Assembly (NCBI RefSeq): GCF_016433145.1 | Contig: NC_058130.1 | Location: 5,584,373 to 5,644,051 of the forward strand | Direction of reading: 5' to 3' | From: Gracilinanus agilis | Taxonomy: Eukaryota | Length of the DNA stretch: 59,679 nucleotides | Shown: positions 1-59,679 of the stretch, one piece after another | Layout: the number at the start of each line of letters is the position of its first letter | How positions within the stretch are numbered: the first letter of the stretch is position 1 | Position numbers and translations under genes: made by a program | Notes under the pieces: generated by a model | What the model saw: the letters and a program-made list of their open reading frames with translations, nothing else | What the model was told of the DNA's origin: nothing | Database searches by the model: none

Positions 1-64
<64 letters not shown>
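1..64. repeat. (TC)n microsatellite, running off the window start
   Basis: Uninterrupted TC dinucleotide run. Confidence 0.98.
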
Positions 65-67
<3 letters not shown>

Positions 68-508
68 CTACCTTCCTAAGTGGCCTCTTGCAGGAGGCAG
101 GATTTGAGCTGAGTCTTGGAGATGCCAGGAAGTGGACATCAGACTCAGTAGGTGTCAGAAGTGACATTTGAGCTCGTCTTCCTTGTTCTAAAGTGAAGTT
201 TCCAGCCACTGTATCTTGCTAACTCTCCTGTGGCTGATAAAAATATTGCCCAGCACAAGGCTAAGCCTAGATCTTTATTCATTGAGAAACTGTTGTCTCT
301 TATAAGACTCCTTCAGGGAAGAGTCCGAGGCTCTTCATTCGGAATTCGGCGGGTGATTGTTTCCGCTTCCCTCATTTCCGTACAGTCCCAGGACGTTTCT
401 GCTAGCTGACTTGGGGTGAAGAGTCTCCTTCCTCGGGGGCAGAGTGGGGCGGTCTTGGGGATCTGCTTGTCCGTGGAGAGGAGTTGACCAAGCTCTCGTT
501 GACTTTAG

Positions 509-673
509 GCACAACTACTTGGAGAGAGCTGATGGAATGAGAAGCCATCATGGAGGCCCAGTCCCACAGTTCCACAACCAGTGAGAAGAAGAAAGTGGAG
601 TCTCCCATCGCCAAGTGCCCCACTCGGGCGGATGTCAGCGAGAAGGCAGCAGCCTCCAGTACCACGTCCAATG
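509..673 (+). other. GLI3: GLI3 exon carrying the start codon (41 nt of 5' UTR plus 124 nt of CDS; equivalent to human exon 2)
   Basis: Acceptor ...ctcgttgacttTAG ends at 508 and donor G|GTGAGT starts at 674. The 124-nt coding length matches the human first coding exon as I recall it. The acceptor position is inferred from the nearest AG after a pyrimidine-rich stretch. Confidence 0.85.
550..673 (+). CDS. GLI3: GLI family zinc finger 3, first coding exon (residues 1-41 plus the first base of codon 42); the gene continues beyond the window
   Basis: Translates to [41 protein letters not shown], matching the human GLI3 N-terminus [41 protein letters not shown] at 34/41 positions. Strong Kozak context (gccAtcATGG) and a consensus GTGAGT donor. 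Confidence 0.97.
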
Positions 674-1554
674 GTGAGTGCCAGTGGGCTGCCAGTGCCA
701 CTGAGATTTCCTATGTTCCCAGTAAACCGCCCCTTTGCACCTGGATCTCTGCTCCTTCTATAGACAAAGGAAGCGGAGCAGGATGGGGGCCGACGGGAGG
801 GGGGAGGGTTCAATAATTCTTGTTGTGACACCAGACGCACAACTGGCCTTCCCAACTTTCTAATGTGAGAGGTTGTTTCTTATAGGAAGTTCCTGTTTTG
901 GCATTTGGGAAATCATCCTGATTAGTCTGGCAGGAGTTCAAAATATTTAGCATTGTGCCACCGAGATCCCTCACACTCATCGGAATAATGAGTTTTTACA
1001 AAAGACACACAAGTGGCCTCGTCACCCGGTTGTTGGAAGGATCCCCCCCCCCCAATAAAGTCAGCCACAGTAGAGGAAACCTAGCGGTGCCCAGCTAATT
1101 CCTGGCTCTCAGACTGACAGGACAGCGACTGTCCTGAGGAGTTGATTTGGGAAGTCTTAACACTGGCAGATTTTCGTGGAGGGTTTGGCTTATTTCCTTA
1201 TTTTGGGAATCTCCTTGATTGTCTTTAGGAAGTCATTTGTCTCCCACAATTCCTGAGGGGCAGCTTTTCAAGTTTTAATGAAACTTTCCAAAAGGAGTTA
1301 GTGCCTCAGCGCCAGCACTGGCCACTGGGAATAAATTCCCAAAGTCTTTTGGATAAACATTATAGCAAACGTGCTATTGGCCCAGGGCTTCATTAACCTA
1401 GTTTGTCTGGAATAGGAATTTGGTTTTCTGGAATTTTAAGGGACTATCCTCATTCTTTCACCTCACTGAAGGTTAACACATGCCTTATGACTAGGGAAAA
1501 TGAGTCAGATTGATACCAGATTATATTGGGAATCCTAGGGGTAGAGGGGAGAGT

Positions 1555-1720
1555 GAAAAAGGACCTCAGGGGCCATCTAGTCTGACATTCCCATTTTGTA
1601 GATGAGGAAACTGAGGCCCAAAGAAGTTAATTGGTTTACTCAAGGTCACGAAAGTCTGAGAGCTAAGATTTGAACTCAGGTCCTCTGCCTCCAGAGTAAG
1701 TGCTCTTCCCACTGTATTCA
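1555..1720 (-). mobile_element. MIR/MIR3 CORE-SINE
   Basis: Contains the CORE segment cccattttgtagatgaggaaactgaggccc...aaggtcac...gatttgaactcagg. Confidence 0.85.
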
Positions 1721-1834
1721 TATCCTCCACTTTGCAAAATGGGTATTCTTCTTGGCTTAGGAACAGAGTTCGAGAACTGGGGATGTCTGTGGTAATAGGT
1801 ATTCTATTTCCATCAGAAATGGAACAGCCCCCTC

Positions 1835-2060
1835 GTGCCCTCTGTCTCTGTCTCGATTTCTCTTCCTCCCCACGTCTCTCTCCAATCTCTCTCTCTGTCT
1901 TTTCCTGTCTCCCTTCCTTTCTCTCTCTGTTTCTTTCTTCTATCTCTTTTTTTTGTCTCTCTCACCTTCCTTTCTTCTCTGTCTCCGTTTCTCTCTCTCT
2001 GACTTTGTTTCTCTCTCTGTCACTCTCTTTCTCTTTCTATCCTTCCTCTCTCCCTCCCAG
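1835..2060. repeat. Degenerate TC-rich polypyrimidine tract
   Basis: About 225 nt of ctct/tttc/tgtc units. Confidence 0.9.
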
Positions 2061-2844
2061 TGTGCTTATGCTTTATTTACTGCTAATGAGAGCTCAAGGG
2101 GAGTAGGGGATAGCCTTGGAGGAAGGAAGATGGGTTCAAGTTTGATTTCTGATCCATGTGGCCTTTGAGATGCTGGACAAGCCACTTCACTTATCAGTGT
2201 CCCAAATAGCTGCCTTAAGCCATAAGCTGCAGGGCAGGGTGACAGAAGCATTGTCCTCCCCTTGGAGTTTCTGATCCTGATGAAATCCCAAGACTAGACC
2301 AAAACAAAGTGCTCCGTTCTTCGCAGGTCTGATGACGGCTCTTTCATTTAAGCTTGGTAGGTAAGTTAGAGTCTTTCTGAGAAAAGGGCATCCCCAGCAG
2401 TGCATTAGGGGAAGTCTAGAGGAGGCTGAAGACTCAGCTCAGATTGACTTTGGGATGTGGCATCAGAAAGTCTGTTTCTCATGAGGGCCAGTCACCTTCC
2501 TGCCACGGATTGGTTTGTGTCCCTCTAATTTCTAGTCTCCACGTGGTTTTTCTAGTTGGAGGAGTGGGCAGAGGTGGGTTTGATTGCTGTGGCATGAGGG
2601 GAGGCAGGCATCGGTGGCCTGTTAGGCTCATTGGAGGAGAATTCATATTCTGAGGTGATACTTTGAACATTCTTTACTTTTATGCCACTTAGAAGGATTT
2701 AAAAATAGATGTCTTTACTTCTGTGGAGAGAGAGAGAAAGAGATAGAGAGGGTGGGAGGAGGAAGAATTGACACAGTGAGCAATAGAGAAAGACACAGAC
2801 ACAGAGAGAACTAGTCACAGAGAAGAAAGAAAAGCAGCAAAATG

Positions 2845-2975
2845 GGACAGAGAATAGGTTCAAGAAACCTGGAGTCAAGAAGGCCAGGATGTGAATTCTG
2901 TCTCTAATGATTATTAGCTTTGTGATTCTAGGCAAATGACATGCCCTCTCTAAGCTCCAGGCTTCTCTCTAGGAG
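2845..2975 (+). mobile_element. MIR-type SINE fragment
   Basis: ctggagtcaagaaggccaggatgtgaattc...tgtgattctaggcaaatgac resembles the tRNA-derived head plus CORE. Confidence 0.7.
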
Positions 2976-3334
2976 TTACTTCTGAAGTCATGAGTTATCT
3001 CTAGGTATGCAACTATTGAGCTCTGTTCTGTTTTTGTCTTCAAAATAAAGTGAGAAACGGAATTTATTTTGTCTGAGATTTGATGTTTTATTTTATTTTT
3101 TCTACCTCCCCCCCAAAAACCAAATAAAACCTCAAGAGTGTGCTTAATAAAAAGAAAGAAAAAAGTCCACTTCTTATCCAGCTCTCCAGAAGTGAGATGG
3201 GTCAACCCCCTCCTGAGGTGGTGAACTGCTTCCTTAGAGAGACTCAGACAGAGATCGAACAACCATTTGTTGAGATTTTTGTAGTGTGGAATCTTTTTTA
3301 GGTCAAGTCTGGATTAGTATCACAAATTCATTGA

Positions 3335-3500
3335 TTTGGAGATGAAAGGGATTTTCAGGGCCATCGAGACCCCATCTCTCTCCATTTTACCTACTGAAGA
3401 AACTATAGCGTCTAGAAGTTTAATTATTTACCCAAGATCATGCAGCTCACAAATAGCCAAGTCAGGATTCACACCCCCATTCTCTAAAACCCCAATCCAG
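3335..3500 (-). mobile_element. MIR3-type SINE
   Basis: Degenerate CORE: ccattttacctactgaagaaactata...cccaagatcatgcagct...ggattcacaccc. Confidence 0.7.
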
Positions 3501-3551
3501 CCCTCTTTATTTTTTTGTCCTTTATTCTTTCATTCATTCATCCATTCATTC

Positions 3552-4047
3552 ATTTATTAAATTTTATTTAATTGATTAGTTAAGAAAAATTTTCCCTGGT
3601 TACATGATTCATGTTCTTTCTCTATCCTCCCACCCCCCTCCTGTAGCCAACATGAAATTCCACTGGTTTTACACGTGTCATTGAGCAAGACCTATTTCCA
3701 TATTATTGACAGTTGGCCTAGAGTTATCGTTTAGAGACTGCATCCCCAATCATATACCCATCAGCCCATGTGTTCAAGCAGTTGTTTTTCTTCTGGGTTT
3801 CTGCTCCCACAGTTCTTCCTCTGGATGTGGATACATTCTTTCTCATAAGTCCCTCTGAATTGTCCTGGATCACTGCATTGCTGCTAGTACAGAAGTCAGT
3901 TACATTCGATGGTGCTACAATGTATCCGTCTCTGTGTACAATGTTTTCCTGGTTCTGCTGCTTTCACTCTGCATCAGTTCCTGGAGGTTATTCCAGTTCC
4001 CATGGAATTCGTCCAGTTCATTATTCTTTTTAGCACAATAGTATTCC
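3552..4047 (-). mobile_element. Marsupial L1, 3' end fragment
   Basis: T-rich tail followed by typical antisense L1 3' UTR/ORF2-end sequence (ggttacatgattcatg, gtacaatgttttcctggttctgct, gcacaatagtattcc). Confidence 0.85.
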
Positions 4048-4445
4048 TCTAGCCTTCTTTAGTATGATCCTCTGAGGTGCCTCCCATCTGAGAAAGTATA
4101 GGATAAGTGGTGGAATATTTTCTTTTTTAAAAAAAATAGCTTTACTTTTCCTCTCCCCAAAATACGTACCAAGAGATAACTTTGCTCTTGTTTCTTGGTC
4201 TAAGAATGCTTTAATGTTCTAGACCCCAGCTGAGTCCCTTTGGGCATTTGCTGCAAATTAAGTACTGTGTTGTTTGGAACAGGCATCCTTGTGTTTTTGG
4301 TCTCCTAGTCATCCCAACAATTTGAACTGTCCAAAGTAAAACATCCTTGGATCCCCCTCATTGGAGATCACAAAGTGGATGCTTGATGACCACTTCTTGG
4401 GTCTCCCGTAGTGTACTTTTCTTTTATAAACAGGTTGGACTATAT

Positions 4446-4924
4446 CAGCTGTTCTTAAACCCTTTGTCTTAAGAAACCTTTACTCTCTTGAAAATTATTC
4501 AGGATCCCAAAGAGGACCTGCTTACATGATTTCTATCCATTGTTATTTGTCAAATCAGAAATTAAAATGTCTTAGTATTATGATGAAAATTGTTTTGATG
4601 TTGTGAATCTTGTGGCTACCTGAAATGGTCTCAGGGTAGCTAGATGGCTCAGTGCTAGTCTTGGAGTCAGGAAGATGGGAGTTCAAATCCAGCATCAGAC
4701 ACTAGCTGTGTGACCTGGGCAGGTCATCTAACATCTGTTTGTCTTGATCCACTGGAGAAGGAAATGATCAGTAATTCAGTTTCTTTGTCAAGAAAACCTC
4801 ATGAATGGTGGAGCCAATGTGCTGGGGGGGGGGGGGGTCAGACATGACAGAATTAACTGAATAATAAGAAAAAGGGGTCTCAGGGACCTCAAGGATTCCC
4901 CAGATCCCACTTTGAGAATCACTG
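4446..4924. mobile_element. Non-autonomous hAT/Charlie-type DNA transposon
   Basis: Ends CAGCTGTTCTTAAA and TTTGAGAATCACTG (degenerate CAGTGGTTCTCAAA TIR). 8-bp TSD gactatat (4438-4445) / gactagat (4925-4932). Interior resembles Charlie1-type sequence. Confidence 0.8.
4634..4875 (+). mobile_element. MAR1-type SINE nested in the Charlie element
   Basis: tRNA head and CORE followed by an RTE-derived tail (ctggagaaggaaatg...ctttgtcaagaaaacc...cagacatgac...actgaataataa). Duplicated flank ggtctcaggg at 4627-4636 and 4876-4885. Confidence 0.85.
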
Positions 4925-5804
4925 GACTAGATGGTGACTGACATCCCTTCCGATTCTCTGATTTGGCCATTTGGTTCTTCCAGAGATGGAATTAGACGTA
5001 AAGATTCTCTTTGTTTTTGTTTTAAGTGAGGCGAGACTGTACACTGAATGGCCATTGGTTTGTTTATGAAATGAAATGACATTTGACCCCCTTCTCCTAT
5101 TGGCCAGCACCTGCTAGGACAGGCAGCAGCCGCCCCCTCCTAAAGCTGCCCCCTGCCTCTCCTTTCTTTTGGGGAGGGCTTGGTCAGGGCAGAGTTGTTC
5201 AGGCAGCGCTTGATTGAGTGACAGCCGTCTACGGAGGGCTCCAAGAATCAGGCACCCTCTTCGGATGGTGCCGGAGATTCCTTCTACAAGGCAGAAATGG
5301 AATTCATTTTTTCAAGGAGAAAGAAAAATGCCCTCCAGTAAATGAACGTGAAATGGGAGTTTTCGGCAGAGCTTGTAATCCTGGGGAAGGAAGCACTCGG
5401 GAAGAAAGAGGAAAATGGGTTTGATTCATTTTCTTTGTTGCTTTTCTTCAGTGACAGATGAGAGCTTCCATGTACCCCTGGGCTTCTGGTGAATGGGGGG
5501 CGTGGATCACTTAGGGAGGCAGAGCTCCCAGGTCTATTGTTGAAACTCCCCACCTGAGACTGGGCTCTATGGCTCTACTTGGGCAGGGGATGTGACTGGG
5601 CCGTGGGGGTGGGGCAGTAGAACCATGTCAAGAAAAGTCTTCCTGCCAATTCCTGTTGTCCCAGAGTCACATGGGCTACCTCAGGAAGCGAAGGGCAGTG
5701 GGTGCCCTCCTGTGCCAGAAGCCTTCAAGTCAAAGCCAGATGTCTCCTGGCCATAGTCAGGATTCCTGATCACGTCCACATTAGACTAGGTTCAATCCAA
5801 ACTG

Positions 5805-6830
5805 AGCATTTACCTGGCCAACAAGCACTTATTAACCACCTACTGAGTGTGATGCACTGTCTTAAGAAGTCAGGATAGAAAAGAAGTGAAAACAGTGCCT
5901 GCCCTCAGGCTGCTTCTATTCTCCTTTCTTAGGGCCTTCCTCTGGAGGTGCCAAGCACAGTTCTGGACACACATGAAACCTGCTGTTACCTTTTCAGGGA
6001 GCTCCTGTTCTCTTGGGAGAAACAACACCTACACTAAACAAATGGCAACGAAGGCAATTCAGGTTCAGAAAAGAGTGCCGCCACATGGCAGAAGCAGGGA
6101 AATCCTCAGGCAGCAGGTGGTTAGTGCTTGGCCCGAGGCATAAAGGGAGCGAGGGGTTTGGAGAGCCCGAGGTGGGGAGGATGAACCTTTCAGCCAGGGG
6201 ACAGCCAGTGCAGAGGAAAAGAAGAGCCGGAGATGGAAGGTGGTGGATGCTGAGTGTCAAGAAATCCAGTTTGGCCAGAAGGTCCAGTAGATGAGGAGGA
6301 GGGAAACAGGACATCATGAAGGAAGATGGGACTAAAGTCAGCTTGTGAAGGATTTTTTTTTAACCCTCAACTTCTGTGTATTGGCTCTAGGTGGAAGAGT
6401 GGTAAGGGTGGGCAATGGGGGTCAAGTGACTTGCCCAGGGTCACCCAGCTGGGAAGTGGCTGAGGCCAGATTTGAACCCAGGACCTCCCGTCTCTAGGCC
6501 TGGCTCTCCATCCACTGAGCTATTCAGCTGCTCCCTTGTGAAGGATTTTAAAGACCAAACAGAGCTGGAGTTTGTCATTGAAGAGAGGCTGGAGGGAGCC
6601 TTGGAGGCCCATTCCCACTTTGAGATTCCGGGAAGTTGTTCTCCCAAATTAGCCCATTCCCTGTGGAATACCTAGAAGACAGGGACGTCTCATGAAAGCT
6701 TGTAGTGGTGGGTCTGAGGGGGCTGGATGTACACCACAGGGCTCTTGGGATTGAGGAGACTTTGAAGGCTGGGGCCATGCCAGCTGGGGACTGTTCCAAG
6801 ATGGCAGGGAGTTGTAGAAGAGGGCACTCT
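5805..6830 (-). mobile_element. L2 remnant interrupted by a SINE1
   Basis: L2 3' end signature (aagcacttattaaccacctactgagtgtg...cctgccctcagg) followed by purine-rich antisense L2 body. Confidence 0.65.
6353..6534 (-). mobile_element. Opossum SINE1 (SINE1_Mdo-like)
   Basis: Full-length reverse copy. TSD cttgtgaaggatttt at 6342-6356 and 6535-6549. Confidence 0.95.
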
Positions 6831-7204
6831 TGAGACTTATTTTACTCGTTTGCTAAAACATACACGTTTTGTGATGACGGCTCTGTTGAGTGTCCAGAAA
6901 AGAAGAAAAATCATTAAGCCTCCTACCAGACAGCAACAGGTCAGCGCTCCGCTGGTGTTGCCATCATCAGGCCCTGATCCGAGAGTTCAGCTATAAACCC
7001 TGGAAAAAATGAAACTTTGATCTAAGCCCAACATCGTCATGTAAGGCTGTAACAAATTGATCCGCGGCCTCCGAAGCTTTCTGCTTAGAATCTGGCCTCT
7101 CCTCCCTCCTACCCTTGTGATCTGGGGTCGTCGTGCTCACCTCTCCAGGGCTTGGGCCCCACTTTGCCCAGCTGTGAAACCAGAGCTTGGGCCCCGACGG
7201 CCTT

Positions 7205-8175
7205 TAGCACCCAGCTCAGCCCTGTAGTCTTTAAGATGAGTCCGTCTAAATCTAATGTTTTACAGATGAAGAAAACGAGGTCCAGAGGCGAAGTGACTTA
7301 CCTCAGGCTACACACCTGTGTGTGGAATAGTCCAGAATCGCAGCAATTCCTTCCCTCGTCTTCTGACTACGTTTCATGCTCACTCCATTCCAAGAGGATT
7401 TTTTGAAAATTTTACCCCAAACTTTCCTTGCGTGTTCTCTTCCCCTTGGAATGGAAGCTTCTTGAAAGTAGGTAACATCCTGCTTCTTGATTTCTAACTC
7501 TAGCTCTTAGCCCAGGGCTTTGCTCACGGGAAATGCTTAATGAATAGCTTTTTATCCATCCATCCGTCCATCCGTCCATCCATCCATCCATCCATCCATC
7601 CATCCATCCATCCATGCATGCATTCATTCATTCATTCATTCATTCATTATCTGTTACAGTTTTCTCTTGATTTTTTTTTTTGGATGTAGAATCCCATAAC
7701 TGTCCAAATCTCACTTCTCCTACTTTTTCCTTGTGTGACTTGGAGGGAATCAGTGAAGTTCTCTGGCGATCAGTTGAACATTTGTAAAATGAGGGCGTTG
7801 GACTAGGTGACTCTACCGTCCCTCCTGGCTCCAAAGCCAGGACTCTATGACCCCCTCCCTCTTCTCCCCACCACTGCGTAAACTCAGCATTTTCTCCTGG
7901 CGTGCCATCCATGTAGGAATTTTTGAATACCGTATGAAAGGATTAAGCATCGTTTTAAATATGAAGCTACCAGAATCCTAGTTTTTAAGCCTTGTTAGAC
8001 TAGATGGAGTAGATGGAGTCCTGGCTCCGGGGCCCCAGAGAAGTGGGTTCTGCTCCCTCCCGAGGTGCCGGGTGAGTCTGGGCAGGGTGAAGAATTGCTG
8101 GGTTTTCATTTTCTCAGCTGTAAAACGAGGGGTTTGATCTCACTGGCCTCCCAAGTTCCTTCAGCTCGAAATCTC
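7205..8175. mobile_element. Cluster of old repeats: MIR3 (-) about 7205-7370, L2 3' end (+) about 7410-7553, MIR3 (+) about 7690-7850 and 8000-8175
   Basis: CORE motifs (ttttacagatgaagaaaacgagg; tgtaaaatgagggcgttggactagg) and an L2 tail (tgcttaatgaata). Confidence 0.7.
7554..7648. repeat. Compound (TCCA)n-(CATT)n microsatellite
   Basis: Directly visible; follows an L2 3' end. Confidence 0.95.
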
Positions 8176-10820
8176 GGCCTGGGCCCATAACAACTTCAAA
8201 GACCCACGTGGAAACCATGCCTGCGCTGCTTTGTTATGGGATCTTTAAGAACTTGTTTTGTAAGTTTAAAAAAGCCAATTAAGGACCGCGTTAATCAAAA
8301 GGCTTTCCCCGAATCAGACACTGATGCCCCTGGATGCATTTGCCAGGTGCCACTCGTTGGGAGGCCTGCCTTGGCACCTGTCCCCCTCCCCAGTCATCAT
8401 GGCTCTCTCCCTCTCGAAATTATTCGGTCTCTACTTTCTATTGACTTCACTGGGCCTACGTCGTATCCCATTTCTCCTCGACAATGGCGGTCCTTTCCTT
8501 TGGCCTTTGCCTCCTCAGGATTGAATATGATGCCTCATACGGAATGAGCGCGTAACATGCGTGATGCCGTGTGTCTGGATGTTAGTAGGAGTGCTTTGCA
8601 TTTGGGCTGGGGGTACCAGAACGATGTTTTTGGTCTTGAGATTTCTGGGCATTATTTGAGAAATTTGAGCCCCAAGTTTTAGGTCGCTCAATTCTTTGTC
8701 GCTGCAAGTCTTCCTTTGCCCGGAGAGCCTTGGGGACCGATGACCGCGGTAAGTCTTTGTAGCCATCGATTGTTTCCACATCAGTCCGGTCTCCCCCCTC
8801 TGCCGCCCTGATATTCTTGGGAATCGATTCCAAGAGGACTACGCTGGCATTCGACTTAGATTCCTTCAGTCCTCAGCTTCCGGCTGCCCGTCCTGTCGTT
8901 AGTCAATCAAAAGACCATTTTCTCCCCGGCTTTGGAAGGCCCGGCCGGCTATCGCAGGGCCCGAGTGTCCGCCAGGCTGGTGCTTCTTTTCAGTTTGGTG
9001 TTTTTGTGTCGTTTTTGACCTGTGAGCTTTTCCCGGTGTAATCTGATCTTTCTTATTAACCCGTTACTCCGCTGTTAGGGGAAGAAAAAAGCCCTAATTA
9101 TAAACGTATGTGGACTGTCGACTCGAAGCCCTTTAGCGGGATCAGCTAGTTATTGAGACCATACCTTCAAGTGAGAGAAAGCAGAAATTAGAATCCTAAT
9201 GGTGATGCAACGTGAAACCGAGCTTGATGGATTAATAAAAGGAGAGGAAGTTCAGTTGTCTGCGCTTTGATTCTTGCCCAAAAAGGGCGAGGTTCACCTC
9301 GGCTCTTTAAAAATGACTCTTTGAGGTTTACAAGAGAAAAGTATTTAGTGGTCTGCAGCTTCATGGGAGACACATTTCCTGTTCTAGCTTTTGCTCAGTG
9401 CCTGGCCTTGCCCTCGCTTTCAAGCTATCTATAAAATAGGTGTTAATCACTAGCCTCATTCAGCGCCTCACTGTGAGGATGGAAATCCTGCGAGGTTCTG
9501 CGGAGAGGTCAGAGTTCAGAGGTCGTTAGCCATCAGGAAACACCACAGACTATGAGCCAAGCCTCTACTGAATTCTTGCCCTTAGAAAGAATTTGGTATG
9601 GGAGCATGCTCAGACGCTCACTCGCTGAACTTCCCAAGTTTTTTTTTTTTTTTTCTTCTTTAAGCTTATCTATTTCTTTCCCTCTTGGCCACAATCCCAT
9701 TTCCTGGTTCAAAGGAGATAGGCAGAAAAGGTTTTCTGAGATGAAATAGGTCTTTCAAAAAACCATTTTGATGAGTTAAGTATAAATGAATCAGAAACAT
9801 ACGGCTTGCATTTACTTGAAAATACACACGGGCTTCGAAATTAAGGGGGGAAAGGGCTTGGCGAAAGACATTTTGAATTTTGCTGAACTCAAAGTGTTTT
9901 GAAAAATAGTTCAAGATGTTTGACGAATGGTAAACGAGGCCAGGTTTGCCCATCTCTCGAAAGGACGGCTCCTAGTCACTAAGATAATGGGGCGAGGGGC
10001 GGTGGGGGGGGGGGGGGAAGGAGGGCTTCTCTACCTTCCTTCTAAATGAGCTTTCAGTTGCCTGAAGGAAGGAGAAGAATCTTTGAAGGACTCGTTGGCT
10101 GAGCATCAGGAGTCCTTGTTGAAAAGCGGCTGTTTAAAATTCAAAGTGCAAAGGCTTGTTGATCATCTCTTCAATTTTGAGAGTCTGTTTTCTGGACCTC
10201 TTATATTCATGGGCACTGAGAAGCCAGCCTACCGTGTGCATAGGAGCATGAGTTGGGAGGTGGTCGGCAGAGAAATGGGCACGGAATGACATCTCCTATC
10301 ATGATAATATCCAACGCTTATATCATACTTTATGCTTTTCAAAATTGTTAGACATTTGCATGTCACAGTAACGGACTCTGGGATTGGCCAGGCAGAATGC
10401 TTTTTGAGCTTCTGCAGTAGGAGATGTAGGCTACGCTGTGACTCACAACAAGTGCTGTGGAATTCTTGATCCTATTCCCTCCTAATTCCTTTGGAGATGA
10501 TTTGAGCTAAAATCCATAAACAGAGGGCTTTGGCTGGGGGGTGGGGGTGGGGGGTTGGGGCGGTGGTGTCAGGGATGAAGGTCTTGGGAAGAGTCCCTTT
10601 ACCTGGAGAAATCTGGAAAGGCAATAAGCTTGTCTCCTGTATTTGGCTATTGAATGAATTCTTTTGCACTGTCCTAGAATATTGTAGGCACTCAGGGATG
10701 CATCACTGATAGTGGGCAAGCCTTCTCTGGTCCCAATGTATACTCGAAAGACTCAGGATTTTAGAGATGTGTGTGGTTTGACGGCTTCTGAGATCTTGAC
10801 CAAAGGATCTTTGTTCACCT

Positions 10821-11054
10821 AGGCAGCTAAGCGGCATAGTGGATAGGGCACTGGGTGTGGAGTTAGGTAGTCCTGAGTTCAAATTTATCCACAGACACTT
10901 ATTAACTGTGGGATTCTTGGCAAGTCACTTAATCTTTGCCTCAGTTTTCTGTCTGGTAAAATGGAGATAATAATAGCAACTACCTCCCAGAAGGTTCAAT
11001 GAAATTATAATTATAAAGCACTTGACCATAGCACATATTAAGCACTTAATAAAT
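10821..11054 (+). mobile_element. Near full-length MIR-type SINE
   Basis: ggcagctaagcggcatagtggatag head, CORE (ggcaagtcacttaatctttgcctcagttttc...taaaatggagataataatag) and L2-like tail (aagcacttaataaat). Confidence 0.9.
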
Positions 11055-11190
11055 CTTCTCTCCCTCCCTCCTTTCCTTCCTTCTTTCTTTCCTCTATTCC
11101 TCCTCCCTCCCTCTTTCCTTCCTGCCTCCCTCTTCCCTCCCTCCCTGACTCTGTCCCTCCCTCACTTTCTTCTTTCCTTCCTTCCTTCCC
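11055..11190. repeat. (TTCC)n/(CCCT)n low-complexity tract
   Basis: Directly visible. Confidence 0.9.
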
Positions 11191-12685
11191 CCACATAGTC
11201 AAAAACCTTGATTTGAAAGACGACAAGCCTGAGGTCCACTTGCACTCAGTTACATGTCAAATGTCCCAAGCTTGTGCCTGGGAGAGCTGGGATTTGTCCC
11301 AGAGTCCTCTGCTCCAGATCCAACATCCTTTCTTTCTGCCATATCAAGATGCTGCCCACAATACAACAAGAGAATGGTTTTGTGAGGAAAGAGAATGTCT
11401 CGACAATGTCTCGACAGTGTCTCGAAGGCATTTTCCCCTTTTCACCAAGTGGTCCCAGTATTAGTATATGATCTAAAGGTTGTTATTGGAAGGATCAAAA
11501 TCAAATCAATTTCCTCCACTTCAGGAGGTGCTTATTGATCGTCTGCTCTGTCCAAGCTTCTGCACTCCCCACCGGGCATAAAGGAACAGTAAAAAAAGAG
11601 TCCTTGTCCACGAGGAGCCTTTATTCTTTTCTGGCTGGATGGAGGTGTGACAGATAAGTGAACAGAAGACACTTTGCAGAGACAAGTATGTGCCAAAGGT
11701 TCCTATCTTGATTCAGAATGGCAAAATCCTGGAAATAATCCATATGTCCAATGATCAGGGAATAGGAATGGTAGTGTGGTCTAATGGCTAGAGAGTGAGG
11801 AGAGAGAGGATTCAAATCCTTACTGTCTGTGTTGTAAAGGGCAAGTGAAATGGCTGCTTTCTTTGAGCTTCACCTCCTGCCTCTATTAAATGGGCTTTGT
11901 AATGCCTGGAGTACCTGCCTCACAGCGTTTCTGGACACAATGGAGGACATTATGTTTAGAAACCCTTAAAGACTAGAATGAACCAGGGCATATGAATGCA
12001 GAAAATTAGCTAATTAATACTAAATGACAGCTAAATGAGAAGACACAGAAGAAGCGATTTCAAGAGACTCGAGAAAACAGAGACTGACCAGCACCATATC
12101 TATCCACAGACTATAACAAAATATCATGAAGCACAACAACAAAATCAGACAAAATGCTCACCTTTCAGCGGGCTTTAGGGGAGGATGTGGGCATGGGCAG
12201 AGCGTTAACCTTTTTAAATCTCCTTTTGGGGGGTACATAGGCCTGGGATTTTATTATGGGGAATTCCCAATGTGAACACTCAAGAGCTTCCAATTGGCAA
12301 TTGCTCTATAATTATTTCTTAGAGAGTTGCCTGGGGGCACAATGGGTTAAATGATTTACCCATGGTCACACGGACTAACGTACTCAGAGAAGAGAAAGGC
12401 ACGGTTTTGGAGTATAAGCTTTTATCTATGATCCTTTACATTTATTTATTTGAACCTTTTTATTTCACAAAAATAATCCACAGAGAATATTGAAGTGGCA
12501 ATATTATCAATGACTTTCCAAAACAGTGTCCTCAGGAATGGAAGGCTTCTTCATTGTGGGAGGGAAAGATCTCAGGACCAAAGAATTTTGCAGCAATTTG
12601 GCATCTCCAAAACCAAGTTGTGCCTTTGGAATTCCTTAGGGCATGGGCTTCCCCTCAGTGGGACTTGTGCAAGAAATATGGCACT

Positions 12686-12843
12686 CAGGGGACAGTCGGG
12701 TAGCTCAGTGGATTGAGAGCCAAGCCTGGAGATGGGCGGTCCTGGGTTCAAATCTGGCCTCAGACACTTCCCAGCTGTGTGACCCTGGGCAAGTCACTTA
12801 ACCCCCATTGCCTACCAAAAAAAAAGTGAAAAGAAAAAAAAAA
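12686..12843 (+). mobile_element. Short-form opossum SINE (head plus CORE, then A-tail)
   Basis: 15-bp TSD aagaaatatggcact at 12671-12685 and 12844-12858. Confidence 0.92.
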
Positions 12844-14433
12844 AAGAAATATGGCACTGCTGTCCATGCTGGTTCCTGAGAATGACCTAAGGTAAACATG
12901 GCGGCCACAACAACATGGAATCGTCAAGGAGTTTCCAGCTCCTGGAAAGCTCCCAAGTCACTGAATGCCACCCTCAGAATAGTGAGTTCCACGAGAGCAC
13001 AGCTCATGCCTGAAAAGAGCTTCACCCCTTCCCGTGCCCAGCCCATTTCCCGGCACCTAGCACATGTCTGCTGAATGAATGGATAATATCTGAAGGGTGT
13101 GTTGGCCCATGTTAAAACAGAGCTGCAACGGGAGCACTTGGGTGCGAGTCTTTGTTTGCTTTCTGTTCTTCACAAAGTTGTGTGTGTGTGTGTGTGTACA
13201 CACACTTTTAGCTCCTTCCAGCTAGAGCAGAAACTGGACATCTTGTTATGGCTGGGAAGATGTCTTTTCTCTCTCAGCACCTAGCGCATCATCGTAGATG
13301 GCCCGTGGCGTCTTGACAAGAATCTCAAAGGAGGCAGGGAGCCTGGCGAACTTCGGCCAATTTGGGGCTTTCTTTCACGTTTGGAGTTTCCGCCTCCCAG
13401 TAGTTAAAATAGAAAAAAAAAAAAAGAAAGAAAATTTAGATGGAAAATTTGGCCTCTGGCGTGAGGAAGACGCAGTCGTCACTGCTTTGCTGCTTCTTCT
13501 TCTTTATTTTTTTTTTTTGTGTTGTTAAAATAAAAATGGCAGAATGGAGCTCTTTCAGGGCGAGGAGAGAAAAAAAAGGGGCTCTTCACATTTCCCTTGA
13601 AAAAATGCCTTGGTCCCCCTCCCCCTCCCTTTTGCTTCTGCGCCACAGGAGTGCATATCAAACAGGAGAGATTTCTATGGAAAAGTTATTCCTGGGCTGA
13701 GCTGACTTCCTCAAAGCGCTGCCCCTTCCCTCTCTGTCCTCTTTTTCCTTGCTTTGCCTCTTCCTCCTCTCCGTTGCTCTTTTCCGTGTACGGCCCCCCT
13801 TCAGAGGAGGAAAGTTGAGTTCCATCCCAATTATGAAATCTTCGGAGACCATTCCCACATGGTTCTGTAAATGGTAGCTTCAGCCCGAGTTCTTTCATCT
13901 CCTTTCCTGCTTTCCTGGCTGACAGTTGAAAAGGTCCGACTGTGCCACACAAAGGTTTGATTGCTTTCTCTGGGGGAGACTTTTCCCTGCCTCATCATTC
14001 GCTAGGCAGGTGGACCAGAAAGTCTCTTGATTCTTTTGTTGCGTCTCAAAGTCCAAGGTCTTTGACTGAATAAATCCGCCGTCATGGGATAATTTGCTAA
14101 AAGGGGCCTGAAAGATGTGAGAAAAGAAGCCGGACGACTTGGGTGCTGAATTAATGAAATAACTGGGCCTTCCACTTTGCAATTGGAAAATCACCAGGAA
14201 TGCAGGGGGTGGAGACAGGCTGCAGAATGGCAGCCTTTCTTTCCCAGAAGAAACTTTTCCTTCTATATTATTTCGAGGCTGCCTCGACCGTAGAGGGGCT
14301 CCTCGGACGGGCCCTCGGGGATTTGCATCTGTCACCGGCCTGGAAGGGGGAGCCCTGGCCGGATAAAAGGCGCCCGGGCGCAGGGCCTACTTAGTCATGA
14401 GATGATTACGAGGGGACGGCGAGAATCCCATAT

Positions 14434-14669
14434 NNNNNNNNNNNNNNNNNNNNNNNNNNNNNNNNNNNNNNNNNNNNNNNNNNNNNNNNNNNNNNNNNNN
14501 NNNNNNNNNNNNNNNNNNNNNNNNNNNNNNNNNNNNNNNNNNNNNNNNNNNNNNNNNNNNNNNNNNNNNNNNNNNNNNNNNNNNNNNNNNNNNNNNNNNN
14601 NNNNNNNNNNNNNNNNNNNNNNNNNNNNNNNNNNNNNNNNNNNNNNNNNNNNNNNNNNNNNNNNNNNNN
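14434..14669. other. Assembly gap (236 N)
   Basis: Run of N. Confidence 0.99.
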
Positions 14670-17600
14670 CCACCGAGAATCCCGGACCTTGGGAAATGGA
14701 GCAGGGAGCCCGGATCATCTTTCATAACAGTGTCGATGATATGACAGTTTTGTTATCTGTCTTATTAATGAAATCATTGATCACCTGATGAGGGAGATAA
14801 TAAACTGTGCTCCTCTGCCGTTCCCGAGGCTCAATTAGATTCTTTAAAAAATAGGGACGGGGTGGGGGAGGGAAACAAAACAATGGATGGCAAGCAAGGC
14901 TCCGCCTGGATTTAGAACTTTCCGAGGCTCTTTCAGGCTGTATTCATCTCTAGCCTGGAAAATGGCGGGGATGAGATGGCCGCCGACAGGGTCCCCTCCA
15001 ACTCTCAGATTCAGTGACCCGGCAATGCCGAGCGAACCCACGGATTTGGACAGAAAAGAGGCTGAGGTTGGGTTCAAGGGATTCGTGAAGTGAATTTGGA
15101 AAGCCAGTTCTTTGGGCCAAGAAAGACTGGCTGTATGCAAGGGGTACCATATCAGCCTGAGGAACAGGGTGACGGAGGACAGGGCTTTAGGGGAAGCCGT
15201 CCAGAGGAAACCCCAGAGGTACACGAGAAAAGAGGGGAGTTCTGGGTCCTTTCTGGCAGCGGGCATTGAAAGAGCCAGAGATCCATCTCTAGGAGGGCAG
15301 CAGGCTGCAGTCTTGGAGGGTCTTCCTGAGATGGAGAGAGGGAGGCGAGCCGCCAGGCCACATAGCTGCAGAGTGAGGGGGAAAGTTCTAGCCTTGGTGC
15401 ATCCTAAAATGCCTTTTGGATTCCAGCCCCGCAGGAAGGCGGCTCCCACCGACCACCACAGCTCTGCTTGGTTGCTTCTCTCAAAGGCTGGGGGAGCTCT
15501 TTCCGGGGAGGGCTGATGATGACTTCTCGTCTTTCCCTGGAGGTTGTCCTTTGAGGTGTTGGTCCATTCTTCCTGCCGGTGGCGATCCATTCACCGGCTC
15601 CATAGACCTCCCCCCGACCCCCAAACAAAAAAGCTTGAAAGAGAAGCTGTGATCAAAGGCTCCCATGATGTCACCGACCCCTGAGAATCCAGGAGGAGTC
15701 TGGAGACTTTTGCACCCTCCCACTTTTTCTTATCACTGCACATCCACTAGCACTGCCCCTCTGATGGCCCTCAATCTGTGGTCATTGTGGCATGTACTTC
15801 TTCTCCCTTGAATTGTAATATTCAGGCGTCTCCCTGCTTCTCCCCAACCCCCCCCCCCCATCCTTAGGGTTATTGTAAGTGACTTGTCTCCCCTCTAAAA
15901 GGGGGAACATGATATTGTGAGTTGTGAAGGTGTGTGTGTGTGTGCGCACGTGTGGCAGGAAAACGACTTGCTGCCGTCAAATCCAGAGTGGTAGAATTCC
16001 CAAGTGTGAATACGAGCTTCGCCACTTACCCTGGGCCAGCCTCTCTGGGCCTCGGTTTCTTCATCTAGAAAACGAAAGCGTCCGGCTAGAAGATTCCACT
16101 GAAAGTCTCTGCTGCCGTCCGCATGTGGAGCGGCCTTGTTTCGGCTTCACCTCGAGCCGCTCCATCACGTGGAGATCATGGTTTAGAGGGAACCATTCGT
16201 CGCTGTTAAATATGAGGTTGGGGTGACTTCGGATGGCCCTGGGCATGCGGATACTCGGTATGGTGATTAAACCCATGTTAGTGGGTTTCATGGAAGTTGG
16301 GGAAGCCACGGAATGCCTCTCTACCACGGGCGAGGGTCACATCTGTCACATCTGGGCTTAGGAAGGCAAAGCAGACTATTGTGCCTTCTGCCTCCTGAGC
16401 TTTTCAAGTGCAGAAAAAAAACATGAAGAAAGAGGTGCTGGGGAAGAATCCACCCTTCTGCTTGCAGCTGGGGAGAGAACTGCCCAGGGCTGGCACTGAA
16501 TAGGGCACCATGGAGAAAGCTGAGTCTCCAAGTCCTCTCTTGGAGGAGGAGAGCAAACAGGGACGGTTGGCCTGAGATTAGAGAAGGAAAAGACCAAGGA
16601 TTGCCCAGAGAGCCGGGGCAGCTCCTGTGGCTTGCTTTGGGCGCTTGGGCTGGTGTGTAGATCATTTCCTCATCCTGAAGGCTTCCTTCTTGGCCGAGCT
16701 CCTGATCAGGATTGATAAGTGTGTTTTTAGACCCAGACAAGCATCTAAAGATAACAGATAATGCAAATGAGCCTTTTTGATGAGGCAGCAAAGCAATTAA
16801 CAAGCGATTGATGGATCTCACAGACCTGCTTTGCGCAGATCAGAGTTGGAATTCTGTCCCCCTCTTGTCATTGCTAATAGGGAGCAAAGGCCTTCGACTG
16901 GAGCCCAGTCAGAACTTTAATCAGAAGATTAGCAAAATGCCCCTCTCGAAACCTTGGGCTTACCTCCGTCGCCAAGTCGGACTCCCAACTTTCGGAGCAC
17001 GATCAGATAAGATGGGAATTCGATATTCATTTGAGTTCTTCATCCCAAACCTCTGCGATGGGAAAACACCCAGCAGCCTGCCCGCCTCACGGGGAGGCCA
17101 AATCAAACACACTTTCAAAGAAGCAGCATCTCGGGGCTGTTTGCAGATGCCGATTGGCTTCAGAGCAGAAGAAAGTTCCTTCCTCAGAAATGTGGTGGGT
17201 AGTTCCGGGGACGGCTCGCCATGTATTATAAATAGAGTTAGCTTAGCCAGAAACAGATGTATGTCCAGGGAAATTATCTCACGTTTATTTATGTTTTGAT
17301 TTATCGAAAACATGTGCCCCTGGACGAAGGCTCCGGGCTCTTTTCCTCAACTGAAGAGAACTCCGCTTTAAAAACAGGCTAATGGAAAACCACATTGTCA
17401 AGGGGATATGACTCCGTTCCAACACCAAGTGGTTTCTTTTTGTTTTTCCCAAAGAAAATTGGGTGAATGGAGATCAGTAACCGCAAAGGGACCCAAGTTC
17501 CAATTCTACCTCTCCTTGTATGGCTTTGGATATACCACTTTCCAAACCTGGCTCTGTTTCTCCGCTCTGGAAAAGGAGGCAGCAGGACTCTAGTGTCTAA

Positions 17601-17959
17601 GGCTAAGGGCTTTCCCGGCTCTAAATCTCTGTTCTGTGATTTTGCTTTGATTAGGGTTAATTCTAAGAAGAGAGGAGACTGAGGGGCCTGGTAAGGAATA
17701 ACAGTGTACGGTGTCCCTCCTGTCCTTAGTGGTTGGTAGCGGGTGGGGATGCCTTCATTCAAGGGGTTGGGGGTCATCGTTGCAATCCTAAACTCCTACC
17801 ACAACCCCCTATTCCCAGCATCCCACAGTGATAGGAAATTGGGAAAGAGGAAGAAGGAAAGAAGCTGGTAGTTTGTATTTGGGATGGCATGAGAAAACGA
17901 CTCCATTAAAAAAAAAAAAAAAGAAATTACTCCACAATTTGGTTCACAGACTTGTTCTA

Positions 17960-18159
17960 TTTTTTTTATTTAAAAAATTTTTTTAACCCTTAACTTCTGT
18001 GTATTGGCTCCTAGGTGGAAGAGTGGTAAGGGTGGGCCATGGGGGTCAAGTGACTTGCCCAGGGTCACCCAGCTGGGAAGTGTCTGAGGCCGGATTTGAA
18101 CCCAGGACCTCCCGTCTCTAGGCCTGGCTCTCAATCCACTGAGCTACCCAGCTGCCCCC
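17960..18159 (-). mobile_element. Opossum SINE1
   Basis: Full-length reverse copy ending gagctacccagctgccccc. Confidence 0.95.
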
Positions 18160-20411
18160 ATCAGTCTACTTTTGACACCCTTATTTCGGTTTCTCTCAAT
18201 GAACCGTCCCTGGCAATCCTTAGCTGCCTTCCTTCCCCTTGTAACTTGGACAAGCCCTCCTTCCTTGCACATCAGTTCCTGCCTCTGAAAAATGAAGAGC
18301 TTGGATTAAAGAGCCCTTGAGGGCCTTTCGAGCTCTTGGTGTGTGAATGAAGAAGAAGAAAAAATGAGTAACAATGACAAGAAAGACACTTCAGCAAAAG
18401 GAAGCGCCACAGCAGCTGGCCCGGACAGAGTATACCCTCTCCCACACTGTCGACCTCCACTCACGTCTAAAAGAAGGCTGCGAGACGCGTTTTGTCATTT
18501 CTTCCCTGGGACCAACTTGGCGACCTCCAATGTTTCCAGTGGTGTTGCATGTTTTACCAATGGCGTGCTTAGGGCGGAGGGACCCAGAACTTGGATGCTC
18601 TTCCCATATTGGGGGTTGTCTTCTAAGTCAGAGAAATGGGCACTATGAGCTGCTACTCCTGCTTGTTATTTATCCTCAGCTGACATCTGGGATTAGCTAA
18701 GATTGCAGTAACATGCCTGGGGAAGTACGGAGGTGCCTTGACTACTTCCTGGCCGGCACACAAGTGCCACATGCCTCGAGGGATCTCCCTGGTGTCTGGG
18801 CTGGGGTGCCTGCCAACCCCACCCCTGACTTAGCCCCACGTCGTAGCTTCTTTTTGTCCTGGAGGCTGTTGAATCTAGAGGATGAGGCCACCCCACTTGC
18901 CAGAGGAGCCTTTCATAGTTCCTTGTTATCCAGAGAATAGAGTCGAATCCGGAGCCTGGCCTTTGACAGCTTGTCCAGCCAGGGTCCAGCCAGCCTTCCC
19001 TCTCTCCTCTTCCACTCCCTCTCTCTCTCCATCCACTGCATGCCTGCCTGCTCCACCTGAGGTGGTCACTTGCTTCTCCCTTGCTGTCTCTCTGCCTTGG
19101 CTCCTGCTGTCCATTCTTCACCCCCACCCTCCTTCCGGAGCGTCCCCTGGGGAACCTCCATATTTTCTCAAGCCTGACCTCGAAGTCATCCAGCTCTAAT
19201 GTTTGCCAAACGCTTTTAAGAGTCCTTCGCTCTTCTGGTTCATGCTGCGAGGTCACGCCTCTCTCTGCTTTTGCTCTCATTTTAAGGAGGAGGAAACGAA
19301 GACTCTTGGAGGGCGAGTGACTCGCCCTCGCGTCCCCTGGCTAGGAAGTTCTCGGATCTCCACCAGATCTTGGGGATTCTGGGTCCCCTGTGCCATCCTG
19401 CCTCCCGAGGCTTAGCTCCTCCTAGGCTCTCTTCCCTAGTGATGCCAGGTGGCAGGGATAGATTTTTCCTCCCCATCCTGGGCTCTCCCCTTCCCCTTTG
19501 ACTTCAGCTGCCTCTGCCTTCTTGTCCTCTTGGGCTTGGATCTCTTTGGGGTCCACTGAATTTTTGGAAGCCACGGTGTGAGGGGTATCCATGCTTACAT
19601 CTCTCTTGCTACAAGCCCAGCCCCCGACTAGCACACAGTAGGTAGACACGGATGGGCAACTAACAGCAGATGCCACATTTTCACGAATAGACGAGAGCAT
19701 TCCTAATGCAGAGGGCAGCATCTTGGGGGCTCGATGAGGTTTGGACGTGTGGGAGTCCATCATCCAATCAGTGAACATTAGGCTTTGGGGACACAAAGAA
19801 AGGCGAGACTCTGCCTGTTCTCTGGGGGCTTTCGCTCTGGAAGGCCTCCAGTGAGGAGGAGTCACTTTGGTTTTGGTTCCCTCTAATGGTTAGAGAATTT
19901 TTCTTGACATCAAGCTCACCCTTTGCAGCTTCCAGCCATCATTCTGAATTTCTGTCTTTTGGGGTCAAAAGTCAAAATGGGGGGAAAAGTTTTCATTCAT
20001 TAAAGGCTAACCATGAGCTAACTATGGAAAGAGAAATCCTGAGCCTTCCCACACCCCCTCTTTCTGGGGCATTAGAGCTAAGTGATGTTGGCTTGTAATT
20101 ATGGGGTGCCAACTGATGGGGAGAGAGCACGTGGTGAGGCTCTAAGCTCTGTTTTATCTGAGAAGATAACCTGGGAGATGCCACTGAGGAGGAAGTGAGT
20201 GATCTGAGAAGGAGACAGGCCAGGCCTGGAATGAGATTTAGGGAGAACGGCTGGATGGTCCCCGAGGGTCCTGCCACCTATGGATGTTGGGTACCTAAAG
20301 AAAGGAAGTCCCCACCCCTCCCCCTGTGGATCATGTAGGAGATAATGGAAGAAGAGTCCCGAAGGAGGGGAATACATGGATGGAGTCCAATCTGTATCAT
20401 TGGTGGGAATA

Positions 20412-20594
20412 CCTTACCTTCTATCTTAGGATCAATCTTGATTCTATGGCAGAAGAGCAGTAAGGGCTGGGCGATGGAAGATAAGTGACTTGCCCAGGGT
20501 CACACAGCTAGAAAGTGTCTGAGGTCACATTTGAACCCAGGACCTCCCATCTCTAGGCCTGGCTTCCTCTCAACTGAGCCACTAAGCAACCCCC
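20412..20594 (-). mobile_element. Opossum SINE2-type element (older, longer tail)
   Basis: Tail ccttaccttctatcttaggatcaat...ggcagaagagcagtaagggct plus CORE and head. Confidence 0.88.
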
Positions 20595-20941
20595 TACCCC
20601 ACCCCAGGACCATAAACTCATTGAAGCATTGAAGATATATTCAGTGTCCACAAGCTTGTACCTGAACTCATCTATACCCCAGAGCTGGGTCTAGAAGCTT
20701 TTAAAATACAGTCATGCCTGCTCCACCCACGTAGGGCAATCTGGAGAGAGCCATCACTGGCCTGGCCATGGAACCAGGCTCCCTTCCCCTTGTATTCAGT
20801 AGTGTGGCCTGCAGGCACTTTCATGGTCTTCCTGTTACCTTGGCTCTGGGCTCAGCTGAGCTCAATGGAGAGTTGCTAAGACTCTGAGAAGTGGGGATGA
20901 GTCTGAGGTTGGTAATGCCAAGCCTCCTGTGTACTTTAGGC

Positions 20942-21146
20942 CAGGGGTCGGCAACGTATGGCTCTCGAGCCGTATCAGGCTCTTTTGAGGGCCATCTCTG
21001 GCTCTTCCTACAGGAGCCATAAAGTCCATTTTTTTCAGGTGCTGTTCCAGGAGCGGCACTGTGAGCACTGGGCGGCTCTCACAAAATGACATTTTAAAAA
21101 ATGTGGCGTTTGTGGCTCTCACGGCCAAAAAGGTTGCCGACCCCTG
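20942..21146. mobile_element. hAT-superfamily MITE, copy 1 (205 bp)
   Basis: Perfect 14-bp TIR CAGGGGTCGGCAAC...GTTGCCGACCCCTG. 8-bp TSD ctttaggc (20934-20941) / ctttaggg (21147-21154). Confidence 0.95.
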
Positions 21147-22039
21147 CTTTAGGGAAAAACTCCTCTCTGGTCTCTCAACACCAGCGGTTTGTTCTTTGCC
21201 AGTTGTATTAGCCCTTCCTCAAGACTGATAGGACAACACGTGGTTGGGTGGATTTATTACCCCCCCAGGTGCATGATGGGATCAGAGAGTGCGGAGCCAG
21301 CAGAGATCCTGTTGGTGGTTGTTGGTTTTTTTTTTTTTTTTTTTTTTTTTTAGGATTGGCACTAATGAGCAGATCAGGGAGTCTTCTGGGCCATACTTTG
21401 GACCCTCCATGACCCGCCTTCACTTCTTAGACTCCAGCCAGTCCATCCTGCTGGCTGTTCCCCTACTTTGATCCTCCATTCTTCCACAGCCATTCCTTTA
21501 TTCCTGCTGTGCCCCATTCCTGGACTGCTCTCCTTCCTCATCTCATCTCATCTCATCCTTCTCCTTCAAGGCCATCTCAGGGTTGCCTTTTCCATGATGT
21601 CTGCCCCACCCCTCCAGGTGGCGACTTTCTCCAGAGATTGACCAGTAGCACCCCCAGGCCCAATCCCATTTTATCTTGAAATACATTCCTTTGTGGACTT
21701 GCCATATCATAGATGAAACCGTTGACTGAGCTAGAAGAGTCGAAGCGGTCATCTAACCCTAGTCTTAGATGGGAAGAGTCCGAGGCCTGGCAAGATCAAC
21801 CCTAAAACGAGTCAGCGGCAGGTCTCTGCTCCAGCTTTCCTGATCTCTAGGCCAGCTGTCCTTCCACTTAGCTCGATTCCCCACACACTCCCCATCCCCA
21901 CCCCATCCCGATTAAGGGTCTGTTGTGTACCGAGCCCCGCGGTTGGCACTCAGGTCAAAGAGTCAAAAACGAACCAATCCTCTCCCTAAAAGACTTGATT
22001 TTGCTTTGGGGGTGGGCAGGGGGCCGTGCTATGGACAGA

Positions 22040-22400
22040 GGTGCCTAAATTAAGGGTCATTTGAAGACAGAGAATAGGAACAACTGGGAGAATGAGGGAA
22101 GGACTCTGTGGGGCCTGGCAATGGAGTCTGAAAGAAGCTAAGCCTTCAGAAGGAGCGTATCCTCCGCCTGGAGAGACAGCTGGTGCAAAGACCTGGCGTC
22201 GGGAGATAACATGTTGAATTAAGAGGATGGTTGTAGGCCAGAAGGCACCAGATGGAGAGTGCGCGAAGGTGATCTCATCCTAGTTTGTGAGGGAACTCAA
22301 GGTGTGGAAATAGGGGAACAATATGAATCAAAGCTGGTGAAGTAAGTCCTGAGAGGCTTGAAATGCCAAGGTGGGGAGTTTTGCCTGTTTGCCCTTGAAG
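22040..22400 (-). mobile_element. L2 remnant
   Basis: Purine-rich antisense L2-like text (gacagctggtgcaaagacctgg...). Confidence 0.5.
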
Positions 22401-23379
22401 CAATCAGTCTAGCAAGTACCTAGTACAGATGCCCATTGAGTTTAAGTGATTTGCCCAAGATAGTAAGCATCCGAGAGAGAATTTGAACCCAAAGCCACTG
22501 CTCATTCTATGGTCACATTGCCTCTGTGAGGGATACAATGACAAAAATGGAAGCATTCTTGCCCTCGAGGAGCTGACTTCCCAGGATCCTCCCTGCTTAG
22601 ACCTTTCTGGCTATTCTGAAATAAGTTTGCCTCTGGATAGGGAGAAAGGGGCTAGAGTAGAGCCAGAGGACTTGGCTTCTGCCAGTGGGGCTGGTGGGGG
22701 CACAGGCTGTTCTTTCTAGCCCCAGCCCCATCGGCTGGCCTGGCCCACAGTCAGCACTGGCTCTCTTGCATTGATTTAAAAGAGCTCCGGGTAGGGGCAG
22801 AAGGTGGACAACCACAGTACGTGGGTCTGTAAAGCGTATTCGTCTTGGAATCCATTATAAATGGTGTGACTTTAGGGAAATCGCCTCCCCGCTTCTCTCG
22901 AACCTTTAATTTAATATGGCGGCTGTGCTAAGCTTGCCTATTGACCCCGTAGAAGAGCAAGGAGGAACGCGCTTTGGAAACGACACCGTGATTCAAATAT
23001 AGACAACAGGAGTGAGTTTTAGGGGTGGTGAACCTTTGGAATGAGCTTGCCAGGAAGCCATCACCATGACTGGCCAGAGAAGCTCCCCCGGATTCACCCT
23101 CAGGGCTGAGCTTGAGTCACGGAGTCATCAGAAGGGGCTTTGCTGCTGTTCTTTGGTCATCTTCTTCTTGTTCTTCAGCAACATCCAGGGCAAAATAACA
23201 CAGCAGGAAGTGGAAGACCTGAACCTGAATCCCATTCTTGCCACTGACTACCTCTATGATCCCGGATGAGCAAGTCATTGCATTCCTCTCTTTGGGACTC
23301 CATTTCCTATGATGTAAAAAGGGAAAGAGTGGCAGGATGGAGCCTGGGTTAGACGCTCTCTAAAACCCCTTCTCACAGC

Positions 23380-23630
23380 TAGGAGGAACAGTCGATAGAG
23401 TACTCATCTGGAGTCAGGAAGACTCATCTTCATGAGTTCAAATCTGGCCTCAGACACTTATCAGCTGTATGATCCTGGGCAAGTCACTTGATCCCGTCTG
23501 TCTCAATTACTCATCTCTAAAACAAGTTGGAGAAGCAAATGACAAATCACTCCGGTATCTTGGCCAAGAACGGCCAACGGAGTCACAAATAGTTGGATGG
23601 GGCTGAAACATGCCTCAGCAACAGCAAGAA
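23380..23630 (+). mobile_element. MAR1-type SINE, preceded by a MIR3 at about 23160-23360
   Basis: ctggagtcaggaagactcatcttcatgagttcaaatctggcc head and RTE-type tail (ggagaagcaaatgacaaatcactccggtatcttggccaaga). Confidence 0.85.
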
Positions 23631-24975
23631 CAGAGGCTGGACACTCAGTTTAACATTGGAAATAACACAAAGAATGACCCAAGCACAATCCTTATATCCA
23701 AGGGGCTCGCGGTCTTGGGGCAGAGACAACATGAAGCCAACTAGGAATCTGGAGGATGGCCACACTGTAAATGGAAAGTAATCTTCGATGGGGAATCTCT
23801 AGTAGCTGGTGGGGTGGGCAGCGGAGCAGCGGAGCAGCAGGGTCACGTCCTTCTGTGTTCCTCGACGTGTGCTTTTGTCATCATCTTTAAAGGGAAAAAT
23901 CAGGACCCGACCTCGGCTCAGGTGGGAAGAAGCCTTAGAAAAGTCCTGCCATCTTGTCTCTCTTTTTGTGCCTGGTTAGTGAGCCTGGAGTCTGGCTCAG
24001 TTTCTGCCTGGAGCACGTATGGGGCCGTCTGCCACGGAAAACACACTATTTTGCCCCCCCCCCCCGCCCCGAACAGGAGTAGGGAATCTGATTGCACACA
24101 AACATCCCGGCCCACTGGGAATGGAAATCTGACCAGCTCATGGAGAGGGGCAATCAAGGCCTGCACTACCTGTGAGAGCCAGAGCAGCAGGCGAATGGGG
24201 CAGAGAGCAGCACAGCCCCCGCTGGCAGAACAAAACAGACCTCTTGCTTTTGAGATCCCCCTTTCCGTGAAAGCAGATTATGTTCACGGGGCGAGCTAGC
24301 TCTTATTCCATCAAGGGAAGTCCAACCAGTCTGGGGCCCCTTGGAAGTGGGAAGCCAGCGAGCCCTGAGTAACAGCCCATCAGGGACCAAGACCCTGAAA
24401 TCAAGCCTCCAAGAGGCACTCCAGACCTCACCCGAGCCCATCAGAGCCAGAGAGCTGGCACGGCCAACATTCACTTTCGACAGAGTCCAAAGGAACAAGG
24501 AGCCCATGTCACTGTTTCTGGTCCTTTGTTCCTGGCTTTTTGTTAAGGAAAAACATTTCCCCGGAGCCCCAGGGTGGTGGTGGTCAGGGGAGAGCAGTAG
24601 TTTTCACATCTGGTGCAGAGTACCCAAGAGAAGAAGCTGACTGCATCCTGCAGAAGAAACTCTAACAGAACCCCGAAGCACCTTTGCTGTCCCTCAGCCA
24701 ATAGATTGTTGGGTATAATCTATTCCTGCAGGTGGGCACCTTCAGAGCTGCCCAAAGCAGGGGAGTCACATTAAGTCATAGACGAGGGTCCAGGGACCTC
24801 TGGATGACACCCACGCTTTATCTACTGTTACTCAGGGGTGGGAGAGGGGAACCAAGCATGAAGATAATAGAGGTGTTAAGTTCAACGTATCTTGGTTACT
24901 TGCTCTCACCTGGCTCAGGGGACCGTCCCTTGGAATCCCCTTGGTGTTGGGCTGGACCCCTTTCCCATTAGGGCA

Positions 24976-25192
24976 TTTTTTATTTTTTTAATTATTTTTT
25001 TATTTTTATGTTTTTAAACCCTTAACTTCTGTGTATTGTCTCATAGGTGGAAGACTGGTAAGGGTGGGCAATGGGGGTCAAGTGACTTGCCCAGGGTCAC
25101 ACAGATGGGAAGTGTCTGAGGCCACATTTGAACCCAGGACCTCCCGTCTCTAGGCCTGGTTCTCAATCCACTGAGCTACCCAGCTGCCCCCT
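24976..25192 (-). mobile_element. Opossum SINE1
   Basis: 14-bp TSD cattagggcatttt at 24966-24979 and 25193-25206. Confidence 0.95.
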
Positions 25193-25309
25193 CATTAGGG
25201 CATTTTGAAAGAGCTCTCTTCTTTTCCAATAGATCTGTACCTTTGCCCTTCAGCTTTACTCTCTGCCCCGGAGAATCAGTGAGCTTTGGAAATGGAAAGG
25301 AATTGAGAG

Positions 25310-26985
25310 GGAAGGAAAATGTCAAGAACATCAAAAGAATTAATTAAAAAAATGTAAAGGAAGGAGGACTGGCAGGACTAGATTCGAAACTGTATTGTAA
25401 AGCAGTAATTATCAAAATTAGCCGGTTCTTCCTAAGAAATAGAAAGATCAGTGGAATGGAACAGACATTCATCAGCAGGAATAAACGATTACAGTAGCCT
25501 TGTAATTCACAAAAGTAAATATCCATGTTTGGGGGATAAGAATTCACTATTTGGAAAAAACGATTAGGAAAACTGGAAAGCAATTTGATAGATTAGGTGT
25601 AGAACGATATCTTACACCATTTAACCAAGAGAAGATCAAAACGGATATGTGACTCACACATAAAGATATTAAAAGCAAATTAGATACATCCTAAGCAAAG
25701 TTAGACATATGGGGAACAGATTACCTATGAGATTTATAGGAGAGGAATTGATGAATAAAGAGAAGGAGAAGAACCTTGTGAGATATAAAGTGGATAATTT
25801 GGATCACATTAATTTTTTTAAATGTACACATACAAAGAATGTAGCCAAGATTAGAAGGAAAGCAAACCATTGGAGAAAATTTTTATAGCCAGTTTCTCAG
25901 AGAGATCTCTCATCTCAAATATATAGCGAACTCTGTCAAATTTAGAAGCATAAGAGCCATCTCCCATTTGATAAATGGGCAAAAGATAGGAACAGACAGT
26001 TTTTGGATAAAGAAGTCAAAGCCACATAGAGTTATATTAAAAAATTCTCTAAATCTTTGCTGATCAGAGAAATACAAATAAAAGCAATGCTGATGTATCA
26101 TCCCACACCTCTTAGATTGGCTAAAATGATAAAAAAGGCAAAATGACATATTGGAGAAGATGTGGGAAAATGGGGACACTAATACACTGTCGGTGAAACT
26201 GTAACTTTCTCTAACCATTTTAGAGAGCAATTTGGAATTATGCCCAGAGAGTTATAAAACTTTGTCTATATCCTTAGACCCAGAAATACCACTGGAGGGG
26301 CTGTTTCCTAAGATGATATGGGGGGAAAGGAAAAGATCCCACCCATTCTAAAATATTGGTAACAGCTCTCTTTGTGGTGACAAGGAACTGGAAATTGAAG
26401 GGATGCCCATAAACTGGGAAATGATTGAAAGAATTGTGGCATATGATTATAATGGAATACTACCATTCCATAAGAAATGATGAGCAAAGTAATTAAAAAA
26501 TGAAAGACCTGGGGGCAGCTGGGCAGCTCAGTGGATTGAGAGTCAGGCCTAGAGACGGGAGATCCTAGGTTCAAATCTGGCCTCAGACACTTCCCAGCTG
26601 TGTGACCTTGGGCAAGTCACTTGACCCCCATGGCCCACTCTTCCACGAAGGAGCCAATACACAGAAGTTAAGAGTTTAAAAAAAAAAAGAAAGACCTACG
26701 TGAAATAATGAAAAGTGGAAGTATAACCAAGGGAATATTGTATACAGCTACAGAGATAATGTCTTAAGAATAACTTATGAATGTCCAGCTCCAGAGAAAG
26801 AACTGGTAAATAGAAACATGAAGGACAGAGCTTATATATCTATATACCCATGTATTTTTTGGGGGAGGGGGGCAGATGATACCTTATCTAGTACAGGGAG
26901 GAGAGAGAAGGAGGAGAGTGATATCTGGACATTTTAATGTAACCAACAAGCAAATACATTAGCAAAAAAAAAAAAAAAAAAGGAA
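25310..26985 (+). mobile_element. 5'-truncated, decayed marsupial L1 (ORF2 C-terminus, 3' UTR, A-tail)
   Basis: Remnant ORF2 motifs (KEGGLA.LD.KLYCKAVIIK near 25360; cysteine-rich GCGK..TL.HC region near 26150-26200) with frameshifts and stops. Poly(A) at about 26963-26981. Confidence 0.9.
26511..26688 (+). mobile_element. Opossum SINE1 inserted in the L1
   Basis: TSD gaaagacct at 26502-26510 and 26689-26697. Confidence 0.95.
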
Positions 26986-27093
26986 AGGAAAGTGTCAGAA
27001 TTCATAGACTAGAGATGACCAGTCCAGGCTCATACCATTCATAGCAAATAAAAACTAGAATTCTATTCCTCTTCATGAGGCCTTAACTGGACT

Positions 27094-27094
<1 letters not shown>

Positions 27095-27150
<56 letters not shown>
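27095..27150. repeat. (CT)n microsatellite
   Basis: Directly visible. Confidence 0.98.
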
Positions 27151-27154
<4 letters not shown>

Positions 27155-27619
27155 ATATAAGTACCTTATATCGACTTGTATCTGTACCCTAGTTGGGGAT
27201 GGGTTATAGCTACTCTGATTGACAATAAGCCTTACCTCTCTCTGCTACTGGCTCATTTTCTTAGTTATTCTCTGTCAGTTCTAAGGAAATCAAATTCTAT
27301 GACTTCATAAACCCACATTAATTAATTAATTGATTGATTTGTTGAGCCTCCGCCCCATTTTAGAGGTCAAGCAGAGAAGCCTCTTTTCCCACACAGAGGC
27401 TTTTTACACTTCTTTCTTAATCGGAAATTTCCCAGAATCATGTGCTTCAAGACAATCGCTATTCTCGCTTAAGCAGTTTATTACAGGAGCAAATAGGAAT
27501 ACCGAGACATAAATATTTACGATGCATCTGCAGTGGGCAAAGTTGGCCGCCAGATTCAGCTCCGTGCTCTTCTAAAGCAGGGAAGAGAGATATGGAATGG
27601 AATATACTCAGCAGGGCTG

Positions 27620-27871
27620 TCACTGACAGTGGCTTAACTGTGATTCCTTGAAACGTTCTAGCAGGTATTAAAGAGATGGTTTGTGAACACCTACGAAAAG
27701 GAGCAATGATCCCAGCATGACTCCATTAAGAACAGATTATTCCATATTAAAGTTAATGCCTTTTTTGACAGGGTTATTAGGTTGAAAAGTCAGGTGCTGT
27801 GGAAATTGTTTACCTACATTTCAGCGAGTATCTGACAGAGTCTCTCTGGAGAGAGAGATGGAGAGATGTAG

Positions 27872-27921
<50 letters not shown>

Positions 27922-29050
27922 AGATAATAGCGCAATTATGATTTGTAACTGGTTGGATGGCCAGATCCAAGGAATGATTGCTAATGGTTCTATGTTTCCT
28001 TGGAAAGAAATCTCCCAAAGAGTGGCTCAGGGATCTGTGCTTTTGGTCTTGTGCTTTTAACATTTTCTGTCATTGATCTGGGCCAAGTAAGCAACGATAT
28101 GCTTAACAGATTTGCAGATGGCACAGTAACTAATGGAAATAACTTCCATATTAGATAAAACAATCAGAAGTTTAAAAAAAAAAAAGATTTTGTTAGGTTG
28201 GGACATTGGGCCAAATCTAGTAAGACAAGATTTCATGGAGATAAATGTAAACTCACACACAGGGCCAAAAACCAATCAGCTTCATAATTATATGGTACAA
28301 AAAAATCAAGTTTGAAAAATATCTGAGGGTTTCTGTGGACTGAAAATTGAGTAGGCAGTGTGATGTGGTAGCCAGCAAGTCTATTGCAATTTTAAGCTCT
28401 CATTTCCTATTTATTCTGAATATAGCTTGCTTTCTGTATATTTTTTCCTCTACATATGTTCTCTCCCTCATTAGACTGCAAGCTCCTTGAGGGCAGGGAT
28501 GGCCTTTTGCCTCTTTTTGTATATCAGCACTTTATGTATATTGGCACTCAACAATGTTTATTGATTGATTGATTACATTAAGAGAAGCATGTTGTCAACA
28601 AACAAGGAGGTGATCATTTCATTGGAGTCTGGACTGATTGGGCCACATTTTGGAGGGTTATTGGCCATTACTGGATGCTCTCTGTTAGGAAGGGTGGGCG
28701 TAACATCGAGAGTATTTGGATGCAGCCAGATAGAATGAAGAAAGGGCTTGGGCTTATGCCAAAGAAAGATTAGACTCATTCTGTTGGCCCCAAAAGGAAG
28801 TGGTAAAGAAGCAGATTTAGATTTGAGGTCAGCAAAAGCTTCCTATTCGTCATGGCAGTCGATTCCCATAATAGGATGCCTGGGGAAGTAATAGGTCCTC
28901 TCTCATGGTCTTAAGGGAAAGGTTGCGTGACCACTTGCCAAATACATCTTTTGGAGAAGGCTTTTTTAGACATTGGTTGGTCTAGATGGTCATTAGGGTG
29001 AGTTTCTTTCAGTTCTGAAATTCTGCGACTGCTAGTTTTCCCTTGGTGTG
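27620..29050 (+). mobile_element. L3/CR1 ORF2 (reverse transcriptase) to 3' end, decayed, with an internal (TG)n at 27874-27919 and an L2 tail insert at about 28390-28575
   Basis: Remnants of KEMVCEHL, QGSVL and DLQMA (FADD region) motifs, and a 3' terminus ggttggtctagatgg...cagttctgaaattctg. Confidence 0.85.
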
Positions 29051-30312
29051 GGTCTGCCCTCCCTCTCTTTTCCCCAAAGAAGCCTTGGGCAGAAATCATT
29101 TGTCCATTAGACAATCTCAGCGCTAAGTCAACTAGGAAATCTCCCAATAACCCACGGCCTGCGCTCCAGTCTCACCTTTCTATTGAATCACTATCTAAAA
29201 ACCTTTAGTCCTTCCACATTCTTGGAAGAGAAAAGAAGGCTTCTGCAAACCCTCTCCTAGACTTACTCATCACCCAGAAAAAGAATAATTCGGACAGACT
29301 CTGAGCGCACCAGCCAAGCTCCCGAGAGATTCTTTTCTTTACATGTATTAAGCAGAATCGACCTAATTCAATTCCAAATAGGCACTGGCTAATTTTCACT
29401 GGCTTCCATCTTTGTAGAATCAAAAGCTGTCCTGAGTTACCTGCACAGTTCGAATTACAGATAGGACAGGTCGTCCTGGTCCTTCTATTATCAGTGCAGA
29501 GTTTGGGGACTCTTAGACTCCTCTTTGGCGTCCCCCATCTAACAAATCATTTTCTCTTTGCTGCATGGTCTCGAGCCTCTTCCTCCCTCTTTCTCTGCTT
29601 AGATGATCAGCGTCTGACTGCAGGAAAGGCCATGTGAAACAGTACAAAGAGGCTTCCTCCCATCCTTTGAACATTGCTAGAAGACTAGACCAGCTTGCTG
29701 AGGCAAGTCGCAGGAACTGTCCCTCTTAGAAAAGCATCTCAGGGGCTTTCAGGCCAGCCTGAATTAGATGGTTTTTGGAGGGCCACTCAATTGTCCTCCA
29801 GACCCGAAAGCACTGGGAGGAAAGTAATCCTCCCATTATCCTGAGGACTGGTCAGCTGCTTACCCAGGATCCCGTGTCCCCATCTGAGGGCTCGGCAGCA
29901 CGCAATTCAGAGGAGAGTCAAAAATATGATTAAAGGGCTTGGAAACAATATCCTGGGATTAAGCTGAAAACTGGCTTAAGCAATAGCAGCAGGGCTTTCA
30001 GGTATCCATAAGTAAGAGTTACCTGAGCATTCTGACAGCGAGAAGGTGAAATGGCTGGCAATGGTAAGAAGTGTGGGGTGGAGAGGGGGATGTTTTCAGG
30101 AGCCCCCTAACAGCTCCATAGATAGAAGATCCCAGGATGCCAGAGGGGGAGCTAAAAAGAAAGGCAACGTAGTTTAATCTTGTCATTGTACAGATCAGGA
30201 AACTGAGGCCCAGGGAGAGGAAATGATTTGTTTGTGGTCACAAAATAGTAAATGCCTGAGATGAGCTACAAATGTAAGTCTTCTGTTTTTTTTTTTTCAC
30301 ATGCTTTAATCT

Positions 30313-30410
30313 TTTTTAAAAATTTTTTAACATTTATTAATATTTATTTTTTAGAAAAGTTAACATGGTTACATGATTTATGCTCTTACTTTCCCCTTCA
30401 CCCCAAGTCC
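30313..30410 (-). mobile_element. Very short L1 3' terminal fragment
   Basis: ttttaacatttattaatatttattttttagaaaagttaacatggttacatgatt resembles an opossum L1 3' end. Confidence 0.7.
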
Positions 30411-31539
30411 TCTGTTTTGAAGAGGAATCATTGCTATGTTCTTGTGACTTTTTTTTTCTGCCTCAATTATCCCCTCTATAAGATTGATTCAATAGAATTC
30501 GCAGGCTAGTTATGTTTGTCCCATGCATTTCCCTTGTGTTGACCATGTTCTCTTGTTCTTGATTTTCCCGACTCTATTCTTCCCTCTGGTGAGTTCTATA
30601 GAAACATCGGTTTTAGGGAAAATCAACAAACACACATGACTGGGGGTGCATAAGTAGTGGTGGTGGGGACTTCTTTTGGGGAATACTCACCAATTCTAAG
30701 TAAAACAGGCCAACTGGAAGTCATAGGAAGGGGGCCTATTCCACTTTTCTTTAGGCCCCATGCCTGCTTCTCATTAGCCCCAGACTAGTTTATTTTAGGT
30801 CCTGAGCTCCTGGGCCATGGCTAAAGTGAGTGACCTCCTGAGGTCACTTTAAGCCCCATGAGTCTAGGGCTAGTTCCTGTGGCTTGTTTTAGGACTGGGA
30901 AAGTGGCTGCTCCAAGACCTTTGCCCTTCCCTCTCCACTGGGTATGGAGCCCTGCTATTGCTCTGCTATTAAGACATTTAATCTCCCCTTTGAAAAAAAT
31001 ATATAATTAGGAGCAGCTCAGTATGTGGACAGACTGACCGGAGGTTTCCCAAGGATGAACCGTCTCTGTTCTCTAGTGAGCTCGTGGCTCAACTCAGTTT
31101 CATTCACCTCCTCCCTGGGAGAACACATGGGATTAGAACAAGAGGCTGGGCCTTCCAGAGGAATCCTCCTGTGTCCCTTAGACACAAGTGCCTGCCTTAG
31201 ATCTTACGTAACCTGCCCTTTGGGGAAGGAAAATCCCAATCAGATGGTGGCTTGTTTTCTTAAGTGGTTTCAGTGCCTTTTGTTTTCCTGTGATCACAGC
31301 AATTTCTAGATCTCGACCCCTTCCCACTCCCTCCAAAAATATGTCACAAAGAAAATAGTGAAAGAAAACCAACTGGTAGAGTGGTTACATACACTTCTGA
31401 TGGTGTATGTAACACTCTGCCCCTGGAGCACCCCACCTATCGTTCCATCTTTTTTTTTTTTTTTTCTGGAATCTTGGCTAGACCTGGCTTACCATGTGAC
31501 ATTCCTTAAGACTTTTCATCTAGATTTTAACCATTTTAC

Positions 31540-32190
31540 AGAGTGTTCTTTGAGGTCCTCTTACTATAATATTCCATGAATTCATATACCACAAATAGTT
31601 TGTCCATTGCTGTTTGATTGGGACCCATTTTATTTCTAGGTTATTGCTCCAATGAAAGTGTTCCTATGACTATTTTGATATATACTAGACTTCTTCCTCT
31701 CTTCTCATCCCTGTCTTTACATTCCTTGAGGGAATTGCCCAGTCACCAGTGTAAAACATATGAACGATTTAGTGATTTACCTCATGTAATCCCAAACTGA
31801 CTTCCAAAAGAGCTTTAAAAATTCAGAGTTTCCCAGCTGAGCATTAGTGGACTGCCTTTACACATTTCTTCCTATAGTTTGCCATCTCTACTATTTCAAC
31901 TTGTGATGAGAAACATGGTGGACTTAAAATGATTTGGGGTAACCTTGCTGACAGTTGTTGGTAGTTGGCAATTCTTTTGAAAACTGTTCCTATCCTTTGA
32001 TAATTTAACTATTGGGGAATGGCTTTTGGCATCGTGTAGTTGGATCAATATATCTTGGATATTAGGCTTTATTTAGAGATATTTGGTGGGAAGAGTTTTC
32101 CCTTTCACTGTTTTTCTTTTTATTCTAGATGCATTGCTTTTGTTTGTGCAGAAAAATGTTTCAATTGTCTACAGTGCTGAATTTTTATCT
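31540..32190 (-). mobile_element. Old L1 ORF2 remnant
   Basis: T-rich antisense L1-like text (tccttgagggaattgcc, accagtgtaaaac, tttgtttgtgcagaaaaatgtttcaatt). Confidence 0.6.
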
Positions 32191-35100
32191 TGCTTGATAT
32201 AATCTTCTTTTGTCATACACTGGGAGATCAATCTGTCTGTAGCAGGGAGTTTTTTGCAGGGGAATTATTAGTGAACATAACTGAGTTCTCCAACAGAAGT
32301 AGAAAAGATAGCACTGTGAGCAGAGTGTTGAATTGGTGTCAGAAAAGCCTTTGGCCAGATTCTTCCTCTCTGCCAACTCTATAGCTTTGGGTAAATTGGT
32401 CATCTGTTTGTTTACCTTAAGCAAATCTTTGGGACTAAATAACCAAATAAAGAGGTTGCAGTCTGCACTGGTGGGTGAAATTCCCACACTGGGGGTTACT
32501 AGAGCTGCCAAAATCACTGATCCTTTCTGAAGTCAGGAATTTGTACCACTGGCAGGTGGACACATCATCAGTTCCTCATCTGTCCTTCTCTGGCCCTTGA
32601 GAAGACCAATGGAAGTTTATCACAACATCAGGACAGACCCTAGTTCTTTAGGGGGCACTGTGGGAGCTTAGCTTCACCTTCCTTCACCCACTGATGAACA
32701 GAAAGCCCAGAGCTTCAGCATCCTTGAGTGAAATGTGAATAACCCCTTCAGATTCTTGGGAGTAGAGAAAAATGAGGTTTTCGAGAAACAAATCAGCCCG
32801 GGGGCTCCAGCCACTATATTGTCTCCATCTCCCTCCCAGCTCTGGGGCTGAGGTGAGACTCCAGTGTTAAGCAGGCACCTGACAAAAGCCTCGCCTAACC
32901 TGTTTCAAGTCTATATAAATTGAACCTTTAACCTGCTGCCTGGGAAAGTGAATGCCAGGGGATGGCTTTTTGTAACAACACTTTTTTTGTATTGTTCCAT
33001 TAAAATGTAGATTTCATAAAGCCTTTCTGGGGAGGTACATCTCCTGCAATGAAAAGTTAATCAGGGTTCCTTTGTAGGGCCTTGGCACGGAGATAAAATA
33101 TTTAGCAGCGACAGTGGTATGTTGGGCCCCCCCATTTCCCGGATGCTGTTCTGTGGCACTGGAGAGAATGTTTAGTTAATATTAGAAGGGCTGATCTCTA
33201 TTCTCCATCACAGATAACTGGCCTTGGATACTTAGCCGGCAGCCTGCTCAGAGAGCGAGACTGGCAGGGCATCATCTTCTCCGCAATGGGAAGACTTCTC
33301 GTGGCAAAGGGAAAGAGATACCTTTCGTTGTAGCCACTTGAGCGAAGGTGATTTTTTCTTTGATTATTTCTGGAGCCGTGGCAGGGAGTCCCTTGGTCAG
33401 CCTCCTTTTTGTGTATTCTCCGTGTGGCATCTGAGTTACTGGTTGTCATCCTCTGACCATTGAGTTCTTTCTTACTAAACCATTTTATCCTTTGGAGATT
33501 CTCTGATTCTTCATCGATGCCCTTCTGTGAAATACAGATGCAACAAGGGACCCAAATGACCAGTCAGAATAGGGATGTGGCCTCGCAGCCCCAGGTGACA
33601 GGCCCTCTTGGGTGCAGACACTTTATGAGTGGACTTTGTAGGTCACCCATGAACCTGTGAGCCCAATGTTTGGTTGCTTCTAGCAGCCCCGAGAGAGCTG
33701 TGGTCTCAGGCAATTGTAGTCCTCTCTGAAGCCTCCTTTCAAGTCTAGGTGCACCCTGGCTTCAGTTTGTGTAGCCTTTGACAGGACGATCAATCAATTC
33801 ACATTTTAAAGTGCCCACTGTGTGCCAGACACTGTGCTGAACACCATTCTGTCTTTCACAAGTCTGTCTGAGGCCCCTTTGATTTTGTTCCCATGTTCTG
33901 TTTTTCTCTCTCTTTAAAACGAGTTTCTGTGGTCTAAGACTGACTTTTCGGTGACAGGATTGTTAACCATTTGTAACTTTGATATCAGAGGCTTCAGGTG
34001 ACACAAGGGACTCGAGTGGTCTTTGGTCAATGTCTACACACACTGGCTTATGCCCTCCCTCATGCCAGAACAATCTAGCATTTTCCCATCTTGTACTACT
34101 CCATGTGATAGTCACCAGCTTCTCTCATAAGCACCCAGGTTCAAGAGATTGCAAGCATGAACAGGTTTACTTAGTAGTCATAGACCAGAAAGAAGACTTC
34201 TCTTAGATCCCATAGGAAATAGCAATCATCCATCAGCAGGCCTCCCGGAGGCTGTCTGTCTCAGTCCAGGACCATGTGGTTCTCTATAGGGCTCCATTAG
34301 GAGGTTCCTGAGCTCACCTCCCACTTTGGAATGTCTCCTTCACAAGTCCTCTCGCAACATGATGCCATTATTTTGCTAAAAGCTTACGCTTTCTTTGCTT
34401 CTCAGCTTCCAGTGGATGCTGTCAGTCTTCCCACCATTACTTCCCCTTATGGTCCTTCCCACTACCCCAAGTGGCTGTCTTTTAGCCCTCTATAGCTCCC
34501 AGCTGCTAATGCCGAATAGTGGTTTCTTCTACTGTTCTGTATGAGGTTGGGTGCTGCCTGCCAGTCTACTTGTAGCTCTTCTCAGCTTTTGGCAGATGTC
34601 CTCCTGACAGCAGGTCTCTGACATGGTCACGTTAGAGTCCCTGTCCTAGCAGGCAGGACATGCCGAGATCTCCGAATACAATCAAAGACCAGAGTGTCTC
34701 CGCATCGAGCTATTTGTCTCGTCCTATGTCCTTATGATAAATGGTCCCAGGAGAGCACTCCTGCAAGTTCTCTCCTCTATTTTTCCTGGTCTTGTCCCCT
34801 CCTCCCTCCTCCCTCCTCTGGGAGACCTCAGTATTCAGTCATCTCCATCTCTATGTGCCAGCCACAACTGGTTCTGAGCTCCAGGGCTTCAGGTAGGAGA
34901 CAAGGCTGATGCCGTGGTTTCTCGGTTACCACCTCTAGAGTCTTAGAGCCTTAGACCCATGAAGAGCCCATTTGCCATCTTGGAGGCCCAACTCCTTTTT
35001 TCCCTTCTGTTCACGGTGGAGGCTTCCAGGCTGTAGAGAAGCTTCTAGGTCAGGTCCCAGTCAGTCACTGGGACCTACTGAGTCAGTACCCAGAACCCAG

Positions 35101-36288
35101 CAGGCGTATACATATGAGCAGGAAAGAAATGGCGGCAGCTCTTGGTACGGGATGAAAGTCGTGACACTTTTGTTTTCCTTCGAATGAGTTTCTTGTTGAT
35201 CTAAAGGCAGCCCCGTGGTGGACAACCCCCAGAGGAGGGCCAGGGGCCTGTGATGTAGCCCATGCCTTCCTTTCCTTGTCTGCAATGTTTATTTGACTTC
35301 TCGAGTCGAAAGTCGTTACTCCGCCTCTGTGACCTTCCGCTGGCAATTTCTCTAGAGTATCCATTTACTTTATTTAGAAACATAATATTGGAAGAACTGG
35401 AACAGAGTCAAAAATCATTGCTTCTCCTTTTTTCTTTTTCTTTCTTTCTTTTTTTTTTTTTTTTTTGATGTGGCATTTTTCCTTTTGAAACCTTAAACTC
35501 TCTGCTACACACACATGAAAGCCGGGCTTCCCTTGCTCTCTCCATCAACAAGGACTTAAGGGAATGTCTGCTTGGGGCCTCTTCTTGTGATCTGGGGGTG
35601 GCAGGAGCCACGTGAGGCATGCATGGTCTCTTCAGTGTGGAGCTGACTGTCTGCTAGGGGAGACAAGACATAAACACATGAAACAAAGCCCCACTGAGAC
35701 ACCGTATGGACAGACTGGATGGAGGTCGGGGAGGGAGGGAGAGGGGGAGGAACAACTTACTCCAGAAGGAAGAACTCAAAGGGCTGGTTCAGAATCGGGG
35801 TCAGGGAAGAGAAGGGCACCAAGAAGGAACAGAGCCTCCCTCTACTGAGTCCCAGGGCTCCCTTCTCCCAGGCAGCCGGGCTGCTAAACCAGGAGCTGGT
35901 CATCCTTGGGGCTGCCCTCAGTCCTAAGTCTGTGCTCCTGGGATCCTGGGACCCTTCCCATTGCCAGCAAACCAGGTGTCCAGTCCTAACATTTCTGCTT
36001 CCCTTATGTGGCCCTCCCTCTTGGCTCCCTCAGGAGTTGCCCGGGTTCAGGACCTCTCATCTTTTCTTGCCTAGACGATCAGAACAACCTCTTTCCTTGT
36101 CCTCCTGCTTCCAGTCTTTCCCCAGTTCATCCTTTGAAGTGATGGATAGGATTATCGATAGTGCTGGAATGCTCTCAAAGGTAACCTAGTTAAACCTTCC
36201 TCATTCTGTAAGTGAATAAACGGAGGGGAAAGTGACTTGATTAAGGTCACACAAGTAGCAATTGGTCTTTCTGGTTGACTCGATGATC

Positions 36289-36541
36289 GTTTTTTGTTGT
36301 TGTGGAGCTATTTACAGTTGTGTCTGACTCTTTTTGACCCCTTTTTTGGGATTTTCTTGGCAAAGATACCAGTGTTGTTTGCCATTTCCTTCTCTAGTTC
36401 ATTTTATAGATGAGGAATTAAGGCAAAAAAAGTTAAGTGACTTGATCAAGTTTACCTAGCTAGAAAGTGAAAGTCAGATTTGAACTCAGGTTTTTCGGAC
36501 TCCAGGCTCAGTACTCTTTTCACTGTACCACCTAGTTACCC
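36289..36541 (-). mobile_element. MAR1-type SINE
   Basis: (GTT)n tail, ttttcttggcaaagatacc...tttgccatttccttctctag, then CORE and head. Confidence 0.88.
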
Positions 36542-38718
36542 AGTAATCATGTTATGCCATAGAAAAATAAACCTTTTAAGTGGCTTCCTATTGCTTACCA
36601 AAGACAGTATACATTTCTGAACTTGGCCTTCAAGGCCTTTCACAAATTAGCCTCTGCTTACCTTTCCAAACTTAGAGAAAAATAACAATAGTAAAACCAT
36701 TATGATGCTTTAGAATTTGCAAAGTCCCTTTTTGGTAACATTAAATATTGTTAGAATAAACTAAATTAAACCTGAAGAGCCCAGAATCTTAAAAAAAAAT
36801 AACCTGATGAGGCGAGTCATCTTCATGGACTTGAAGGGAAAACAGTGTCGTCCCATAGGCCTTCACCAGCTGCAGGGCTTGAAGGAGATGGAGTCTTGAG
36901 GAGGAGACGTAGGAGAGGAGCCGGCAATACTCAGTCTTTCTTTGTCCTGGGGAGCCACTCCCCACCTTGCAGCTTCCACCCAACACTGAGGATCGATAAG
37001 GAAGAAGACGAGAATTGGAGAGATGGTTGATATCTGGGATGACTATGACCTCCATGGCTCCTGAAAGCCTGGAGGACTTCCTTCCGGTTCCTTATTTCCC
37101 CACTGGTTTTAGATACGGAAGAATGCCACCCTGCGTCTCCAAGTAGACTTTGTTATTTCTTTATTAAAAAAAATAAGGTTGGCAATTCCCATAATGGAGG
37201 TCTCTTTAATTAGATTTGTCTGCCTCTACTCCCAGGACCCATAACCTTCCATGTCCTCAGTCATTTTTCATTTCAGAAAGTTCTACCATACTTAGGAGGT
37301 GGGTAAAGCTTAATTTCACTTGATAAATGAAGTTTAGATGCCATCAGAATGGATGGTGGGATCCCTCCCTGCCCAGTGAGCTAGCTACCAGAGATCCATG
37401 TAGGAGCAGAAGTGCAAAGCGCTCCAGCTAACAGAAATGCAGATTTGAAGACATGTAGTGACCAGAGATGGCACGTCTCCAAGATCTGTGGCTTCATGAT
37501 GTTCATACGCTGTCGGCTTTCAAATGGGCAGAGATGGGCAAAGGCTTGGATTTCCTGGAAAAGTCATGCTGTTCAGGTTAAGACAGGTGGCTGGGACTGA
37601 ATCCCTTCTGGGACTTTGAGCCCGGAGAGAGCCTGGGCCATCGTCTAGCCTGAATTCTCAATGTCACAAAAGATGGGTAAATCAAGGCCAGAAGGCTACA
37701 CAAACTTACCCTTAGGACACAAGCTTATTACGGGCAGATCTGGAGAATAGATCCAGATCTTATCAGTCCTCCTGGGGTTCCCTTTCTATGTCATGTCCGA
37801 TGTCCTTTCTAAATCTTCTCTAGCTTAAACCTCCCTATTTCGTCCAGCTCGTCTGTTTTTAAAAATGTGTTTTTATTGCATTTTACTTGTTTTCAGTTAC
37901 ACATAGAAACAATTTTTGACAACTATTTTCTGACATTTTGTGATTCAGATTCTCTCCCTCCTCTGCCCTCCCTCTCCCTGAAGTCTGATAGAGACTAAAT
38001 AACTATAGACTGTATAAACTGATGTAGGCTACAGCAGTTCAGCTAGTGCTCGAATGCCTTTGTTTCTCATTCCCTCATTATTCTGGGCTCCGACCTCAGA
38101 ATACACTGCATTTGGCCAGTAGCTTTCATAACCTGTCCCTTCCCCCTCCCCATTATGAATGCGATACTGTAGAGATGATCAGAGGAGGGCACAGTATGGC
38201 CCAGGCATTGCCTTAAAGTCATGCTCATTTCTTTTGTCTCCTATAGCAAGATGGAAAATCCTACGGCTCGGATTTCATTGCAAAGCCCGGATCTTTTTCA
38301 AGTCGACTGTTGACCAGCCAGGCCTCTTTAATTCTGCACTTGGGGTTGATTTTTTTTAACTCAACTGTGGAATTTTGCATTTATCCCTGCTGGATTCTTA
38401 TCTTACAGGATTTAAACCATTTCTCCTAGCCTGGCCTGATCTCTTTGGATCCTGACTCAGCCAGCTTGTGCGCTCCGCTTCCAAATTCTGTGTCATCTAT
38501 GAATTTCCCTAACGCTTCCCTCTCTGACTTCACTGGGAGAGAAAAGGACTAGGCCAGGGCCAGGTACGGACCCTGAGGGCACTGTGTTGGCGATCTTCCC
38601 CGGCCGGACACACCGGGCCACTGAAGACTACGGGGTTGATTTGGTCATTTAACCATTTCCAAATCTAACCAATCTACTGTAATCTAGCTCACAGCTCCCT
38701 CTTTTGAAATACAGATAT

Positions 38719-38922
38719 GGGCAACAGGTAGATGGCTCAGTGGATGGAGATCCAGGCTTAGAAATGGGAGATCCTAGGTTCAGTTCTGGCCCCAGACACT
38801 TCCTAGTTGTATGTCCCTGAATAAGTCACTTAACCCCCATGCTTAGTCCTTACCACTCTTCTACCTTGGGACCAATCCACAGTATTGATTCTAAGATGAG
38901 AGGTGAGAGTTTTTAAGAAAAA
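38719..38922 (+). mobile_element. Opossum SINE2-type element
   Basis: Head, CORE and tail ccttaccactcttctaccttgggaccaatccacagtattgattctaagatg. Confidence 0.9.
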
Positions 38923-39679
38923 ACAAACACCCACAAATCCTCTGTGTAGCAGCCCTTAGTTGCCTACCTCAGCCAAGCCCATAAGCTAGTTAAAGAAGAA
39001 AGCAGGGTTTCTTTGGTGCTAAGTGTCCGTGATGAAACTGCAGTAGCTCAGGGCACTCACTGTCTCCTCTTCTAAATAGTTTTGAGCCTTCCCTTTAGGA
39101 ATAGTTTATAACGTCTCAAGAAATCCGAAGTTGGATCCGTGGTTTGTAATTTCAAATTACAAAAACAAATTACAAACCACGGTTCCGACTTTTGTTGAAA
39201 ATCCTGAAACGTGGGCATCTCCGATTGTTTCGTGACTTGCCCACAGAAGACAGCTGGGCTCGTCCTGCCCTTTTCTCTCTGGCCTTGGGTGTCGGCTACC
39301 TGTTAGCCATTTTCTTTTTATCTCTCTGAGTACAATGACTCAGAAAAATAAGGAAGACAAGAGTTCAGTAATTCTTCCTTTTCCTTTCTTTCAAGTCTGG
39401 GACATGGTGAGGAGCATGCTGGCCCCAGTTACACTTAGGGCGCAATAGAACTGAAGTGCCTGGTGCTTCTGGGAAGGCTGCGCCCCATGTCTTGTCTGGA
39501 TATTTTCTTAATGACGTTTGGCTGACATACACAGAGGCGGCTGAGGGAGAGGCACGTGAGATGGATGGAGCATGCAGCAGAAGTTGAGTGCAGCTTCCTA
39601 TAGCTTTTTGAAACTCCATGTTCCAGGCTCTCTCTTTACCCTTTGGAGCCCACCAGCTCTTGCTAGCAGTTGAAGTGAC

Positions 39680-39886
39680 TTTGGAATTCAGTGGAGAATG
39701 TTGGGTTTGTAGTTAAGAAGACTTGAGTTTAAATCCTTCCTTGTGTGACCCTGGGATAGTCACATACCCTCTTCCAGCCTCAGTTTCCTCATTTGCAAAA
39801 TGTAGTTAATAATATCATCTACCTTCCAGACCTGTGAGTGTCAAGATCAAATGAGATAACTTGTTAAAGGAATTTTACAAATGTGG
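39680..39886 (+). mobile_element. MIR-type SINE running into the gap
   Basis: agacttgagtttaaatcc...gcctcagtttcctcatttgcaaaatg...agatcaaatgagataa. Confidence 0.8.
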
Positions 39887-40126
39887 NNNNNNNNNNNNNN
39901 NNNNNNNNNNNNNNNNNNNNNNNNNNNNNNNNNNNNNNNNNNNNNNNNNNNNNNNNNNNNNNNNNNNNNNNNNNNNNNNNNNNNNNNNNNNNNNNNNNNN
40001 NNNNNNNNNNNNNNNNNNNNNNNNNNNNNNNNNNNNNNNNNNNNNNNNNNNNNNNNNNNNNNNNNNNNNNNNNNNNNNNNNNNNNNNNNNNNNNNNNNNN
40101 NNNNNNNNNNNNNNNNNNNNNNNNNN
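39887..40126. other. Assembly gap (240 N)
   Basis: Run of N. Confidence 0.99.
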
Positions 40127-40155
40127 CTCTTAGTTGGCTTAAAAACCTAACTGTC

Positions 40156-40356
40156 GGGGCAGCTGGGTAGCTCAGTGGAGTGAGAGTCAGGCCTAGAGAC
40201 GGAAGGTCCTAGGTTCAAACCCGGCCTCAGCCACTTCCCAGCTGTGTGACCCTGGGCAAGTCGCTTGACCCCCATTGCCCACCCTCACCAATCTTCCACC
40301 TATGAGACAATACACTGAAGTACAAGGGTTAAAAAAAAAATAAAAAAATAAATTGA
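40156..40356 (+). mobile_element. Opossum SINE1, tail variant
   Basis: 16-bp TSD taaaaacctaactgtc at 40140-40155 and 40357-40372. Confidence 0.95.
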
Positions 40357-43009
40357 TAAAAACCTAACTGTCCTGTATGCTCTGTCTGAGCTAATTCCAG
40401 AAGGTCTGCTAGTTGCTGGATTACTGCGCCATCTCTTTTGAGGGCTCCTTTGAAGTTTCTGGATGGTCAGCCCTGGCTTTGGCTCTTGGGTTGGAGGAGG
40501 TGACCCCGAGGCACCGGCCATCCTAGAAACCCAGGAGCCTCTGAACCTTGGCTTCATTTTCAGGATTCATTGAGCAAACAGGTTGCTAATGAGTCGACGT
40601 TATTTCCTCAACAATTTTGGGTAGGGAAGGAAGGCCCTTCTCGAAACTGGGAACAAAGCTCCCTGTTGAATGCGTGCCATGGGGCAGGCTTGGTGCTGCC
40701 AGGGATGGACGAGACACTACCCAAAGGGACTCCCTCAAAGCCATAGGAACCGAGTGTTGGAGGGGGGCCCTTGTTTTCCTGGACGCTGGCTTTACTCTTG
40801 TCCTTGATAGTTTCCCTTTTTTCCAACCTCCCTTCTTCCAATCTCCTTGCTGATAGTCTCAACTCCCATGATGCTTCAGCTTGCTGGTTCTCTCCTTGGT
40901 GATCTACGTTTCTTCCTCTCCCTTGACTCTTCTTGCTTTCTTTGCTTCCTCAGTGTGGGGATTCCCCAAAGAGAAGAGGGGAAGCAGCTCTGCTCTAGGA
41001 GGGTTCTGGATGGAAGGTTTTAGTTCTCTCTTCCCGTCCTCTCCAGGGAGGTTCTCCTTAGAGCCCTCGGGAGCCATGACTGCTGTAGGAAGTCACGACG
41101 CTGGCATTTTGGGGAGGGGGAAATGCATGCTTCCAGATCCACTTGGCTAAAAGTGCTGGGCACTGTCCAGACTGAGCACATCCGGCCTGCAGTGATGGCC
41201 CGAGGCATGGGCCGGTTGCAGGGGGAACAGTGGAATGGCGGGAGAAAGGCAGGGACATGCCTTTGGCCGCTGGGCTCTCTTGTTGTCTAGAGATCTGCTC
41301 TGGGTCTTGCGGCCCTGATTTAGGGTTACATTTCGCTTTTCAGTTCTTTGCATTCCAGGATCTCATTAGAAAATGGAGGATCAGCCCCAGATGAGAACTC
41401 CATTAACACCCACTCCCTTGGAGGCCCAGAATCCTCCTCTCGGGCCTGCGGCCATGGCCGGGGCTGGTTGGGGCATGATGAGGTGAGGCAGAGGTGCCTG
41501 AGGCCCCTTCTCCGCTCTACCAACAACAGTCTCTTACCAGCAGCTAATGAGCCGGCTGCCTGTCGTGGCCTGTCCTTCCTCTGGCTGCCAGCCCCTGTGG
41601 TCAGAGGTGATTACAGGGACGGGCACCCCAGAGACACTGGTGTTTGCAGCCCGAGAGAACGCTCCGGGGGGAGCTGGCTGGGCTGGGCTTGCCAAAAGGG
41701 GCCTTTGTGCCTTGAGAAGCCTTGGGGAGTCGGTCTGGGTCGGAGCCTCCATCTCCCAGCAGAAGGAGGAGGGTGATCTGAGAGCCGGAGCGACACCGAG
41801 CCCGGCTTGCAGCAGGTCCTGTTTCCTGGGGAGGCTCACGTGGACGGCTGACCGCAGGCCACCTGGGTCTTCACCGAGATTCACTTAAATGTAGGGACTG
41901 GCCGGTGGGGCTCCTGGCCAGCCCGTCTCTTCAGAGCCCAGGCTCGGCGGCAAGAGAACACGGCCCAGCTCAGCCTGATGACAAGGATCGCTCTCCCTGC
42001 AGAGGAGCCAAAATAAGGAACTTTAGATTTGCCGGCCCATTCTGCAGCTGAGGAAGCTGAGGGCCCGGCGTGTGAACGGTAGCAGACAGCAAAACGAGCA
42101 TCCATGCCCGAGCCCCGGCCCCCTCCACACTCCGCTCTACGCTCCGTCTGTTTCTTTGGCTTGGCTGCATCCTCCAAATCGCCTCGGACGTGTTAGTGCC
42201 TTATGGTCAATGGTGATGGTTCAAGAGGTGGCAAAAGCCCTCTTGTCATGCTTGCACGCTCACACAGAGACACGCACACGTGCACGTGCACACGCAACCA
42301 CATACACGGCTTAAGGAGAGCTCGAATGCACTATGGGGAGATGCCCATCCTCTGCTCTCTAGGACAGGAGGCTCTGCTCCCAACCCTTCACTCCATTTGC
42401 TCCTGGGAAGCCTAGTGGGGGGACTTTGAGTGCTTTCCAGAGAATTGCCCACGAGGCAGGGCTGGGCAGGATCCCTCCTGAGAGTGAGCTCTGTCCCCAA
42501 GAGCAGTGCGCTGCCTCATGACCGAGTCTTCATTCAGAGGCTGGAAGGCCACTTGTCAGGGATGATTCTTGGTTTGGGGTACAGGGTGGCTCCCGGGGCC
42601 AGCTGCAGACATCCTGTGAAATGGGGTCTTCCCTTTGAGCCGAGAGGAGCATTCCATGAAGCGATGAGGGCCCAATCCAAGAGATCTCCGTGCAGTGCAT
42701 AAGATATATGAGCCAAGCAGAAAAAGGAACCTCTTTCGGGGTCCTTTGATGGCGGGAGGCCCCTGCTGAAGTGAAAGCAGCCCCCACAGGAAATATTTTG
42801 AGGCCTAGATGAATGCTGTCATCCAATAGCAACAACAGCCTTGGGATGGGCCTACCAGAGCTAACGGAGACTCAGCTGGATTCTCACAAGTGTCGAATGC
42901 TTCCACTGGTCGCTCTACTCTGCGCTGGTCAGGCTGGCCCTTGAGTATTGTTTACATGCATTTTCTGAGAGACTAGAAGGCGAGGTCAAGCATTCTTGAG
43001 GGTCTTTCA

Positions 43010-43199
43010 GGTGGCTCAGTGAATAGGGAGCCAGGCCTGGAGATGGTAGACTCTGGGTTCAAATCTGACCTCAGATGCTTCCTCGGTGTATGACCCTGGG
43101 CAAGTCACTTCACCCCCATTGCCTAGCTCTTCCTGCTCTTTTGCTCTGGAACCAACACACGGTATTGATTCTAAAACGGAAGGGAAGGCTCTAAAAAAA
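43010..43199 (+). mobile_element. Opossum SINE2-type element, slightly 5'-truncated
   Basis: Duplicated gtctttcaggtg at 43002-43013 and 43200-43211; SINE2-type tail gtattgattctaaaacggaaggg. Confidence 0.9.
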
Positions 43200-45530
43200 G
43201 TCTTTCAGGTGAGAATGTGAGCACGTAGGAAGAGCACGGGGCGTTTGTCTGGAGAAGACTGAGAAAGAGGTGGCAGCTGCCCTTACATCTAAGTGACATT
43301 GCTTGGGGAAGAGGGATTGGAATCGTTCTCTGTGGCTCCAGAGAGTGGGAAAAGGGCCACTTGGTACAAATGGCAGCATCTGGTTTGGGCTGAATAGAAG
43401 TTCAAGTGTCTCGACCATGAGCGTGGAATGGGTTGCCGTGGCCATAAGCAATGGCTGTGGCAAGGCTTCTGGCTTCAAGCAGAGTCTGAACGACCTCAGA
43501 GTGGGTGATGTCTTGGGTACAGGGTTGGGCATCCCCTGGAGGTCCTCATCACCCGAAGAGCCTGTGACTAGAGTTTGGAAGCGGTTCCTAACAAGAGCCA
43601 TTATCTTGGTCCACATTCTTTCGGGGTGTTGATATTTTACATGTCAAGTAACATTTTCAATTCGCTAAGAAATAAGGTATTTGCAACCCGATGCCTGGCA
43701 TGTAGATGCCACAGAGCTTGGAAGGATCGCCAACCCACTGGGAGGCAGGTCGAAGATCCAACAATCTCTCAGCAGGCGGGAATGATGGGCTGCGTCGAAT
43801 GGGATGCAATCTGAGAGGGATAAATCCAGACGGTTGTACTTGGCTTCAAGGGGAAAAAAAAATCCATTTTATGAGTACAAGATGTTGGGGACAAGGCTAG
43901 GCCAGAGGAGATGGGAAAATAAGCTGGGCTTTTAGTGGATGGGAAAGTCAAGGTGAGTCAAGACGACCCTGTGACTTGGCATCCCCAAAAAGCGATTGGA
44001 GAGAGAGCAGCAGAGGAAGAAGAGCACCGAGGCTTGGTTCCTGACTCCAGTGACGGCTGCTCATGGCATCCTTTGGCAAGTCATCGAACGTTTTGGAGCC
44101 GCGCTTCCCTTTTCTGTAAAACAAAGCGGTTGGATTAGATTCTCCGCAAGGGCCCTTTCCTCTCCGAATCAGCCAGGCCGATGCCATGATCTTGGGCCAC
44201 GTCCGTCACGTAAGGCCAATGTCCAGGAGGACAGAAGTGGTCCTCCCGCTTTGCTCTTCTCTGGCCAGACCACAGATGGATGATTGTCTTCAGTTCTTGT
44301 TATCATGTTCTGTGAAAGCCATCGATAAGCCGGAGACTCTCCTGAGGGAGGCTGGAAGCATGGAAATGACGGTGCTTGAGGACCAAAGGCAACGTAGGTG
44401 AAAGAGAGAAGACTGGCAGGGTGGAGAAGATGGACCTGGCTTCTGAGTACTTGAAAGGCTGCCATGGAGAATCTACACTGATTCTACTTGACTCCAAAGG
44501 GAAGAATTAGAATGAAAGGGTGGAGTTGGCCATACCAAAGTGGCAGCCCCGTGGCAGCTTCCTCCTGGAGGATGCTAAGATAATTCCTGTTGTGCTGTGG
44601 GTACACTAGACAAGAAGGCTAGAGATTGAGTCAGAAAGAACCAGGACCAAATCCTACCCCAGACAGTTAGTAAATGTCGCCCTGGACAAGTCTCCCCTTT
44701 CTGGATCAAGTCTCTTAATTTTCAAAATGAGAGTTTTTCACTAACATGGTCCAAACCTTTGAAGTTCCTCCCATTTCTGAGATTCTGTCCCACAGAGATC
44801 TGTAGCTGCTTTCTAAGAACGTAGTGGGTGGGTGGGGAGTGGTCAGTGGAGGTCTCAAGTTAGAAGTTTGGCGCATAAGTAGACGTGTGTTCTGTTTTTG
44901 AAATCTCAGGAAAATCTCATTGTTTCAGTTCTTTCCATGCCTGTCCCCAACCTGATCCTGACCGTGCCCAGGGACTCCATTGCTCCAGGTGGCACCTGAA
45001 TGCAAGAGAAATTTGCAGTGAAATGAGAAACATGAATTAGGGAGGCAGTACAGTAGAGGGACTCACTGGAAGACGAGGCGAAGTAACTGGGGATGCTGAG
45101 CCTAAAGGGATGAGTTCGATGGGCTAAAAAGGGGCATGAGAGCTGCTTTCTGAGGGGGTGGAGGAATTCCGTCTCTTCTGCTTGACTTCAGAGTAGAAGA
45201 TGTGAGAGGAAAACTTGGGTGTTATGGTAGGGAAAACTTCATAACATGCAGAATCCCAGACTGGGCCCTGGAAGGATCATTGTATCCAATCCTCCCCCTT
45301 TTTTTAGAGGCAAGAACTGAGGTCCAGAGAGATATAATGATGCCTCAGATCAGAGAAACTGAGTGCAAATCTTACCTGTGAGGCTTACTCACTCTGAACT
45401 CTTAGCTTAATTCCTCCTAAAGATTGCTTCACTTCCTCCCCACTAGCTTTGAACTCATCATCCTGGTTCACTTCTCCCCTCTCAGCCATGCTTTCTAACT
45501 TGCCTCCCCTGTTAGAAATGTAAGCTTCTT

Positions 45531-45723
45531 GGGGGCAGCTGGGTAGCTCAGTGGATTGAGTCAGGCCTAGAGACGGGAGGTCCTGGGTTCAAATCTGGCC
45601 TCAGACACTTCCCAGCTATGTGACCCTGGGTAAGTCACTTGACCCCCATTGCCCACCCTTACCACTCTTCCACCTAGGAACCAATACACAGAAGTTAGGG
45701 GTTAAAATAAAAAAAAAAAGAAA
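45531..45723 (+). mobile_element. Opossum SINE1 inserted in an L2 3' end
   Basis: 16-bp TSD agaaatgtaagcttct at 45514-45529 and 45724-45739. Confidence 0.95.
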
Positions 45724-46149
45724 AGAAATGTAAGCTTCTGGCAGGTAGGGCTGCCATTTCCCCCCCTTGTATTTTGTGTCCTTCATCACAGTGCATAATA
45801 AATTCATCAATCATATTCTACTGCGTGAATTAGCTTCCTTGTGCCTCAGTTTCCTCATGTATGAAATAAAGCCTCTGAATTCTCTTTTAACTCCATCACT
45901 ACCATCTTACGATTTCAATGTTTATCCATTTCTTAGAGTTTTGTCAGACTGAAAGGAGGAAGTGAGCAGAAAAGAGAAGCCAGCATTCCATGAAAACCTT
46001 GCAGATAGCCTTCGCAGGCTGCAGGGAGGCGGGGGGAGGGGGAGGGTTGACATATAAGCCGCCAGGTCTTTCTCTTCTCTGTTTCTATCTCCGGTCTTAC
46101 CATCCTAGATTCTCTCTTCTTGGCCCCATTTCCCAATTTCCAACTGTCT

Positions 46150-48930
46150 TCTCAGCCCAAGTGCTTGACTGCGAATGGTGGTGTGCTACAGGAGCTCTTG
46201 GGGGTTCAAATCCTTTCCCTGGAAAACTGGAACACTGAGCAAATCACTTCCTCTTTGGAGCTCAGTTTCCTCGTGTGTGCAGTGAAGGGGTTGGAATAAA
46301 TGGCCCCTAAAGTCCCTTCTAGCTCTAAGTCTATGATCTATAATGCAATGTCTACTGTAAGGAAGCCGCGGTGGGAAGGTCTGAAAAGCCCCTGGAGAGG
46401 ACAGATGGGCGGAAGGTAGTTCTCTCTCTTCTCTGGCCTCTCCCAGTAGATTAACGAGCCTGGATTTGGTGACGGATGTTGGCCATTCTCGGCTAGTCTG
46501 GTTTCCTCATCCACTGAATCAGAGCCCTGGAGTCCAAGGTGGGCCCTCCTGCCTTTACAGGGACACACACGGATTTCCCATTCTTCATGTGATGTGGTTT
46601 GCCTAGATGGTGGTACATGATTCCTGGATGCTAATCAATCAGTTCTCGGACATTTTGGAAAGGCCTCTGGCGTGTCGGCCTCCCAGGAGGCTGGCGTCCT
46701 GCCAAATCGAGATGGGAGGCGGGCAGTGCCCCTCCTTGGAACCTCTGCGCCTTTCCCTTGGGGAGTCAGAGGGAAAACTTGAAGGACCAAGACAAAAGGA
46801 AAGTGGGTGGATGGAGGTGAGTAGGAAGGATTCAGGAGGCTGGAGAAGGCAGTTCTGGAGACCCAGGAAAACGATGCCTTTCATGTGGGTTCTTGCTGAA
46901 ACTCGGGTTTCCGGTTGCCTATTTCTGCTGTTTTAGGCAGAGACGCTCTAGCTGTCGTCCAGGGAAGACATACAAAAATCAAGCAGGGCGTACCTCTCTG
47001 GCTTATGGAGGTTTCCAGAAAAGGAGATAAAGGAGGTAAGCCTCGTGACCAGAGCAGAGTGTATTTGCCTTGGACACTTGGGGCTCCAGATATGTTTTGA
47101 ACAATCACAGAGAGATCAATGCAGTTCAACAAATGAAACAGCTCCTACATGTCACAATACATCTCAGTATTACAGCATGGAAACACAAATAACACAAATA
47201 GTCAACTTTTCTAGAGGATTATAAGGTTGTCAAAGCACCTGGCATATGTTAATTTATTTGGTTTTCCCAATAACCCTATGATATAATTGATAGTATTATT
47301 ATTTCCTTTTTTACAGATGAGGAAACTGAGTCTGACTAAGTCTGATTAAATGACTTGGCCAGAGTCACACAATTAGGAAGTAGCTAAGATAGCATCAGAA
47401 CTCAAAGCCTAGAGCTCTATTAACTCTGCGGCAGTTCCTATAGAGAAAAAATAAAACTGTCCCTCCCCTCAAAAGGCTTCAATTCTGTGGGTGTGAGAGA
47501 GGATGGGGCAGAGTGGAGAATAATACAAAGGAGATAAGTAGATAGCTCATATCCTCAAGGAAACAGTCATTTCAGGGAGAGGGTGCTAACAACTGGGGGG
47601 GGGCATCAGGAAGTGTGTCGTGCATAGGAGATGGTGCCTGAGTGAACTTCGAGGGGAGCTGGGGAGGAAGGGGAACATCCTAGGCAAGACAGGTACCTTC
47701 TAAAGGGAAGCAAAGGTGAATAAGAATGTGAAGAGTTACCCTTTGGTGGGGTTTCCAAAGGGCCTCCCTCTGTGGGCTCAGGAAGTCTGGGTAGACGACC
47801 CTTTCAACTCTATTTCCCATTTCTGATTCTGATCAGAGTAACGCCATCTTCCCTCATTGAGTCTTTTCAAAGTCCTTTTCTGCGTGTGATCTATGATCCT
47901 ATGATCTTCATGGCATGGGAAGTAGGCAGGGCTCTAATCCTCATTTTTGCTGAAGAGGAAACTAAGGCCCAGGGAGATTTTTTAAAAATGAGCTTCCCAG
48001 AGCTTATCTGGTTAAAGCCTGAGCCAAGATTAGACTCCGAGGCTTTATACTCTTTCCTCAGTTCTCTTTGTGTCTCCCCCTACTACCTCCCATTGCCCTT
48101 TGAAGCTTGCCACCAATCACTGGCCACTGCCTTCATAATGAATGATGATACAGTTCTCTGGTAACTGGTCCAGTGTGCTTCCTTCCCTGAGAATGGCATC
48201 ATTGGAAACATTCTGGCTTTGAAAAGCTCACCCACACCAAGCAGTAAAAGAATACAACCGTGTTTGATTTTGTGTTTTTGAACAGCCGGTCTCTGATTCT
48301 GTATGCTCCTGGGAAGGGCCCCAGAAAGGAATAAAAGGGCCATGCCTATGGGAGATGGCATGGGCCTTGGGAAGGAGTGCCTGATTTGGTATCAGAGGAC
48401 CTGGGTTTGAATCCTGCCACTGTGAGCAATGGAGCAAGTCTCGTGGGCCTTCAGTTTCCTCATCTGTAATGGGAGAGGGTTAGACTAAGTAGGTCCCTTT
48501 CAGCTCAAAGTCTACGATCCTATGAATGTGAGATATGACAAATGTTGACAACTGACATTTATCAGACCATCCATGGGATTTTCTATTTGAAAAAGCCCTT
48601 CCCCTGAAAGACAATCTTATTTCCCACCTCCTCGTTCCTGGAACTCTTGTTCCTTTGGGATCTCATGCTTTAGACCCTCAAAAACATCCTTATTGCTGAC
48701 TTCCTCTCTGTTGAATACTCTTATTCCTTTGGGATATTATGCATTAATGCTTGGAAATTGTTTTATGTCCTTAAAATATCTCATTTAATCTTCCCAATAA
48801 TCCTGGGAAATAGGCTATTTTTATCCCTATTTTACACATGGGGAAACTGAGGCCAAGGCCAAATGACTTGTCCAGAATCACACAGCTTATAAGTTTATGA
48901 GGTAGAATACACATCCAGGTCTACTGACTC
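46150..48930. mobile_element. Cluster of MIR/MIR3 and L2 fragments (about 46150-46340 +, 47200-47440 -, 47440-47720 L2 -, 47870-48060 -, 48350-48530 +, 48750-48930 -)
   Basis: Repeated CORE motifs (ttttacagatgaggaaactgag; ctcagtttcctc...tgta). Confidence 0.7.
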
Positions 48931-49439
48931 AATCCAAGTCCAACAAAGTATTGCTACAGATTTCTCTTGGGCAAAGAAGAACGTTAGCATTGTGACTTAT
49001 AACGCAAAACTCTGATTGCTAAATGCGGATCATAAGCTTCTTTGAAAAAATGCACTGACACATGGCTGCACACATGTATGCTATTAATAAAAGGGCTCTG
49101 ACTCTTTGGATGCTCTGGGTTGTTTGGTTGGTTGTTTTCTTTTCTTTCTGGTGACATTTTATTTTGGTTTGCCGTTTAGCTGGGATGCTGGAAATGAGGC
49201 ACGGAACAGAACTCCATGCCATTCAGGCACGTGAACGCCCTGCTTTATGTGGATCTGCTCGGCTTTCCCAGCTGGGTAGCAGTTCAGAACCTTGAACAGG
49301 TCAAGGAGAGGAAACACAGGAAATGTAGCTTATGGGTTGAGGAGAATGATGGAAGCAAAGAATCATCGCCTTTTGGATTTGGGAGGGACCTTAACTAGGC
49401 TAGATTCCTTGCTCCCTTGTCCTTTTGGAGTTCATACCT

Positions 49440-49980
49440 TGCTAAATCTGAACACTGGATAACTCTTACCATCTTTGAACTCCCTTCCTACTTATGTGCT
49501 GTTGAGCAGACCTGGAGGAAATCATGGAACTATGTTGATTGGCCCATTATGAATTCATGCTAGCTAATCTTACATGGGTCCTCACTACTGCACGGTTATC
49601 CTGTTACTTCTCCCTACTTTTCCCTATTCCACTCACCATAGAAGCTGTTCTAAACCTTTCATTTCTTGTTCAAACCTCCCCTTCCATTCTTTGCTCTTTC
49701 ATGTACCACTGAGGTCCTCCCCTCATACTTCACCAAAATGAGACCATGTATAGAGGTCATCCTCTTTACTCCTCAACTTTCACCCCTCTGCTATTGCTCC
49801 CAACTCTTTTCTCATTCCCTCCAGTATGCGATGATGAGGTGGTCCTTCTGCTTGACTAGGCCAAACCTTCTATAAACTTCCTTGATTCCAGTTCCTCCCA
49901 TCTTCTGTCAATTTACACTCACCTTTTCTCTCTCTCTGCCTCTCTGTCTCTCTCTCCATCTATATCTCCATCTTTTGGAT
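49440..49980 (+). mobile_element. L2 ORF2 remnant
   Basis: C/T-rich L2-like text (ctcatacttcaccaaaatgagacc, aggccaaaccttctataaacttccttgattcc). Confidence 0.55.
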
Positions 49981-50229
49981 TCCACATGATGCTATTGGGG
50001 TTTAAAGCTATTTTGGAACTTTACATTTGAGGTCAGAAATCTAAAAAGGATCTAGCGAATGAAAACCATGATAGGCTTCAAACATAGCTAGCCCTATCCG
50101 ATCTCGTGTCACTGATTTGTGGCAAAGAAGTTGCCTTAGTTCAGCTCTGTAGTTCAGACATCCGCATTTTGTACCACTTTAGACTTTTATGTGCCAGCAT
50201 CTGCTATTGACATGCTAGAGACACTAACA

Positions 50230-52080
50230 CAGGGCAACAAATTGGACTTCATAGCTGTCATTGAGACTTGGTGGGATGAAACCCATGACTGGGATGTGCC
50301 CAGATCAGTATAACTTCTTCAGCATAAGCGAGATCAGTACAAAAGATTATGAGACAATAGATTTTCGATTGTAAGAAAAGTCCAAGTTCAACTGGTCCAT
50401 ATCTTCATTTAATGGAAAGGTTAAGTGATTTGTCCAAGGTCCTACAGGTAGAAGTAATTGGGATGGGATAGCATTGCATGTTAAGAAAATAGACTCATAG
50501 GAGAAAATCCAGGAATCAGAATGAGAAAGTATGATGGAGAGCATTTGGCACAAGATAAGTGAGTGGAGAAACAGAAGCAATTTTGTTATCATATTGCTAT
50601 CGACCATGAAGAGTTTGGCAAACATCGTAGTGGTGATGGGAAACTTTAGCAATCCATATGTTTGCTGGAGATATTTCTGCCAAAAAGAAGAGCTAATAAT
50701 TCTGTGACTGGTCTTGATGAAAATTTCTTCATTTCTAAGATGGAGAGATCATTGGGGGGAAATTATTTTGCATTTGATTCTAACTGACAAGGAACAAGGT
50801 TTGTGGAGAAGAAATGGTAGTACTTTTGGAGTAAAGAGACCAGATTCTTTTCAAATTCATGGTAAAGAAAAAGAAAGCCAGACATAGTCTGACATGTACC
50901 TAAGACTTTGGGAGTTTCATTTTCAAAGAAATTCAAAGAAGGATAGGTTAGTTTACTTGGAGTAAAATTTTATCAGGGGAATTGGCACAGTAAAGGTGAG
51001 AAATGCTCAAACAAGAAACTATAAAGAGACAAAGGAATAATTCCAGCAAAAAGGGAAAATGAAAATTGTCAGAAGCTTCAAATAAACTGCTAACACTTTT
51101 ATAAACTTTGAAGTTTACAAAAAGTCATACAAATTTGATTTGTATTTTACATCTGTATTTGATCCTCCCCGAAAGTCCCTTCCCCAGGGCTAACCAACTA
51201 GAAAGAGACCGAGGCAGGATTCAAATTCAGGTCATCTTGATTCCGCTTGGAGTCTAGCACTACAATATCTGTCTGCCATCTAAGTAGCTTAGAACTTAAA
51301 GAGATCTGAAGTTTTATTTATATCAAAAGAGATTTAGAGAAGAATTTGGCCTGACCATCCACACAAAAAACTCAAGTGGATGAAAAATATCAATTTCCAG
51401 GATTACAACATGCATATGAGTGAAGTACCTATAGAGTTTGTTAGCATGTATATGTGATATAGATGAGACAGATGGCAAAGGTGCTAGAGTGGAGTTACAG
51501 ACACTTCAGTCATATGAGCCCAGACTTGGGGATTGAGAGAAGTGATGTGTGTGGTTTCTGGACCACGGTCAGAAAACAGAAGATCATGACTGGAGGAAAG
51601 CAAATATCCTATTTTCCAAAGAGGAGGAGAATACAACATGCAAACCTTAGAGCAGGGGTCGGCAACCTTTTTGGCCGTGAAAGTCATAAACGCCACATTT
51701 TTTAAAATATAATTTCATGAGAGCCGTACAGTGCTCACAGTGCCGCTCCTGTAACAGTGCCTGAAAAAAAAAATGGACTTTATGGCTCCTGCAGAAAGAG
51801 CCATATCTGGCCCTCAAAAGAGCTGGATATGGCTCGAGAGCCGTATGTTGCTGACCTCTGCCTTAGACCAATGAGCTTGATTTCTACTCCAGGAAAAAAA
51901 TCTAGAGAACATTATTAAAATGATATTTGGTGAATATCTGAAAAAGACAATAGTGAGTATGCAAGATGAGTGGCATGACTTTACCAAGAGCAGATCATTC
52001 CAAATTATCCTTCTATTTACAATTAGATTTTATTTTCAAAAACAAAGATCTACCTCTTCTTTCTCCCCAAACACTCCATT
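50230..52080 (+). mobile_element. L3/CR1 ORF2 remnant (endonuclease to reverse transcriptase) with MIR and MITE insertions
   Basis: 50242-50298 reads LDFIAVIETWWDETHDWDV (CR1 endonuclease ETWW motif). VVMGNF near 50625-50650. IIKM...HDFTKSRSFQ near 51910-52000. Confidence 0.88.
51653..51860. mobile_element. hAT-superfamily MITE, copy 2 (208 bp), opposite orientation to copy 1
   Basis: TIR CAGGGGTCGGCAAC...GTTGCTGACCTCTG. 8-bp TSD ccttagag (51645-51652) / ccttagac (51861-51868). Confidence 0.95.
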
Positions 52081-52138
52081 TGAGTTAGAAATCAAGAAAA
52101 GCAAAATTCATTATAAATGTATATAGTTAAGCAATACA

Positions 52139-52379
52139 NNNNNNNNNNNNNNNNNNNNNNNNNNNNNNNNNNNNNNNNNNNNNNNNNNNNNNNNNNNNNN
52201 NNNNNNNNNNNNNNNNNNNNNNNNNNNNNNNNNNNNNNNNNNNNNNNNNNNNNNNNNNNNNNNNNNNNNNNNNNNNNNNNNNNNNNNNNNNNNNNNNNNN
52301 NNNNNNNNNNNNNNNNNNNNNNNNNNNNNNNNNNNNNNNNNNNNNNNNNNNNNNNNNNNNNNNNNNNNNNNNNNNNNNN
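52139..52379. other. Assembly gap (241 N)
   Basis: Run of N. Confidence 0.99.
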
Positions 52380-55095
52380 CATTGGAGGATGGAGGTCGCA
52401 CCAAACCATCTTGACCCACTGGACCCAGTGGAAGGACGGATGGGTCTGGAAGGGCCTCTTCTAGGTGGTCCTAGATCAAGGGGAAGCGGTGGGGGGAGGA
52501 GAGCACTCCAGATGTGGGGCCCAAGCTGGGATGTGGAGGTGAGCATGTGCGGAGCTCCTGTTTCTGTGACCCAGTAAAGGGCACAAACAAGCCATCCATG
52601 ACTGGCTGCACTTACCACTGCTTACCACGGGCCGGGCCCAGTGCTTAGCACCTGCCTCCTGGCAGTTCACCCTCCGATGGCTTGGCAAAATTGGCCACCC
52701 TGTGCCCACACAGGTAGCATTGCTTCTGGCATTTGGAATTTTTGCAGTTAGACCATTGCGCCGGCTCCTTCGTTTACACCTACCTGTTGCTTGTCTCCTC
52801 CCGTGCCGGGCTTTTGGGTGACGAAAGACCCCGAAGCTTTCCTTTCCGTAACCCCCGGCGGGCCTGGTGTGGCAGATCTAGGCCGAGCCTGGCGATTCTG
52901 GCCCGGCAGCAGAACCCGTCCCTGCTCCCAGACTGCCTGATCCGGCTGTCCCGGCTGCTCCCCTGTCGGGCTGCCTCCGCGACACAAGTAAAGACACCTG
53001 GCGAGAGAGCCGTCGGCCCAAGTCAAATGACAGGCGGCCGGCCGGGCTATTTGTTTGCTTCAGAAGGCAATAAATAGGGAGCGTTTTGGCGAAGGGCGAA
53101 ATAGACTGCAAACTCATTACCGCGTCTCGCGCGGCACTCGTTCATGCTGTTAGGAAGATTTATGACAATGACAGCGAAGGTAACGCCATGTTAATAAAGG
53201 AGATTCTGAAAAGCCTCTTTTCAGATGTTTGGCCCAGAATCCGGGCTTCGGCCTTCCAGGGCTCGCCTTGTCCAGCGCCTGAGTGAAGAGGCAAAGATGA
53301 AGAGGCTCCTTATTCAGCAAAGGCAGACTCACCAGCATTTATTAAGCACCTAGTGTGTGCGGGGTCCTGGGAACACAAAGGGAAAAGAATCCAGCCTCCT
53401 TGGCCCTCGGGGAGCTTCTATTCCCCGGAATTCCACCGACTTACACGGGCGAAGCTTTCCTTCGGGCATCTGCATCATTTGGCCGGATGGGTCGGGGCTG
53501 CTGGGATTCGGGAGGGATCTCTGAGCCGGGGGTCCTAGCAAAGAAGCAAAGGCTGCGAGTCCTTTCCTCAGGGGCCACTCTAGAGCCCTCTCGGGGGGTC
53601 TTTAAGAGCAGGAAATACTTGCTGGCCCTCTGCAGGGGCAGGTCCATGGCTGCCGGAGCCTCCTGGGCGTTCCATTTCTCTGCGCACACATGAGGCGATG
53701 GTGGGAGCGAAAGATCTCGCACGAGCCGTGCTCGATGCTGGGCTCAGGATCGGCCTCAGACGCGTCCAAGCTGTTCTCGAATGTCGGAAAGCCGTTTCGG
53801 CTTGCTGAGCGAGTGTCCACCACGTGGGCTCTACAGTGGGGTAGTGATGAAGATTGAGGGCCATCATGACCACCAGAACGTCCTTTACGCACGGAGAAGC
53901 GCCAGTCAGCTCTGCCACGTGCTTCCCACCATCACCGTCCTCGGCTCAGTTCAACCCTCGTTCTTTTAAGTGACATCCTGGTGATCCGAGGGCACGAGCG
54001 GAAGCCGGCCATTGGCAGAACGGGCTTTAGGGCGGGTTCTGGCCCATCCAGGTGCTTTGTGGGCCCTTCACCTCCTCGGCACCGAAGCCGATCGTCTTCC
54101 ATATTGAACCCCGCCTAAACATGGTACCCCAAGCATGTCCTCCCCTCATTCGCTACCGTTTCTGGGAATGAAAAAGAGGGTGATTAGAGCCGAGAAGCAG
54201 CCGAAAAGCTGAGCTTTTCCACATTTACGCTGGAGTTAGTGACCATCGGCTTCCAAATTCCAACAGATTGACCCCGTTGGCGATTGTATTATCACTTGCC
54301 TTCAGCAGTTCCTCATAATCTCTTCCATATAGTTGGGCCCCCAAATAAGTCAAGTTGTACTTGTTGGAAACTTGGTAGGTTCAAGTTTTGTCAAAGAAGC
54401 AGCAGCAACGGCAGCAGAGAGATAAAGAGCTGGTGGTCTCAGTGGCCTCCTTCCAAACTCTGACAGCTGAATGAAATCAAAATCCTTTTTGGAAAGGTGT
54501 TAGATTTTGACAAGCCGGAGCTGGGGGGCAGGCTGGGTAAATTCCTCCCCATCTGGTAAACCAGGAAAGGGGGCTCTGGGATCCTCTCCTTCTCTGGTGC
54601 CTGCTCTTTTTTTCCCCTCTTTCCCTTCCATCTTCTTTTTCCCAGCCTCACTTTCTGCCTGATTTCGTCTTCTTCCAGATTCCTTAGCTGCCGTGAATTT
54701 TGAAACGCTGCCACATCCACTTATCAGCCCGTGGCAAACGCAGCCCTCGCCAGGTTTAAGATGAAAGGCTTTGATAATATAAGGTTTTTTATGAAAGAAT
54801 ATAAAAATCCGTGTGCTAGATACAATATGCCTGATCCTTTTCAGGGAATTGTCAGGGTTATCTTCGTTTTTATGGGTTTGTGCAGAAGGAGAAAATCACG
54901 GGGAGCCAGAAACTTGATCTAGCCACTGAAAGGCACAAGAGGCTCCCAGAAACAGCCAGGGCATTCCAGGAGCCCTTCCTCCAGGGAGTCTTCCACCATT
55001 GCAGAGGAATACACCTAAGGCTTTCCTGGGAAATGCTCTACCCGCTTCCTGTCTCCCAGTGTGGGCTACAAGTTGGATCACTTTCTCCAGGCACA

Positions 55096-55297
55096 GTTTT
55101 TTTTAAAGCCTCACCTTCTGTCTTGGAGTCAATATTGTGTATTGGCTCCAAGGCAGAAGAGTGGTGAGGGCTGGGCAATGGAGGTAAAGTGACTTGCCCA
55201 GGGTCACCTAGCTGGGAAGTGTCTGAGGCCAGATTCGAACCCAGGACCTCCTGTCTCTAGACCTGACTCTCAATGCACTGAGCTACCCAGCTGCCCC
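55096..55297 (-). mobile_element. Opossum SINE with SINE2-type tail
   Basis: 11-bp TSD ctccaggcaca at 55085-55095 and 55298-55308. Confidence 0.93.
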
Positions 55298-55339
55298 CTC
55301 CAGGCACATCTTTATTTCAAAGTGATGCTAAAATTGTTT

Positions 55340-55535
55340 TTAAGTCCTTACCTTCTATCCTTGAATCAACACTGTATATTGGTGCCAAGGCAGAAGAGCA
55401 GTGAGGGCTAGACAATAGGGTTAAGTGACTTGTTCAAGGTCACATGGCTAGGAAGTGTCTGAGGCCAGACTTGAACTCAGGACCTCCCGTCTCTAGGCCT
55501 GGCTGTCAGTCCACTGAATCGCCTTGTTGCTCTCA
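55340..55535 (-). mobile_element. Older opossum SINE2-type element
   Basis: ccttaccttctatccttgaatcaacactgtatattggtgccaaggcagaag tail plus CORE and head. Confidence 0.88.
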
Positions 55536-56043
55536 TTTCCATATGTTTTAAAGAAGCGATTTGCACCTCGATGTGTTTGCAGTCACGCTTGTGTGATGAT
55601 GGGGCTGCTGACAGCCCCTTGGCTGTGAGAGCGCCCTGGAAGACCTCCCCTACCTTGGAATCCCGGGTCATTGGCCTGGGTCCTGAGAGGTGACTTCACA
55701 CGTTAGCTTTCTTCCTGAACAGGTAAATATAGAAGCAAAGGTGACCTCTAACTAGGGAAGAAGCCTGAAGGCAGGGGGGGACCCACGCTGTAATCGGGGC
55801 AGGAGCGAACGAGGACTTGAACTAGGAGATGGCCCTGTGGATAAGGAAAGGGGGCTGGACAGAACAGATGTGGAAATAGCTGGGAGAAGATTGGGCAATT
55901 GGCTGGGGGTCAAGGAAAGGGATGAGCCAGCTCTGAACTTTTGAACCTGGGTACCTGGAAGTGTGCCGGTGCTCTCAGTAGAGGTAAGACAGTTTGGCAG
56001 GAGGGGATGCTAAGAAGCTAACAGGCTCTGTTTTGTCCCTTTT

Positions 56044-56251
56044 CCATTTCCATTTTTATTTGTTTTTATTTTTTTTTAAACCCTTCACTTCTGTGTATTG
56101 GCTCCTAGCTGGAAGAGTGGTCAGGGTGGGCCATGGGGGTCAAGTGACTTGCCCAGGGTCACACAGCTGGGAAGTGTCTGAGGTCGGATTTGAACCCAGG
56201 ACCTCCCGTCTCTAGGCCTGACTCTCCATCCACTGAGCTACCCAGCTGCCC
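56044..56251 (-). mobile_element. Opossum SINE1
   Basis: 15-bp TSD tgttttgtccctttt at 56029-56043 and 56254-56268. Confidence 0.95.
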
Positions 56252-56299
56252 TGTGTTTTGTCCCTTTTTAGTGTAACACGGTGATGAAACATCTAGGTG

Positions 56300-59200
56300 G
56301 GAATGGCCAGCAGGTAGCTTGGAAAATCTGATTAGAAATCAGGAAAGGAAGAGAGAGGAGGGGGGAGGAAGTTTGGAGACAGCCCAGCTGATAATCCAGC
56401 AAAAAGGTGTTTGAGGGAGGAGACAATTTTAAAAAGAAGGAGGAGGAGGGCCAGGCCAGATCCTTAGTGGATAACAATAGCAATAATGATCATCATCAGA
56501 GCACATATTGACATGGTGCTCACTACGTGCCAGGCACTGTGCTAAGTCCTTTTCGATGGTTATTATCTCCATCGGATCCTGACAACACTCCTGGGAATTA
56601 AGCTTAGGGAGCGGGAATCCAATGGTGGTCACCCAACACAGGAGATGGAGAAGGTGACCAAGAGAAAAACAGCATCATGGAAACCAAGAGAAGAAGAGAG
56701 GGTGGTTCCTAGTGCCAAAAGCCAGAGAGGAAGGATGAGGAGGGAGAAAAGGCCGTCATATTTAGCATTAAAGAGACATCAGAAGTCCTAGAGAGCAAAC
56801 ACCAGATCCGGAAAAGAGATTGAGAAGGGAGGGGAAGTGAAAGTCAAGACTGTCCACAGCACTTTCTAGGATTTGGTAGAGAAAAGGGGAAGAGGCAAAG
56901 GGGGAGGGGTTCCTTCTCTGCTGGGCACCCAATGGGAAGTCATTCGGTTTTGGCTAGTGTGTGGAAACCCTCTGGGCCAGCCTTGTTTGTCCGAGTTTAC
57001 CGAGTCACCTGGTCACCTCTGCTTCCCCAGCTAGGAATCTGTGGGCTCACCCAAAGTCCGTTCCTTGGAGCCTTCTTTCCTCCTCTTGACTCTTCTTTGC
57101 CCAGATAAGTTCTGGAAATAGCCACGTGGTGGTTGTGACTCTCAGCTGCATTTTGCCGCATTCCTGGAGAAAGCTCCCTTCTTCTCTCTGCCTGCAGACT
57201 AGGAGGGAGCATTCTGAGGTGAACAGAGTTTCCCTTTACAAACGTCGTGTCTCGCTAAGACAATGGGTGCCGATTGAACCCGAGCCCACGATGCCCAGAA
57301 AGTGCCTGCATTTCTTGGGACGTGGTGCCTCGGCCGGAAGGAGGGGTCGTTCAGTCAGTCTGCAGACAAGGGGAGGGAGGGGCCGGTGTCTTGGGGAAAG
57401 CCTGCTGGAAAGGGAGTTGCTGGATTGTTATGGAAGCTTTCGGGCTCTGGTGTTTTTCTCACAATCACGCAGCAGCAGTTTATCCTTCTCCACATTCCCA
57501 CGTGGGTCCGTGAAGGTTGCCAGGACATCTGAAGATCGGCAGAGTACTTTATCTCGTGTTACCCTCACAACAACCTGGAAGAAAACTGGGCCCTCAACAG
57601 AGCTTTGCCCCAGGTCACACAGCTAGGAAGGGTCTGAGATGGAATTTGAACTCAGATCTTCCTGGATCCAAGACCAGCTCTCTGGCTGTACCACAACAGC
57701 ATACCCATTTCTGATTTAAAACCATGTCCATTCAGTACAACAAATTTGAGGCCAGATTTGAACACAGGATTGCTCATCTCCATGCCTGGCTCTCTATCCA
57801 CTGAACCACCCAGCAGCACCAATGCAATAGATTCTGAAGGGTCTAAGATGTCCCAGGCTCTGGGAATAGAGGGAAAAGAATGAAAAGAAAGACCCTGCCC
57901 TGTAGGAACTTACCTTCTCCTCAGACTGATGTCACTGAATAAGAGATGGAGTCCAGGGAAGGCCATTCCCACCTTTAAAGTTCTAAGTTCAGCAAAAGCC
58001 CCTCCCAAATTTTCCAGCATTTATTAAGCTCTTCCTGTGTACACTGTGCTCAGGGCCACAGAGGGAGTTACTAAGATCACCACGCAGTGCTCTCTTATCT
58101 CCCGTACTTGGGAAAAAAGACAATACTAGGGTTGTACAGAGACCTGGTGCTCTTGTGTGTTCCCTTTACCTTAACTCCCCTTACTAGTCACTGAGAAGAG
58201 GGAAGGGGGAGGAAGTGTTGCTTTGGTAGAAAGATAATCAGAACTAGACCCAGAAGCCTGCTCATGGGCAAATCACTTCTCCCGCCCTTGTTTCCTCACC
58301 TGTAAAATGAAGGGGTGGAACCAGATGATATCTGGGGTCGCAGAGAGCACTGAAGCTAGGATCTCCTAAGTGACGGAGACCAGTTCACTTGTTCTTAAAA
58401 ATAATCATAGATTCATGATTCTCTTTCAGTTAGTAAGCATTTAATAAGCATCGACTGCGTACCAGGCATCGAGTTAGATACTGGGCAGACAAAGACAGAA
58501 ATGCAAGTCGTCCTCGCCCTCAAAATCTCAGAGATGATAGATTTAAAAAAGGAAGAAAGAACCTTCAAGATCATTTCGTCTGACCCCCTCCTTTTACTGT
58601 AAGGAAACTGATCGTCCAAGAGTTTAAATGACTACAGTGGGAATTTGAACCCAGAGCCTCTGCTTCTAAATTGGTGCTCTTTTCCTTGGCTCACATCCTT
58701 TCCTACCATTGTAAAGACTCCCCAAAGGCACAGCAAGGAAATGGAAGTAGAGAGAACTTGGGGTGGAGAAGGTTTAAGGCAACAGGTGAGAAGACCGTTG
58801 GTCCAGTTAGAACAAAAGTGGAAAGTGAACACACCTGTCTGATGAAAGTGGACCATGAGGCATTATGGGTAGAATACTGACCCACCAGTCAGGAAAACTG
58901 GGCATGAATTCTGCCTCTGATGCTCATTAGCTGTGTGACCTGGGGCAAATCAGCTAACCTCTCTGAGCCCCGATATAAATGGGAGTTATTATGAAAGACC
59001 CAGGAGTGGTAGAACTAAAGAGCACTAGTTGGAAATTGAGCTAATCAAGTGCGATTTCTTGCAGGTGGGGAGCAGTGGTCCTCTGGGGGACCAGCACTTA
59101 ATGAGTAGCCTCATTAAGGAGGAGGTGTGAATGAGACAAGCTGGGAGAAACAAACTCCAAAGGGGGTCCAATGAGAATGCAAAGTAGCTGTGACCCTAGA

Positions 59201-59640
59201 CCCCATTCATTCTTTTGTTGGGAATGGAATCCAAGGGTTCTCAAGGACAGAGAAGTCAGACAATGGTTGCAAGATGCTCCAAGCCCTGTTTTTGGGAGCT
59301 GCAGAAACCTGTCTGTAACCCAAGCATCCCACAGTGGGGGGATCATTAAAGGAACGGGAGTACAGTCATGTCATGGAGAGAGTGACTGATGGAGCCCCTC
59401 CTCCCCTCCCACTCCCAAGAGGAGCAAAAGAAGGGTTTCTGGACTGACCTGTGAGAGGGAAGGCAAGGGGGAAAAGCAGACCCAAAGCCTCCAAACGCAC
59501 TTTGATTAGAACCAACCAAGAGCAAAAGCCACAAAGTGAGATAGCAAGCTCAACTGAGGAAACATTTGCCACTGTCTAGGCACCTGGGGATACTGAGATA
59601 CAGAGAAGAGTCAAATGAAAGACATTCCCCGCCCTGGAGA
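56300..59640. mobile_element. Terminal cluster of L2 and MIR/MIR3 fragments interspersed with unique sequence
   Basis: L2 tails (tgtgctaagtcc, gtaagcatttaataagca) and CORE motifs near 57540-57700, 58220-58370, 58530-58690 and 58870-58990. Confidence 0.6.
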
Positions 59641-59679
59641 TTTTCTTTCTCTTTCTTTCCTTCTTTCTTTCTTTCTTTC
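59640..59679. repeat. (TTTC)n-type microsatellite at the window end
   Basis: Directly visible. Confidence 0.9.

What the first reader, a model, noticed from the sequence alone, without database searches (positions are those of the whole stretch)
39111..39212. Unexplained 64-nt near-perfect hairpin with pri-miRNA-like geometry and an alternative inner fold
Seen: arm 39128-39152 (AAGTTGGATCCGTGGTTTGTAATTT) pairs with 39167-39191 (AAATTACAAACCACGGTTCCGACTT), giving 23 Watson-Crick pairs, 1 G-U and 1 mismatch around a 14-nt loop. An outer imperfect stem (39111-39121 with 39202-39212, 9/11 pairs) extends the fold to about 36 bp across an asymmetric internal loop. The loop holds a second AAATTACAAA, so TTTGTAATTT-C-AAATTACAAA (39143-39163) is a competing fold. 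I recognise no repeat family, TIR or TSD here. Inference: it could be an intronic miRNA co-transcribed with GLI3, a remnant of a fold-back element, or a template-switch duplication. I see no CNNC motif at the usual Microprocessor position, which counts against a miRNA.
Basis: partly seen in the sequence, partly recalled or inferred. Interest (0 to 1): 0.7.

Follow-up and report, generated by a model that had tools for sequence, protein, structure and literature searches.

The report
Young single-copy inverted duplication hairpin
The 25-base-pair hairpin is real and far beyond chance, but it most likely comes from a replication error that copied a neighbouring stretch backwards; nothing shows it is a microRNA gene or a mobile element.

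Summary
The inner hairpin is exactly as described. Arms 39128-39152 and 39167-39191 form 23 Watson-Crick pairs, one G-U and one U-U mismatch around a 14-nt loop. Fold z-scores are -7 (+ strand) and -8.6 (- strand), and about 3e-6 such repeats are expected per window by chance.

The two embellishments do not hold. The outer stem that gives the "36-bp pri-miRNA geometry" is no better than random flanks on the + strand and only marginal on the - strand. The "competing inner fold" has a pair probability of about 3e-6; it is only an 11-nt direct repeat in the loop.

The repeat ends sharply: 23/25 matches inside against 12/22 outside. It has no second copy in the window, no convincing target-site duplication, no Rfam family at threshold and no canonical CNNC or basal UG.

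The best reading is a young local inverted duplication (template-switch type), later changed at its centre and carried passively in non-coding DNA. In primates only 0.9% of such hairpins are annotated miRNAs.

GLI3 identity is unverified. The scan noted a similar template-switch hairpin elsewhere in this genome (s1-153817). Ordinary; low interest.

The parts
39128..39152 (.). Left arm of the inverted repeat (25 nt)
   Evidence: It differs from the reverse complement of the right arm only at 39132 (T for C, a CpG-to-TpG type change) and 39136 (T for A).
39153..39166 (.). 14-nt spacer, the apical loop of the fold
   Evidence: It is A-rich and contains the extra AAATTACAAA at 39154-39163.
39153..39165 (.). 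13-nt unit that repeats the next 13 nt (39166-39178) at 11/13; candidate centre insertion or tandem duplication
   Evidence: Read: CAAATTACAAA occurs twice with period 13. Without 39153-39165 the arms would be separated by a single C (25-1-25 palindrome). That this was a later event is inference.
39167..39191 (.). Right arm of the inverted repeat (25 nt)
39111..39121 (.). Left half of the proposed outer stem; not distinguishable from chance
   Evidence: The 9/11 match is reached by 14% of controls. Outer identity is 12/22 against 23/25 inside (Fisher p 0.006).
39202..39212 (.). Right half of the proposed outer stem; not distinguishable from chance

Best explanation
A 25-26 nt stretch was copied in reverse-complement orientation next to itself by a local DNA-level event. 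The most likely event is a replication template switch (a polymerase briefly copying the opposite or nascent strand), or the closely related fold-back repair. This produced a near-perfect palindrome in non-coding DNA. The centre either already held, or later gained, a 13-nt tandem repeat that now forms the 14-nt loop. Since then the arms have picked up two substitutions, one at a CpG. The hairpin is probably transcribed passively as part of a long + strand transcription unit. It has no dedicated function, though it is the kind of raw material from which young miRNAs occasionally arise. Shown: the repeat, its significance, its sharp edges, and its uniqueness within the window. Inferred: the mechanism, the order of events, youth, transcription and neutrality.
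For: - The repeat is real and non-random.
- Identity drops abruptly from 23/25 inside to 12/22 outside (Fisher p 0.006). The outside value equals the shuffle expectation (17% of shuffles do as well). This fits a discrete inverted copy, not a uniformly decaying element.
- No other copy of an arm or of the surrounding ~800 bp occurs in the 59.7-kb window, whereas neighbouring SINE fragments find many paralogues.
- There is no significant flanking direct repeat. The best is the 6-mer AAATCC, offset 7 nt from the right arm, with 0.38 expected among the boundary pairs tried.
- The four mismatches in the inner arms and proposed outer stem favour different strands: the inner wobble favours +, the two outer transitions favour -. 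That is what DNA-level decay gives and what selection on one RNA strand would not.
- Literature: template switching creates inverted fragments of at least 15 nt (28 nt at hsa-mir-4713) in single events. It produced 6,054 miRNA-sized hairpins in genic regions on the human lineage (PMC10710096).
Against: - No outgroup sequence was available, so the defining test was not done. That test is one arm present and the other absent in the ancestor.
- On the - strand the flanks add -15.5 kcal/mol, more than 99.7% of shuffled flanks. The repeat might therefore extend further in degenerate form.
- The 13-nt loop repeat needs a second event.
Confidence: 0.55

Rival explanations
1. It is a remnant of a short palindromic non-autonomous DNA transposon (a MITE or fold-back element, MADE1-like). 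Its terminal parts have decayed, and its inner arms are the better-preserved part of the terminal inverted repeats.
For: - Overall shape: two arms, a short loop, and possible weak extension to about 102 nt.
- On the - strand the outer flanks pair better than shuffled flanks.
- A TA dinucleotide precedes 39111.
- Marsupial genomes do hold hAT MITEs in thousands of copies (PMC4408412).
- One 59.7-kb window cannot exclude a family of moderate copy number.
Against: - There is no second copy in the window.
- There is no significant TSD at either the 64-nt or the 102-nt boundaries, although a nearby SINE keeps a perfect 16-bp TSD.
- Arm identity is strongly heterogeneous, 92% inside against 55% outside (p 0.006), unlike uniform decay.
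- The well-preserved part (51-64 nt) is shorter than usual MITEs.
- There were no pattern hits in the viral or metagenome collections.
Confidence: 0.17
2. Whatever its origin, it is a young lineage-specific miRNA or Dicer substrate, cropped from the host transcript and yielding ~22-nt RNAs from about 39131-39152 and 39169-39190.
For: - It has a 26-bp near-perfect stem with a 14-nt loop.
- It probably lies in sense orientation inside a transcription unit: window AT skew is -0.037 and GC skew +0.024 (inference).
- Young mammalian miRNAs arise preferentially in introns, and opossum has many lineage-specific ones (PMC3530682).
- Template-switch hairpins have become miRNAs in primates and mouse.
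- Generic low-score hits to many miRNA models.
- An apical UGU sits at the right place on the - strand (read).
Against: - The best Rfam miRNA scores are 29-31 bits against gathering scores of 52-117, and are equal on both strands, so they reflect a generic hairpin.
- On the + strand the lower stem needed by Microprocessor is no better than random. There is no basal UG, apical UGU or CNNC at canonical positions.
- On the - strand the stem would be 42-46 nt per side, longer than the ~35-bp optimum, and it would be antisense to the inferred transcription.
- Arm sequences occur in the main text of none of the ~8.4 million papers and preprints searched, apart from one unrelated paper.
- The base rate is 0.9% of suitable template-switch hairpins annotated as miRNAs.
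Confidence: 0.05
3. It is a DNA-level palindromic protein-binding site (for example a paired TAAT/ATTA or YGYGGTY-type motif bound by a dimer) within a developmental enhancer landscape.
For: - The arms carry TAAT/ATTA cores and a CGTGGTT heptamer in inverted orientation.
- The window holds masked blocks, and another first-stage note proposes an enhancer candidate at 52380-54400.
Against: - Any inverted duplication duplicates whatever short motifs lie in it.
- The TAAT-N5-ATTA spacing is not the P2/P3 spacing known for paired-class dimers (my own knowledge).
- No conservation data are available.
- 25-bp arms are much longer than any factor footprint requires.
Confidence: 0.03

Closest known systems
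Template-switch-mutation (TSM) hairpins, including TSM-born miRNA loci such as hsa-mir-4713 and mmu-mir-3086 (Monttinen, Frilander and Loytynoja 2023, PMC10710096)
   Same: A 25-nt inverted copy of adjacent sequence gives a near-perfect stem in one step. It lies in unique non-coding, probably intronic DNA. A few substitutions followed the event. Arm length falls in the reported range (at least 15 nt; 28 nt at hsa-mir-4713).
   Different: The ancestral state is not available here, so the event itself is not demonstrated. No expression evidence exists. The loop contains a 13-nt tandem repeat that needs a further event.
MADE1 / miR-548-type palindromic MITEs (Piriyapongsa and Jordan 2007, as reviewed in PMC4091103)
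   Same: A short unit made almost wholly of two inverted arms and a small loop, able to fold into a miRNA-like hairpin when transcribed.
   Different: There is no TA or other TSD, no second copy in the window and no recognised terminal motif. The arms are well matched over only 25 nt, with an abrupt fall-off.
Canonical intronic pri-miRNA (about 35-bp stem, loop of at least 10 nt, UG/UGU/CNNC motifs; Fang and Bartel 2015 as cited in PMC10710096)
   Same: The loop is 14 nt. The upper stem is 26 bp with one mismatch and one wobble. The location is probably intronic and in sense orientation.
   Different: The lower stem is at chance level on the + strand. Primary-sequence motifs are absent on + and only UGU is present on -. 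There is no family match and no read evidence.

Membership tests
Animal miRNA gene | Imperfect hairpin with at least 16 paired bases in the mature duplex region and an adequate loop | tested here: met
   26-bp upper stem with a 14-nt loop.
Animal miRNA gene | About 35-bp total stem with a lower stem of ~11-13 bp below the Drosha cut, flanked by single strands | tested here: inconclusive
   On the + strand the flanks add -3.4 to -7.1 kcal/mol, no better than random flanks. On the - strand the stem is longer than optimal (42-46 nt per side), and the gain is matched by 6-23% of genomic flanks.
Animal miRNA gene | ~22-nt reads from both arms with homogeneous 5' ends and 2-nt 3' overhangs | not testable with these tools
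   No RNA run holds the stretch.
Animal miRNA gene | Match to a described miRNA family | tested here: not met
   Rfam 15: the best hits are mir-23 at 29 bits (gathering score 52) and MIR1319 at 31 bits (gathering score 117). Nothing reaches gathering score in the window outside 39761-39809. miRBase and MirGeneDB themselves are not available.
Animal miRNA gene | Conservation of the hairpin, with compensatory changes, in related species | not testable with these tools
   No marsupial genome collection is at hand. Attempts to fetch orthologous contigs through local ORFs failed.
MITE / fold-back DNA transposon | Target-site duplication directly flanking the terminal inverted repeats | tested here: not met
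   The best flanking direct repeat is the 6-mer AAATCC, 7 nt away from the right arm, with 0.38 expected by chance. TA is present on the left of 39111 only.
MITE / fold-back DNA transposon | Multiple dispersed copies in the genome | tested here: inconclusive
   There is no second copy in 59.7 kb. The genome-wide count is not obtainable.
MITE / fold-back DNA transposon | Similarity to a known transposon consensus or terminal motif | not testable with these tools
   No Repbase or Dfam library is available. Local ORFs have no Pfam transposase signal.
Template-switch inverted repeat | Inverted fragment of at least 15 nt copied from sequence within a short distance | tested here: met
   25-nt arms 14 nt apart, 23/25 identical. 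The criterion is from PMC10710096.
Template-switch inverted repeat | Sharp boundaries of the copied fragment | tested here: met
   23/25 inside against 12/22 outside, Fisher p 0.006. The outside value is at shuffle level.
Template-switch inverted repeat | Ancestral or outgroup sequence lacks one arm, and the difference is explained by one switch event | not testable with these tools
   No orthologous sequence could be obtained.

The most novel reading that the evidence does not exclude
The hairpin is an opossum-lineage miRNA (or other Dicer/Drosha substrate) born by template switching inside an intron of a developmental regulator. That would be a marsupial example of the de novo miRNA birth route so far documented in primates and Mus.
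Probability: 0.05. Interest if true: 0.45.

Novelty: new member of a known kind. Interest (0 to 1): 0.15.

Why it matters
If the best reading holds, this is one more of the thousands of short inverted duplications that replication errors scatter through mammalian genomes. It is useful as an example of raw material for hairpin RNAs, but it has no demonstrated role. It would matter modestly only if small-RNA data showed precise processing. It would then document the template-switch route to new miRNAs in a marsupial and add a regulator co-expressed with its host gene.

Tried and rejected
There is therefore no depth-based copy number, no check in the other organism of the same study, and no RNA evidence. 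Local scripts read the window file for composition and self-comparison only.
2. Fetching orthologous or paralogous contigs through mechanical ORFs next to and across the hairpin failed. The word search with the 84-aa ORF found nothing. Exact look-ups of the 48-aa and 84-aa ORFs found nothing.
3. Pattern scans for the palindrome or a single arm found nothing in the viral and metagenome collections. The one 20-mer hit, in a Saprospiraceae MAG, shows no hairpin and fits chance (my estimate: about 2 such hits expected).
4. A full-text search for arm 13-15-mers in DNA and RNA spelling gave one unrelated paper. Supplements of the two opossum small-RNA papers are not held. Devor et al. 2009 is not held.
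5. Rfam at E up to 10 gave only sub-threshold generic miRNA-model hits on both strands.
6. Pfam on eight local ORFs gave nothing meaningful.
8. The alternative inner fold was rejected as a riboswitch-like competitor on energetics.
9. An assembly fold-back artefact was considered and thought unlikely (inference). Such artefacts give long perfect inversions, whereas this one is short, has two arm differences and has a modified centre. Run X1 holds 98% of the sampled words of the 1-kb stretch, though it may be the source sample.

Full report
**Observation.**
- The repeat finder reports arms 39128-39152 and 39167-39191, 25 nt each, 92% complementary and 14 nt apart.
- Comparing the left arm with the reverse complement of the right arm gives two differences. 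At 39132 there is T where C is expected, which is a U-G wobble on the + strand and an A-C mismatch on the - strand. At 39136 there is a T-T mismatch.
- As RNA, 39111-39212 folds to -38.0 kcal/mol on the + strand (z -6.95) and -44.7 on the - strand (z -8.57). None of 200 dinucleotide shuffles does as well on either strand.
- With the window's base composition, about 2.8e-6 repeats of at least 23/25 with a 3-20 nt loop are expected per window, and about 0.17 per 3.6 Gb. The repeat is therefore the product of a copying process, not coincidence.
- It is also the only complex-sequence short-range inverted repeat of this quality in the window. The others are A/T runs or have much weaker arms.

**The outer stem.** The outer stem is what produces the "about 36 bp, pri-miRNA-like" geometry. 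It does not stand up.
- The 9/11 match between 39111-39121 and 39202-39212 is equalled by 14% of shuffled flank pairs and by 14% of real flank pairs taken elsewhere in the window at the same spacing.
- I kept the 64-nt core fixed and asked how much the flanks add to the fold. On the + strand they add -3.4 to -7.1 kcal/mol, and 33-87% of random flanks do at least as well.
- On the - strand both outer mismatches become G-U, and the gain is -15.5 kcal/mol with 21-nt flanks. That beats 99.7% of shuffled flanks, but 6-23% of real genomic flanks at lengths of 21-30 nt do as well.
- After two strands and four flank lengths, this is not significant.
- A global alignment of the outer parts gives 12/22 identities, at shuffle level. 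This differs from the inner 23/25 (Fisher p 0.006). The repeat has a sharp edge.

**The alternative inner fold.** TTTGTAATTT-C-AAATTACAAA is present as sequence. A 1-nt loop cannot form, so at most 8 A-U-rich pairs are possible.
- That helix is worth -4.2 kcal/mol.
- The best structure containing it is -24.3 against -32.2 kcal/mol for the main fold.
- Its pair probability is 2.8e-6, against 0.999 for the main helix.
- What it reflects is a direct repeat. CAAATTACAAA occurs at 39153-39163 and 39166-39176, so 39153-39165 matches 39166-39178 at 11/13.
- Without those 13 nt the arms would be separated by a single C (a 25-1-25 palindrome).
- Either the palindrome arose spacer-less and its centre was later modified, or a pre-existing A-rich tandem repeat lay next to the copied arm. 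I cannot tell which; both need one extra event (inference).

**Surroundings.**
- The hairpin lies in about 800 bp (roughly 38940-39740) with no paralogue elsewhere in the window on either strand. The adjoining SINE fragment (38725-38921) finds many paralogues.
- Neither arm recurs in the window at up to 3 mismatches.
- No Rfam family reaches its gathering score in the window outside 39761-39809 (and for 38000-40500).
- Local ORFs are short and have no Pfam match.
- Three masked or gap runs of about 240 nt lie at 14434-14669, 39887-40126 and 52139-52379. I left them alone.
- Over the whole window T exceeds A (AT skew -0.037) and G exceeds C (GC skew +0.024). This is the asymmetry known for the sense strand of mammalian transcription units (established knowledge). 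The + strand is therefore probably transcribed. That is an inference, and I could not verify that the host gene is GLI3 (no exon anchor).

**Is it a miRNA?**
- Structurally the upper stem (26 bp) and loop (14 nt) are suitable.
- On the + strand the lower stem is at chance level. Reading, there is no basal UG at -14/-13, no UGU at the loop entry, and no CNNC 16-18 nt past the expected 3p cut. The nearest CNNC, at 39216-39219, is about 26 nt away.
- On the - strand an apical UGU sits at the right place. However, the paired region would span 42-46 nt per side, longer than the ~35-bp optimum, and it would be antisense to the inferred transcription.
- Rfam gives only sub-threshold hits. mir-23 scores 29 bits on both strands against a gathering score of 52, and MIR1319 scores 31 against 117. 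This is the behaviour of any long hairpin.
- The arm sequences appear in no paper's main text apart from one unrelated hit.
- The literature base rate is low. On the human lineage, 6,054 template-switch hairpins of miRNA size were found in genic regions, and only 0.9% are annotated miRNAs (PMC10710096).
- Against this, young mammalian miRNAs do arise mostly in introns, in sense orientation, and opossum has many lineage-specific ones (PMC3530682).
- I put this reading at about 5%.

**Is it a mobile element?**
- Over all plausible boundary pairs, the best flanking direct repeat is the 6-mer AAATCC (39121-39126 and 39199-39204). It is offset 7 nt from the right arm, and 0.38 such matches are expected by chance.
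- TA precedes 39111 but does not follow 39212.
- By contrast, the SINE at 40156-40356 keeps a perfect 16-bp target-site duplication. Young insertions here do retain their duplications.
- The abrupt fall in arm identity is unlike the uniform decay of an element's inverted repeats.
- DNA transposons and MITEs do exist in marsupial genomes (PMC4408412), and one window cannot exclude a moderate-copy family.
- I keep this reading at about 17%.

**Best explanation.** A local inverted duplication of 25-26 nt, most simply a replication template switch, fits these features:
- the arm length (at least 15 nt is the published criterion; 28 nt at hsa-mir-4713);
- the short distance between template and copy;
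- the sharp edges;
- single-copy status within the window;
- the lack of transposon hallmarks.

The mismatches favour different strands in the inner and outer parts. One of the two arm differences is a CpG transition, while five of the six CpG positions in the two arms (three per arm at origin) remain intact (read). This fits neutral DNA decay over a modest time. I would guess on the order of ten million years from general mammalian rates, which is a rough inference and not a computation on data. I did not test that note; it only suggests that such events recur here.

**What could not be done.**
- Only one run holds the stretch, of unknown kind and possibly the source sample. No RNA run holds it.
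- There is no marsupial genome collection, no repeat library and no miRBase among the tools. Attempts to reach orthologous contigs through local ORFs failed.
- Pattern scans of the viral, metagenome and prokaryote collections gave nothing, apart from one chance 20-mer without a hairpin.
- The three decisive tests therefore remain open: genome-wide copy number, the ancestral state in relatives, and small-RNA reads.

**Verdict.** The hairpin is real and non-random but ordinary. It is most likely a young template-switch-type inverted duplication with no shown function. The pri-miRNA geometry and the competing fold are not supported.

Noticed in passing
window 40140-40372: A complete tRNA-headed CORE/MIR-type SINE (about 40156-40356, A-rich tail) is flanked by a perfect 16-bp target-site duplication, TAAAAACCTAACTGTC, so it is a fairly young insertion. 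A related older copy lies at 38725-38921 (76% identity over 116 nt). Rfam gives a weak sub-threshold tRNA hit at 40161-40233.
   Followed up: partly
window 14434-14669, 39887-40126, 52139-52379: There are three runs of N, of 236-241 nt each and nearly equal in length. One lies about 700 nt downstream of the hairpin.
   Followed up: no
No letters from them were sent to any search tool afterwards. They lie next to a SINE-core-like fragment that begins near 39742.
   Followed up: no
window 3080-3135: A second short inverted repeat has 21-nt arms, 86% complementarity and a 14-nt loop. It is T/A-rich and low in complexity, so it is much less striking than the one studied.
   Followed up: no
window 39310-39360: A weak 53-nt imperfect palindrome (75% self-complementary, E 0.06 in the self-comparison) lies about 120 nt downstream of the hairpin. 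It is probably chance.
   Followed up: no
window 1-59679: The window has a consistent strand asymmetry (AT skew -0.037, GC skew +0.024). This suggests it lies inside a + strand transcription unit. No exon, Pfam domain or Rfam family was found to name the gene.
   Followed up: partly
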